Below are positions 1 to 64,000 of a DNA stretch of 64,000 bases, one piece after another (positions within the stretch are counted from its first letter, which is position 1; every line of letters starts with the position of its first letter). Position numbers and translations under genes: made by a program. Source of the DNA: Eledone cirrhosa (taxonomy: Eukaryota). The stretch covers positions 180,544,001-180,608,000 of the forward strand of contig OZ024742.1 in the NCBI GenBank assembly GCA_964016885.1, in the 5' to 3' direction. The notes beneath the pieces were generated by a model. It saw only the letters and a list, made by a program, of their open reading frames with translations. It was not told the origin of the DNA and ran no database searches.

Positions 1-963
1 CAATCAAAAACCCGGCTGACGCTGCCCTCTTACAGCAGGATCTGGATGCCATATACAGATGGGCGGAAGAAAACAACATGCAGTTTAATGCTGGCAAATT
101 CCAAGCCCTACAATACAAACCTGCAAACACAAACACAAATATAGCGGAACACAGCTACACAGGACCAGGAGGGACCGATATCCCCGTGTCAAAATCGATA
201 CGAGACCTGGGCATAGACATGAGCGATGATGCATCTTTTTCTTCACACATCATGAAGGTGGCGACAGCATGTAGACGATTCGCTGGCTGGATCTTGAGGA
301 CTTTCCTTACAAGAGATCGAGACACCATGTTGACACTGTGGAGGACTTTTGTCCTAAGCCGCCTGGACTACTGCTCCCAGCTGTGGTCACCCCATAGTGT
401 CAAACTAACCACAGAGCTTGAGGCAATCCAGCGAAGCTACACCAAGAGGATTGCCAAGATGAGGGAGACAAGCTACTGGGAGAGGCTGAAGGAACTGAAC
501 CTCTACTCCTTGGAGCGAAGACGGGAGAGATACGCAGTGATCTACATGTGGAAAATCCTGGAGGGACTAGCACCAAACTTTGGCATTGGGAGCTGGACCA
601 ACCGTCGAACAGGACGTCACTGTGTGGTGCCAAAGGTCCCGTCTTCCACATCTAGAATAAGGAGCAGGTATTGCAATAGCCTGGGATTCAAGGGCCCTCA
701 ACTCTTCAACAGGCTGCCGAGGCATCTGCGAGACTTGCATGACGTGGAGGTGGATGTCTTTAAGAAACATCTCGACACCTTGTTATCCAGGATCCCGGAT
801 GAGCCCACAGCAAGACACGAGGGAAACCTAAGGGCAGCAGCAACAAACTCCCTCCTACACCAGTGGCCAACCTATACAGGCTGGAGATAAAATGTGTAGC
901 AACAAGGGCGGTGCCCCAGCATGGCCTCAGCCGGATGGCTGAAACAGGTAAAAGAGTAAAAGA

Positions 964-965
<2 letters not shown>
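1..965 (+). mobile_element. CR1-clade LINE, 3' part (end of RT, C-terminal region of ORF2, 3' UTR)
   Basis: ORF 78..890 has MQFN..KF, RDLG, GWILRTF, LDYCSQLWSP and YWERLKELNLYSLERRRERY motifs typical of CR1-group ORF2. The 3' UTR is GGTGCCCCAGCATGGCC...GAAACAGGTAAAAGAGTAAAAGAG and ends at a (TA)n tract. Confidence 0.92.
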
Positions 966-1007
<42 letters not shown>

Positions 1008-1035
1008 TATATATATATATATACATATATATGTA

Positions 1036-1681
1036 TATAAAATTTTTTTATATCCTAGAGAAAAACTTCCCGCCAAACCACAAATACCATCAAATCTTAA
1101 ATAGGTCAACAGTTAAATTCTCATACTCAACAACCAAAAACATAAAACAAAATATAAGTGCCTATAATGCATATAAATGTAAGAATACCATAAGTATACC
1201 ACCAATACATCAAACTAACCATAATATCTCCTCAAATACAGAATTAACGAAAGGTTGTAACTGTAGAAACAAAGCAAACTGCCCATTAAAAGGAAATTGT
1301 CTTGTTAACAACATAGTTTATAAATGTAATCTTAAAACTAAAGATTCTATTTGCTCATATATAGGAGCTACTTCTAACAATTTTAAGGTAAGGTTTAATA
1401 CCCACAAACATAGTTTTAAAAATGCCGCACTAGCTAATACAACATCTCTAGCAGAAAAAATCAATAGTTATAAAAATAAGAATATAGAATATGATATGAC
1501 CTGGAGTGTGCTCAAAAGAGCCACCCCTTATCAAAATAATAGAAATGAATGTAGATTATGTTCCCAAGAACTATTTGAAATAATGAAATCTAAGGATATC
1601 CTATTAAATAAGCGACAGGAATTAATTATATCGTGTAATCATAAACTAAGAAAAACATTTAAATATTATAAACCTAATTAA
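1036..1681 (+). pseudogene. PLE GIY-YIG endonuclease coding fragment
   Basis: NIVY / YIG / RF..H / LN motifs plus a Cys-rich linker; the RT part is lost by 5' truncation. Confidence 0.85.
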
Positions 1682-2070
1682 TAATATAATTTTAGAAATT
1701 AATATATAATTTAATTTAAATGTTAGTTAACCTATAAATTTAATTTAATTAAAATTCTACTACAGTTGAGATTATAAAATATTGTGTAATCATAAATTGT
1801 GAAAAACTTTTAAATATTATTAACATAATTAATATATACTTTGTAAATTAATTTATAGATTAATTTTAGTTTATTTAACCTTTTATTAAAATTCCCTTAC
1901 AGATGAAATATAACAAAATAGCGTGTAATCAATGACAGAGAAATATTTCTTAATATTATAAACCTAATTAATGTACAATTTAGAAATATATTTATAATTT
2001 AATTTTAATTTAATTAACCTAAAATTTTATTTTAATTAGCTTAAAATTAAAATTCTAATACAGATGGATT
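1625..2070 (+). repeat. Three degenerate ~140-150 bp tandem units starting in the last codons of the PLE ORF
   Basis: GTGTAATCA...AATATTAT(A/T)AAC(C/A)TAATTAAT...AAAATTC(T/C)...ACAG recurs at about 1633, 1784 and 1923. Confidence 0.75.
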
Positions 2071-2443
2071 GCAGATGGAGATAATTATAAAGAATTAGTA
2101 TATCTAGTAACATAGCATAAGTATGCATCTGTGTATATATATGTTATTAGATATACTAATTCTTTATAATTATCTCCAAATTATTTTGTCGAGCAAAAAT
2201 TGGCCAAAACTGCTACTATAGTAACAGTCCGGCTGCTGTCTTCTTAACAAACCACTCTTCACTGATTGACCTCGATGTCACGTGACTGATTCTTTTGAAT
2301 TTGCCACCGACGCAGTAGGCAGTGATTTTTTCAATGGCTTGGAATTTAGTCCACGCTTTGCTTTTTTCGATCCACTGAATTATTTTTGTATAAGTTCCCT
2401 GTAAAATAAGCAAATTATAAAATGAACTTACTTACTAAATTTC

Positions 2444-2525
2444 ACTCCAACTAATTAGTTTCTGAAAGGGAAGAAAAATAGTTTCCGAAGAAACGTACGG
2501 AGAAGCATTTCGTCATCAGGGAAGT
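2444..2525 (-). ncRNA. Inverted copy of the same hammerhead-like motif
   Basis: Reverse complement of 2724-2805 with a few substitutions. Confidence 0.55.
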
Positions 2526-2723
2526 TTATTCTCAGCTATGTTTCCAGGCAATACGTGGACACAGGGAACTTATACAAAAATAATTCAGTGGATGGAAAAA
2601 AGCAAAGCGTGAAATAAATTCCAAGCCATTGAAAGTCCACGCTTTGCTTTTTTCCATCCACTGAATTATTTTTGTATAAGTTCCCTGTGTCCACGTATTG
2701 CCTGGAAACTTAGCTGAGAATAG

Positions 2724-2805
2724 ACTTCCCTGATGACGAAAGGCTTCTCCGTACGTTTCTTCGGAAACTATGTTTATTCCCTTTCAGAAACTAATTAGTT
2801 GGAGT
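2724..2805 (+). ncRNA. Type I hammerhead-ribozyme-like motif in the PLE pLTR
   Basis: ACTTCC-CTGATGA-(C)GAAAGG...CCTTTC(A)-GAAA-CTAATTAG-TT-GGAGT: both core boxes, a palindromic stem III and a short stem I. Confidence 0.6.
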
Positions 2806-2889
2806 GAAATTTTAGTAAGTAGGTTAATTTTATAATTTTCTTATTTTACGTCTCTCATATATATATATATATATATATTCAAAATAAGG

Positions 2890-3595
2890 GGGCACACAGG
2901 ACAAAGACAATGGACAAAACTATGGAAAAATGGAAAGTCCAGTTTCCTTATTCAACATCTGGAAATCACTATGGTTTCAGTGCATTAAAATTGATACTAT
3001 TCATTCCAATGAACATTATGACATAATAAGACAGGTAGAGACAACACAGGACAAGTTATACCTTTCTGCAAATGATAAAAATATAAATGAAAAAATATCC
3101 TAAGTCCTTTAACTGACAAAAAAGGGAGAGAACCGTGTGCAAAGGCTTAGCCAAAGGAGAAAAATATATAGAAAGGACGGAAATAGAAAACAGAAAAGAA
3201 TAATATGGACTGCAGTCCAACGTGCAAACAAAGAAGAATGACACTTAGATGTAAAAAATATAAGATGGGAGGCAGGTAGACTGGGCACTGTGACATCTAT
3301 TATTTGATAGTTTAAAAAAAGCCCACATGGCTAAGTTTATAGAATATGAATCCAACATAGACGGCACACAGGATAAAGACAATGGAAAATATTATGGAAA
3401 AATGGAAAGTCCCATTTCCTTAGTCAACCTCTAGAAATCACTACTGTTTCAGTGCATTAAGGTTCATACCGTTCATTCATGTACACATTAGGATGTAACG
3501 AAACAGGTAACGACAAAGACAGGACAAGTCATGCTTTTCAGAAAATTACACAAATATAGTTGAAAAGATATCTCAAGTGTGTCAACAGACAAAGA
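2890..3595. repeat. Diverged ~230-bp direct repeat pair (2890-3120 and 3363-3592) between (TA)n tracts, possibly old PLE pLTRs
   Basis: GGCACACAGGA(C/T)AAAGACAATGGA...TATGGAAAAATGGAAAGTCC...GAAATCACTA..GTTTCAGTGCATTAA...CAGGACAAGT occurs twice. Confidence 0.7.
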
Positions 3596-3639
3596 ATATA
3601 TATATATATATATGGAGAAATAACAGACAAGTAAATCAT

Positions 3640-3880
3640 AATCATCATCATCATCATCATCATCCTCGTTTAATGTCCATCTTCCACGCTAGCATGGGTT
3701 AGATGGGTTTGTCCCATTTAGAGGCAAGTTGGGTTGGGTGACCGTGTATCGCTCGTATAGTACTGTTTCTGGAGGTTTTCTACGGCTGGATGCCCTTCCT
3801 AGCGCCAACCAGATTTACAGTGTGTGCTGGGTGCTTTTTGTCGTGACCCTACACGACCACTTTACAGTGTGGGCTGGAAG
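3640..3880 (-). mobile_element. RTE-tailed SINE / non-autonomous retroelement (representative copy)
   Basis: Minus strand reads ...GGTTGGCGCTAGGAAGGGCATCCAGCCGTAGAAA...CCCATGCTAGCGTGGAAGATGGACATTAAACGAGGATGATG(ATG)n. Further copies lie near 18300, 26000, 26810, 28550, 30320, 32590, 40670, 40850, 45650, 52140, 58640, 59700 and 61800. Confidence 0.8.
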
Positions 3881-3908
3881 TTTTATGGAACCAACATAAC
3901 ACACACAT

Positions 3909-3960
<52 letters not shown>

Positions 3961-4036
3961 CGAAGGAAATGTGGTAAGGAACCAGGTGGACCATAACGCA
4001 CCAAAGTACTCAATACTTAGGGTAGTAGAGTGGGTA

Positions 4037-4176
4037 ATAGGAACGAGTAGGACCCCGACGGCTGAGCTCAAGCCGTTTCGACGGCTAATTCTGGACTAAA
4101 TAAAAATGTTTATTTAGTCCAGAATTAGCCGTCGAAACGGCTTGAGCTCAGCCGTCGGGATCCTACTCGTTCCTAT
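4037..4176. repeat. Near-perfect fold-back (arms ~67 bp) carrying the 3' half of a hammerhead
   Basis: ATAGGAACGAGTAGGA(C/T)CCCGACGGCTGAGCTCAAGCCGTTTCGACGGCTAATTCTGGACTAAATAAA and its reverse complement. The right arm reads GAAA-CGGC-TTGAGCTCA-GCCG-TC. Confidence 0.85.
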
Positions 4177-4494
4177 ATATATATATATATACATACATAC
4201 ATACACATATGGTATATATATATATATATTTGTGTGTATATACACATATCATCATCACCTCCCTCTTCCGTCCATTTTCCACGCTAGCATGGGTTAGATG
4301 GTGTAATGTAGAGTAATAAAATATTTAAATATGAAAGTAAAGTTATATTGCCTGAAAATGTCGAAATACGTTTAGTTTTTGTTATATGTTGTTTTCATGG
4401 ACAAGCAAAATAACTGTTTATCTATTTATTAGATTATTAATCTAAAAAAAAAAAAGAAATTTTCTGTGACAACAAACTATTTTCAAACTAAAGG

Positions 4495-4659
4495 TTAACA
4501 TTTTCTCTTCCACGTATTCAGTAGCCTGTATAAAATCTTATAAGTTTCCTGTATTATCAGATGTTCAGTTAGTAAATCTCCCTCAGCTTAGACAAAAAAA
4601 AAAGAAAAAAAAGAGATTACGAAACAGCAATGTCTGATTACTGGAAAAGAAGGGTTAAT
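4495..4659. mobile_element. Possible piggyBac-like MITE
   Basis: TTAA-CATTTTCTCTTCCA ... TGGAAAAGAAGGG-TTAA: imperfect TIRs bounded by TTAA. Confidence 0.45.
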
Positions 4660-5271
4660 ACTTAGATGAAATCAGAGGAAGCAATATCGTTTTAGTAGAT
4701 CGTCTCTCTCTTTTGGAAGTGGTTTAACACATACTGTGATGCTGCTTCTCTGGGATATAAACTAATAATCCAATGTAGAAGCTAAGAATGATAAGCTGAT
4801 GTTTTCAAGCAGAAATCTAGTTATTATAAGGTTATACATTAGAAATGTTTTCTTGATACTATTTTATATGGGAGACAGGGTCAAAGAGGTAGAAATCAAA
4901 TCAGTTTTCTGCAAAGATTATTAACACTACTTAATCCTTTTCTCAACACACTGAAATTGTGTATTAAATAAGATCAAATTTATCTAAACTTTGACAAGTC
5001 TTTCCAACATCAGTATAACAAGTTCTGAACTTTCCAAAGTTCAGAGCTGTTATACTAAATTATTAACTGTTGTTCATCATAGAAGTTAGTGTTAGTACTG
5101 TAGCTATGTTTAGCTGCTGTTCATAGCTTTAATTGGGCTACTACAAGGTTGCATCGTATAGGGAGGGATTTCTCAGGTGTTTTAATGTTAGGGTTCACAA
5201 CCCTGTCATGTAAAAGCAATTTGATCAAGAACACAATGCACTGCCTGATCCAGGAATTGAACACCCTAACC

Positions 5272-5731
5272 CAGAGGTAGGGAAACTGTTCATGTGAAAG
5301 GCCCGATTAAGTTACTTGAAATATAATAACGCTGCATTAAAGAAACCATAATTATATATTCTTAAAATGTTGATAATAACTGGCATACTAAATCCTTGTA
5401 GGTTCTCAACAACCAGCCTTGGGTGATAGTTGCTCCAATTAAGTGTGAATTTAATGTACATTCTAGAATCACATTAGAACTAAAACATGGTTGTAGAATG
5501 TAATGAAATGGCCCTATGATCTAATTTTTAAAATTGTGGCTGTCTGTCAGTATAGATTATTTCGTTGAATTTTCTTTTCTTCTTTGGTATTTAGAATACG
5601 TTGCTCTCATGGTCTAAATTAGAATAAGATGTAGACAAAAACATATCATTAAAAAAGATTTGTTGGAAATTTTTGATTCTTTCAAACGGCCACAACGAAT
5701 GGCACAGAAGGCTGCAGGTTCCCCATCTCTA
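5272..5731. mobile_element. hAT-type non-autonomous element (degenerate)
   Basis: Ends CAGAGGTAGGGAAACT and AGGTTCCCCATCTCTA form imperfect hAT-like TIRs. Confidence 0.5.
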
Positions 5732-6049
5732 CCATTACTAGTAAGCAACAGGTCTATAAAAAGATATTTTAACTGATACATTAGTCAAAGACTTAGAGAG
5801 ACAAGAAGAGGCAGTGTAAATATTGGATCTTCCTCCTCCTAAAAAAAACTTTTCAAGCTCCTTCAATTTTGAAATGACCATGCTACCAACTCCAGGCCTA
5901 AAGACAAGAAGGCATTTTATATATCAATGTCTTATATATTAGTAGTTCTTAAACAACTCTTGTACATTAATGTATTTTATACACGACTGTGTCTTATACA
6001 CCAGTGCATCCTAGGCAGCACAAATATGGTAGCAATCTTGCAGATATAT

Positions 6050-7500
6050 CTGCCCAGAAATGAACTAAACAGATTACGTTCATTGACATTAATACAGGCT
6101 GTGTGTATCTGGTTTACAATAGGTACCCCGTATCTTTTTGTGTATCTGGTTTGTAATACGAACACCCTACTCTTGCTTGAATCTCTTTTAAAAGGGGTAC
6201 ACAATATCATTGTGTGTATCTAGTTTGGAATAGATGCACCATATCTTCTATGTATTCAGTTTAGAATAGCTACAACATACCAGTCGACAAGCAAGTCTTT
6301 CCCTGGTGCTTGAAGTTTCCCTATCACAGTATCAAGAGTATCATCCTTGATGCTGTATATTTTTGTTGTAGCACAGGGGAAGTACTTCGTTTGGGTCTCT
6401 TTCACCCACACTATATCTTGGTTGAATTTCTTTTCTTCTCCCCATATTTTTCTCCAGAAGGAATCTATGGCTTTCTGCGATAGCGCATCAGTGACATTTA
6501 TTACTTTACCCCTTAAATCTCTATAGACTATTGTTTGGGTTTGGTTGAATCTTACAGCTACCTTCTTCTCGTATTGAAGTTTCTCAATGACAGCTCTCAA
6601 TTCTTGTTTTAGAGTGATCAATTTGTATTGAAGAATTTTGGGTGTACTATCTTCAAACATCGTTTCTATTTCATTTTTCACTCTTTGTTGGTGAGGGGTG
6701 TAGTTTTGTTTGTGTTTACATGTGATGTGCATTGTCACATATTCTATAGTTTTCTGTAGGTCAATAATATTTTTTTTTTGTATTCTTTTAAATATATGAT
6801 GGCATATTTTGTGGTGTTTTGTTTCTGTTAACATCTCTGTTACCACAAAGATCATGTTTTACTGCTGTTGCCAGGGCATATAGACAGATGTTGAATTGCC
6901 CAAATTTGTTGTAAATATTAACTTTCAATTTCGTCAATAGCACGCAGAATTTCATTGTTTGGTTTCTTGTTGAATACTGTTGTTTTATATCCTTCTGAAA
7001 ACGAAATATTTATGCATGAATTAATTTTTCTCTGGGAAGTTTCGCTCGGGTATATTTTAATTATTTATATTCTTGACTTTCTCTGTTAATGACAGACGTA
7101 TTATCATTGATGTTGATGACCAACGGGACTGCGAAATACCATAGCAGTCGATGTAAAATCAGTTGGTAAACGTGATGTCAAATTCCTTACTGACATAGCT
7201 GTTTCAATGAACTGTTAGTGTACTGCTGTTGCTTGTTGATGATCAGCCTGGCTGCTAGAAAGCCTACAAACATGGTGGTCTCTACCACGTGTTGTTTGCA
7301 TGTTTTATCTGGGAGACTTGCTTTGAATAATATTAATGTTATTTTTACGTTCGACGAACGTTGCTTGTTGGCGTAATTGTTTGGCTGTGAAGTGGTTTAG
7401 TTCTGGATGTATTTCATCCCAGTATAGCTTCATTGTCTTTATATAGCCAACAGAGGGATCTTTATTTGTCATTTTATAACGATTAAATAAATCGTTATTA
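6050..7500 (-). mobile_element. Dong/R4-clade non-LTR retrotransposon, 5' part up to the start of RT (degenerate)
   Basis: ORF 6256..6855 has F.Q....VYRDL...SFWRKIW...W...APGKD. A further minus-strand frame near 7350-7460 reads GYIKTMKLYWDEIHPELNHFTAKQLRQQA. Both match the R4/Dong N-terminus. Confidence 0.8.
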
Positions 7501-7934
7501 AATTCGTAGCTCCAAGTAAAAATGCGATTTATAATTTCGGTTTCTTCTGTAGCTACAACTAAAAAAACTTTTACTTGCCTTTCCCATTGTTTTTCTTCGA
7601 TTCCCCACTAATATTGATGTCATGTTCAGCCATGCTGCTCGTAGCAAATCCGTGTAAAATTAATTTAGTATTTAGACGGATATCTCTACGACTTCGAATA
7701 AAAGGCGTCTTTTATTAGAATAACTAGAAGAATATCCAGTTATTCAATACGGCTAATAGTCGTGGCATTATTGTCGAAGGCGGCCGATTGTCGCACTTTG
7801 TGATGAATTGATCGTCGTTTTTGTTTCCTTTCTCTCGTTCTGGTCGTATATTTTGGTGCGTTATATTTGTGAGGTTCCTAGCAATAGTTCATTGCATTTT
7901 TTATATGTTTCTATAATTATTTTATATTCTCATT

Positions 7935-8300
7935 CAGAAAGAATTGTGAGGACGCCGTTCTGCCGAGTCCCCCCCCCTCATCTGCAAGATCGGAGAGGTC
8001 GGCGGCCCGTCTGAGGAGGAAGCCCCACGAGGTTGGGTGGCTCTAGCAGCGGGTGTCACTGGCCATCGTCCGGGGGAATGCTTTTGCCGTCTTGTTAGCG
8101 GGACGTAGCACTTCTGCCCTCTTGCCGTAGGCCCAAAGCCCAATCACCCTCCCCTCTCTTCTGCGACACCAGAGCTCTTGCCACCCCTCCCCTTCTATTC
8201 TTTCTTTTTCTCTTTTTTTCTATGTTCCTCTATTCTTTCTTTCCCTTTGTTTCCTCTTTTTTTATTGTTTCGTACTAAATATTATTTAAAAAATAAACAT
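7935..8300 (+). mobile_element. GC-rich island, possibly the 3' end of a Tx1/L1-like LINE
   Basis: An abrupt GC-rich segment is followed by a T-rich tract and AATAAA. Similarity to Tx1 C-termini is weak. Confidence 0.3.
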
Positions 8301-9239
8301 CTATGTATATTAGATGGAAAAAACCTGGCAAATTTGTAAAGTATTCATCTTACATTGTTTCCTGCGCCATATGTGCGACTGATCGCGTAGAAATGTATAT
8401 ATGTATGTAAGGACATCATTCTAGGACAGGGATCGTCAAAAGGATCAATAGTAAGCAATGGGACGGTTGACGGGACTCTTGAGGGGTCAAGTGCTGACAT
8501 TCGTATAGCAAATAAAAATACATAAAATACAGCTTGCTGATACACATTTTTAATCATCCCCTGTAATAATAGCCAATGTGTGTTTATATATTTATTTGGC
8601 ATCATGCAATGAAGGAAATACATACGTGTTGACCGAGAAAAGAAGGGATTGTGACAAACTACGGAAAACAGAAACCAACGTTCTAAGATTCATTACACTT
8701 GTGTGTGCGATCGTGTATGTGCATATGTGTACATATATATGTATATATAAACATAAACACACATACACTCACACAAGTATGAATATAAACACACATGTGA
8801 GGTATTAAAGTCCAAGCCTAAAGTGCATTAACGATGAGTTTTTGTTTAATAAGTACTTTAAATGTGATGTGAAAGGTGAGAGAATGTTAGGAGGATTATT
8901 TGAAGAAACACAATGTTCCCCTTACAAATATGATTGCAGTGATTACCGATGGTGCACTAGCAATGGTTGGCCATTGCAGGGAATTTGCCGCCATATTCAA
9001 GAAAATTATTCATCATCCCAAAATAGAACAGAATATTTGTTACCACAGCAAAAGTTTTAAATATATACATAAATAACATTACAAAATAAACACAAATATA
9101 AAAGCATAAAAGGGAGATAAAATAATATAAACAAAAGAAAAAGAGGGGGCAATACATCACCAAGTGCGATAATCGGCCGCACATCATATGGTTCCCAATA
9201 TACGTAGCCAGGAAACTCAGTGGTGAATTGTACGATGCC

Positions 9240-10164
9240 TTAAGTATGTGTATCAGGTCAATCAATAAAATTAAAGAACACCCTCTTAATTCGTGACTGT
9301 TTCCAATGTTATGCGAGAAAAATTTGGACCAATTACTTTTGTACACAGAGGTGAGATAGTTGTGAAGAGGTATTGGCTTGCAAAGACTTGTTGAATTGCA
9401 TGGATCAACTATGGAGTTTCTTACGGATGTGGACCCATTACTATGTGACGTATTGAAAATATGTAAGAATAATCTGTTCTAGTTTGCAAACATATATTCA
9501 AAATTTAATGGAATACAGAAACGTCTGCAAGGTAGTCAAGCCCCAACAAATAATAATAGGCTTTCAAGTCAAAACAGGGCTATTTAAATCTCCATTGGCA
9601 CGTAAAGATTTTCAATATCTTTCAAACTTACGGCAATTGGAAGAAGATGAATACATTTCAGATTGGTTTGGATATATATATATAAAGCACCTTGAAATAT
9701 TAAGGGAAGACATTAAAGTACGTTTTGAGGACCTGGAGAAAATGCATGCGCCCGATTGGATTGTTACCCTGTTTGATTTGGAAATAGAAACTGCAGACAC
9801 TGAATGTCACTTAGAAGAGGGACACGTTGATATATGTGTGATTCTCGAAGCTAAATCTTTGTTCAAAAGTAAACGCCTCAGTGACTATTGGAATAATATA
9901 GATACTGCTACTAAATACCCCAAGTTTAGGGCAGAGTGTGAGCCATTATTACTTGAATTCCCAAGTTCGTACATGGTTGAAGATGGTTTTATCCACGCAA
10001 ATGCAGTTCTAACAAAGCAGAGGAACAGACTGAACCTAAAAGAACGAAGGGACTTACAACTAAAACTCACCAATCTCCAACCAAATATCAATGTATTTGC
10101 TGATGCTTATCAAACATCCTTCCCGTTTATGATGTCAACCAAATTCAATAAAAAGGTAACTTAA
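9240..10164 (+). pseudogene. hAT (Buster/Charlie-type) transposase, C-terminal remnant
   Basis: INKIKEHPLNS*LF..LC, LLLYTEVR*L*RG, HLEILRED..VRFEDL, YPK....PLLLEFPSSYMVEDGF, LTKQRNRLNL...DLQLKLTNLQPNI (hAT dimerisation domain), with stops and frameshifts. Confidence 0.88.
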
Positions 10165-10233
10165 TTTATTTTTAATGTATTTAATATTATTTATATTATT
10201 TATTGGGTTTGCCTCTCATTATTATTATTGAAT

Positions 10234-10425
10234 GGCGGCGGATTGACAGTATCGGTAGAGGGTCGGACGCCATGCTTTTCAACAAAGAGTTACGGCCCTT
10301 TATGGTCTGAGTTCAAATCCCGCCGAGGTTAACTTTGCCTTTCATCCTTACGGGGTCGATAACATAAAGTACCAGTAATACACTAGGATAATTGCTGGCC
10401 TTGTGCCAAAAGTATAAACAATTAT
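10234..10425 (+). mobile_element. tRNA-derived Nin/Deu-domain SINE, full length
   Basis: A-box-like head GGCGGATTGACAGTATCGGTAGAG, B-box GAGTTCAAATCC, core TTTGCCTTTCATCCTTACGGGGTCGATAA..AAAGTACCAG and an (ATT)n tail. 5'-truncated copies follow at ~10447-10615 and ~10950-11100. Confidence 0.85.
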
Positions 10426-12452
10426 TATTATTGATGTATTATTATTATGTCAGACGCCATGCTTTGCAGCATAGAGTTATGGCCCTTTAAGTTCTGGGTT
10501 CAAATCTAGCCGAGGTTAGCTTTGCATTTCATCCATACGGGGTCGATAAAATAAAGCACCAGCAATGCACTGGGGTAGTTGCTGGCCTTGTGCCAAAAGT
10601 AGGAACATTATAATTATTGATGTTGAGCTTGGTATCGAAACTTGGGTTATTGGAAATTTAACAGACGTGTGTAGTATAAGGTTCTAAGATGTTCAGCTTG
10701 ACCGTCTGCCTGTCAGCGTCTGTCTATCATAAAACTCCTCCGGCACTATGACAGTTAACTGATTTTTTTTTTTGTTTCCCTATATTTCATGAGATATATT
10801 CACACTGGGTAGGGGGGGGGTACATACCAGAAGTTTTGCAGGGCATGGTATGTAGTTTCCCAGGCTGGTATATTGAAAGCAGGGTTTCGTAAGTACTTTC
10901 CCGCACTAATGTAGATGGAAACTGCACATCTACTTAATAATTATTATTAATAGCATAGAGTTAAGGCCATTTACGGTTTGAGTTCAAATCCTGCCGAGGT
11001 TAACTTTGCCTTTCATCCTGACGTGGGTCGATGAAAGAAAGTACCAGTAATGCACTGGGGTAATTGCTGGCTTTGTGCCAAAAGTAGAAACAATTATTAA
11101 TTTATTTTTTATACATTCCTGTGTTCGATGAGCGATCAAGGATTCCATGAAGGTGTCGATAGTCTAAAATGTTTGAGGACCCCTGTTCTAGGAGAAGGAA
11201 AACTTTGATGTAAAAACTGCGAGTCGATGGCAGCCAAAGATGTTGACCTGTTCTTCTTTTAGGATACCTTTCACTGTTTTTCAGAGAGTGGGATTGGTCT
11301 TGTGCAGGGTGGGCGACGAGCAACTGAACAGAGAATTGTGGGTGATTGGAAAGTTTGGTGGGCAATACATGATTTTGAGTATTAAAAAGGTATTTCAAAT
11401 TACGTTACCCGAAAAAGATATTGAAAGGAGATATGCAAAGAACCTGTTATTGTCAAGTGGTGTTATTAAGTTAGACATGGCCTGGGCCAAATACTGGTCA
11501 AGACCTATCAAAGTTATCAAAGTTAGCTTTAATTAAACTATATGCAAAATAACAACAAACTGTTATTTAATGGATAACAAGCGTAAGAAAAAATTACCTA
11601 CCCCAGAATTTTAGGTCTTGTTACCCGCTACACCCAAAGTCCGTTCTGCTGCTGACCAGTTTAATAACAAGCCCGCAATAAAGGAACGCCATCAATAGTT
11701 CGTATTTTACAAGCTCGCAGGCAATGGTCTACACTATATTTAAAAAGGAGTTTAAATGGGAATAACTGGATCATATTTCTAGATAAGATATAAACATCCG
11801 CGCAAATAAAGAACATTTTTGTATTTTCTATAGTTTTGAGAAGGGTCATTAATATTCAAATACTTCTTAGGACGAAAAAACGTTTTTTTTTTCTTTTAAT
11901 GGGTGGATATAAATCAGAGTGACCACGGGATAAACTCACAAACGCCACTAACACCGAGAGATCACGTAAAATTGATAGAGATGATGACCTGTAAGAATTC
12001 TGACGACATGTCGTAGACAAGGATGCCCGGATGACAATGCCAGACAAAACATGAGAACTCCAAGATGAGACTTGTTCATTGCGCATATAACCAGACAGAC
12101 ACATGAAGTTGTTGGATTGTATTGATCACCAAGTGACTGCAACACTTGTTTTCTCGTATTTGTGGATTTATAGCTTTAGTTAAACTATACGCAGAAAAAC
12201 AACAAAGTTTGATTTGTTGAACTGTTATTTATTGGATGACAAACATTAACAAATGTAAGATATATCTACCCTTGAAGTTAGGGTCTTGTTACCTGCCTCG
12301 CCAGAAGTCCGTGTTTCAGCTGAAATCTAACTTCAAGTAGTAATATAACTCGAACGAACATTTTATCTATTGTTCCTACAATTTTCTGTGTATTGTACGG
12401 CTTTTAAAAACCCCATTGGCTCCATTTAAGAACATTTGTCGTCAATACAGCA

Positions 12453-12790
12453 TTGTTTATTTATTTCATGATTTTATCAATGCTCAGAGTAGTCAATTAC
12501 CTATGTATTATTTGCAACCAAACATTAAGCAGCAAAGCCATGAAGCCTTCATGCTTAAAGTATCATTTATATTCTAAGCATGCTGACCAGAAGGAGCAAC
12601 CTTTATCGTATTTCTTTCAACTGAAGATCTCATTCGAAATGCAGAAAACGTTGATCTCGGAATTTCAGAAAGTAACTACGCTGCAAGATAACGGGATGAT
12701 TGCGTCGTTCAACATTGCCTTGCAGATTTCAAAGGCCAGTAAGTCCGACACTCTAGGAGAAACATTATATGATGAGATACACCTGGCAGG
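12453..12790 (+). pseudogene. hAT transposase N-terminal remnant (BED-like zinc finger)
   Basis: LCIICNQTLSSKAMKPSCLKYHLYSKH...ASFNIALQISKASKSDTLGETL. Confidence 0.85.
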
Positions 12791-12834
12791 AGGCGGAAAC
12801 GTTTGTAAGTCCATCTGAGTACTGCCTAAGTCTG

Positions 12835-12893
<59 letters not shown>

Positions 12894-12896
<3 letters not shown>

Positions 12897-13223
12897 GACC
12901 TCCCGTGATCCGTTGGGTCACGTTCACTTAAAAATAATTTTTAAATAATTAAAATATACAGACATGTATATAATTGTTTCTACATTTGGCACCAGGCCAG
13001 CAATTACCCAGTACATTACTGGTACTTTATTTTATCGACCCCGTAAGGATGAAAGGCAAAGTTAACCTCGGCGGGATTTGAACTCAGACCATAAAGGGAC
13101 GTAACTATACTGGAAAGCATGGCGTCCGACCCTCTACCGATACTATAATATGAAATGAAACTGGAATGCCTATATATATACGTGTGGGTATGTATATATA
13201 TATATATAAATGCGTGTGCTTGT

Positions 13224-13261
<38 letters not shown>

Positions 13262-13320
13262 ATGTGTGTATATGTGGGTGTCTGTGATCTATATACACGG
13301 GTTATAGACACACACACACT

Positions 13321-13388
<68 letters not shown>

Positions 13389-13698
13389 ACTACACCACCA
13401 GCTCTCTTCTATTCTCCTTCTCTGTCCCCTCTCCTTCTCTCTATGTCTCTCTTTCAATCTACTCTGTCTCAACCACTATCTCTTCCTCTCTATCTTTCTC
13501 TCTCTTTGCTTATGAAGGTACCCGGAAAAACTCCATATCTCGGGAACCTGTGATCCGATTTACGCGAAACATGTTTTTTCCATTTGTATTCCCATTTCAA
13601 AAGTAACTTCCTTTTAAAGTATTTTCCAATTATGCACCCTTTTGGTTGTATTACATTACAGACAAGCAAGCAAGCAATCACTGAGTTTTAGTAATATA
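12894..13698 (-). mobile_element. Short non-autonomous Helitron (copy A) with a nested Nin-SINE at ~12970-13145
   Basis: Both termini and internal blocks match copy B: 3' end ...GACCCAACGGATCACGGGAGGTCTAT; 5' end TATATTACTAAAACTCAGTGATTGCTTGCTTGCTTGTCTG. Confidence 0.8.
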
Positions 13699-13840
13699 CT
13701 AGACCACCCGTGGCCCGTTGGGTCATGTTCACTTAAAAATAATAAAAAAAAAAAATTAAAATATACACAAAATGTATATAATGTAAAATGACATTGGAAA
13801 GCCAATATATATATACGTGTATGTGTGTGTGTATATGTAC

Positions 13841-13892
<52 letters not shown>

Positions 13893-13900
<8 letters not shown>

Positions 13901-15587
13901 ATATTTGGGGAGGGTCATATTTGCGTAATATTGCCAGAATTAATAACAGAACACACTCACTGTTTGGTTGGTTTTCGCTTCTCGCTGTCTTTTATATATA
14001 TATATCTGCGATCTAACTTACTCGGTCCTCAATGTTGCCATTGACTGACCGGCGGTCAAAAATAATACAGATACAATATAGACAAACACATATATATATA
14101 GTTTACATAAATCTTTCGTTGCACATCTGCAACATCGTCAGTGGTGTTATATTCATTGTTCCTCCTGTTGTGTTGTATGTCTACGCCATTTTTTTTGTTC
14201 AGTCTGTCTATATATTTATTTATTTATTTGCTTGTTTGTTTATCTTATTTTATTTTGTCTTCTTTGCGCATGCGTTTGCGTATGTGTATAGTGTTATGTG
14301 TGATGTGTGACTAGTGTGTATAGTGTTGTGTCTGCTGGGTGACTAGTGTGTGTTTATGTGCTTGTGTATGTATTTATTTATCTTATTTTATTTAATTTAA
14401 TTTACTTATTTATTTATACTTCTCTTAGGTCAGTGTTGTTTGTTTGGGTGTTGTTGTTGTTCCACTCATTCTTTCTGTTTAGCTTTGGTCTTCTAATTTC
14501 TATTTCACTGGCCTCTCTGATTTGCCTATCTGCTGGGTCATTCCTATGTTTAGATATTATTCTAATTTCTATGTTGTCTATGTTACCGTCATGATGTTGT
14601 CTAGCATGTTCGTATAGTACTGACCCGTTTTTTCGTCCTTTTAGTTCCCCCCAGTGTTGGTCTATCCTTTCACCTATGCTACGAGCTGTCTCACCTATGT
14701 ATGTTGTTGTCGTGTTTCTGCAAGTACCCTCTGTACATCTTATGCTATAGACTACGTTTCTAGTTTTACAGTTTATCCGGGGGTTCACCTTACATATGAT
14801 ACATTTCCTATTGGTACAGTGGGTTTTCTTAAAAGGGTAGGTTTTGCTGATCAGGGATTTTATGGTGGTTCCTGGCTTTTCTACCACCTTTATTTTTAAG
14901 TGGGTCTTTCTCAGGGCCTTTCTACACTGGTTAGCTAATTTCCCTCCAGGGGTGGCGTCCACAAACATGACACTCTGATATCTCTGGTTGTCGTACCATG
15001 ATGTGGCCTTCCCTATCTTATGTCTAGCCCTATCTAAGCTATTCCATGATTTGCTCCTGTATAGTGGGCAAATTCCTTTCATGTCCAGTTCTATGAGGGT
15101 CTTATACTTTTCCATGGCTCCTTCGTATACTCTGACTCTGTCTCTTTGGTTGTAGCCAGAGAACTGCATGCGGTTGATGAAGTGTTGGATGTGTCCTTCC
15201 ATTTCTGTTGGGTCGCACATGCTGGACACATTCTTCATCACTCGTACCAAATCTGCGATCAGAATATTAAACTTAGCACTACTGGACATTGCTGAGTTTT
15301 TGAGTATCAGGTATTTGGAGGCCATGGGTTTAGCATAGTGTGAGTGGAGAATTTGGGCTCTCTCGTCTATAGTGTTAATCCAGAGTTCTGTGTCTAATAC
15401 AACATTGAGGACCGAGTAAGTTAGATCGCAGATATATATATATAAAAGACAGCGAGAAGCGAAAACCAACCAAACAGTGAGTGTGTTATGTTATTAATTC
15501 TGGCAATATTACGCAAATATGACCCTCCCCAAATATAACAATATCTGTTTCGACACACGATTTCATATAAAAAACCTCGCAAAACTA

Positions 15588-15590
<3 letters not shown>
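13893..15590 (-). mobile_element. 5'-truncated Penelope-like element with inverted pLTR, inserted in (TA)n inside Helitron B
   Basis: ORF 14414..~15400 covers the RT thumb (LDTELW, HY.KPMAS, SGY) and GIY-YIG (C..C...NC...NVVY.I.C..C...YIGETARS..ER..QH, RQIREA..I....P.LN). About 145 bp at 13893-14038 is inverted at 15400-15545. Confidence 0.9.
14105..14145 (-). ncRNA. Minimal hammerhead-like motif in the PLE 3' region
   Basis: Minus strand: CCA-CTGACGA-T-GTTGCA GATG TGCAAC-GAAA-GATT-TA-TG. Confidence 0.6.
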
Positions 15591-15622
<32 letters not shown>

Positions 15623-15806
15623 TTTGTGTGTGTGAGTGTCTGTGGCCTATATACACTGGTTACACACACACACATACATCCTGTCCTAACACAAGTTATA
15701 AGATACATATAACTTAATATTCAGTCACCAAATTCAAGCTAGATTCAGTAATGCTGCATTCAATTCTTTGAAGTCACCTGTCATAATTTCATTCAACAAC
15801 ACCACC

Positions 15807-15880
<74 letters not shown>

Positions 15881-16004
15881 ACCACTATCTGCGTTTGTAT
15901 TCACATTTCAATGGTACCTTACTTTCAAAGAATTTTCCCATTATGCGCTGATTTGGTTATTTATAAAGGTTCCCGAAAAAACCCGCGTATCTTGGGAACC
16001 CGAA

Positions 16005-16788
16005 AAGAAGCAAGGTAAGGGTTATATTGCCTGAGTATTATTTCCAATAATTCCACTATGTCGCGCTGAATGCCACCGTTATGGAGTATTCTGATCTTCA
16101 AATCAACACTATTCTGAGGAACCAAGAAGTAAATTTGAAGAAATTGGGGTTGTTCTTTGGGATTAGGGGTTAAGGAACCGATGTAATGGTGAATTTGACC
16201 ATGAATAACGATAGAAAGATTCCCCAAAAGTTGTCATTTGGAACAGGCAGTTGTATTGTCTGAGATTCTTCCTGAACACGTTTGCTCTAGGTTGATCTGT
16301 ACTAAATAAACTGTGAAGTTCCTGGGGTAAAGGCTGCAGATTCCCCAACCTGACCTTTCCATTCATACAGCAAAAGTTAGCAGTTTCACCATGAAAAAGC
16401 ATTGCATGACAACAGACACAGATCTTATTCATCTGTCCAACATCAGCAGAGAGGTCACGTCGTTGAACTGTCCTTGCTCTATCCTTAATGGTTTGTTGGC
16501 AAAGACGTTCAGTTCTCCGAGCGTCCGATTCATGATGTCTCCTTCTTCTGTCTCTTTCCCTCTGTTCCGCCAGACGCGCAGCTCTCCGACCATCCGATTC
16601 ATGATCTCTCCTGCTTCTGGCGCAGTCCTTGCTTTATCAGTTTCATCGATCCTTCTATTCGCATACCTGTCCCGATCTTGTTGGCGTTGACCACTATCTT
16701 GCTCACCTTCTTCGGCTCTCCTTAGCCCTGCTTTCTTTCCACTATCGATATACCAACCAGATGTTTTCTTTCTTCCTCGTCGAGGCAT
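16005..16788 (-). pseudogene. Helitron RepHel N-terminal region (frameshifted, truncated)
   Basis: CVCCHAMLFHGE..FCCMNGKVRL..L..LP..L..LF....FRKNLRQYNCLFQMTTFG and IHGQIHHYIGSL.P...PQFLQIYF...NPY..SFR. Confidence 0.9.
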
Positions 16789-18145
16789 TATTTAAGAATA
16801 GATAATCATATTCACTTAAAAAATACTTATTAATAATTAAAATATTCTGTTTAAAGAAAGCTGAAATATATATACTCAGTGTACAAATAATTTGTATTTT
16901 TTAAGTCATTTTCACTTAAGAATATTTTTTAAATATGCCAAGAAATATGTTTTCCATCGTATTCACTTGAAAATCATTTTAAAAAAATGAAGATATTGTC
17001 TATGTAAATAAAGTTATTTGTGAAATCAAATTCACTTTAAAATATTTCTAAATAATTGAAATATTATTTTTAACAAAAGCAAAAATATAAACACCTACTG
17101 TTTAACACCAACTGGTTTTTTCAGTGATATTCACGTAATGCTTTTCTGATAATTAAAATATCGTCTGTTTAAAGAAAGCTCGAATATAGATACTTGAAGT
17201 ACAAACAACTTGTAGTTTTGAAATCATATCCACTGAGAAATCACTGAAAATTTTTTTTTAAATAATTATTAAACTATTTTCACCATTCGAGAAATATTTT
17301 TATGTCGATTTACTTCAAAACTGTTTTATCCCCATTTCAGGGTTATATCACTTACAGGGCTATTTTTCCATTATGCACCGTTTTGGCTATTTTCACACAC
17401 ACACACCAAATATATATATGTCTCTAACTTAAGTACTGTTACACACACATACACACACACACACATGTCTCTAAGTACGTAAACACATGGACTAGCACAC
17501 ATACACATACACGGTGGCAGTACAACTGTGAAAGAGAGAGAGAAAGAAATAACGTTATGGATAGGGGGAGAGTTAAAATAAATAACAGTTAAGGATGCTG
17601 TCTCTTTCCCTATCTGTCATCCCCCTCTCTCTCATCCCTCTCTCTCTCTTTCTCTCTCTCACCCCCTCTCTGTCTCTCTTACCTACAGAATGGACAACCA
17701 AAAAACAAACGGATTATTTCTTTCGATATTAATTATAAAATAAGATAAATTGAATTTAAATGAATTCCTTGCTATTTTTAGAAAATTGAAAATATTGTCC
17801 ATGTGCGATTTACGCCAAACTTGTTTTATTCAGAGTATTTTCTCATTATGCAATGTTTTGGCTATTTACGAAGTTTTGCGGGTTATGTTAATTTGGAGGT
17901 ATTTTCCCAGTATGCATCGTTGTGGCTATTTACGAAGGTACCCCCCCAAAACCCGCGAATCTCGGGAACCCGGGGTCAGATTTTCGCGAAACTTGTTTTA
18001 TTCAATTTGTATTCCCATTTCAGAGGCAACTTGCTTTCAAAGTATTTACCCGTAATGCGCCCTTTTGGCTGTATTACATAACAGACAAGCAAGCAAGCAA
18101 GCACGCAAGATCAGAGTTTTAGTAGTATATAGATAGATAGATAAT

Positions 18146-18460
18146 CGAAAGGTTGTGAGTTCAATTCTCAGACCGGGTGATGTGTTGTTTCCTTGAGCAA
18201 GACACTTTATTTCACATTGCTCTAGTTTACTCAGCTGTAGAAATGAGATGATAGGACTGGGGCCCCTATCATTCCACTGCAAAGTGATCGTGGAGGTGCC
18301 ACGGCAAAAAAGCAAACAGCACTCACTGTAAATGAGGTTGGTGTTAGGAAGGGCATCCAGCTGTAGAAATCAAGCCAGAATCAGTTCCCGTCCAACCCTT
18401 GCAAGCAGGGAAAAGCGGACGTAAAATGATGATGATGATGATGATGATGATGATAGATAT
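18146..18460 (+). mobile_element. tRNA-derived SINE (Meta-domain-like core) with an RTE-type tail
   Basis: B-box GAGTTCAATTCTC, core TTGTTTCCTTGAGCAAGACACTTTATTTCAC, tail AGGAAGGGCATCCAGCTGTAGAA...(ATG)n. Related heads lie at 36277-36390 and 57335-57830. Confidence 0.7.
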
Positions 18461-20084
18461 ATCATCATCATCGTTTAACATCTATTTGTCCATACTTGCA
18501 TGGGTTATATGGATCGTCCCCATTATGATACGAATTTGGCCAATATTCCCTCAAGCCATAGTAACATTTTTTCCTGAGATTATATTTCATTCACTGATTA
18601 TACATGGAAATTATGTTAATACAAGTGCCTGAAAGACATTTAACCAGACGTAACTAAATTTTATTATAAAATGTGCTTTAAACTAGAGTCAATATTTCTG
18701 GAGCCAACCAAATTGTCTAAGGTCAGTAGGAAGGGACCAGATGGCCTTATATTTCACCCTTAGGTTAGAAATGTCTCATATGTGACACCATTGTCAGTGA
18801 CTCTTTCATTCCTTCTTACGTCTTGGATGCTGCAGTGAAGTTAAGTGAGAAAAGACCTGCACACCCAATTACACACCACAAGGAGCACTGGAGTTTCTCT
18901 CTAATATTTTTTTTAAATCACATGTATTGTTAAAGAAATCCCCCCCCCCCCACACACACACACACACACTGATTTCAGGGGGAAATAAGTTTTCTTCTCA
19001 GATTTTTTTCATTTGCTTAAACTCGTCATTTGCTGCAGAGAAGGACTTATTTATCTGGAAGTTTTCTTTACAATTTTTTCTTATTTTTTGTGAGTTGTAT
19101 TATTTATTTTTTAGTTACTGTGAGGGTTAGTTTTAGGCATTTGTGTTAAGGTTAGTGTTATGTATTCTTGTGGTTCGTGCTGGGATAATAAACAACTCAC
19201 TGAAGGCGTTAGCATGATTATACGCGTTTATTTACTTGGCATGTTTTAGCGGAGAGATACATACTGTGCGTATCCGCCTTAGACACAGTTCCTACTGTTT
19301 ACAAGATGCGCTTAATAAAATAGTACTAATGGTGGGGATGTATTCATTGTTATGTATATCTACGCATACACATAGGTATGAACGTGTAACAGTTAGGTTT
19401 AAGGGTTATTTGTGTTTACCAATGACATTATATTTGTAATGTTCTTCTGAACGAATTGCAAGCAATTTATAATGTTATTTACACATTTATAATGTTCTTT
19501 ATGTATATATTTAAAACATATTTGTAATGTTTTTTTTTAAGTCAGCATTATTTGTTACGTCCGTTTGGATTTTTTTACTAATCATAAAAGTCAGTTCATG
19601 AACCACTAACAAACTTTTACCAAACATTTTTGAATATTTACTAAACAGGAGGAAGGTGGAGAATTTTTCCATGTGAAAGTGTTGCAATGACTCAAAAAGG
19701 CTGGGAACCCCTGGTCAAGTGCAAGAACCTTTTTCACTTTAAAATGTATCATGCACAGGCATCACTTAATCTAAGAATGTTTCACATGTATTGCATGAAC
19801 ATGGCTGGCTATTGTCGAAAAGTTTTCTTTTTCTTTTGCTGCAGCATATGCAGAAAGGAATGTACGTCCTTACAAGGGTTAAAATATAATGTTTGAATCA
19901 CCCATGTTTAAGAAAACGATAAACAGAAGGCAATTCTCCAGATTGAGATGCAGCCAGCTTGTATGTATTTGTGTAGATGCTACTATAAACCCATATTTTG
20001 CTACATGATAAGCAGAATCCAGGTGTTCTGGGAGGAAGGAAATGATCTCCCCAAACAAATGTAGATATAGCTGTTGGGGTTTTC

Positions 20085-20115
<31 letters not shown>

Positions 20116-20827
20116 GTTAATTCCTTTAAATAATGTGATGCATGAAATAAATGACAAGATTTTACAGGTGGATTGATAAACATCTATTAGTAGAACTTAC
20201 CAACTTTCACACTTTCCATAATCATATCATTGTTTTTATACCCGTTTTCTATGCTTGTATGAAATTATGATAGAAAATGTTACTAAACTGCCAGCACGAA
20301 TCAATCAACATATCTGTTGTAGACAAGACAATTTCATAGGCTATTGGTTCACCATACTGAGGTGCCAGGTGTTTGGTTGTTTCATTGCCTTAGCCTCACC
20401 ATCACCTGTGATAATTCTATGAGTATGTTGGCTTGCTTGAAAACTTTCCGATGACCCTTGTTATGTGTGACTGATTAACACAATGTTGAATTGATGTTTT
20501 TCTTTTAACTTTGATTGTATATGTTTGTGTATTTATAAGGTTCCTAGCAATAATTCATTATATGTATAAATTTCTATTTGATATAAATGTAATGAAGTTA
20601 TTTAAAAATAATATCACTACACTAAGTCAGACAGATTTTCTACCTCGAATTTAGTTTATGTAAATTCCTTACTGGATCAACTGCAAATGTTATACATCTT
20701 GTCATAACATATAACCAATTGTATGGGGAGCTGTCGCTTAAGCACAAGGTGATAAATCAACTTTATCGATGTCAATACTGACAAGTCTGACACTGAGTAT
20801 TTCCAAGTGATTATACAGCAAATAACA

Positions 20828-21128
20828 TCTATATATAAATTTGAGCGACTTTCAGCTGTCTGTCACACTGTGTGTGTGTGTGAATTATGTGTGTGTAGTG
20901 TGTAAAAAGAAAGGAACCGTGAAAAAAAATATAGTTAAACAGTGGCTGACGTTTCATTTGCTACGCTGTGTATTTGTGTGAATGTATGCATATTTGTGGT
21001 CTGTGAGTGTATTTTTGTAAGTTTGTCTATGTTTGCATGTTTATATTTATATACTCATACATATAAACGTATGCATATGCACACATGCATGCACATATAC
21101 ACATCAGCATGTTGAAAAAAATCCTAGT
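20828..21128 (+). mobile_element. Possible short non-autonomous Helitron
   Basis: Begins A|TCTATATATAAA...CTGTCTGTC and ends CCTAG|T. Confidence 0.45.
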
Positions 21129-21254
21129 AATATAATTGGCTAAGACTTTTATGGTAAACTTAAATTATCTATCTATGTATGTGTGCATTATGTGAATATG
21201 TGCGGTGTGTGTGTGTTTGTATCTATGGACTTTTTGATGTCCTATTCAAGAAAA

Positions 21255-21362
21255 TATGTTCTATAAAATAAGTACCAGATTTGAAAAAAAAAAATACCTT
21301 GGAGGAGGTGCCCCAGCATATCTCAGTTTAATGAGTGAAACAAGTAAAAGAAAAAAAAGAGT
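21255..21362 (+). mobile_element. SINE 3' remnant with a CR1-derived tail
   Basis: ATAAAATAAGTACCAG (end of the Nin core), then GGTGCCCCAGCAT...GAAACAAGTAAAAGA, which matches the CR1 3' UTR at 910-965. Confidence 0.65.
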
Positions 21363-21904
21363 AATATCAAAATATTAAAGAAAAAATAATAAATATGATT
21401 TCTAATTTAGGCAGAGGGCCAGCAATTATTGTGTGTGTGTGGGGGGGGGGTAGAAGAAATTAGAAATAGTTGACTAGAACTGTATTATATTGACACTGGA
21501 AAATGAAAAACAAAGTTGATCTCAGTGGGATTTGAACTCAGAAAAGGCCATAACTAAAAGCTTTAAAAGCACTTTGTTCAACACACTAATGAGTCTTCCA
21601 ACAGACCCTGCTTCAAAAGAAAAGAAAATTTTCTAATATTGGTAGAAGGCTAGTAGTTTAGAAAGAGAAGGAGAAGTTATCATCATCAACATCTGGTTTA
21701 ATGTATGTTTTACTTTTCAGAAGCATTGAACGTTTTGGAAGTTAATTACATCAACCACAGACTTAGGTGTTACTTTATTTTATTGATCCTGGAAGGATGA
21801 AAAGCAAAGTTGATCTCAGTTGGATATAAATGCAGAATGTAAAGGGCCATAACTAAATACTTCAAACATCTTGTCAAATGCTCTAACGATTCTTCTACCA
21901 CCAT

Positions 21905-24155
21905 CACAGAACTACACACACTTGCTCACCTGCATAGAACGCTTTTCTCGTTGGCCTGAGGCTTTTCCTATAAATGATACCTCAGCGGAAACAGTCGCTA
22001 AATCTTTGGTTTTACACTGGGTATCACGTTATGGCGCCCCAGCGAAGATAACAACGGACAGAGGACGCCAATTTGACTCCCACCTCTTCAGGGAACTGAC
22101 TCGCCTGTTAGGATGTAAACACATCCGCACGACAGCTTATCACCCGCAAGCTAATGGTCTCGTGGAAAGATTCCATCGCCAATTGAAAGCTGCAATAAAA
22201 GCATATCCAGACAAGACCCACTGGTTTGAATACCTACCACTCATCCTTCTGGGCATTCGATCCACCGTTAAGGAGGAATTCGGACACACACCTGCAGATT
22301 TAGTGTACGGCACCACCCTGGTTCTACCTGGTCAGATGGTTGATCCCATCTCTCCTCAGGATGTTCCAGACCCAGGATCATACGTACACCGTCTTCGATA
22401 ATATATGTCTCACCTTGCTCCTGCAAGCACCCGTCAACAGAACACGGCCACACACGTACCTTCAGACATTAAATATTGGACACACGTTTTCGTTCGAAAC
22501 GACACCATCTCAGCTCATCTTTGACCTCCATATTCTGGCCCTTATTGTGTTCTAAAAAAATATCCGAAATATTTTATTCTCGATCTAGATGGTAAACAGA
22601 ATTCTGTCAGCGTGGACAGATTAAAAAAAAGCCATCAGGGATACTGTTACAGTCTCTACACCAGAAACTCCAACAGATTGCTGTCCCAGCGAGCCACCTG
22701 TTTCATCTCCAGTCACGAGAAGTGGACGACGCGTCCATTGGCCCGCCAGGTTGGCACAATATGTGATTTACCGTTAACCTCAAGTGAGTTTCTTAATCAT
22801 TCTTCGTGCAAAACATTTTCATTTTTCTTGTGTTTACTATTTCCAGTTTCAAATACAATGAACTTTCTGCTTGAACAATTGCAATTTTTAGTGACCATGT
22901 GCTCATGTCACGAAGAACATTATTTATTACAAACACTATTTAAGAACAAACATTGTGTATATCATTGTGTATAACATTTTTTTCTTCTCTCTCTTGTTTT
23001 GCAAATTTTTTTATTTTTATTTTTCTGTAACATTGATTGTGTAATTGCCATAATTTTTATATACATACAAGGCGTGTACATATTCTGTTTTTCATGCACA
23101 CTAAAAAACCACGTTTGTTTCACCTTTTGGTTCATACACGGAGCAATAGATATTTGTGTCCCTCTAACTCTTACACTACAAAATGTTTTCTCTTTGATCA
23201 CGCATTTCACAAATCGCCTCCTCAAAACACTGGCCTTCTTTTTTCACGTACACATTCACTCAATAGCTCGAATGCCTCGCTATTTTTTTTACCACATGCA
23301 TTCGCTCAAGTCATATGCTTTAGGCAGCATGCTTACGGCCATTCAGTTCACACATTACGGTTATCTTCACTGCCCAGTTAGACTTTTTGTCACGTAATTC
23401 ACAGGCAGCTCAACCCAAATTGCAACAGGCTCATTCATCACTCCCTGCATAAATCTGGTCAAAGTCATTTTATAGTTTATTTCATTTTTCTCTTCCTGAC
23501 ACACACATCTTGCCATATCATCTCTACATCGACTCTGTCCTGTACATCGATGATCACAAAATTTCACAACGTGCTGGACACTCCTGGGGCTATTGTCATG
23601 ACAAATGCACCACTGGCCCATTACTATACGATATTTCGCTCTTTTGTTGTACAAAAGATCTGGCAGGGAGATAATGTACAGCCACCGGAAATAACATCTG
23701 TGAAATATACAGCGCCATCTAGCTGTTAGCTAGCTACCTCACCGTGAAACAAAACTATCCTTAGAAGCTACCAGAATAAACGCCTAGACAGCGGCTAAAT
23801 ATCAAACGATTATTTCTGTATAAATAGAGTGGTTCCAAACACTTCGCCAGTCGACATTTGGCAGAGTCAACCCGCATATCGTTGTTCCTCGCCTCTGCCA
23901 CGCTTTGTCACTCACACACGCCTTGTATCTTGTATCGTCGCTTCATGTGAAAATAAATAGCTGATCGAATTTACATCTCGCCTTGCTTCGTCCGTTTCAA
24001 CTTGTTATTTCGTCTGTCCATCCTCACCAGTGACAACAGTTCTTTTAAGGGCTATCTTCAGATCTTATCAGACCGTATGCGATAACAGTCCTTCTAAGGG
24101 CTATTCTCGGATCTGATCAGAAGTAGTGACCAGACTGACTAACCACGTCGCTACA
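21905..24155 (+). mobile_element. Gypsy/Ty3 LTR retrotransposon, 3' part (integrase, 3' UTR, PPT, 3' LTR)
   Basis: Integrase [16 protein letters not shown]...ITTDRGRQF...[20 protein letters not shown], a GPY-like region and SVDRLK. A polypurine tract GGCAGGGAGA precedes the LTR. Confidence 0.92.
23675..24155 (+). repeat. 3' LTR (TGTA...TACA, 481 bp)
   Basis: TG/CA termini directly after the PPT; TATAAATA at ~23818; AATAAA at ~23953; an internal ~40-bp duplication. Confidence 0.8.
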
Positions 24156-24921
24156 GTTGCAAAAGATTGGTAAATATTCAAGATATAGAGCAACCCAAGT
24201 CTGTAGGACAAGTTTTAATATAATTACTAAGGCCAGTTACTACAACAGCACCATTCCAGGAACATGGTATTGTTTTTCTATATGCTGTCAAGTCAATGAC
24301 CTGTCCAAATCATGCCAGCATGAAGAAAAAGGTGTTAAATGATGACGATGATGAAATATATATATCATTATCATTTTCATCTGCTTTCCTGCTGGTATGT
24401 GTTGAAGAGGCTGTCACAGTTTCAGACTAGACAACTCGGAAATACATCATCTACCTCATATATTCCATATTTGGCATGGTTTCTCCAGAAGCATGATTTT
24501 CCTAAAGTGAAACACCATACAGAATATACTTGGTACAATGTATCATGGCAGTAGAACTGCCATTTTACACAATTTACTGGGTGTATTTTATCATGGTACA
24601 GTACTAACAATTTACAGTGCATGGCTGAAGAGCACTCATTCAATTGCCACGTGCATTTAATTGCCATCTACATTTATAGACATGGTTGAATAACTATTTA
24701 TAAACTGTTAAGTCTTGACACAATAATCATCTTTCCTCATTTTTTCTAAGAAACATAATAATGTTGAAAAGTCATGATGATGATTAAGTTGATTTGATAT
24801 ATTATCTCTTAGGAAGCAAAAAGAATATACTCTAGTATATATATATAAATATACCCCCTCCCCCCCACCTATATATATATATTTTTACATATATAAATAA
24901 ATATCTCCCCCTCACACACAC

Positions 24922-24952
<31 letters not shown>

Positions 24953-25204
24953 GATACACCTTACCAATAATATATATATATGTCTTTTACTTGCATTCTG
25001 AAGATATTGATTCTCTGACATTTGTCTTTGCAAGTATAATTGCTCCTAAAGAGACTGCTCACAACAATAATGGTTAATATTAATAACTCATTAGGTTTTC
25101 TTCTAATGTGATTTTCTATTTCAAATTTCTGTTTTACTTTCCACCACTGAAGAAAGTTTCCCCAACGCCAAAATTAGGATACATTTGATAATAACCATTA
25201 AAAT

Positions 25205-25660
25205 GCCTGACTGGATTTTAACTGCCTCTCATTTAGGTACTTCATTACTGGGGCTTTTTAACTGTCTTTAATGAGGTAGTTCATTATACTAGGTTCTTAA
25301 CTGTCTGCAATGAGGTACCTCATTAATGTGGTTTTTTAACTGTCTCTATTTTTGGTACCTCATTACCGTGGCTTGTTAACTGTCTCTAGTTTTGGTAACA
25401 CATTTGTATTGTTAACTGTCTATAATGTTGCTGTGTTGTTAAATGTCTGTAAAATGGTACCATGTTACTGTGTTGTTAACTGTCTGTAATGTGATACCAT
25501 GTTACTGTGGCTAGTTAACTGTTTGTAATATGATACCATGTTACTGTCCATAGTTACTTGTCTGAAATGAGGTTCTTCTTTCCTGAAGATTAACTGTTTC
25601 TTGTTTTGGTACCTTACTCCTGTGGGTTGGTAAATCTCTGGTTTTGTTACCTTATTACTC
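25205..25660. repeat. Degenerate ~36-bp minisatellite with an internal palindrome
   Basis: About 12-13 units of TTAACTGTCT(C/G)TAATGAGGTACCTCATTACTGTGG. Confidence 0.8.
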
Positions 25661-25662
25661 TA

Positions 25663-25946
25663 AACAAATGGTTCCCAAATTCATTTAGTCATGGAACCTT
25701 TATTCGATTTTCAAAAAATTGTAGTAGCCATATCTATACTTTGAAGACATCATGTCAACTCTAATTTTAATAAGGCATTAAATCAAGCAAAAATATCATA
25801 GAGAGAAATAATTTATTCATATTAAAGTAAAAGTGTTTAACTAATTGATATTAAATTTCATTAATTGACAACTCATCTTGCAGAAACCTAGATTTATTTT
25901 CATAGAACCTTGAAGTTCCCTGGAGTCCTCTTTGGTAAATGCTATT
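25663..25946. mobile_element. hAT-type MITE (degenerate)
   Basis: Ends CAAATGGTTCCCAAA and TTTGGTAAATGCT, with GGAACC-type subterminal motifs. Confidence 0.4.
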
Positions 25947-26699
25947 TGAGATTCCAATATTTCAAGCGGTAACAATTTATTTATTTATTTAATTATCTTC
26001 ATCATGATTTAACATCCTTTTTTCACATTAGCATAGGTTAGGTGAGCTGTCTGGTTGTGACACAAAGCAGGTTAGAGGACTGTGTTTTGCTCACATGAAA
26101 CTGATTTTGAATTGGTTCTATGGCTGGATGCCCTTCCTAATGCCAACCACATGTACATTGTGGTCTGGTACTTTTTGTCATGACACCTACACAACATCTT
26201 TAAAGTTTAGACGGCGCACATTTTATCATGACTCCTATACAACCACTTTATGGTGTGGACTGGAAGCTTTTTGCCATGACACCTACATGACCACTTTACA
26301 GTGTGTACCAGGGAGTTGGGTAGGGAAGATGCATGGGGAATTGGGGAGGTAATTCTATATGGATATACAGTAAAGCTTGTAAGCAATGACAGGGTAAGAA
26401 AAGTATCTCTACTAACTGGTTACAGATTGTTGCACTGTGTGGTGAAGATAGTGGCAGTCGCCTTCATCGATGTGGAATGATGGTAGGGGTGATAATGGTC
26501 ATGGTGGTGAGGGTAGTCGTGGTAGTGTGGTGATGGAAGTAGTTGGTATGATGTTAAATATTGAAACCCTATAAATATAAAACATCTTGGCTCAATTCCA
26601 AACCAGTTATCAACATCTACTGCAAAATTTTATTTCTAAAGAAATAACAATAAATTATTTCACCATCTTGTGTCCGTCTTTACATTTCCAGTGAATATA

Positions 26700-27890
26700 A
26701 GTCTTGCTGCACTGGCTACATAGTACTACACTGGTTAAACATTACAACATAGATTACAGATAGTTGCACTGGTTACATATAACTACACTAGCTACACATT
26801 GCTACATCATCATCACCATTTTACGTCCTTTCTTCCATGTTAGCATGGGTTAGACAAATTGTCCTGTTGTGAGCAATGCCAGGTCAGTTGACTATGTCTT
26901 GCTCATACAGAACTGATTTTGGCTTGGTTTCTACAGCTGGATGCCCTTCCTAATACCAACCTCATATACAGTGAGTACTAGGTGCTTTTTTACTGTGGTA
27001 CCTACATGACCATTTTACAGTGTGGACTGGGTGATTTTTTTTGTTGTGACACCTACATGACCACTTGACAGTGGGGTGGGTTCATACTGTCTATATGCTT
27101 CAGCTTTGGCTTGTATCCGCGGGAAGTCGGGTCTTCTGTATTACTATGTAATGCCAGAGGTCTTGGTTTTGTGTCATCGCCTTTGAGAGGTGCAATTGGG
27201 CACCTCATCCGAGGTCTTCTTGTCTCCCCACTCCAAGGCTTCCATCGACCTTTAGTGCTCTGCACTTTTTTATGCAGCTGTTATCCTTCATACACATCCC
27301 ATGTCCATACCAACGTAATCTTCTGTCCTGCACACAGCATTTGATTCTTCTTATGTCTCTCTCTCTCAATTTGTTTATGCTTTGTCGTTCACGTATATTA
27401 CTATTATACATCCATCAGAATAATGCAAGCTTTATTTCTTTCTAATCTATGCAAGTCTTCTGCACACAACGCCCAGGTTTCACTACCATGCAACATTGTT
27501 GTTCATAGGCATACATCATAGTCTGCCTTTTATTTTGAGGAAAAAGACTTTTGCAGCTAGCAGTGGCAGTAGCTCCCTGAACTTCTTCCATCCCGTTCTT
27601 ACCCTGGTTACTGTACTTCCAGAACACCCACCTCCGCTGCTAATTCAGTCACCTAGGTAGCAGAAGCTGTCTACTGTTTCTATCGAGCCCTCCCAGAATT
27701 TGGTAGTGCTTGTTTCCTGTGGTTGTTTGCTGCTTACACGTATTACTGCAATTGTTACAAATCACTGCACTTGCTACACATTACTGCACTGGTTACAAAT
27801 TATGGCACTGGTTACACAATATGGCACTGGTTACAGATTGTTACACTGGCTACACATTACTGCACTAGCTACATATTACTATACTATTTA
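26700..27890. repeat. ~20-bp minisatellite (ACATTGCTGCACTGGTTAC-like) split by an RTE/SINE insertion
   Basis: The same unit occurs at 26705-26808 and 27735-27885 on both sides of the insert. Confidence 0.7.
27110..27730 (-). mobile_element. RTE LINE 3' fragment
   Basis: Minus frames: FCYLGD, LRER.IRRIKCCVQDRRLRWYGH, CIKKCRALKVDG...GR. Confidence 0.85.
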
Positions 27891-28249
27891 TAGAGTGTAC
27901 TAAAACCAAAAATGGGTTAAATTAATATTTAATGAGTAAAAAAATGAATAATTGGAAAAGTTATCGAGCTATTTATTACAACCACCATCAACATCATGAT
28001 AATGATGATCATCATCATCATCGGAATTTACACCTCTATATTCATTATTATCATCTGTATCATCATCATCATCAACTGAATTGGTGATTAGCAGAATCAA
28101 TAACAGTTTGTGTTATTTAGTTATGACTTTCTACATTCTGAGTTCAAATCCCACTGAGGGCAATTTTGTCTTTCATTCTTCCTAGGTTGATAAAATGTAG
28201 TATCAGTCATGAACTAGTCATGTCTACCTCTAGGTCTCCTCATGGTTGG

Positions 28250-28520
28250 TTGTGCCTGTAAAATCCTTCCAGCGATTCTTTCTTGAAACATTCTAACATG
28301 TCTATTATTAGAGTGGCAATCTCTCAATTTGGAAAAGTAGTGGCTCCTTGATCTTCAAACTATGCCCTATATCAAGTAACATTACTCCAAAGACCCTTCA
28401 GATGAACCCCGTTTTGGCTGCTTGTATTCATGATTGTATTCTTTCAGTCAATACTCAAGGTTTATGACCATAGGCAAGAGTTGACACAAATACCAAATTG
28501 AAGTCTTCGCAGCACTGATT
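28250..28520 (-). mobile_element. Rex3/Expander-like RTE fragment (degenerate)
   Basis: Minus frame ...IQAAKTGFI*RVFGVMLLD...EPLLFQIER, resembling the RIQAAEMSFLRRVAG...EPLLLHIER pattern. Confidence 0.55.
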
Positions 28521-28954
28521 TTCTTATCTGCATGTGTGTGTGTGTGTGTGTCATCATCATCATCATCATGGTTTAACGTCTATCTTCTATGCTAGCATGG
28601 GTTAGACGGGAATTGTCCCACTTGATGCACGATTGGTCGGGTGACTGTGTCTCACTCGTATAGTACTATCTGGCAGGTTTTCTACGGCTGGATGCCCTTC
28701 CTAACACCAACCACATTTACAGTGTGGACTGAGAGCTTTTTACCATGTTACCTACACAACCACATTAAAGCATGGACTGTGTGTTTTTTTTTTTTTGCTG
28801 TGCCACCTACACAACCTCATTAGTTTGGATTGGATATTGTGGTACCAACATAACTTTATATAGAAAGGGTGGTGTTAGCGGAAGTGGAAGGATGGAGTAG
28901 GGATAGTGGGTTGGGGTGTATGTTTGGTTTGGAGGGGCCTACTGACTGTAGATT

Positions 28955-29630
28955 AACTTTGTGCATAGGGAAGGTGGGTCTTCTGTATTACTACTTGGTG
29001 CCAAAGATCTCGATCCAGTGACATTGTCTTAGAGAGGAGTAAGTGTGCAAGGTCGGAATTTATCATGTTGTCCCAGGTTTTTCTGGGTCTAACTATGCCG
29101 TAACTTCCATCAATCTTGATTGCCCTGCACTTTCTTATACAGTTGTCGTCTTTCATGTGCATCACGTGACCATACCAACGTAATCTTCTCTCAAGTAAAC
29201 AGCATCTGATCCCTCTTATTCCTAATTTCTCACTTAGTTCATTTATGTTTTGCAGTTCATGTATATTACTATTCACATCAAACGTAGCATGCATGCTTTG
29301 TTCCTTTCCAGTCTGCGCAGGTCCTCTGCACGTAATGCCCATGTCTCACTGCCATGTAACATTGCTGTTCGTATATAGGCATCATACAATCTGCCTTTCA
29401 TTTTCAAAGAGAAACTTTTGTGACCAACAGCGGTAGAAGCTCTCAGAACTTTTTCCATCCCATTCTAACTCTGGCTACTGTAATTTCAGAGCACCCTTCA
29501 TCACTGCTGATTTTGTCACCCAGGTAACGGAAAGTGTCTACTATTTCTATAGAACCATCTGAGCAGTAGAAGGAGCTAGTTACCTGTCCATACTTGCTAC
29601 TTATTGCACCTGAGCATCAGCCACATATAA
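28955..29630 (-). mobile_element. RTE LINE 3' fragment
   Basis: KGRLYDAYIRTAMLHGSETWALRAEDLRRLERN and RRLRWYGHVMHMKDD..IRKC...RPRKTWD. Confidence 0.9.
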
Positions 29631-29971
29631 AATCTACGTTATATATATATATGCAGATGAATTAAAAATAATATTGGAGTAGGTTGGGTAAAGTACCCCT
29701 GGAGACACCTGTTGCAATCAAATTATACCTCAGTCATACCATAATGGCTAAAGGTACTCAGTCTGTATATGACACATGTGATTTGATTCCTATAGGTGAT
29801 TATCTGCAATTTTGTTTTCCATTTCCAGGGGCATTTTGCCCAACTCATTCAAGTGTTATTTTTAGTTCATCTGCATTATGGCTGCCTTGAAATAGCAAAA
29901 CATATTTTAAAATTTCCTTAATATTTTGTAAACAAAACAATGTTTTTATACATATTATTTATGTTGCTGTG

Positions 29972-30021
<50 letters not shown>

Positions 30022-30942
30022 TATATAATAAGTGACAATATATATTCTAGCTATAAATATTCAATGATTTGAATAGATATGTCAACAAGTTTTATTATGT
30101 ACACTTGTCTCTTCCTTATTGAATTATTTCTCTCTAATTTCCTGGAAAGTTGCCATGTTTGTTTCTTTAGAGACAGATGAAGGAGGAATATTTAAGAAAT
30201 AAGAAATAACTAAATTTCATTTATTTTCTGGCTGTTTTTGTTTAGCCCTATGTCAGCCCTGGCTAAGCAGATCTCTGATCAAAATCATTCCAGCCTTGTT
30301 CAACCTGTCTATCTTAGTTTTATTGCCCACACTCTAAAGTGGTTGTGTAGGTGTCATTACAAAAAGTACCTTGCCCACACTGTAAAGTGGTCATGTAGGT
30401 GTTACGACAAAAAGGACCCAGCCAACACTGTAAAGTGGTCAGGTAGGTGTCATGACAAAATGCACCCAGCACACACTGTAAATGTGGTGTTAGAAAGGGC
30501 ATCCAGTCATAGAAACCTAGCCAGAAACAGTTCTCTATGAGTAATATATAGTCACCTAACACAACTTACCTCAAATGGGCCCACTCATCTAACCCATGCT
30601 AGCGTGGAAAATGGATGTTAAACGATGATGATGTTCCTAGTGGAAGGAAGCTGTGTAAAAGACCATGAAAGATGTATGCAGAGGTGGTGACAGCTGACTT
30701 TATGTAACTACATCTCGCAAAGAAAAGGATAATGGAAAGTGACAAGTGGAGGGAAGCTGGAGAATAGGAAGACTTTGTAAGACGTAGGTAGCGCTGGTGA
30801 AAGCTGACTTTAACTACCGCTCACAAAGAGACAAATGGAGATATGTTGTGCTTGAGGGAATTTATCTAACTCATGCAAACATGGAAAAATGAGTATAAAA
30901 ATGATAATGGTTATGATATATTTTAGACTATATTATCTAAGG

Positions 30943-31253
30943 CAGTGCTTCTCAAACTATCTGATGTGGCGGACCAACATTTTTTTTTTCAATGTGCTAC
31001 GTACCGCTAATATTTTGTAGTAATATTAATTTATACCGGAAACGATATATATAATGAATATAATAATAGTTGACCATTTATTTATCTTCTATTTATTTTG
31101 TAAACAAATAATACAATATCAAAACATATAAAAAAGTAATAAAAAAAATTCCTCAAATGATTCCTTAGCATGGCCTGGATACTGGCCGTGTACCAGTAGC
31201 TGATGGCTCACATACTGGCACCAGTCCACGGACCACCACTTTGAGTAGCACTG
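30943..31253. mobile_element. hAT MITE with an 8-bp TSD
   Basis: TIRs CAGTGCTTCTCAAA / TTTGAGTAGCACTG; ATCTAAGG is duplicated on both sides. Confidence 0.9.
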
Positions 31254-31940
31254 ATCTAAGGTATCATTTTCCATTTTGTATATGGTAAGGTGTGATTTAA
31301 AGGAGATTTGGCTGGTTTTGTTACTTCACAGACATATTTTCATTATCCCTTGTACTTGGGTGTGCTCTTAGCCGATAAGAAGCATTATAGAATCCTTTGG
31401 TTTCCTTATGGATGTCTTGTAAGTATTGTGATAGTTGGTGGATAGCTTCAAGTTGAGGATGTTCAGTGGTTTACTGAAGGTGTTTTAGGCAGTATTATTC
31501 ATCTCAGTGCATTTCAGTAGTAATGAACTAAGCAAATCCTAAAAGTTCATTCAGTGAAAGATGTGGTGGAAGATATCTAGAAGCATGCTATCAAACCACG
31601 TGCTTTGATGTCTTAGACGACTTTGAATGAAACATATTTGCTGCCAAGATTGGTTAGTATAATACTGGCTGATCCTTGACCAGATAACTCACTTAGAGTA
31701 CTTCTCAGTTGAAATGATTATAAGTCAGTCAATAACAAGAATAAATCATCAGGCAGTTTATATTTGGCAATATGTTTTTGAAAAAAAAAAAAAAAGATAT
31801 GGTAAAACACCAGATATCATATCAATTAATTAATTCTATCTATAATAACATTTATTTTTGTTTTAAAATAAACATTGATTTATAATGGTTTTTAAGTAAC
31901 CAAAGGATTTACATGATTTTTAAGGATTTTAGTGAAGAAT

Positions 31941-32040
31941 AATTGTTTCTACTTTTGGCACGAGGCCAGCAATTACCCAGTGCATTACTGGTACTTTATT
32001 TTATCGACCCCCGTAAGGATGAAAGGCAAAGTTAACCTCG
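31941..32040 (-). mobile_element. 5'-truncated Nin-SINE with a 19-bp TSD
   Basis: Nin core plus tail; GATTTTAGTGAAGAATAAT at 31925-31943 and 32040-32058. Confidence 0.9.
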
Positions 32041-32135
32041 ATTTTAGTGAAGAATAATGAGATCTAATATGATTGGAATAATAGTCTAATGGTTTAAAAT
32101 TCTATGTTCTCCTTTGGCTATATATTCATATTTAT

Positions 32136-32331
32136 ATGAGGATTGGCTAAAAAGTTCAAAGGTTGTCTAGGTACTCTTATGTAATGCCCAAATGAGGTTT
32201 ATTTTTCAACATAGTCCCTGGAGAGAAATAATGCAGTTATTAATAAGAGTTGAAATTAATACATGCAAGATTTTACAGCTCTAGCATAACTCCTTCATAG
32301 TGAGCTTATGAACTTTTCAGCCTACCTTCAT
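32136..32331. mobile_element. mariner-type MITE
   Basis: TA-TGAGGATTGGCTAAAAAGTTCA ... TGAACTTTTCAGCCTACCTTCA-TA imperfect TIRs. Confidence 0.7.
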
Positions 32332-33026
32332 ATATAGTCCTGTATGAGCAAAACATGGTCACCTGACATGGCATTGCCCACAACAGGTCTAACCCATGCT
32401 AGCATGGAAACATTGACGTAAAACAGTGATGATGATGATGATGATTGCCCTCGCTACACTGTCATTTAACATACACATTTCTTTGGCTGCCTCTTTCAGT
32501 TATTTGTAAATCAGGTTCCCAATTATGAGGATGGAAAGTAGAATAGATGTATTTTGTCAAGACTAATAGTATTCAGTTCTATAACTGTTATCATCATCAT
32601 CATCATCATTATTTAACGTCCATTTGCCCATGCTGCTATGTGTTAGACAAGTTATCCTGTTGTGAGCAATGCCAAGTCAGGTGACCTTGTCATGCTCATA
32701 CAGAACCAAATTTTGGTTTGGTTTCTACAGCTGGATGCTCCTCCTAGTGCCAACCACATTTACAGTGAGTACTGGGTGCTTTTTGTCATGATGCATACAC
32801 AGCCACTTTACTGTGTGGGCTGGGCTGTTTTTGCTGTGTCGCCATCATGACCAGTTTACAGTGCGGGTTTGAGGCTGCTCTGGATGTATACATCAGCTTA
32901 TCCTCATGGGAGATGTATGGGAGTGAGTGGGGTGGTGCATACTATATATATATATATGCTTCAGCTTGAGCTCTGCCTCGGGGTCATATTTTTTCCTATA
33001 TATATTTATATATATATATATATATA

Positions 33027-34331
33027 CAGGGTGCAGACGATATTTGGTTGCAAGATTTCTGTCTAGGAAAAAATAACAAGGTAGTTTTATTTTTTAAGAT
33101 ATATTTATCAAACTTGGGTCAGTTTGTCTTCATGACTTGTTCTTTCGATCTCACTTGATAAACCCGCCATTGGCTTTGATGACGGCCTCAAGGCGGCCTC
33201 GGAACCGTCTATAGGCCTTCGTCACTGTCCCCCGACTTAGGCCCCTAAAGGCATTTGTGATCCTGGCCTTCAGATCGACTTTCGCATTGCAGCTAGATCT
33301 GTTGGTGTCTCGTTCCACTGCGCCCCACACAAAGAAGTCGAGGGGGTTGCAGTCAGGCGAGCTGGGAGGCCAGATGTCAGATGAAGTGTGGTCGATGAAG
33401 TTCTCTGACAGCCAGGTTTGGGTCTTTTGGCTGGGATGGCAGGGCGCTGAGTCTTGCTGCTACACGTACGGCCTACCTGCAGCTACCTGGTCGATCCAGG
33501 GCTTTACTACCTTGCTCAGAACGTGGATGTAACCATCGGTGTTCAGCTTGAGGCCCTCAGGGAAGAAGTGAGGTGGCATGACGTTACCTTGACTGCTGAA
33601 GACACCTATGACCAATGTTGTCGCTGGAAACTGTGTCTGCATGACTCTGGGCACGTCTTTGGATGAAACAGCGAGCCACCTGTTGTTCTGGGAGTTGATC
33701 TTCTGGTCTTGGCAGAAGTTTTTCTCGTCGGAGAAAAACCACAGCATGTCTGGCTCCAATGGGTGTTTCAACTTGTTGATCAGCTTTTTTGCGTGCTTCA
33801 GTCGCTTTTCTTGCATCGCCTTTGACAGAAATTGTCCTTTCCTCATCATGTATGAAACGTAGCGAATGTCTTTATGTACCACCAGCCTAATGAGCTTTTC
33901 ATCCATGCCTTTCTCCCTTGCAATGGCATGCATAGACTTGCTAGGTTCATTGTTGATGATATCCTGAACTTCATCGATAAACTCGGGCATTCTGAAGGCG
34001 TCAGATCGTCGATCATGTGTTTTCCTCTCTAATGTTGCTTCGTAGTCGAATCCCGAATCTTCAAATTCCTTTCTGACCTTTTCCATCTTTCTCCTGCTGA
34101 CGCTGAGAAAGTCTGAAATTTCTTTATTTGTCCTCCCGGCGCGGATTCTAAGATGAACTCTATGTCTCTTCCACAAATTTGGAGGTACAAAATTATTCAT
34201 AATCAATTATTCTGAAAATAAATCATGGAAATATAGTCACTGTTTTTATGAAGACAAGAGTGACAACGGAAGTAAAAAAAATGTGCATAAAATTAGCAGT
34301 TGAAAGCTGAACAAATATCGTCCACACCCTG
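33027..34331 (-). mobile_element. Full-length Tc1/mariner transposon of the DD37D (maT) family in (TA)n
   Basis: TIRs CAGGGTGCAGACGATATTTG / CAAATATCGTCCACACCCTG flanked by TA; 1305 bp. Confidence 0.93.
33151..34206 (-). pseudogene. DD37D transposase with a single in-frame stop (TAG at 33460-33462)
   Basis: WFFSDEKNF...PYV*QQDSAPCH...WPPSSPDCNPLDFFVWG...RLEAVIKANGGFIK*, with 37 residues between the 2nd and 3rd catalytic Asp. Confidence 0.92.
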
Positions 34332-34341
34332 TATATATATA

Positions 34342-34475
34342 TAGTAATAATAATAAATGTGAAGACTAAAATCCAAATAAGAAAAAATATATATCAAATA
34401 TATAAGAACAATAGAGCAAATATTTCAGAAGATCCCGTTAAGGATGAAAGCAACATTTCTTTGCTTAAACTTTAA

Positions 34476-34477
<2 letters not shown>
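34342..34477. mobile_element. Small hammerhead-bearing TA-associated element (copy 1, internally inverted)
   Basis: The reverse-oriented terminus AGTAATAATAATAAATGTGAAGACTAAAATCC is joined to forward TTT-CAGAAGA-TCCCGTTAAGGA-T-GAAA-GCA...TGC-TT-AAAC. Confidence 0.65.
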
Positions 34478-34530
<53 letters not shown>

Positions 34531-34608
34531 AGATCAAAAGATGGTTAAAGGAGTTCCATATATTTTATTATGCGCATTTAATGTACTACAATAAAACTCA
34601 CCTCCTAC

Positions 34609-34671
<63 letters not shown>

Positions 34672-35139
34672 ATGTGTATATATGTGTGTGTGTGTGTGTA
34701 TGTGTATATATGTGTGTGTGTGTGTGTGTGAGTGTATATGGATATGTGTGTGTATATGTATGTATATGTGTGCATATGTGTTTGTGTGTGTATGTGTGTA
34801 TGTGTGTGTACGTATGTATATATATATATGTGTGTGTATATATGTATGTACTTATGTGTTTGTGTATATTCTACATATATACATATATAACTTTATAATA
34901 TACTTTGACTCCTTAACGCACCACTTAATAGAGATATTTTAATTAACTACCAACATGAGGGCTAACAATATGCAAATTTGTACATCCATTTCCAGATACT
35001 ACAGTAAGTTATAGGGTATATAAGCCCTTTGACTATGCATTACCTTGTGGTTGTTTAGACGATATACATGCTTTCTGGTGAAAGTCCAATTAGGTGTTAA
35101 ATGTATTAATCATTTATTTTTTATTTATACTCTTGCAGC

Positions 35140-35420
35140 TACATGGTGCAGTCTATGACTAATCCAGGCTCAGTTGCACATTGGACTGTGGAGGATAAAC
35201 TCTCCAAATATCGGTCACTCTCCGACAGGTTTGCGGTCGAGTCAATAGCAGTGGAGACTTCTGGTGTTCTTGGCCCTAGCACCACCTCCCTAATCCCCAT
35301 CATTGACACTGGCTTGGCTGCCTGCCCACAAGTTTGAGTCTCACGACTTGGAATGGCTCTTCCAATGTGTTTCACTCACCATCTTCCAGGGAAACACCTC
35401 TATTTTGTTTCCCAGGACCA
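35140..35420 (+). mobile_element. CRE-clade non-LTR retrotransposon, restriction-like endonuclease C-terminal remnant
   Basis: PGSVA...EDKLSKYRSLSDRF...IAVETSGVLGP, then WLFQCVSLTIFQGN in another frame (consensus FLxQRLSxAIQRGN). Confidence 0.8.
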
Positions 35421-35520
35421 TGGAGCACATTGGCTCCCATTTGCACATAATAATGAAAGATGGGGAGAGTGAAAGTGACAGAGGCAGTGAGTGAGAGAGA
35501 GAGAGAGAACATCAACCTGT

Positions 35521-35553
<33 letters not shown>

Positions 35554-35733
35554 GAGACTAAAAAATGCCATAAATTGTCAAACAAGCATTCTGAACATTG
35601 TGTATTGACTTAGAGGGATGAATATGTTTGGCATGTTTACATGTCAACATACTGAATGTTTGTATTTATATACACTATTCTGTATATATACAGATATAAA
35701 TTTATCATATTCTTTGGTTTCCTAGCATACACT

Positions 35734-35764
<31 letters not shown>

Positions 35765-36624
35765 TTTCACACATTATATATATAGAGAGAAATGCAGAAA
35801 TCATCATCATTCAATGGACATTAAATTATATATGTGTGTATGTGTGTGTGTGTGTTACTTCTCTTTTGTTTTTACTGCATCACATAGCTGTCATAGGAAT
35901 ATCTTATTTTTTTCTTTCCCAAAGCCATATAAAGGTGTCAGAAACTTCAAGATGGCCTTTGTCATTCAATAAATCAGTTTAGATGAAGACTTGATTTTGA
36001 GGGTGTTATTAGATTAAATTTTCTCACATTTTGAAGTGTTGCTAAGGAGTGGAACAAATTTTCCTGGGATAGATTTATAGTCAAGTCAAAAGCAACAAGG
36101 CAGAAATTCTTTTGAGACATTTTATCGCTCAAATGAACAGTCCAATATACTATAGAGGTTTAAAGAATTAGACAGATTGGATTCACATATCTCTTTTTAA
36201 TAATGAGCTCTTTAAGACGCTTAACTCTTTCATAACCATAATTCTAATGACAGACACTACCTATTGTTTTGTGAATGTGCGTGGCTTAGTAGTTAGAAAG
36301 TTGTATTCACAATCACGAGGTTGCGAGTTCAATTCTCAGACCGGGTGATGCGTTGTGTCCTTGAGTAAGATACTTTATTTCAAGTTGTTACTTTTGCCAG
36401 GAGTTGCAACTGATAGATAATATCAGCAATGGAAAGACCAATGGAAATTATTTCTTTGGTCCAATTTAATGAGGTCCACCCCACTTAGTAAGAAAATGAG
36501 GTCAGGAATCCTGTTGATTGATCAGAGCAAGAGCGATAGTTTTCAAATAATTTTCAAAATAATCGGGAATTTGGGGCCTGTTTGAAAAATAAATTGCAAT
36601 CTCTATGTAACACTGTAAGAAGTG

Positions 36625-39600
36625 TGCAGTGTGTCCATGTTGACAGAGGGGCTGAGCTGTCAACTGATAACTATCTAATTATCTGCAGTGTGTCCATGTT
36701 GACAGAGGGGCTGAACTGTCAACTGATGGCTATCTAATTATCTGCAGTGTGTCCATGTTGACAGAGAGGCTGAGCTGTCAACTGATGGCTATCTAATTAT
36801 CTGCAGTGTGTCCATGTTGACAGAGGGGCTGAGCTGTCAACTGATGACTATCTAATTATCTGCAGTGTTGTCCATGTTGACAAAGAGGCTGAGCTGTCAA
36901 CTGATGACTATCTAATTATCTGCAGTGTATCCATGTTGACAGAGAGGCTGAGATGTCAACTGATGACTATCTAATTATCTGCATTGTTGTCCATGTTGAC
37001 AGAGAGGCTGAGCTGTCAACTGATGACTATCTAATTATCTGCAGTGTGTCCATGTTGACAGAGGGGCTGAGCTGTCAACTGATGGCTATCTAATTATCTG
37101 CAGTGTGTCCATGTTGACAGAGGGGCTGAACTGTCAACTGATGACTATCTAATTATCTGCAGTGTGTCCATGTTGACAGAGAGGCTGAACTGTCAACTGA
37201 TGACTATCTAATTATCTGCAGTGTGTCCATGTTGACAGAGGGGCTGAGCTGTCAACTGATGGCTATCTAATTATCTGCAGTGTGTCCATGTTGACAGAGG
37301 GGCTGAGCTGTCAACTGATGGCTATCTAATTATCTGCAGTGTGTCCATGTTGACAGAGAGGCTGAGCTGTCAACTGATGGCTATCTAATTATCTGCAGTG
37401 TGTCCATGTTGACAGAGGGGCTGAGCTGTCAACTGATGACTATCTAATTATCTGCAGTGTGTCCATGTTGACAGAGGGGCTGAACTGTCAACTGATGGCT
37501 ATCTAATTATCTGCAGTGTGTCCATGTTGACAGAGGGGCTGAACTGTCAACTGGTGACTATCTAATTATCTGCAGTGTGTCCATGTTGACAGTTGACAGA
37601 GGGGCTGAGCTGTCAACTGATGACTATCTAATTATCTGCAGTGTGTCCATGTTGACAGAGGGGCTGAGCTGTCAACTGATGACTATCTAATTATCTGCAG
37701 TGTGTCCATGTTGACAGAGGGGCTGAACTGTCAACTGATGGCTATCTAATTATCTGCAGTGTGTCCATGTTGACAGAGGGGCTGAAATGTCAATTGATGA
37801 CTATCTAATTATCTGCAGTGTTTCCATGTTGACAGAGAGGCTGAGCTGTCAACTGATGGCTATCTAATTATCTGCAGTGTGTCCATGTTGACAGAGGGGC
37901 TGAACTGTCAACTGATGACTATCTAATTATCTGCAGTGTGTCCATGTTGACAGAGGGGCTGAACTGTCAACTGATGGCTATCTAATTATCTGCAGTGTGT
38001 CCATGTTGACAGAGAGGCTGAGCTGTCAACTGATGACTATCTAATTATCTGCAGTGTGTCCATGTTGACAGAGGGGCTGAACTGTCAACTGATGGCTATC
38101 TAATTATCTGCAGTGTGTCCATGTTGACAGAGGGGCTGAACTGTCAACTGATGGCTATCTAATTATCTGCAGTGTGTCCATGTTGACAGAGGGGCTGAAC
38201 TGTCAACTGATGACTATCTAATTATCTGCAGTGTGTCCATGTTGACAGAGAGGCTGAGCTGTCAACTGATGACTATCTAATTATCTGCAGTGTTGTCCAT
38301 GTTGACAGAGAGGCTGAGCTGTCAACTGATGACTATCTAATTATCTGCAGTGTGTACATGTTGACAGAGGGGCTGAACTGTCAACTGATGGCTATCTAAT
38401 TATCTGCAGTGTGTCCATGTTGACAGAGGGGTTGAACTGTCAACTGGTGACTATCTAATTATCTGCAGTGTGTCCATGTTGACAGAGAGGCTGAGCTGTC
38501 AACTGATGACTATCTAATTATCTGCAGTGTGTACATGTTGACAGAGGGGCTGAACTGTCAACTGATGGCTATCTAATTATCTGCAGTGTGTCCATGTTGA
38601 CAGAGGGGCTGAACTGTCAACTGATGGCTATCTAATTATCTGCAGTGTGTCCATGTTGACCGAGGGGCTGAGCTGTCAACTGATGACTATCTAATTATCT
38701 GCAGTGTTGTCCATGTTGACAGAGAGGCTGAGCTGTCAACTGATGACTATCTAATTATCTGCAGTGTGTACATGTTGACAGAGGGGCTGAACTGTCAACT
38801 GATGGCTATCTAATTATCTGCAGTGTTGTCCATGTTGACAGAGAGGCTGAGCTGTCAACTGATGACTATCTAATTATCTGCAGTGTGTCCATGTTGACAG
38901 AGGGGCTGAACTGTCAACTGATGACTATCTAATTATCTGCAGTGTGTCCATGTTGACAGAGAGGCTGAGCTGTCAACTGATGACTATCTAATTATCTGCA
39001 GTGTGTCCATGTTGACAGAGGGGCTGAACTGTCAACTGATGGCTATTTAATTATCTGCAGTGTGTCCATGTTGACAGAGGGGCTGAACTGTCAACTGATG
39101 GCTATCTAATTATCTGCAGTGTGTCCATGTTGACAGAGGGGCTGAACTGTCAACTGATGACTATCTAATTATCTGCAGTGTGTCCATGTTGACAGAGAGG
39201 CTGAGCTGTCAACTGATGACTATCTAATTATCTGCAGTGTTGTCCATGTTGACAGAGAGGCTGAGCTGTCAACTGATGACTATCTAATTATCTGCAGTGT
39301 GTACATGTTGACAGAGGGGCTGAACCCTCAACTGATGGCTATCTAATTATCTGCAGTGTGTCCATGTTGACAGAGGGGCTGAACTGTCAACTGGTGACTA
39401 TCTAATTATCTGCAGTGTGTCCATGTTGACAGAGAGGCTGAGCTGTCAACTGATGACTATCTAATTATCTGCAGTGTGTACATGGTGACAGAGGGGCTGA
39501 ACTGTCAACTGATGGCTATCTAATTATCTGCAGTGTGTCCATGTTGACAGAGAGGCTGAGCTGTCAACTGGTGACTATCTAATCTGCAGTGTGTCCATGT

Positions 39601-40530
39601 TGACAGAGGGGCTGAACTGTCAACTGATGACTATCTAATTATCTGCAGTGTGTACATGTTGACAGAGGGGCTGAACTGTCAACTGATGGCTATCTAATTA
39701 TCTGCAGTGTGTACATGTTGACAGAGGGGCTGAACTGTCAACTGATGGCTATCTAATTATCTGCAGTGTGTCCATGTTGACAGAGAGGCTGAGCTGTCAA
39801 CTGATGACTATCTAATTATCTGCAGTGTTGTCCATGTTGACAGAGAGGCTGAGCTGTCAACTGATGACTATCTAATTATCTGCAGTGTGTACATGGTGAC
39901 AGAGGGGCTGAACTGTCAACTGATGGCTATCTAATTATCTGCAGTGTGTCCATGTTGACAGAGAGGCTGAGCTGTCAACTGGTGACTATCTAATCTGCAG
40001 TGTGTCCATGTTGACAGAGGGGCTGAACTGTCAACTGATGACTATCTAATTATCTGCAGTGTGTACATGTTGACAGAGGGGCTGAACTGTCAACTGATGG
40101 CTATCTAATTATCTGCAGTGTGTACATGTTGACAGAGGGGCTGAACTGTCAACTGATGGCTATCTAATTATCTGCAGTGTGTCCATGTTGACAGAGAGGC
40201 TGAGCTGTCAACTGGTGACTATCTAATTATCTGCAGTGTGTCCATGTTGACAGAGAGGCTGAGCTGTCAACTGATGACTATCTAATTATCTGCAGTGTGT
40301 ACATGTTGACAGAGGGGCTGAACTGTCAACTGATGGCTATCTAATTATCTGCAGCGTGTACATGTTGACAGAGGGGCTGAACTGTCAACTGATGGCTATC
40401 TAATTATCTGCAGTGTGACCATGTTGACAGAGGGGCTGAACTGTCAACTGGTGACTATGTTATTATCTGCAGTGTGTCCATGTTGACAGAGAGGCTGAGC
40501 TGTCAACTGATGACTATCTAATTATCTGCA
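36625..40530 (+). repeat. 59-bp tandem array (~66 units) derived from a LINE endonuclease coding segment
   Basis: Unit TGCAGTGTGTCCATGTTGACAGAG(G/A)GGCTGA(G/A)CTGTCAACTGATG(A/G)CTATCTAATTATC, with internal inverted repeat GTTGACAG/CTGTCAAC. Confidence 0.98.
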
Positions 40531-40672
40531 ACGTGAAACTATCTAAAGTCAAGAAAATCCATAAAACTAGCAAGTCCAGCTCTATCTACAGTTAAATGTG
40601 GGAAGTGCTGGCTGATAAGGAGGTCAGGAACAAGTATGCAGATATTATTGCTTCCAAATTCAGAAAAGTGCA
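40477..40672 (+). mobile_element. RTE (Rex3/Expander-like) LINE fragment: end of the APE domain and linker
   Basis: In-frame VHVDREAELSTDDYLIICNVKLSKVKKIHKTSKSSSIYS*MWEVLADKEVRNKYADIIASKFRK. Confidence 0.72.
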
Positions 40673-40989
40673 TATCATTATCATCGTTTAACGTCCATCT
40701 TCCATGCTAGCATGGGTTAGACGGTTTTATTCCATTTGATGGAGGAATGGTCAGGAGACCATGTCTCACTCACATGGAAGCGTCCCTGGCAGGTTTTTTT
40801 ACTGCTGGATGCCCTTTCTAGCACCAACCACATTTACAGTATATATATATCATCATCATCATCATTGATTAACGTCCATCTGCCATGCAATCATAGGTTA
40901 GATGGGTCCCATTTAGAGGCAAGTTGGGTTGGGTGACCATGTCTCACTCATATTGGGGTGTTTCTAGCTGGATACCCTTCCTAACACCA

Positions 40990-41240
40990 ACCACATTGAC
41001 AGTGTATGCTGGGTGCTTTTTGTCGTATCTTTTACATGTCCACTTTACAGTGTGGCCTGGGTACTTTTTGTTGTGTGTTTTACATGTCCACTTTACAGTG
41101 TGGGATGGGTGCTTTTTGTTGTGTTTTACATGTCCACTTTACAGTATGGGCTGGGTACTTTTTGTTGTGTGTTTTACATGTCCACTTTACAGTGTGGGAT
41201 GGGTGCTTTTTGCCGTGTCTTTTACATGTCTACTTTACAG
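40990..41240. repeat. ~48-bp tandem repeat (about 5 units) inside an RTE-tailed SINE
   Basis: CCACTTTACAGTGTGGGATGGGTGCTTTTTGTTGTGTGTTTTACATGT units. Confidence 0.85.
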
Positions 41241-41279
41241 TTTTGTCTTGTATTTGGGAAGCCTTTCAAGGGAGTTATT

Positions 41280-42060
41280 TTCAAGACTATATATATTTAC
41301 AAGTGTTTCCAAGCCCCTAAAGGTCATGAATGGAGAGGGAGACTGGACATGTCTTCAAACAGATATGCTAACTATTATCCAATGGATGACAAAAAACAAT
41401 ATGCTACTAAACGAGGATTAATTTGAATTAATCCACCTTAGAAAAGATGATACATTGAAGTTATATTTTCTTCTCACAGGTGAAACCCTCATGGCACCAA
41501 ACAATAGCAGAGACCTTAGAGTAATTATTAATTTAAGCTGGGGTATTCACATAGACAACAAAGCTGACTTGGCCTGCAGAACATGTTCCTGGATTCTCAG
41601 AGCTTTCTGGTCTAGAGGAATCCAGACCATCATCTACTTTACCTTTACCATCCTTGAATTCTGTTACCCATTGTGGTCTCCTCATATGAAACCAAGTAGT
41701 ATGAAAATTGAAGCACCCCAGAGGACAGGCCTTGATTATTTGGGGTCTGCTAAAAAAACTCAAACTCGTTCTTCAACACTGCTGTCAACACTACATCATC
41801 TCTATGATGTGGAAAAGAGTTTGTCAATATTGCCCAAATGATGTTGGCATCACCTTTATAAAGCAGCCAAGGCTTGGTCTCTGGGCTATCCGCATACTAC
41901 AAAAATTTAACTTACACCTCTTAGCAATGATATGACACAACTACTTCACTTCATCTGGTCATGCTCTCTTTAATATCATACTAAAGACAGAAACATGTCC
42001 ATAATATTTAAATGTTTCCTAGATTAATTCCTCAAATAATTCCTGGATAAACCCCCTGCA
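41280..42060 (+). mobile_element. Degenerate CR1-clade LINE 3' fragment
   Basis: LQTD...I.QW...NNMLLNED, RDL.VI, WILRAFWSR, LEFCYPLWSPH, KIEAPQR. Confidence 0.82.
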
Positions 42061-42304
42061 TCTGTATATATATATATATATGAAGTAATTCCGTCAGAAA
42101 GGTCCAGGGAAAAAGAGTGCTCTATGTAGGTTACAGAGCTTATTAGTTATGTAATAAACATATATATATCCGAAAACAACATTACTCAACTAGAGAGAAC
42201 CACAGTGTCCAAAACAGGACTAAGTTGTGAACTTATTATCTGAAAGATGTCGAGAGGTGCTGCTTTTAAGTTAGTACCAACACTCACCAATTCTGTCAAA
42301 GTTT

Positions 42305-42504
42305 TATATATGTATGATTTACATATATATATATATATCATATATATACTTATATGATATATATATATATATATATATATATATCATATATATACTTATA
42401 TGCATATCATATATATATATATACTTATAAGCATATCATATATATATATATATGATATGCATATAAGAATATATATATATATGATATGCATATAAGTATA
42501 TTTA

Positions 42505-42543
<39 letters not shown>

Positions 42544-42594
42544 TATATATATATATGTATAAGTATATATATGATATGCTTATAAGTATATATA

Positions 42595-42627
<33 letters not shown>

Positions 42628-42793
42628 TATATATATATATAAGTATACATATATAGATATATAAGTATATATATATATATGATATACATATAAGTATATA
42701 TATGATATATATATATATATATATGTATAAGTATATATATATATGATATACATATATGTATAAGTGCGTGTGTGTATATATATATATATATAT
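42305..42793. repeat. Compound AT microsatellite ((TA)n punctuated by ATAAGT and ATGAT)
   Basis: Direct inspection. Confidence 0.9.
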
Positions 42794-43479
42794 AGAAAAC
42801 CAAAGTGAATCCTTTGAAGGTTACTTAAGACATTCCACGATAGTGTAACACATATAATAGCCATTAAAGCTGTTTACATTCATATATTCCATCATATTCT
42901 ATAGGTATGTACTTCGTGATAAGAAGTGTGTGTAATACACACACTTTCACACACACATACATGTATAGTGGTTGTCATCTCAAATCCAAACAAAACCACT
43001 TCCTTATCTTAGTTATTAGTCAACAACAGACATTAGCTTTTCTGCTGTGGGCCCTTATATGACTAGCCGAGACCTGACTTTGTCTTGAATATTTTATGGC
43101 AGATGTATATAAATACATATGATAGTAGGGAAAATGATAATGATGATTTAATACACAAGAACACTCACATACACACACACACATATATATATATTTATAT
43201 ATATAGTGTTGTGTTATCTAACATTGAAGTACATTTTCTTCATTGTATAATTCAGATTACTTTTTCAAAGAAAGATATTTCAATCTAATGTAACCGTATT
43301 CAATGTTTCGTAAATTGCTTTTTACATTGTTTTCACAAATATTGACCTCTTGTCCCTGAAGAACCAGATTGGATTTTTTTATGAGGTATGTGAAAAAAAA
43401 ATCAAAATTTGGGTGCAAAAAGTATAGGTTTGACTTTTCCATGGCATTGACTTTTAAACAATTATATATGTTATTGTTA

Positions 43480-43685
43480 TTTGGCAGAATCGATAGAGTG
43501 CCTGACAACATGCTTATTGGCATAGATCTTTATTGTCTGATTTCAAATCCTGTCGAGGTTAGCTTTGCCTTTCATCCTTACAGGATTGATAAAATAAAGT
43601 ACTAGTAATGCACTAGGGTCGATTTAATTGACTTTCCCTTTCCCCAAAATCATTGACCTTGTGCCTAAATCAGAAACCATTATTT
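43480..43685 (+). mobile_element. Older Nin-SINE variant
   Basis: TTGGCAGAATCGATAGAG head; TTTGCCTTTCATCCTTACAGGATTGATAAAATAAAGTAC core. Confidence 0.75.
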
Positions 43686-44054
43686 TTATTGTAATTAATT
43701 TCATTGTTCTTACACAAAATAATGAAATATATGCTAATATTGAAAATAAAAATAGTTCTTAACTTAGAATAAGGTTTCATAAATCATATATATAAAAGCA
43801 AATGAATTAAATAAGAATAAATAATTACATAATTCATTCAGCTACATTTGGCCTAAATTGATTAATAACAACAATAATGCTCAAATATTACAAATATAGC
43901 ATTAAATAAAGCAGTGATTTGAGAAAAAGGAAAGATAAGAAATTTAGAAATAGAATATATGTATTTCCCTCTTTATACATTCCATTCATTTAAAAAAAAT
44001 GAAAGTACAAAGACTATAAATATTCATTCTCCATTCATAAGTTCCAATCTGCAC

Positions 44055-44107
<53 letters not shown>

Positions 44108-44593
44108 AATGGAGGTTTAGTAAAATCGAAGTTTGGGTTCTGGCCAAGCTAACGATATACAATTAGGAATGTGCAGCAAAGCACTCCATAAGGTTGTGTC
44201 ACCTTAGAGTAATAACATATATTAGATAGCTTGACAAATTGAAAACTGCGACCAGTGACCCAGCCACATGAAACCAAAGCAACGAAAAAAAACAATCAGG
44301 TATTGACAAACAGACCTGGACCATCTCGATCGATATTAAGCAATATCTCCGATAGGTTTCTATGAATCAAAAATCAACAATCCCACTTGCGTAGTATGCA
44401 AGTTTTTGGTATTCGATGATCGAACAGTAATCTCACGTTATCAACAGGCTTCCATTCTGTGCCCTGAACCGGTGTGAAGCGTATCAGTAAACCATTTTCC
44501 ATCGCATGCTTTTTTCCCAAAGGGAAGTAACCCCCGGTTTTTGGCGGGCGAATTCAAATTAATTCCATTCCACAAACCGAATAAAGCTCTTGA

Positions 44594-44756
44594 CTGGATT
44601 GGCAGTATCGGTAGAGGGTCGGACGCCATGCTTTCCAGCATAGTTATGTCCCTTTACGATCTGAGTTCAAATCCCGCCGACGGGGTCGATCAAATAAAGT
44701 ACCAGTAATGCACTGGGTTATTGCTGGCCTTGTGCCTAAAGTAGAAACAATTATTA
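44594..44756 (+). mobile_element. Nin-SINE with an internal deletion
   Basis: Head and tail are intact; CCCGCCGA is joined directly to CGGGGTCGAT. Confidence 0.85.
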
Positions 44757-44920
44757 AAGAAACATAAATAATTAACTAATCAATAGAATTGTCTAATTAA
44801 ATTAATTAATTAATTATTAGGTCTAGGAGATAATCATATAAATATATATATATATGTGTGTCAGTTACGTAATAAATGTTAATCCCTCAACTACGAAATT
44901 GGTGTATTCATGTCATTTAT

Positions 44921-44962
<42 letters not shown>

Positions 44963-44966
<4 letters not shown>

Positions 44967-45155
44967 ATAATAATACATTTAAAGACTAAAATCCAAAGAG
45001 GGCTCGATGAGGATAAATATATATCAAATATATAAGAACCATAGAGCAAATATTTATTAAAATAAAAGATTAAAGTTTAAGCAAAAATCACTGCTTTCAA
45101 AAGCAGCGATTCTTTGCTTAAACTTTAATTTGTTATTTTAATAAATATATATATC
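44963..45155. mobile_element. Small TA-associated element (copy 2) with a fold-back at the hammerhead stem III
   Basis: Same terminus as 34342; TTAAAGTTTAAGCAAAAATCACTGCTTT / AAAGCAGCGATTCTTTGCTTAAACTTTAA form an inverted pair. Confidence 0.7.
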
Positions 45156-45334
45156 AGAATTGAACAAGTTTTAAATTAGTTAGACCATTAATCAATAGAG
45201 AACTCAATACTTAGTAGTATGATTATATTAGAGTAGAGTATGATTATATTAGAAAGAGTTGGGTAGCTAGCCGTTGAAACAGCAAGTGCTCAGCTGTCGT
45301 GCCCTGACTAATGTATATTCAGCACATTTTAAAA

Positions 45335-45581
45335 TTAAGATAATTCTTGTTAGCCATTTCACCCTTATGAAATATATTCTATTTTAATTAATTAATGAAG
45401 AATTTCGAATTATTTATGGAAATTATTATTTGTTTCATTACTAAATTAGAAACTTAACTTTTGGTTCTTATATAAAATTATGTTGGAAGATGTAAAATAA
45501 AATAGGGGACCTTTTTAAATGGTTGGTTTTGCTTCATAGACACATGGATGGTTTTGGCTGTGTTTATATCAAAAGGGTTAA
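45335..45581. mobile_element. Possible piggyBac-like MITE remnant
   Basis: Ends AAAAGGG-TTAA; the left end is degenerate. Confidence 0.4.
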
Positions 45582-46440
45582 ATAAAACAGGGCAGTATAA
45601 AGGGTGATGGTGCAGCGAGATTAGTCTAGTGTTGGTGTCACAAAAAATATACCCAGTTCACTCAGTAAGATCGTTGGTGTTAAGAAGGGCATCCAGCCAT
45701 AGAAACCTTGCCAAATATGGAACATATGAGCAAATGTAGTTGCTCTGATAAATCAATACATCAAACCCATGTTAGTATTCGAAAGCAAACATAAATTGAT
45801 GATGATGCTGCAGCTGATTATGCTGATGATGATGTGTCCCCATTCACATATCTAATTGTGCACAGTTGTCAGGGCTCAAATATACTTTACAGCAAAATAT
45901 TGGTAAAAATTATCAGATTTGTCTCACAACACCCACAAAGATTATCAGTGATACACTAAAATTTTGAAACTTCTGGAATATAAATTCCTTTAATTGCTTT
46001 TTACTACTGCATGCTCTTTCTACTGAATGCATAGTTGTAAACATGTATAGGTATGTATGTATGGATATGTACGGTTGTGGACTAGGTCTAAAAATATTGG
46101 TTGCCAGGAGATAAAGAACGCTATAATTTAATTTTTATTATGAATAAATAACATTTTCAATAAATACGTATATAAAAACAAAACAGTGCAATCAAATTTT
46201 TTGGGGAAAAAATGTGTATTTTTTTTTTACTAATTTTAGTTTATATATATATATGGTACATATTACTGGCAGTATACAGTAATACAAAATGTTAATACAG
46301 AATATTATAATTGAATCTTTAGATAATTTTGAATGTATAGTAAACTGTTATATAGAGTAGAGTATGCAAGTGACAGTTCTTACCTTCTCCAATAAAAATA
46401 TAAAGTACCTTGTGAAATATACACATCCAGAAACTTTCAA

Positions 46441-46629
46441 TAATTGTTTCTACTTTTAGGCACAAAGCCAGCAATTACCCAGTGTATTACTGGTACTTTA
46501 TTTTATCGACCCCGTAAGGATGAAAGGCAAAGTCAACCTCGGCGGGATTTGAACTCAGATCGTAAAGGGACATAACTATGCTAGAAAGCATGGCGTCCAA
46601 CCCTCTATCAATACTGCCAATCCACCGCC
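46441..46629 (-). mobile_element. Full-length Nin-SINE with TSD
   Basis: ACTTTCAATAAT at 46433-46444 and 46634-46645. Confidence 0.9.
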
Positions 46630-46883
46630 AGAGACTTTCAATAATGACCTTTGGTCTTCCACACTCACTCAATATATATATATCAGGGAGTGTGTGTATG
46701 TGTACATGTGTATGTATAGATTTACATATATATATACATGTTTTCAACTTGTACAAAAATTATTTGGTGACTCATTTTCCCTAGGGACTTTAGACTGAAG
46801 ATCTGACCACTAATTGATCTTAAATATGTCTTTAACTCATTGATATAAAAAATATTTGACCAGCAGCTCCTGTGTATGTGTAA

Positions 46884-46937
<54 letters not shown>

Positions 46938-47329
46938 CCATGTATGCATGAATGAATACAGTAAGCTATAAATCTAGACAACCAGTGATTCCAACTGCTA
47001 GCACTATCATATATTTTGGTTTCTATTAATTCAATAGGGTATTGTTTGACCAAATGCTTTGCTTATTTTTTTTATTAATTTTTTTTAATTTGTTCTTATT
47101 TCTCTAATACTTTTTTTTTAAAGATATTTTTTGAAAGCAAAAATGGCCCCTAGAATACTACAGTGGACTCCTGCAATGCTACTATGGGCCCCCTGAGGCC
47201 CACTTCCCAAAGGGAAACCTGGCAACCTGGTCAGTCTGCCACTGGAATATTCTCAAAAATTATCGTTTTGTTACCGTGCTATGGCACTGCCACATGAACC
47301 CATCAAAAAGCTTTCATTCCCTTGTTTCA

Positions 47330-48310
47330 TAGAGCACACACCTTAGCTCTGACAATGCAGCCTTCATGTTTTGAATTGAAGAAATAGTCTAGTGTCATTC
47401 TCACAGCTAGAACGTTGGCTGCAATGCCACTCCTAATTACCTCATCAAGTTTAGCTACTAACTCCTCCTCCTTTCTAGTTTTTCCTATCACTCCTTCTTT
47501 ACTAAATTCTATTGATTCTACTCTAATTCTCTCTTAAGAGCCCCCCACTACCACCACCTGTTGTTGATGATTTCCCCCTGTCAACTTTTGCTTAACTAAG
47601 GTGCAAATCTGTTTGCTGTAGTCTTTGCAGTGGGAACTGTCTATTCTATCTAGATCGACCATGCAGATCATGAATTCATGATCTGAATAGGCAATAGTTT
47701 GAAATTGTGGACACCCTCGGCTATCCCTTTCTGCTAACCTAATGAAAAACCTATTTATATACAATGTAGATGACCCTATGTGATTGATCCAGCTCAACAC
47801 TGGTCAGTACCTGTCAGAGAGTTAGAAATGTCTGATCAGTTTCTTGAGTCTTTTGCACCCCTCACTTCTATCTGCTACTCCCACACAATCCCATCATGCC
47901 TCCCAGATGCCATTTCAGTCCTCCTGCAAATAATAAAGTGTGAGTCATTCCAAGACTTCCACACACACCTGAAGAAATTTGGCCATCCAGCTCTAGTCAA
48001 GGCATAGACAGGTACTAGACCAAAGACACCACCTTCGCTATTGCTCATGTCCAGAATCACCAACTTAAAGTCTGCATCCAGGAAGATTGTCTGTACTTAG
48101 AGATCCAGGCCTTTCCTAAACAGTAATGCCATCTCGCCTCCCATTCCAGGCCGACTAAAGATGTGAAGTTCTCAGAGTTGTAAAAAATGGTGGCTATTGT
48201 TTGTGTGTGTGTCAGAAATCCTGGTCTCGCTGACAGCTATTATATCAATATCTAATGACCAGATGTTGTTCAGCAGGTGACCTTGTTTCCAAGATGACCC
48301 CAGGTCTGGT
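47330..48310 (-). mobile_element. Tx1/L1-like LINE APE endonuclease remnant
   Basis: Minus frames WKQGHLLNNIWSLDIDIIAVSET, GGEMALLFRKG, FRLVPVYA and AYSDHEF. Confidence 0.75.
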
Positions 48311-48589
48311 TAGTTCAGAGAGAATCAAAAGAGGAAGGGGCTACATACACTCTGGGTGCTGTTGGAGATGTTGTTTGCTGTTGATTTTTTTATGTTTGTG
48401 TGTGTGAGTGTTTGTGCATGTAGGTATATGTGTGCATGCATGTGTGTTTGTTTCAGAGTACCTCTTAACTTTAGCACCATGTAAAATCAAATGGAAATAT
48501 TTGTTTGTGTCACACATAAACAGTACATGTTGCGGCTTAGCTGTTCAACCAAAGCCAGATGCATTTAACATAAGTTAAAAATTATATAT

Positions 48590-48853
48590 GAATTATGGTT
48601 TGTCATCAAAATATTTCCCCCAACATAGGCCATCATCATCCTGTGAATTACAATGGTGATGATGGTGACAGTTATGATGATGGTAATGATTATAATGATG
48701 GCAATGATAATGATGATGAAGATGAGCACAATGACAACAACAATGGTGATGATGGTTGTGATGCTGACAATGACAAGAAGGACGTGATGACAGCAATAAC
48801 AATAGTGATGATAATGATGATGGTGGTGGCATGATGATGATGATGTTGATAAT
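48590..48853. repeat. Degenerate (ATG/ATA)n trinucleotide tract
   Basis: Low-complexity ATG-rich sequence. Confidence 0.85.
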
Positions 48854-49036
48854 TGTTTCTACTTTTGGTACAAGGCCAGCAATTATCCCAGTGTATTACT
48901 GGTACTTTATTTTATCGCGCCCCGTAAGGATGAAAGGCAAAGTTAACCTCGGCGGGATTTGAACTCAGTCCGTAAAGGGACGTAACTGTGCTGGAAAGCA
49001 AGGCGTCCGACCCTCTACCGATACTGCCAATCCACC
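48852..49036 (-). mobile_element. Full-length Nin-SINE with a 14-bp TSD
   Basis: ATGATGTTGATAAT at 48840-48853 and 49038-49051. Confidence 0.9.
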
Positions 49037-49234
49037 AATGATGTTGATAATGACATATAAAATTTTAACTTTTAACTAGTTTCTCCTGTCACATACAAAA
49101 TACAGCAATGTAAGAAAAGCACATCTAAGAAGCTGTCTGTTGCTTATGATTTAAGTAATTACTTTGGCAAACAATCTCTCAACTCAATTCCATTATTCTG
49201 AAAGCAATTACAGGATGTGTTATTGTGTATATAT

Positions 49235-49540
49235 TATTATGAAACCTGCATGCTCTGATGGATGTGTAATAGTAATGTACATGAACGGCAAAGTCTAAAT
49301 GAACTGAGAGAGAAATTGGGCATATGAGGTATCAGATGCTGTGTGCAAGAGAGAAGATTTTATTGGTATGGCTATGTGATGCCAATGAGGGATGACAGCT
49401 GTATAAAAAGGTGCAGGGTGATCAAAGTTGGTGGAAGCTATGGAAACCTGGGATGAGCTGGGATCATCTGATCATTATAGCCTCAGTATATGACAATCAA
49501 TCTAAGCAAGCATGGAAAATAGATGATAGGGATGATGTAT
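49235..49540 (+). mobile_element. RTE LINE 3' fragment
   Basis: LNELREKLGI*GIRCCVQERRFYWYGYV; ends in a GCATGGAAAA..GATGAT tail. Confidence 0.75.
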
Positions 49541-49704
49541 TATGACCCTTATAATTTTAATCCCAGATTAATTATCAAAAAACTTCACATACAACTGAAG
49601 ATATTTGAGTAATAGGCTGATGCTTGTTGTCTGATGATTTCTTGGTATTTACCATGAATGAAACTAGAAGTAGCCATGTATTATCATAGAATATCATATA
49701 TCAT

Positions 49705-50098
49705 ATTATGCACTGTGAGTATGTGAGTGAATAGACTGGAGAGAAATGAAGCAGCCATCCTTCGTTTAATGCGCAATGAAAATGTGAGAGAAAAGCAGAG
49801 CTTGTATAAACTGGGTTTACGAGGAATTCAAAGTAGTGTGCAAGAGAAAAGACTGCATTGGTATGGACATGTAATGAGCATGGATGATGATCTCTGGTTG
49901 ACGAAGTGCCAGGAAATCCCAGTGGAGAGAAGCTGCAGTAGAAGCAGACCTGGCAGTGGTGGTGAGAACTGATCTCAACCCACCAAGTCTCACAGGAGAT
50001 GATGAAGGAACTATGTGTGGGTAGATGCTGTGCTGAAAAAGATATGTCCAACTCCTGCAAGTGCGTAAAAATGGACATAACAACGATGATGATGTTGA
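49705..50098 (+). mobile_element. RTE LINE 3' fragment with tail
   Basis: RLERNEAAILRLM...VQEKRLHWYGHVMSMDDD; tail AATGGACATAACAACGATGATG. Confidence 0.82.
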
Positions 50099-50924
50099 TA
50101 TATATTATAATCATCATCATCATTTAACATCTGCTTTCCCTGCTAGTAAGGGTTGCCTGAGTTTTCAGAGATCCAGTCAGTACTGAAATGAATCTACTAA
50201 ATCTCCCAGACAGGTTGGGTGTCCACATCTTGCTTACATAAGCTCTACTGAGTGCATTTTATCATGGCACTATCACTAGGGAACCTGTGTATGAGTCTGT
50301 ATGTGTTTCATAATTACTTCTCTGATTCTGCTATTGAGGAGATCAATATCTAGTAGATTTGGCCATTATCCAACAAGGATTTTTTTCTGTTTAAAATATA
50401 TCTACATACACAAAATATAATCTGAATTAGACAATATTTGTGTTCAACAATCCTTGAGATAAAATTCTTCAAATATGTCTGGGCAGTGTCATTATGTTGT
50501 CAACTTTTATAGAGTCCAAGGTGAGCTTCAGAAGTTATTTACTGTTGCCAGAAGAAGAAATGGGTGCACAATTAAAGAACATTTCGTTGTTGACATTACA
50601 TAATCAATCTTCTAATCCATTTACTATGATTGTTTGTCAGTTTTACTACACAGAAACTATTGCTACCACCATCGTTTTGATATATATATATGTACACAAT
50701 CATGTTTTACTAAATTCGCATTTAATATTATTACTATGTATATACATATATATATATTTATACAGTATTTATGTATCGAGAGAGAGAAAAAAAGAGGATA
50801 GGTGATGCATATAGTTATTTGCCAAGTAGTGTATGCCAAAGGTGCTCGATACTAGTGCCGGCAGTATTAAATATTCGAAGTGTTAGTGGGCTAGAGAGTT
50901 AGCAGAGCGTAAGCACGTGGGAAA

Positions 50925-51010
50925 GTAAGAAATCGGAGAATATACCATTAAAACATGTTTATTTATGTTTTAAATAAACATGTTTTAACGGTCTATTCTC
51001 CGATTTCTTA
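50925..51010. repeat. Fold-back with ~40-bp arms
   Basis: TAAGAAATCGGAGAATATACCATTAAAACATGTTTATTTA / TAAATAAACATGTTTTAACGGTCTATTCTCCGATTTCTTA. Confidence 0.85.
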
Positions 51011-51017
51011 TATATAT

Positions 51018-51927
51018 ATACTTTATAAACAACAAAGAGTGTTTTAGAACATTTAATTACTTATGATTGTTTCATGCAAGCACAAGGCCGGAATCATCGG
51101 ATTATATAGTAAAGGTTAAAACACAAATAAGCTTGCCAAAGAACATTTTGAGGATACACAATATGGGAAGTAAGCATAAGTATTAACATTCATATAAGAG
51201 AAGATAGCAAAGGTAGAAGAAACATATGAAAAATATGAGCATATAAATGCAAAAAATGAAATTAGCAGCAGCTAAAGCATTAAAAATATTTTAAATATGC
51301 TGGTATAGAGAAATATGGTGCTATAAAGAAGTTAAGTATAGTGAAAGGCATTTATCATCATTAATAAATAAACATATATCATAAACTTATGATATATGTT
51401 TATTTACTAATTAAGATATATGCTTTGCACTATACATAATGTATTTCCCAGCGTCGAAGATGCTACTTTTTTCCTAAAATAAGTCTCAAAAATCTACCAT
51501 ACGTCCTGGAGTCTGAAGGTTGTTTATTATTTTTTTCACAGTTTTTGGTTGTCAAAATTTGGGTGCGTCCTTGAGGACAAAGCGTCTTAGGCGCCAGGAA
51601 ATATGGTAACTTCTTTATAGCACCATATTTCTCTACACCAGCATATTTAAAACACTTTTAATGATTTTAGCAGCTCCTAATTTCATTTTTTGCATTTATA
51701 TACTCATATTTTTCATGTTTCTTCTACGTTTGCTATCTTCTCTTATATGAATGTTAATAATTATGCTTACTTCCCATATTGTGTATCCTCAAAATGTTCT
51801 TTGGCAAGCTTATTTGTGTTTTAACCTTTACTATATAATCCGATGATTCTGGCCTTGTGCTTGCATGAAACGATCATAAGTAATTAAATGTTCTAGAACA
51901 CTCTTTGATTGTTGTTTATAAAGTATT
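51018..51927. repeat. Large palindrome (~365-bp arms, centre ~51385) with a MITE in the right arm
   Basis: 51018-51340 is the reverse complement of 51607-51927; the inner arms meet at ATCATAAACTTATGAT. Confidence 0.9.
51439..51606. mobile_element. Tc1/mariner (pogo-like) MITE with TA TSD
   Basis: TA-ATGTATTTCCCAGCGTCGAAGATGC ... GCGTCTTAGGCGCCAGGAAATATGG-TA; absent from the mirror arm of the palindrome. Confidence 0.8.
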
Positions 51928-52011
51928 TTGGCTCTGTAATATACTTGTTATTTTACATTGATATATTCTCATACTTGTAATTGGATAATATTTAATATTA
52001 CCCACATTATA

Positions 52012-52243
52012 TGCAGCCCATGTAGCTCAGTTAGTAGCAGCACCGCTTACTAACCTTAGGGCTACAACGTTACATGGTTCGAATCTTACACTCTTCTCTC
52101 TTCTCTATAGTGCCAGAGGAGTTATCTCCTACTCTTTTAGGCACCACGGAAAAAATGCACCCAGCACTCACTGTAAACGAGGTTGGTGTTAGGAAGAGCA
52201 TCCAGCTGTAGAAATCAAGCGAACGTAAAATGATGATGATGAT
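52012..52243 (+). mobile_element. tRNA-headed SINE with an RTE-type tail
   Basis: A-box TAGCTCAGTTAGT, B-box GGTTCGAATC, tail GTTGGTGTTAGGAAGAGCATCCAGCTGTAGAA...(ATG)n. Confidence 0.7.
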
Positions 52244-52349
52244 ATATATATATATATATATAATTATATATGCACACACACACATATATATATATATAAT
52301 TATATATACACACATACATATATATATGTATATACATATATAACACATA

Positions 52350-52456
52350 TTTCTGAGTTCCAGATGATCCTGCTTAGGGTGAAAGCAAACATTCTTTGCT
52401 TAACCTTTTAATTTGTACTAATAATAAATATTTTAAATATTTGGTCTACGGTTTTA

Positions 52457-52514
<58 letters not shown>

Positions 52515-52565
52515 ACCCTTAACAAGTCCTCTCTGGATTTTGGTCTTTGTATTTATTATTACTAT
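52350..52565 (+). mobile_element. Small hammerhead-bearing TA-associated element (copy 3)
   Basis: GTTC-CAGATGA-TCCTGCTTAGGG-T-GAAA-GCA...TGC-TT-AAC; ends GGATTTTGGTCTTTGTATTTATTATTACT. Confidence 0.65.
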
Positions 52566-53469
52566 ATATAAAGTACCAGTAATGTACTGGTTAATTGCTG
52601 GCCTTGTGCCAAAAGTAGAAACAATCATTACTATATATATTTCATATATATATGAGAGAGAAACTCTAAATTATTCTAAACTTATCATCCAAAATAATGA
52701 GGGAACTCAATAAAGTGATTATATTATATATTGATACAATGCAATAGGCGTATTGTTTACACTACATAAAATGTTGCCATAGGATCTGTGTATCACAAAT
52801 CTCTAGATCATTCAAATTTAAAACATACATCATTTCATTATCATGTTATTATTTCTAATAATGTCAACATCCTTTCTAGGCTGGAAGCACTTCATTGTTA
52901 TCTCCTTTGAATAGAATAGTCTGTTAAACCCTATCTTCTATTATCATTATCTGAAGTCATATATCTATATCTATCTTATACTGGGAGGAAAAAGAAGACT
53001 AAACGATTATTTCCCCTAAGCGATAGTTACACAATGATATAGATTCAGGTAATTCTTAGAAATCTTAAGAATTAATAAATGAAATATAATATTTTATGAT
53101 GATGCAAAGTGCTTCAATGTTACTTTCAGCAGAATAGTTTCACTCACAAGATTAGTTATATAAAAAGAAAATGCTCACTAGCCCAGATCGTTCTATTTAA
53201 AGCGGGAAGTAGAAAAATAAGTTGATATAACTCTCCTGTTAACTATCAAGTATCAACCGGAATAGAAAACATTTTCTTAAAATTTCTTGCAAAGATACTT
53301 TTTTCCAACTGTAAGTATTATAGGAATGTTGATAAAATGTATTTTATTTGATGACACCTAACTTTTGACAATATTTTCTAATATAACTAGATCAACACTC
53401 TACAGTTTCAATATTTCCTACCAAACAGCTTTGTGTAAATGTACACACTCAATTAAACATCCTCTAAAA

Positions 53470-53800
53470 TATCAACGAACTACAATTGCTTAGGGTTGTA
53501 CAACATATTACAAATGATAGTTTATGCAGAAACTTTCTTAAAATAGCAAATACAATTGATCAAAGACGATTACGATTTGCAGGACATTGCTGGAGAAGTA
53601 AGTAGGAAGTTATACACAAGCTACTGTTGTGGGAACCAACTCAGAGGAGATGCAGTAAGGGTAGCCCTTCTCGAGCAATCATCGATCAGCTCTCAGATGA
53701 TACAAATCTCAGTACAGAGCAGTTGCCAGGAGCAATAGAAAATCGTGAATTGAGGAGAGTCTTTGTCAAGAATGTTTGACAGTGGTCATAATGATGATGA
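53470..53800 (+). mobile_element. RTE-group LINE 3' fragment
   Basis: RRLRFAGHCWRS...LLLWEP...G.P....IDQL..DT. Confidence 0.7.
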
Positions 53801-55039
53801 CGTCTAAAAGTAGTAATTATCATGAAAATATAATAGTTTCAAAATCTCATAGTGGATTAGCTTCACATTTCTTTAAAACTTGTTACTCTAAGAATCTTTA
53901 TTCATTTCATAATCAGCAATGGTGCAATTTAAACAAATTTCATATGGAGTCTAATAAATATTGTTAATTTGAAACCTGTTAATTTGCCTGGCCAAACTGT
54001 ACAAATATTTTTAAAAAGCCATGTATGCTATGCACTTAAAAATCTAGGGAAATATTATTTCAAATGATTTTAATCTTTCATAAATATTCTGCACTCATTT
54101 CTTCTTGCATACATTAAAGATTCTGAATATTCATTAGATACCAATGCATAGAACCATTGAAAATGAATAGTTCTTATGTTTGAGACAAATTTTGAGAAGG
54201 TTAAAGAATATCTGGATATATTTTTATCCTGCAATTTTTAAACAATTCAAAATATCTTTTTGTTTTTAAATATTGTCATAAATCTTCCTCAAACATACCT
54301 GAGCAAATAGAACTATCATGCAGTGACAACAATTTTACTTTGTAAACAATGTCTTTTTATAACAAAGGTTATAATGCATTCAGATAAGATTAGTATGCAT
54401 CGTAATTCAAGATTTTAAGAAATGTCATTGCTTTCTACTATTTCTTGTTGTTTGTACAAAGAATAAATTAAAGCATATAACATGCATTAATACAACAAAC
54501 TGGGTAATAGTTCATGGGTACAATCTCCCTGATTAAAAAAAGAATATAACATTCCATCAAACGAACCTGGTATTTGTTATCAAAAAAAGTCATGGACACA
54601 TTATAAATTTTTTTTCTTTACAATGTTTTTATACCCCTTCTATACATCCAGTAAGTATTAAAAGAATATGATGCACTTTAAAAATATTGACTCTTTAAAA
54701 TGACTGCTATAAATCTACATGAGATATTTATCCTACAAATTGCTTATTGAATTATTCAAGTTTTTTGTATCTCTATGTACAGTTATTGAATAATTTAAAA
54801 TTTAAAACTTTCATTATCCCTTCACTACGCAATTGATTCTACCAAACCTTTCTCTCACTCTCTTCCTCTCTCTACACTATTCTCTGGAATTTTTGTACAC
54901 GCAATAGTTTGCCAAATATATTCATAACTATTTCTGAACATTAGAAGGAATAAATTACAGTAAAATTAATAATTCAGAATTTGTTCAGTTTTATTGTTTA
55001 TTTGCTATTAATACACTCCATTTACACACACACCCAGAG

Positions 55040-56150
55040 GCTAATGTCTTAACAGTTGTTTCTGAAAGAGTCTGCTATACTTTGGATAAATCTGGTGAAT
55101 CTAGGGCTGTAGCCTCGGATATTTTTAAGGCTTTTGACAGGGCTTCGCTTGCTGGTTTTATTCATAGGATAAGGGTTTATTATGTTTCTTGATGAGTTTT
55201 CAAATTGATTGAGTCTTTATTATCGAATCACAAACCAGTTTCCATATTGTCCTTAATTTTCATAATGTGATCTTCCTGATGACATATTTTCTTAGCTTGA
55301 TATTCATGCTGATGACACAATTTTTATTCTTGTCTTAAACATAAGTCTGATATGTTTGATAAAGTTGAATTGGAAGCTTATTTTTAATATGACATTTCAA
55401 TCAGTTATTGAGTTAAGCAAGAAACGGCTTGTTACCTTTAATGTATCTATGAGGAAACTGCTATCTTTTAATCTTCAGAGAGAAAAACGTTTTCTTTCCA
55501 TTAGTATGGCTGACATAACCCCCAAGTCAGTAACTCTTTACACCTACTTAGTGTGACATTTTCCACTGAGTTAAGCTGGAACCTTTATATCATTGATTCC
55601 CAAATCTGCTGCCCAGAAAGTTGATTCACCCTGTTGAGTCAGAAACACTTTTACACTTGAAAGTATTCTACATAGTTATGAAATTACCATTTGTCCTTTT
55701 ATTGAGTACTCTTTCCACATCTGGTTTGGTTCTTATGCTCTGCACCTTCAGAGTCTAAATAGAATCTAAAGAACAATTGTCAACATTATTGGTCCTGACT
55801 TATCATGTTGACTTCAGTCACTATCACACAGTCGACATAATGCCTCTTAGTACATTTTCAATAAACCCATGCAAGCATGGAAAAGCAGACATAAAAACGA
55901 TGACGACGATGATGATGATTTTTATGAAAATGGTTCTGATGAGATTTCCTCTTTGTTGCTTCAATTTCAAGAGTTTATACATCATACTAACTCACATCCC
56001 TTTACTGATGAAGTTCCTAAATGTAATCATAAATTCTATTCTGATAGTTTCTTCCCTCACATTTCTCGTCTATGGAAATCACTTCTGGTTTCTTGCTTTC
56101 CTGACCAATACAAAGCAACATCAATCATCATCTTCTCTCTTCTTGAATGA
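55040..56150 (+). mobile_element. Degenerate CR1-group (Crack/Daphne/L2-like) LINE RT
   Basis: ESRAVASDIFKAFDR, LPDDI, HADDT, LVTFN, EYSFHIW; many stops. Confidence 0.78.
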
Positions 56151-56231
56151 TGTTCTCTCTGTCTTATCTTTTTCCCTTCTTGATAGTCCCTTGCATTTTA
56201 GTGGCTTTATTACCTTGCTTGGAGTACAAAA

Positions 56232-56395
56232 CACACACACACTTGCGCATACATGCACACACATACAGTTGCGCTTACGTGCACACACATACACTTGCGC
56301 TTACGTGCACATGCATACACTTGCGCATACGTGCACACACATACACTTGCACTTATGTGCATACACATACACTTGCACATACATGCACACACACG
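56232..56395. repeat. 24-26 bp minisatellite (about 6 units)
   Basis: ACACTTGCGCATACGTGCACACACAT units. Confidence 0.85.
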
Positions 56396-57433
56396 TTGTT
56401 GAAAGCACAACTACATTTGAGTTTCTATTCCTTTATTAGAATCTTCTCTGATTTCTAATAAGATCACTTAAGTTTGTTTGGAACAACAACGTTCCTTAGC
56501 ACATGGTTTTAACAGTGTTTCTAGAGCTTCATTGTCTCATCATCAGGAGTATTGTTGGCATATTTTTACTGCCTCTTTTAGTATAGGCATGTGTATTTCA
56601 TGACATTTTATGCAACTGTAGCCCATCCCTGTTATTCAATCTTTCACAAAATTTAGTAAATTTATCCTTTAAAGTGATATATTCAATAGAAGAATTTAAG
56701 CATCTAACAACAATCTAATCTAACTTCAAATAAAGAAATCTCTGTTTGAGCATGCTTCAATTGTCTTTTTTTAATAAAGCAGTAACTTTGGAGTTTGGGA
56801 GATTGACAAATCCTGTCTTTCATTTAATTGAAAATGAAGACAATTTCTGCAAATGATTTTCAACAATTGATTTAGATAGTGTGAATACATTGACTATCTT
56901 ACAGGATAGCCAATATATAATAGGACCACAGAAATGTAGGAGCTGACAAATTGAGGATAAAACTCTGGTCCTCATCAAACGAACTAATTTCATTCTTGTC
57001 CTAGGAAAGATAGGGAAGTATCTTTGAATGGGCATTTACTGCAATGAGAGATAGTTGCAAAGAAGATGCACATGTTATTCATGATTATTTTTCATAAAAG
57101 CTGCTTACCAGCAAATCATCAATACACATGTAGACAAATGTTAAATTTCATCAATAAATCATTGAAAAGTCTAGGCTACTTTCTCAAGTTCAAATAAAAA
57201 TTTAAAAAAGAACTAAGATTGTTTTAATAGCTGCTTTGAGTGTCACATAGTTGATTTGGTGTCTGATTATAGATCTGAACAAGGTCAAACATTGCCTCAT
57301 ATACTGAAATAAGGAATCAGGCACTTATATGTGAAGGTATGTGGCTCAGTGGTTAAGATATTTAGCTTAGAATCATTAAGTCATGAGTTTAATTCTTAGT
57401 AGCATGTTGTGTTCCTGAACATAGCACATTATA

Positions 57434-57621
57434 GGCGGTGAATTGGCAGTATCGGTAGAGGGTTGGACGCCATGCTTTCTAGCATAGTTACGTCCTTTTA
57501 CGGTCTGAGTTCAAATCCCGCCAAGGTTAACTTTGCCTTTCATCCTTACGGGGTCGATAAAATAAAGTACTAGTAATGTACTGGATAATTGCTGGCCTTG
57601 TGCCTAAAGTAGAAACAATTA
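57434..57621 (+). mobile_element. Full-length Nin-SINE nested in a Meta-like SINE (57335-57830)
   Basis: The host core is interrupted: ...CACATTAT[SINE]ATTATTTCATATTGCTCTAGTTTACTC. Confidence 0.85.
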
Positions 57622-58902
57622 TTTCATATTGCTCTAGTTTACTCAACTGGAACAAAATCAGTTGTATCTGTAAAATCAAAGTGTCAGCTTTTTCAAAGAC
57701 TGTATAAGGCTGCATCTCCCTGAGAACTATGTTAAGTGTAAATGTGTCTCTGAAATGTTCAGTTACTTGCAAATTAATTTCACAAATGGACTGTTCCATT
57801 ATTAAAAAAACTGAGGCACTTATTCAAATTGATGAAGGCCCACTTACCTAGAAGTGTATGGATGTGTACAGATTGGCTCACCCTTTTTTCTTTGATTCCC
57901 TTTTTTACTATTTTCTTTCTTCCTCACCCCCTTACCAATTCTCATATTGTTTTATGTGCTTTAAATTTTTAAATTTAAAAAAATTAAACAGATTTTATAT
58001 ATTTTTAACTAGCAAACAGAAATAACACCCACTAAAAAGATAATAAGTAGTGCCATGATAAAATGTACCCAGTACTCATTGTAAAGAGGCTGGCATTAGG
58101 AAGGCTATCCAGCTAGAGAAACATGCCACAATGAAATATACGAGAAAGATATGGTAATCTGATTCATCTAAACTTAGAATGTGAAAACCTATTAAACATA
58201 TGGCAAGAATGATGAGGATGAGGATGTATGACCCTTATAATTTCAACCCCACATGAATTACCAGAAACTCCACACATTGAGAACAGATTTTTAGTAACAG
58301 TCTGTTTGTTGTCAGTTGTCATGTATAATGACAATAAAATATAATACCATATATTATAGTATGTATTGGGTGTGTGTGAGTGTATGTATACACACATACA
58401 CATACATATATATTTACATATAAATATATATATGTATATATATATATATACCATTTATGTTACATTATTTACCAATTGGTGGAACTGGTGATTCCACTTA
58501 TTAAATGATAATGCAATAAATTAAACACTCAACTTTATGCAGATCATAAATATGTATAGTGTTTTCGAGGAATTAAATTTATAAAGTTTCCAGTCAGGCC
58601 TTCTGTTAATGTTTTTAATGTGTGTATTTATATATATATTATCACTATCATTGTTTAACATCTATCTTTCACACCAGCTTGGGTTAGGCGAGATTGTCCC
58701 ATTCATTTGAGGCAAGTTGGGTCAGGTGACCATGTCTACTCATATAGAATTGTTTCTGGCTTGATTTCTATTGCTGGATGCCCTTCCTATAGCGAACCAC
58801 ATTTACAGTGTGTGCTGGGTGCTTTCTGTCGTGACTGCTACACAACTACTTTACTCTGTAGGTTGGGTGCTTTTTGTCGTGACACCTACACAACCACTTT
58901 AC

Positions 58903-58942
<40 letters not shown>

Positions 58943-59930
58943 GGGTCATAGTCACTGCAGATAATAATAGCTTTGGATTTATTACATAGAAACTGTGTAA
59001 TATGGCAGCTGCAGATTGATAACATCTATCTTTCCCATTAGGTGAATTGCTGAATAATGAGGCTGAGTACAGTTAGGTTTGGTAGGAGTCATAGTTACAT
59101 GTTGGCATTCAGTTTAGTGTGTTTGCTGAGGGTTAGTAGATTGATTGGAGCAATAACAGTCTTATTCACATTCACATAACCTGTGTGTGTGTGTTTGATC
59201 AGTCTGACTCAACCTTAAAAGTAATCTCTACTGCAGTACTGAGTACTCATTCTCATGACCACCAATATTAAACAAATATATATATATAGTCCAACATTTA
59301 CCAGCATGGAAAACCAGGCACCAGCTCACTCCATAAAATGATAGTACAAGAATCACAATAAAAATCACCTAGTTCTCTGTAAAGTGGCAGTCCTGGTGCT
59401 ACAATATATTTGCAGTCAACCACTCTCTTCATAACCATCTCCATGACCCACTGCTAGGCTTCCCAACATCAGATAACCCACTCACTTGACAGGTAACATA
59501 TAATCTGCTCCAACTTTATTTTACACCTATTACTCCTTTCACTACTTTTGGAGTTGTGCTGATGCCATGTTAAACTACACCCAGCCCAGTCTGCAAAGTG
59601 CTGGTGCTCATGCCACAATATAATGTACATAACTCACTCTGTAAAGAATTAGTGCTGTGACATGATAAAATGGATCTAGTCCATCCTGTAAGATGATAGT
59701 TTTAATTCCAAAGTAAAATGCTCCCAGTACATGCTGTAAAGTGGTTGGTGTTAAGATGGCTTCTAGCCATAGAAACCTTTATAAAAACAGACAGTATGAG
59801 CAAGACATGGTGACCCAACCAATTTAATCTCAGAACATGACAACCCATCTAATCCACGCAAGCAAGGAAAATGGATGCTAAACGATGATGAAGATGATTA
59901 TATATATATATATTTATATATATATATATT

Positions 59931-59961
<31 letters not shown>

Positions 59962-60182
59962 ATATATGGAGGCATAGATTCTTTTCACTAGAATTTTTAT
60001 TAGACTTAGCATCAATACCATATTGAAAGAGTTTAAAGTCTTTTCTGTCAGTTTGAATAGCTTTCCAAGTGACCTTCCCTGTATGGTCTTGACAGCACTT
60101 GATATTTGTAAAATAACTACAGAAAATAAATTAACTAAACAATGATACATAAAAAGAACAACGTACAACAGACATAACAACA

Positions 60183-60219
<37 letters not shown>

Positions 60220-60239
60220 TTACTACTATTGTGATTGTG

Positions 60240-60910
60240 AATCACTAGTGCAGTTCTGTAGGTGTATGCTTCATGTGTGAGAAGTGTTATGATATATGGG
60301 ACTGAAACATGGGTGATAAACATGGATCAACAGAGAACGCTGGATAGAATGGAGGGGAAATGTGTATGTGACATCATGTGTGAGAACTGCCAGGATATAT
60401 GGGGGCAAAATATGGCTGTATAACATGGAGCAGCTGAAAGGGCTAGCAAGATTGGAAGGGAAAGCTGTATGTTGCATGGGTGAGAATTGTCTGGACTTAT
60501 AGGAGCAAGACATGGGAGATGAACGAGGAGCAACTGAGATGACTGGAAAGAAGAGAAATGAAAATGCTTTGGTGGATGAGCAGATTATTGCTGAGAAAAA
60601 GGAAGACAAATAATGTATTGCAGAGGATAGTGGGAATAAAGACCTGGTGAATATTGTGATGAGAAATGGAATGAGATGTTTAGGTTATGTGTTGAGAAAG
60701 GATGAAAGTGATTGTGTGAAAGGAGTGATGGAAATAAATGTGGAAGGAAGTAAAGAAAGAGAAAGCCTAACAAAGACATGTCTGAAGATGATGGAAGAGG
60801 AAATCAAAGCCAGGGGACTGTGTGGGGGAAGGATGCAAACGATAGGGCAAGTTGGGAACATTTGCATATCTAACCCTTGGATTAGCTGGGAAGATGGCTC
60901 TAAAACACTT
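60240..60910 (+). mobile_element. Degenerate RTE LINE 3' fragment
   Basis: VRSVMIYGTETW and MRCLGYVLRKDESDCVKGVMEINVEG. Confidence 0.78.
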
Positions 60911-61744
60911 GTTGGTGGTGGTGGTAGTTATGGTGGTGGCAGTGGTGTAGGTGATGGTGGCATGGTTGTAGGCAGTGTTGGTGGTGCTTTGGTGTTGGTA
61001 GCAATGGTTGTGGTGATGGTAGTTTTGCTGTTGGTGGTATGGTAGTGGTGATGGTGGGAGTGTTACAGTTCTATATATTGGTGAAAATGTCAGCAATGCA
61101 AATATGATAAGAAATTATGGATATTTTGATATTTTGATTTTTTTTTATCAATTAATATTTAGGATTTTTTTTCTTTTATTTTTCTGTTTGTTAAAGAACA
61201 AAAGAATTATGATGTGGAAGTGTGACAAGCAGTGCTGATTGTTTAGATTAGAATTAAATTTAAGGATAACTAGAGGCCAATCGTCAATACAATCCTTTTC
61301 ACTGAAAGATTCATTATGTCTTCAAAGATCTTTGGATTAATCAATACAAGAGATGTGTTATCAAGCAAGATATAGCAAAGTGAAATTTCTATTTTATCTT
61401 ATGTATAATCTGTTTGACAATATCTTTGACACTTGTAAAGCTTTGAATTTACTGTTGGATATTATTCGATTTTAAGCAATGTATTGACAAAATTATTTGA
61501 GCACATTATTAAATATTTTGTGGAATTTGTTTATGGTTCTTTACTTTCTAAATTCAAATCCTTCCATCGTCAAGTTTAAATTTTTAGGGTTGTTTCTTGC
61601 TCTAAACCTCTCTCTCTCAGAAGAAGAAATCAGCAGTGTTCAAACTGCCAGATTTAAAATGCCCAAGATATGTTGGTGAACAGCACCTTTACAATTCCAT
61701 CAGGAGTTAAGGTCCCTTTAACATTACATTCCATTTATTATTTG

Positions 61745-61786
<42 letters not shown>

Positions 61787-62329
61787 TAAATATTATATAC
61801 AACAAAAATTGCACAGTTCACACTGTAAAGTGGTCATGTAGGTGACACAACAAAAAGCGCCCAGCCCACATTGTAAATGTGGTTGGTGTTGGGAAGGGCA
61901 TCCAGCTGTAGAAGTGAGCCCAAACCACTTGTGTATGAGCAAGACAGGTTCATTGGACCTGGCTTGTTTCACAATGTGGCAGCTTGTCTAAATCACACTA
62001 GCGTGGAAAAAAGGCTGTTAAATGGTGATATGTATATATATGTATATATGCATAACCCATTTTTCCATATGAGTGGACAACAGTTGATTGCAATAAATCA
62101 GGAAAAATGTGGCCTTCGGTTGCTTTGCAGGATCGAAATCCATATCCTTGAGATTCTTGTCTCTTGACTGACCCATGCATACAAGCATGGAGAGCTGGAC
62201 ATGCTCCCCCAATTTCAAATCTTGAGACTTGCCTAATTTTTTCATAAATATAACAGTTAATGTAGATACATACATATATATGCAAGCAGGGAAAAGCAGA
62301 TGTAAAATGATGATGATGATATCTATCTA

Positions 62330-62376
<47 letters not shown>

Positions 62377-62379
<3 letters not shown>

Positions 62380-62460
62380 GTAGAAATAATGTTTCATACA
62401 CTTAACATGTTAACATGTTAAGCACATACATGTTAAGTGTATGAAGCATTATTTTTACTA
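62377..62460. repeat. Fold-back with 33-bp arms beside (TA)n
   Basis: TAGTAGAAATAATGTTTCATACACTTAACATGT / ACATGTTAAGTGTATGAAGCATTATTTTTACTA. Confidence 0.85.
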
Positions 62461-62534
62461 AATAAGCTCTCTTGCAACAGATTGAGCTTTGTTTTCCTTG
62501 AGCGTTCATCTACAGATATCCTGCATATATATAT

Positions 62535-62782
62535 AATCTTCTGATGATCCTGTATAAGGATGAAAGCAGAAACTGTTTGCTTAAACATTTTATTTGTTCT
62601 GAAAATAATTTACTTAACACTTTTATATATATTGATGCGCAATTATGTATATTAAAAATAAATATATACTCTTTTAATATATAACTCATATACATATATA
62701 TATTACAGCATATATATCTCTTTACATATATGCAACTCTTATCAAGTCCTGTCTAGATTTTAGTCTTTATATTTATTATTAT
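62535..62782 (+). mobile_element. Small hammerhead-bearing TA-associated element (copy 4)
   Basis: CTT-CTGATGA-TCCTGTATAAGGA-T-GAAA-GCA GAAACTGTT TGC-TT-AAAC (62537-62586); ends GATTTTAGTCTTTATATTTATTATTA. Confidence 0.7.
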
Positions 62783-63039
62783 TGCATGATAAACACACTG
62801 AGTACATGCTGTAAAGTGGTTGGTGATAGGAAGGGCCGGCATCTAACCATAGAAAGCTTGTCAAACAAAGAGTTGGGAGGACCCTTCAGTTGTTCCAAAT
62901 ACATGATAATCATAATTAAGTGAAATTCAGATCCCCATCCTGTCCGGGATGTCAATAGTCCTATTTCAATACTGACTTGGTCTATGTAGACCCTTCCAAC
63001 CCTTACTAACAGACATTCAAACAATGATGATGATGATAG

Positions 63040-63088
63040 GTAAGTTACCTGTAACTGTAAGTTACCTGTAACTGTAAGTTACCTGTAC
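63040..63088. repeat. 17-bp tandem repeat, ~3 copies (GTAAGTTACCTGTAACT)
   Basis: Direct inspection. Confidence 0.9.
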
Positions 63089-63699
63089 AAAATAATATTT
63101 AAAAGAAAATATATGTCACATCTGTTTATTTCTACAAAAACTGAGGAAACATGAGCCCTGGGAATCTCTGAGATTTCTGAAACTATGTTAATTGATTGTA
63201 TTTCTCAAGTGTATTAGTTACAGAATTCTATATTAAGATGTTGCCTAAATACATATTTTATGGTTACATCTGCTACAACTGTAGCTTGATATAGAAATAG
63301 TTAAATCCATCGGGGAAAGCAATACAGTGTATGATAATGATTTTTATCTTCATGGATCAAATATAGTTAATATTTGATGCCTTCTTGATATAATGTTTGA
63401 GAGGAAAAGAAAAGTACTTTTAGTTGTCAGATCATCTGATAAGTTCATTAAAACTTCATACTTTGAAATGGAATAGAAATATACCAAAACATATGAAATG
63501 ATAATTGTAAAATGAAGATTAAACACTAGTTAAATTTTATAACCAGGTGTTTTTAGTATTACAATTTCTGTATATATCTAATGTGATGTTAATTATATGA
63601 TAGATTGGTATATCTGGCTGAGTGGGTGGTTATAAAGTGGAAATGAGGATTCATAAGTCTTTCTGGAGCTTTCTAGATTGGTGAGTGTTAGTGTTCCTA

Positions 63700-63990
63700 A
63701 ACACTAGAAACATTGTTAACTGGATCTGTAGCTATATAGGACAGTGAACATGGCTCAGAATTGCATTGGAAATGAGCAAATGTAGTATAAATAAATGAAA
63801 TTATATGGACAAAGCTGTGTAGAGAATGGAGACTGGGAGAGACAGGTTCCCTTAGTCAAGGAAAAAATGTATTGAGGTGGAAAGATGAAATTGAAATATT
63901 TGGGGATGTTATGTGGACGAGAGGGCCATAGGATGGATACAATTTGCACAGGATTGAGAAATCTTTATCTAGTAGTGGGCAGATAATAGC
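63700..63990 (+). mobile_element. Degenerate RTE LINE 3' fragment
   Basis: WTKLCREWR..., GKNVLRWKDEIEIFGDVMWTR, ending ..FI**W. Confidence 0.6.
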
Positions 63991-64000
63991 TTAGATTGGT

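What the first reader, a model, noticed from the sequence alone, without database searches (positions are those of the whole stretch)
36625..40672. 3.9-kb satellite amplified from the SDH-motif region of a LINE endonuclease, still attached to its parent LINE
Seen: one frame of the 59-bp unit reads VHVDRGAELSTDDYLIIC. The last unit continues without a frameshift into NVKLSKVKKIHKTSKSSSIYS*MWEVLADKEVRNKYADIIASKFRK. Known: Rex3/Expander-type RTE endonucleases end in a V.VKRGAELSTDHHLVV-like motif carrying the catalytic His, followed by a W-E.L linker. Inference: the array arose in place from 59 bp of LINE coding sequence, in which the His codon position now reads GAC/GGC. The units are highly homogeneous while the flanking LINE is decayed, which points to recent amplification. 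Because 59 is not a multiple of 3 and other frames contain stops, the array is not coding.
Basis: partly seen in the sequence, partly recalled or inferred. Interest (0 to 1): 0.75.

Follow-up and report, generated by a model that had tools for sequence, protein, structure and literature searches.

The report
Minisatellite grown inside dead Rex3 LINE
A 59-base piece of a dead jumping gene (a Rex3/RTE-type LINE) is repeated 66 times where related copies carry it once, so it likely expanded in place; this is a known route to satellite DNA, and the same jumping-gene family shows it at many other sites in this genome.

Summary
Confirmed, and largely ordinary. The array (36625-40530, 66 x 59 bp) is built from the last ~20 codons of the endonuclease of a dispersed Rex3/RTE-type LINE and runs in frame into ~140 bp of that LINE. 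Corrections: the 'parent' is a ~250-bp relic, with a ~740-bp deletion ending exactly at the array's first base. The segment is not single-locus: two more arrays (28 and 118 units) and a trimer on C17 use it with other junctions. A 3' segment of the same LINE gives far more satellite (29,437 tandem matches, one 62-kb array). All units share 9 substitutions and differ from each other by 4%, so expansion likely followed decay of the copy. One oddity: two of those substitutions perfect an 8-bp hairpin found in 58 of 65 units and 0 of 53 dispersed copies; this is suggestive only. Satellites from LINE coding sequence are in print, and this scan reported the same process before on other DNA of this genome (8 notes).

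The parts
36573..36624 (+). 52-bp piece of the same LINE from just upstream of its endonuclease domain; joined to the array across a ~740-bp deletion
   Evidence: Matches 17 listed family copies, 72-86% over 41-59 bp in most; distance to the unit is 730-747 bp in 7 of 7 long copies measured
36625..40530 (+). Tandem array, 66 x 59 bp; unit = end of the APE endonuclease (family reads KRGAELSTDHHLVIC)
36639..36664 (.). 8-bp perfect inverted repeat with a 10-base loop in the first unit; present in 58 of 65 units and 0 of 53 dispersed copies
39418..40214 (+). Higher-order duplication: 386 bp repeated exactly at an offset of 411 bp (7 units); a second exact repeat of 278 bp lies at offset 947 (16 units) from 38101
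40531..40672 (+). Single-copy LINE tail, in frame with the last unit (post-endonuclease linker, one stop); 80.5% identical to the family majority; another repeat begins at 40674

Best explanation
The array is a non-coding minisatellite whose 59-bp unit is the endonuclease end of a dead Rex3/RTE-type LINE copy, and it likely grew in place after that copy had decayed. Shown: LINE identity, LINE sequence on both sides, a ~740-bp deletion ending at the first base of the array, a 4-base repeat (TGCA) bounding the unit, variants private to this locus, block duplications of 7 and 16 units. Inferred steps: (1) a copy inserted and gathered about 15% substitutions; (2) microhomology-guided slippage or repair duplicated the 59 bp between the two TGCA words, possibly in the same event as the deletion; (3) unequal exchange and gene conversion expanded and shuffled the units. 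It is one small case of a process that affects many copies of this LINE family. No function is implied.
For: The 200 bp of last unit plus tail hit 39 other scored loci at 79-83% (40 scored of 1135 candidates). Reading frames of these copies match Pfam PF14529 (4 of 13 ORFs, best E 9e-11) and RVT_1 (2 of 13; E 2e-23). Published Rex3 proteins carry the same motif and following W. The unit differs from a natural copy at 11 of 59 positions, 9 of them fixed in the array; the best of 53 dispersed copies matches 49 of 59. Units differ from each other by 4.2%. The 59-bp junction was found only here: other multi-unit matches to a trimer are at most 80% identical. Arrays fused to their LINE flanks recur for another segment of the family.
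Against: No unexpanded allele was seen; the read data could not show one. The order and coupling of deletion and duplication are not shown. Homogenisation of an older array could mimic late amplification. The family majority comes from copies picked for similarity or intactness, so the divergence contrast (80.5% against a mean of 92.2% for 19 copies) is inflated.
Confidence: 0.88

Rival explanations
1. The endonuclease end is a sequence-determined hot spot: short repeats 59-61 bp apart make it duplicate more often than other 5' or central parts of the LINE.
For: Three arrays carry the motif in tandem (128 matches = 12 + 27 + 89), plus a trimer. Four control motifs gave no clear LINE-derived array at periods 51-76 (one ambiguous 35-bp array). 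The 61-bp back-joint is the only one upstream of position 4199 among the 27 rows shown. A second species shows two 61-bp back-joints here.
Against: Only about two further independent origins, since L031 and L034 share rare variants. By hand: p about 0.04, or 0.10 if the ambiguous control counts. A 3' segment gives over 100 times more tandem matches, searched with a wider gap and on a far more abundant part of the element. The segment is not unusually structured in natural copies. One search showed 27 of more than 4,600 joint rows.
Confidence: 0.35
2. A template switch (quasi-palindrome correction) perfected the hairpin in this copy, and the hairpin then promoted expansion.
For: Two fixed substitutions turn a 6-of-8 stem into 8 of 8; one is seen in 0 of 52 copies, the other in 2 of 52. 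Mean folding energy is -7.4 kcal/mol for 65 units against -2.9 for 53 copies; random placement of 9 substitutions gave this stem in 26 of 20,000 trials.
Against: Post hoc: any structure as stable arose in 206 of 3,000 trials; shuffle z-scores are only -1.1 to -2.7. The two C17 arrays expanded without the hairpin, one to 118 units.
Confidence: 0.15
3. The repeat junction was made elsewhere and brought in, by gene conversion from another dead copy or by a source element that already carried a dimer.
For: This likely applies to the C17 pair: the middle unit of L034 shares two variants with L031 units that 0 of 54 other loci carry, and the two share a 13-bp deletion found in 2 of 13 copies matched.
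Against: The window's junction (59 bp, TGCA) and its substitutions were found at no other locus, and the 5' edge is collinear with the family.
Confidence: 0.06
4. The array is an assembly artefact, or its length is wrong.
For: No record spans the array in the runs laid (only the first two units were given).
Against: 29 distinct unit variants with nested block duplications. A short-read contig crosses the unit junction at depth 77, and 5-6 RAD reads from each of two other samples match the second unit's letters (weak).
Confidence: 0.03

Closest known systems
Satellites related to LINE ORF2: chicken HinfI (CR1), Phodopus PROsat and seal Pvc 20 (L1), as listed in Zattera and Bruschi 2022, PMC9659126 (passages)
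   Same: Tandem unit taken from LINE coding sequence.
   Different: Here the element is RTE/Rex3, the unit is wholly LINE-derived, the array is small (3.9 kb) and both LINE flanks survive.
TE-derived minisatellites in human, Ahmed and Liang 2012, PMC3389668 (passages)
   Same: Arrays that start and grow inside single TE copies; short direct repeats at the edges; positional hot regions (AluS, LTR12). At least 7,276 such repeats, 23% of mini/satellites.
   Different: Other TE classes and host; edge repeats there are 5-20 bp, here 4 bp.
Maize CRM1TR and CRM4TR, Sharma et al. 2013, PMC3648361 (abstract and outline)
   Same: Independent arrays from similar regions of related elements; locus-specific variants.
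   Different: LTR element, LTR/UTR-derived units, centromeric retrotransposons.
Rex3/RTE subgroup of RTE-clade LINEs, Tay et al. 2010, PMC2887409 (passages and passages of supplement 2; author name recalled)
   Same: Same endonuclease-end motif and linker; single ORF of about 1,000 aa with APE and RT and a very short 3' UTR.
   Different: All copies seen here are broken; no phylogeny against named Rex3 sequences was run.

Membership tests
TE-derived tandem repeat (criteria of PMC3389668) | Unit at least 70% similar to a TE | tested here: met
   48-49 of 59 bases (81-83%) to natural copies
TE-derived tandem repeat (criteria of PMC3389668) | Array overlaps a TE copy in position | tested here: met
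   LINE sequence on both sides
RTE-clade LINE (parent family) | APE endonuclease followed by RT in one element | tested here: met
   PF14529, PF03372 and PF00078 in family copies
RTE-clade LINE (parent family) | Single ORF of about 1,000 aa, element about 3 kb, very short 3' UTR | tested here: inconclusive
   Shared span about 3 kb; nearest intact homologues are 954-1057 aa at 60-68% identity; no intact copy among those fetched
RTE-clade LINE (parent family) | RT phylogeny within the RTE clade | not tested
   No named reference set was available as tool sequences
Rex3/RTE subgroup | RGAELSTDH motif and W-E-L linker | tested here: met
   Family copies; 105 of 120 homologues; Rex3 proteins in the paper's supplement (by eye)
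APE catalytic SDH histidine (L1 H230) | The TDH histidine is the equivalent of L1 H230 | tested here: inconclusive
   The Pfam match ends here (profile position 116 of 117) and L1 has S228 and catalytic H230, but the alignment to L1 structures covered only residues 58-153. Equivalence rests on the motif, recalled.
Classical multi-locus satellite family | Same monomer in long arrays at many loci | tested here: not met
   The 59-bp monomer was found at this locus only
Coding tandem repeat | Open frame through the array | tested here: not met
   Longest stop-free stretch 64 codons

The most novel reading that the evidence does not exclude
This LINE family has fixed, sequence-encoded weak points (the endonuclease end and a 3' coding segment) that breed tandem arrays again and again in two species, and at this locus a template switch that perfected a hairpin tipped one dead copy into expansion. 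Mutations in a dead copy would then predict which copies become satellites.
Probability: 0.2. Interest if true: 0.55.

Novelty: new member of a known kind. Interest (0 to 1): 0.27.

Why it matters
On its own the array is a tidy textbook case of a minisatellite born from a dead retrotransposon, with both junctions readable. Its value is as one data point in a large natural series: the same family shows dimers, short arrays and a 62-kb array with LINE flanks intact. A 2022 review found no conclusive evidence that particular TE parts seed satellites preferentially (PMC9659126); this genome could test that directly.

Tried and rejected
Unexpanded allele in public runs: none seen; SINE reads swamped the left flank and nothing was laid on 35900-36100. 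No RNA holder listed. Two further arrays holding the 12-base motif (C1:63.76 Mb, 31 bp; C3:17.93 Mb, 21 bp) show no match to the LINE and were dropped; the reversed control pattern gave 86 matches, so such hits occur by chance, and 97 of 197 matches were not listed. The C18 match was not fetched. Segmental duplication of L031 and L034: no shared unique flank. A pre-existing hairpin in the family: rejected. Long direct repeats at the array-prone segments: a scan of three natural copies for exact repeats of 7 or more bases 50-130 bp apart found none bounding the 59-, 61- or 65-bp units. A notebook entry calls the L031/L034 deletion 19 bp; it is 13 bp. A host gene around the array: no convincing Pfam hit among 25 of 70 ORFs scanned. 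Paper searches (listings only) showed no title on LINE-derived satellites in cephalopods; subscription papers and repeat libraries are not covered.

Full report
Observation. The array is real: 36625-40530, period 59, 66.1 copies, 94% matches. Its 65 complete units fall into 29 variants, and the 55 units of 59 bp differ pairwise by 4.2%. It holds exact block repeats of 386 bp at a 7-unit offset and 278 bp at a 16-unit offset. No frame stays open for more than 64 codons.

What the unit is. The last unit plus tail matches a dispersed family: 39 other scored loci at 79-83% over about 190 bp, of 1135 candidates with 40 scored. These copies read VLDVHVKRGAELSTDHHLVICNL followed by the W-E-L linker. 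Their frames match the retrotransposon endonuclease profile PF14529, which ends at this motif, and RVT_1. The nearest intact homologues are 954-1057-aa endonuclease-RT proteins at 60-68% identity. The window's own 65 residues align to 118 of the 120 listed homologues. Rex3 proteins in the supplement of PMC2887409 carry the same motif (passages only). Rex3/RTE type is therefore well supported by motif and architecture, without a phylogeny. The first His codon reads GAC, GGC or AAC in all 66 units. Its equivalence to L1 H230 (catalytic per PMC4837594) rests on the motif; the structure search aligned only an earlier part. An exact 16-base motif occurs 653 times, 125 of them in the C17 arrays; with 6 of 20 copies keeping it, that suggests one to two thousand copies of this segment (rough inference).

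The 52 bp left of the array (36573-36624) are also from this LINE, from just before the endonuclease. In 7 of 7 long copies that piece lies 730-747 bp upstream of the unit; its end reads CTG in all 7, and CTG precedes the unit in 4 of 7. So a deletion removed almost the whole endonuclease and ends at the array's first base. On the right the LINE stops at about 40672 and does not resume in the window. The parent is thus about 250 bp. The unit is bounded by TGCA at both ends, the kind of short repeat invoked for slippage models (PMC3389668; PMC12628747, part 2 of 5 read).

Order of events. All units share 9 substitutions against a natural copy (15%); three of them occur in 0 of 53 dispersed copies, and the best copy matches 49 of 59 bases. 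The tail is 80.5% identical to the family majority. Unit and tail were thus about equally decayed, while units differ by 4%. Amplification after decay is the simplest reading; homogenisation of an older array is not excluded, and no absolute age is claimed.

Is it unique? No. A trimer query found arrays on C17 at 13.11 Mb (61/68 bp, 28 units), 16.60 Mb (61 bp, 118 units) and 38.44 Mb (3 units). A strict tandem pattern gave 128 matches, all in the window and the first two. Their junctions differ from the window's. L031 and L034 share a 13-bp deletion and two rare unit variants, so they probably count as one origin. Contigs of a second species show two 61-bp duplications at the same place. Four control motifs elsewhere in the LINE gave no clear array (one ambiguous), which hints at a modest hot spot. 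The fifth control overturned the idea of a special site: a 3' coding segment gave 29,437 tandem matches against 92 for the reversed pattern (wider gap), and 12,823 at periods 72-124. One array of 65/66 bp spans about 62 kb on C1 (sampled at seven stretches) with LINE sequence at both ends; others have units of 93, 99 and 123 bp. Contigs from both species show most strong back-joints there, and one at the endonuclease end (27 of more than 4,600 rows shown). That 3' part is also far more abundant, so the rate per copy is unknown.

The hairpin. Two of the fixed substitutions make a perfect 8-bp stem, in 58 of 65 units and 0 of 53 copies; mean energy is -7.4 against -2.9 kcal/mol. That exact stem arose in 26 of 20,000 random trials, but any equally stable fold in 206 of 3,000. 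The C17 arrays lack it. It may record a template switch (mechanism recalled from the literature on quasi-palindromes); it is not needed for expansion.

Comparison with what is known. Satellites related to LINE ORF2 are listed in PMC9659126, thousands of minisatellites inside TE copies with positional hot regions in PMC3389668, and repeated origins from similar regions in PMC3648361 (abstract). Passages of two octopus TE papers (PMC13282606; PMC9115989) discuss RTE LINEs but showed nothing on derived satellites; their supplements were not read. This scan's earlier notes report the same process at eight other places in this genome, unchecked by me except where my own calls overlap.

Verdict. A real, cleanly readable, small example of a known process that is common in this genome. 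Interest 0.27. The testable remainder is a per-base map of array births along this LINE.

Noticed in passing
G000:C1:2887081-2949232 (L062-L066, L086, L087): About 62 kb of a 65/66-bp satellite made from the 3' coding end of the same LINE, with LINE sequence at both ends; 29,437 tandem matches of this segment genome-wide.
   Followed up: partly
L077, L078, L079, L082 (C1 17.1, 18.1, 18.3 Mb; C2 11.4 Mb); L080, L083, L085: Short 5'-truncated copies begin with a partial 123-bp duplication at the same junction; other copies hold 123-, 99- and 93-bp arrays. May be a short derivative element or a product of insertion.
   Followed up: partly
L031 (G000:C17:13.11 Mb) and L034 (C17:38.44 Mb): Two endonuclease-end arrays 25 Mb apart share rare unit variants and a 13-bp deletion but no unique flank; L031 also abuts an inverted 3' piece of the LINE.
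   Followed up: partly
L032/L033 (G000:C17:16599916-16607051): 118-unit array; a variant carries the same A-to-G change as the window's hairpin arm (17 of 91 units in L032), unseen in 52 dispersed copies.
   Followed up: no
window 37583-37648; L031: 7-bp duplications of the left hairpin arm (one window unit) and of the right arm (14 of 27 L031 units) are reverse complements of each other.
   Followed up: no
L076 (G000:C1:156.14-156.17 Mb): A 6.0-kb tandem block, 99.7% identical between the two copies read, containing a piece of this LINE; six motif hits at 6-kb spacing.
   Followed up: partly
window 21853-22398 (+): Integrase core domain (PF00665, E 3e-12), likely a broken LTR-element or DNA-transposon relic.
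   Followed up: no
window 12408-12815 (+): BED zinc finger (PF02892, E 2e-5), likely a hAT-type transposon relic (assignment recalled).
   Followed up: no
window 28222-28503 (-): A separate 3' fragment of the same LINE family.
   Followed up: no
window 41440-42060 (+): Decayed frames that resemble the 3' part of a CR1/L2-type LINE (recalled, no Pfam hit).
   Followed up: no
window 25216-27880, 30325-30488, 40991-41241: Several short 37-51-bp tandem runs inside other dispersed repeats.
   Followed up: no
G000:C1:63.76-63.78 Mb and C3:17.93 Mb (L039-L041): 31-bp (about 23 kb) and 21-bp (over 7 kb) satellites that share a 10-base word with the unit but show no LINE match.
   Followed up: partly
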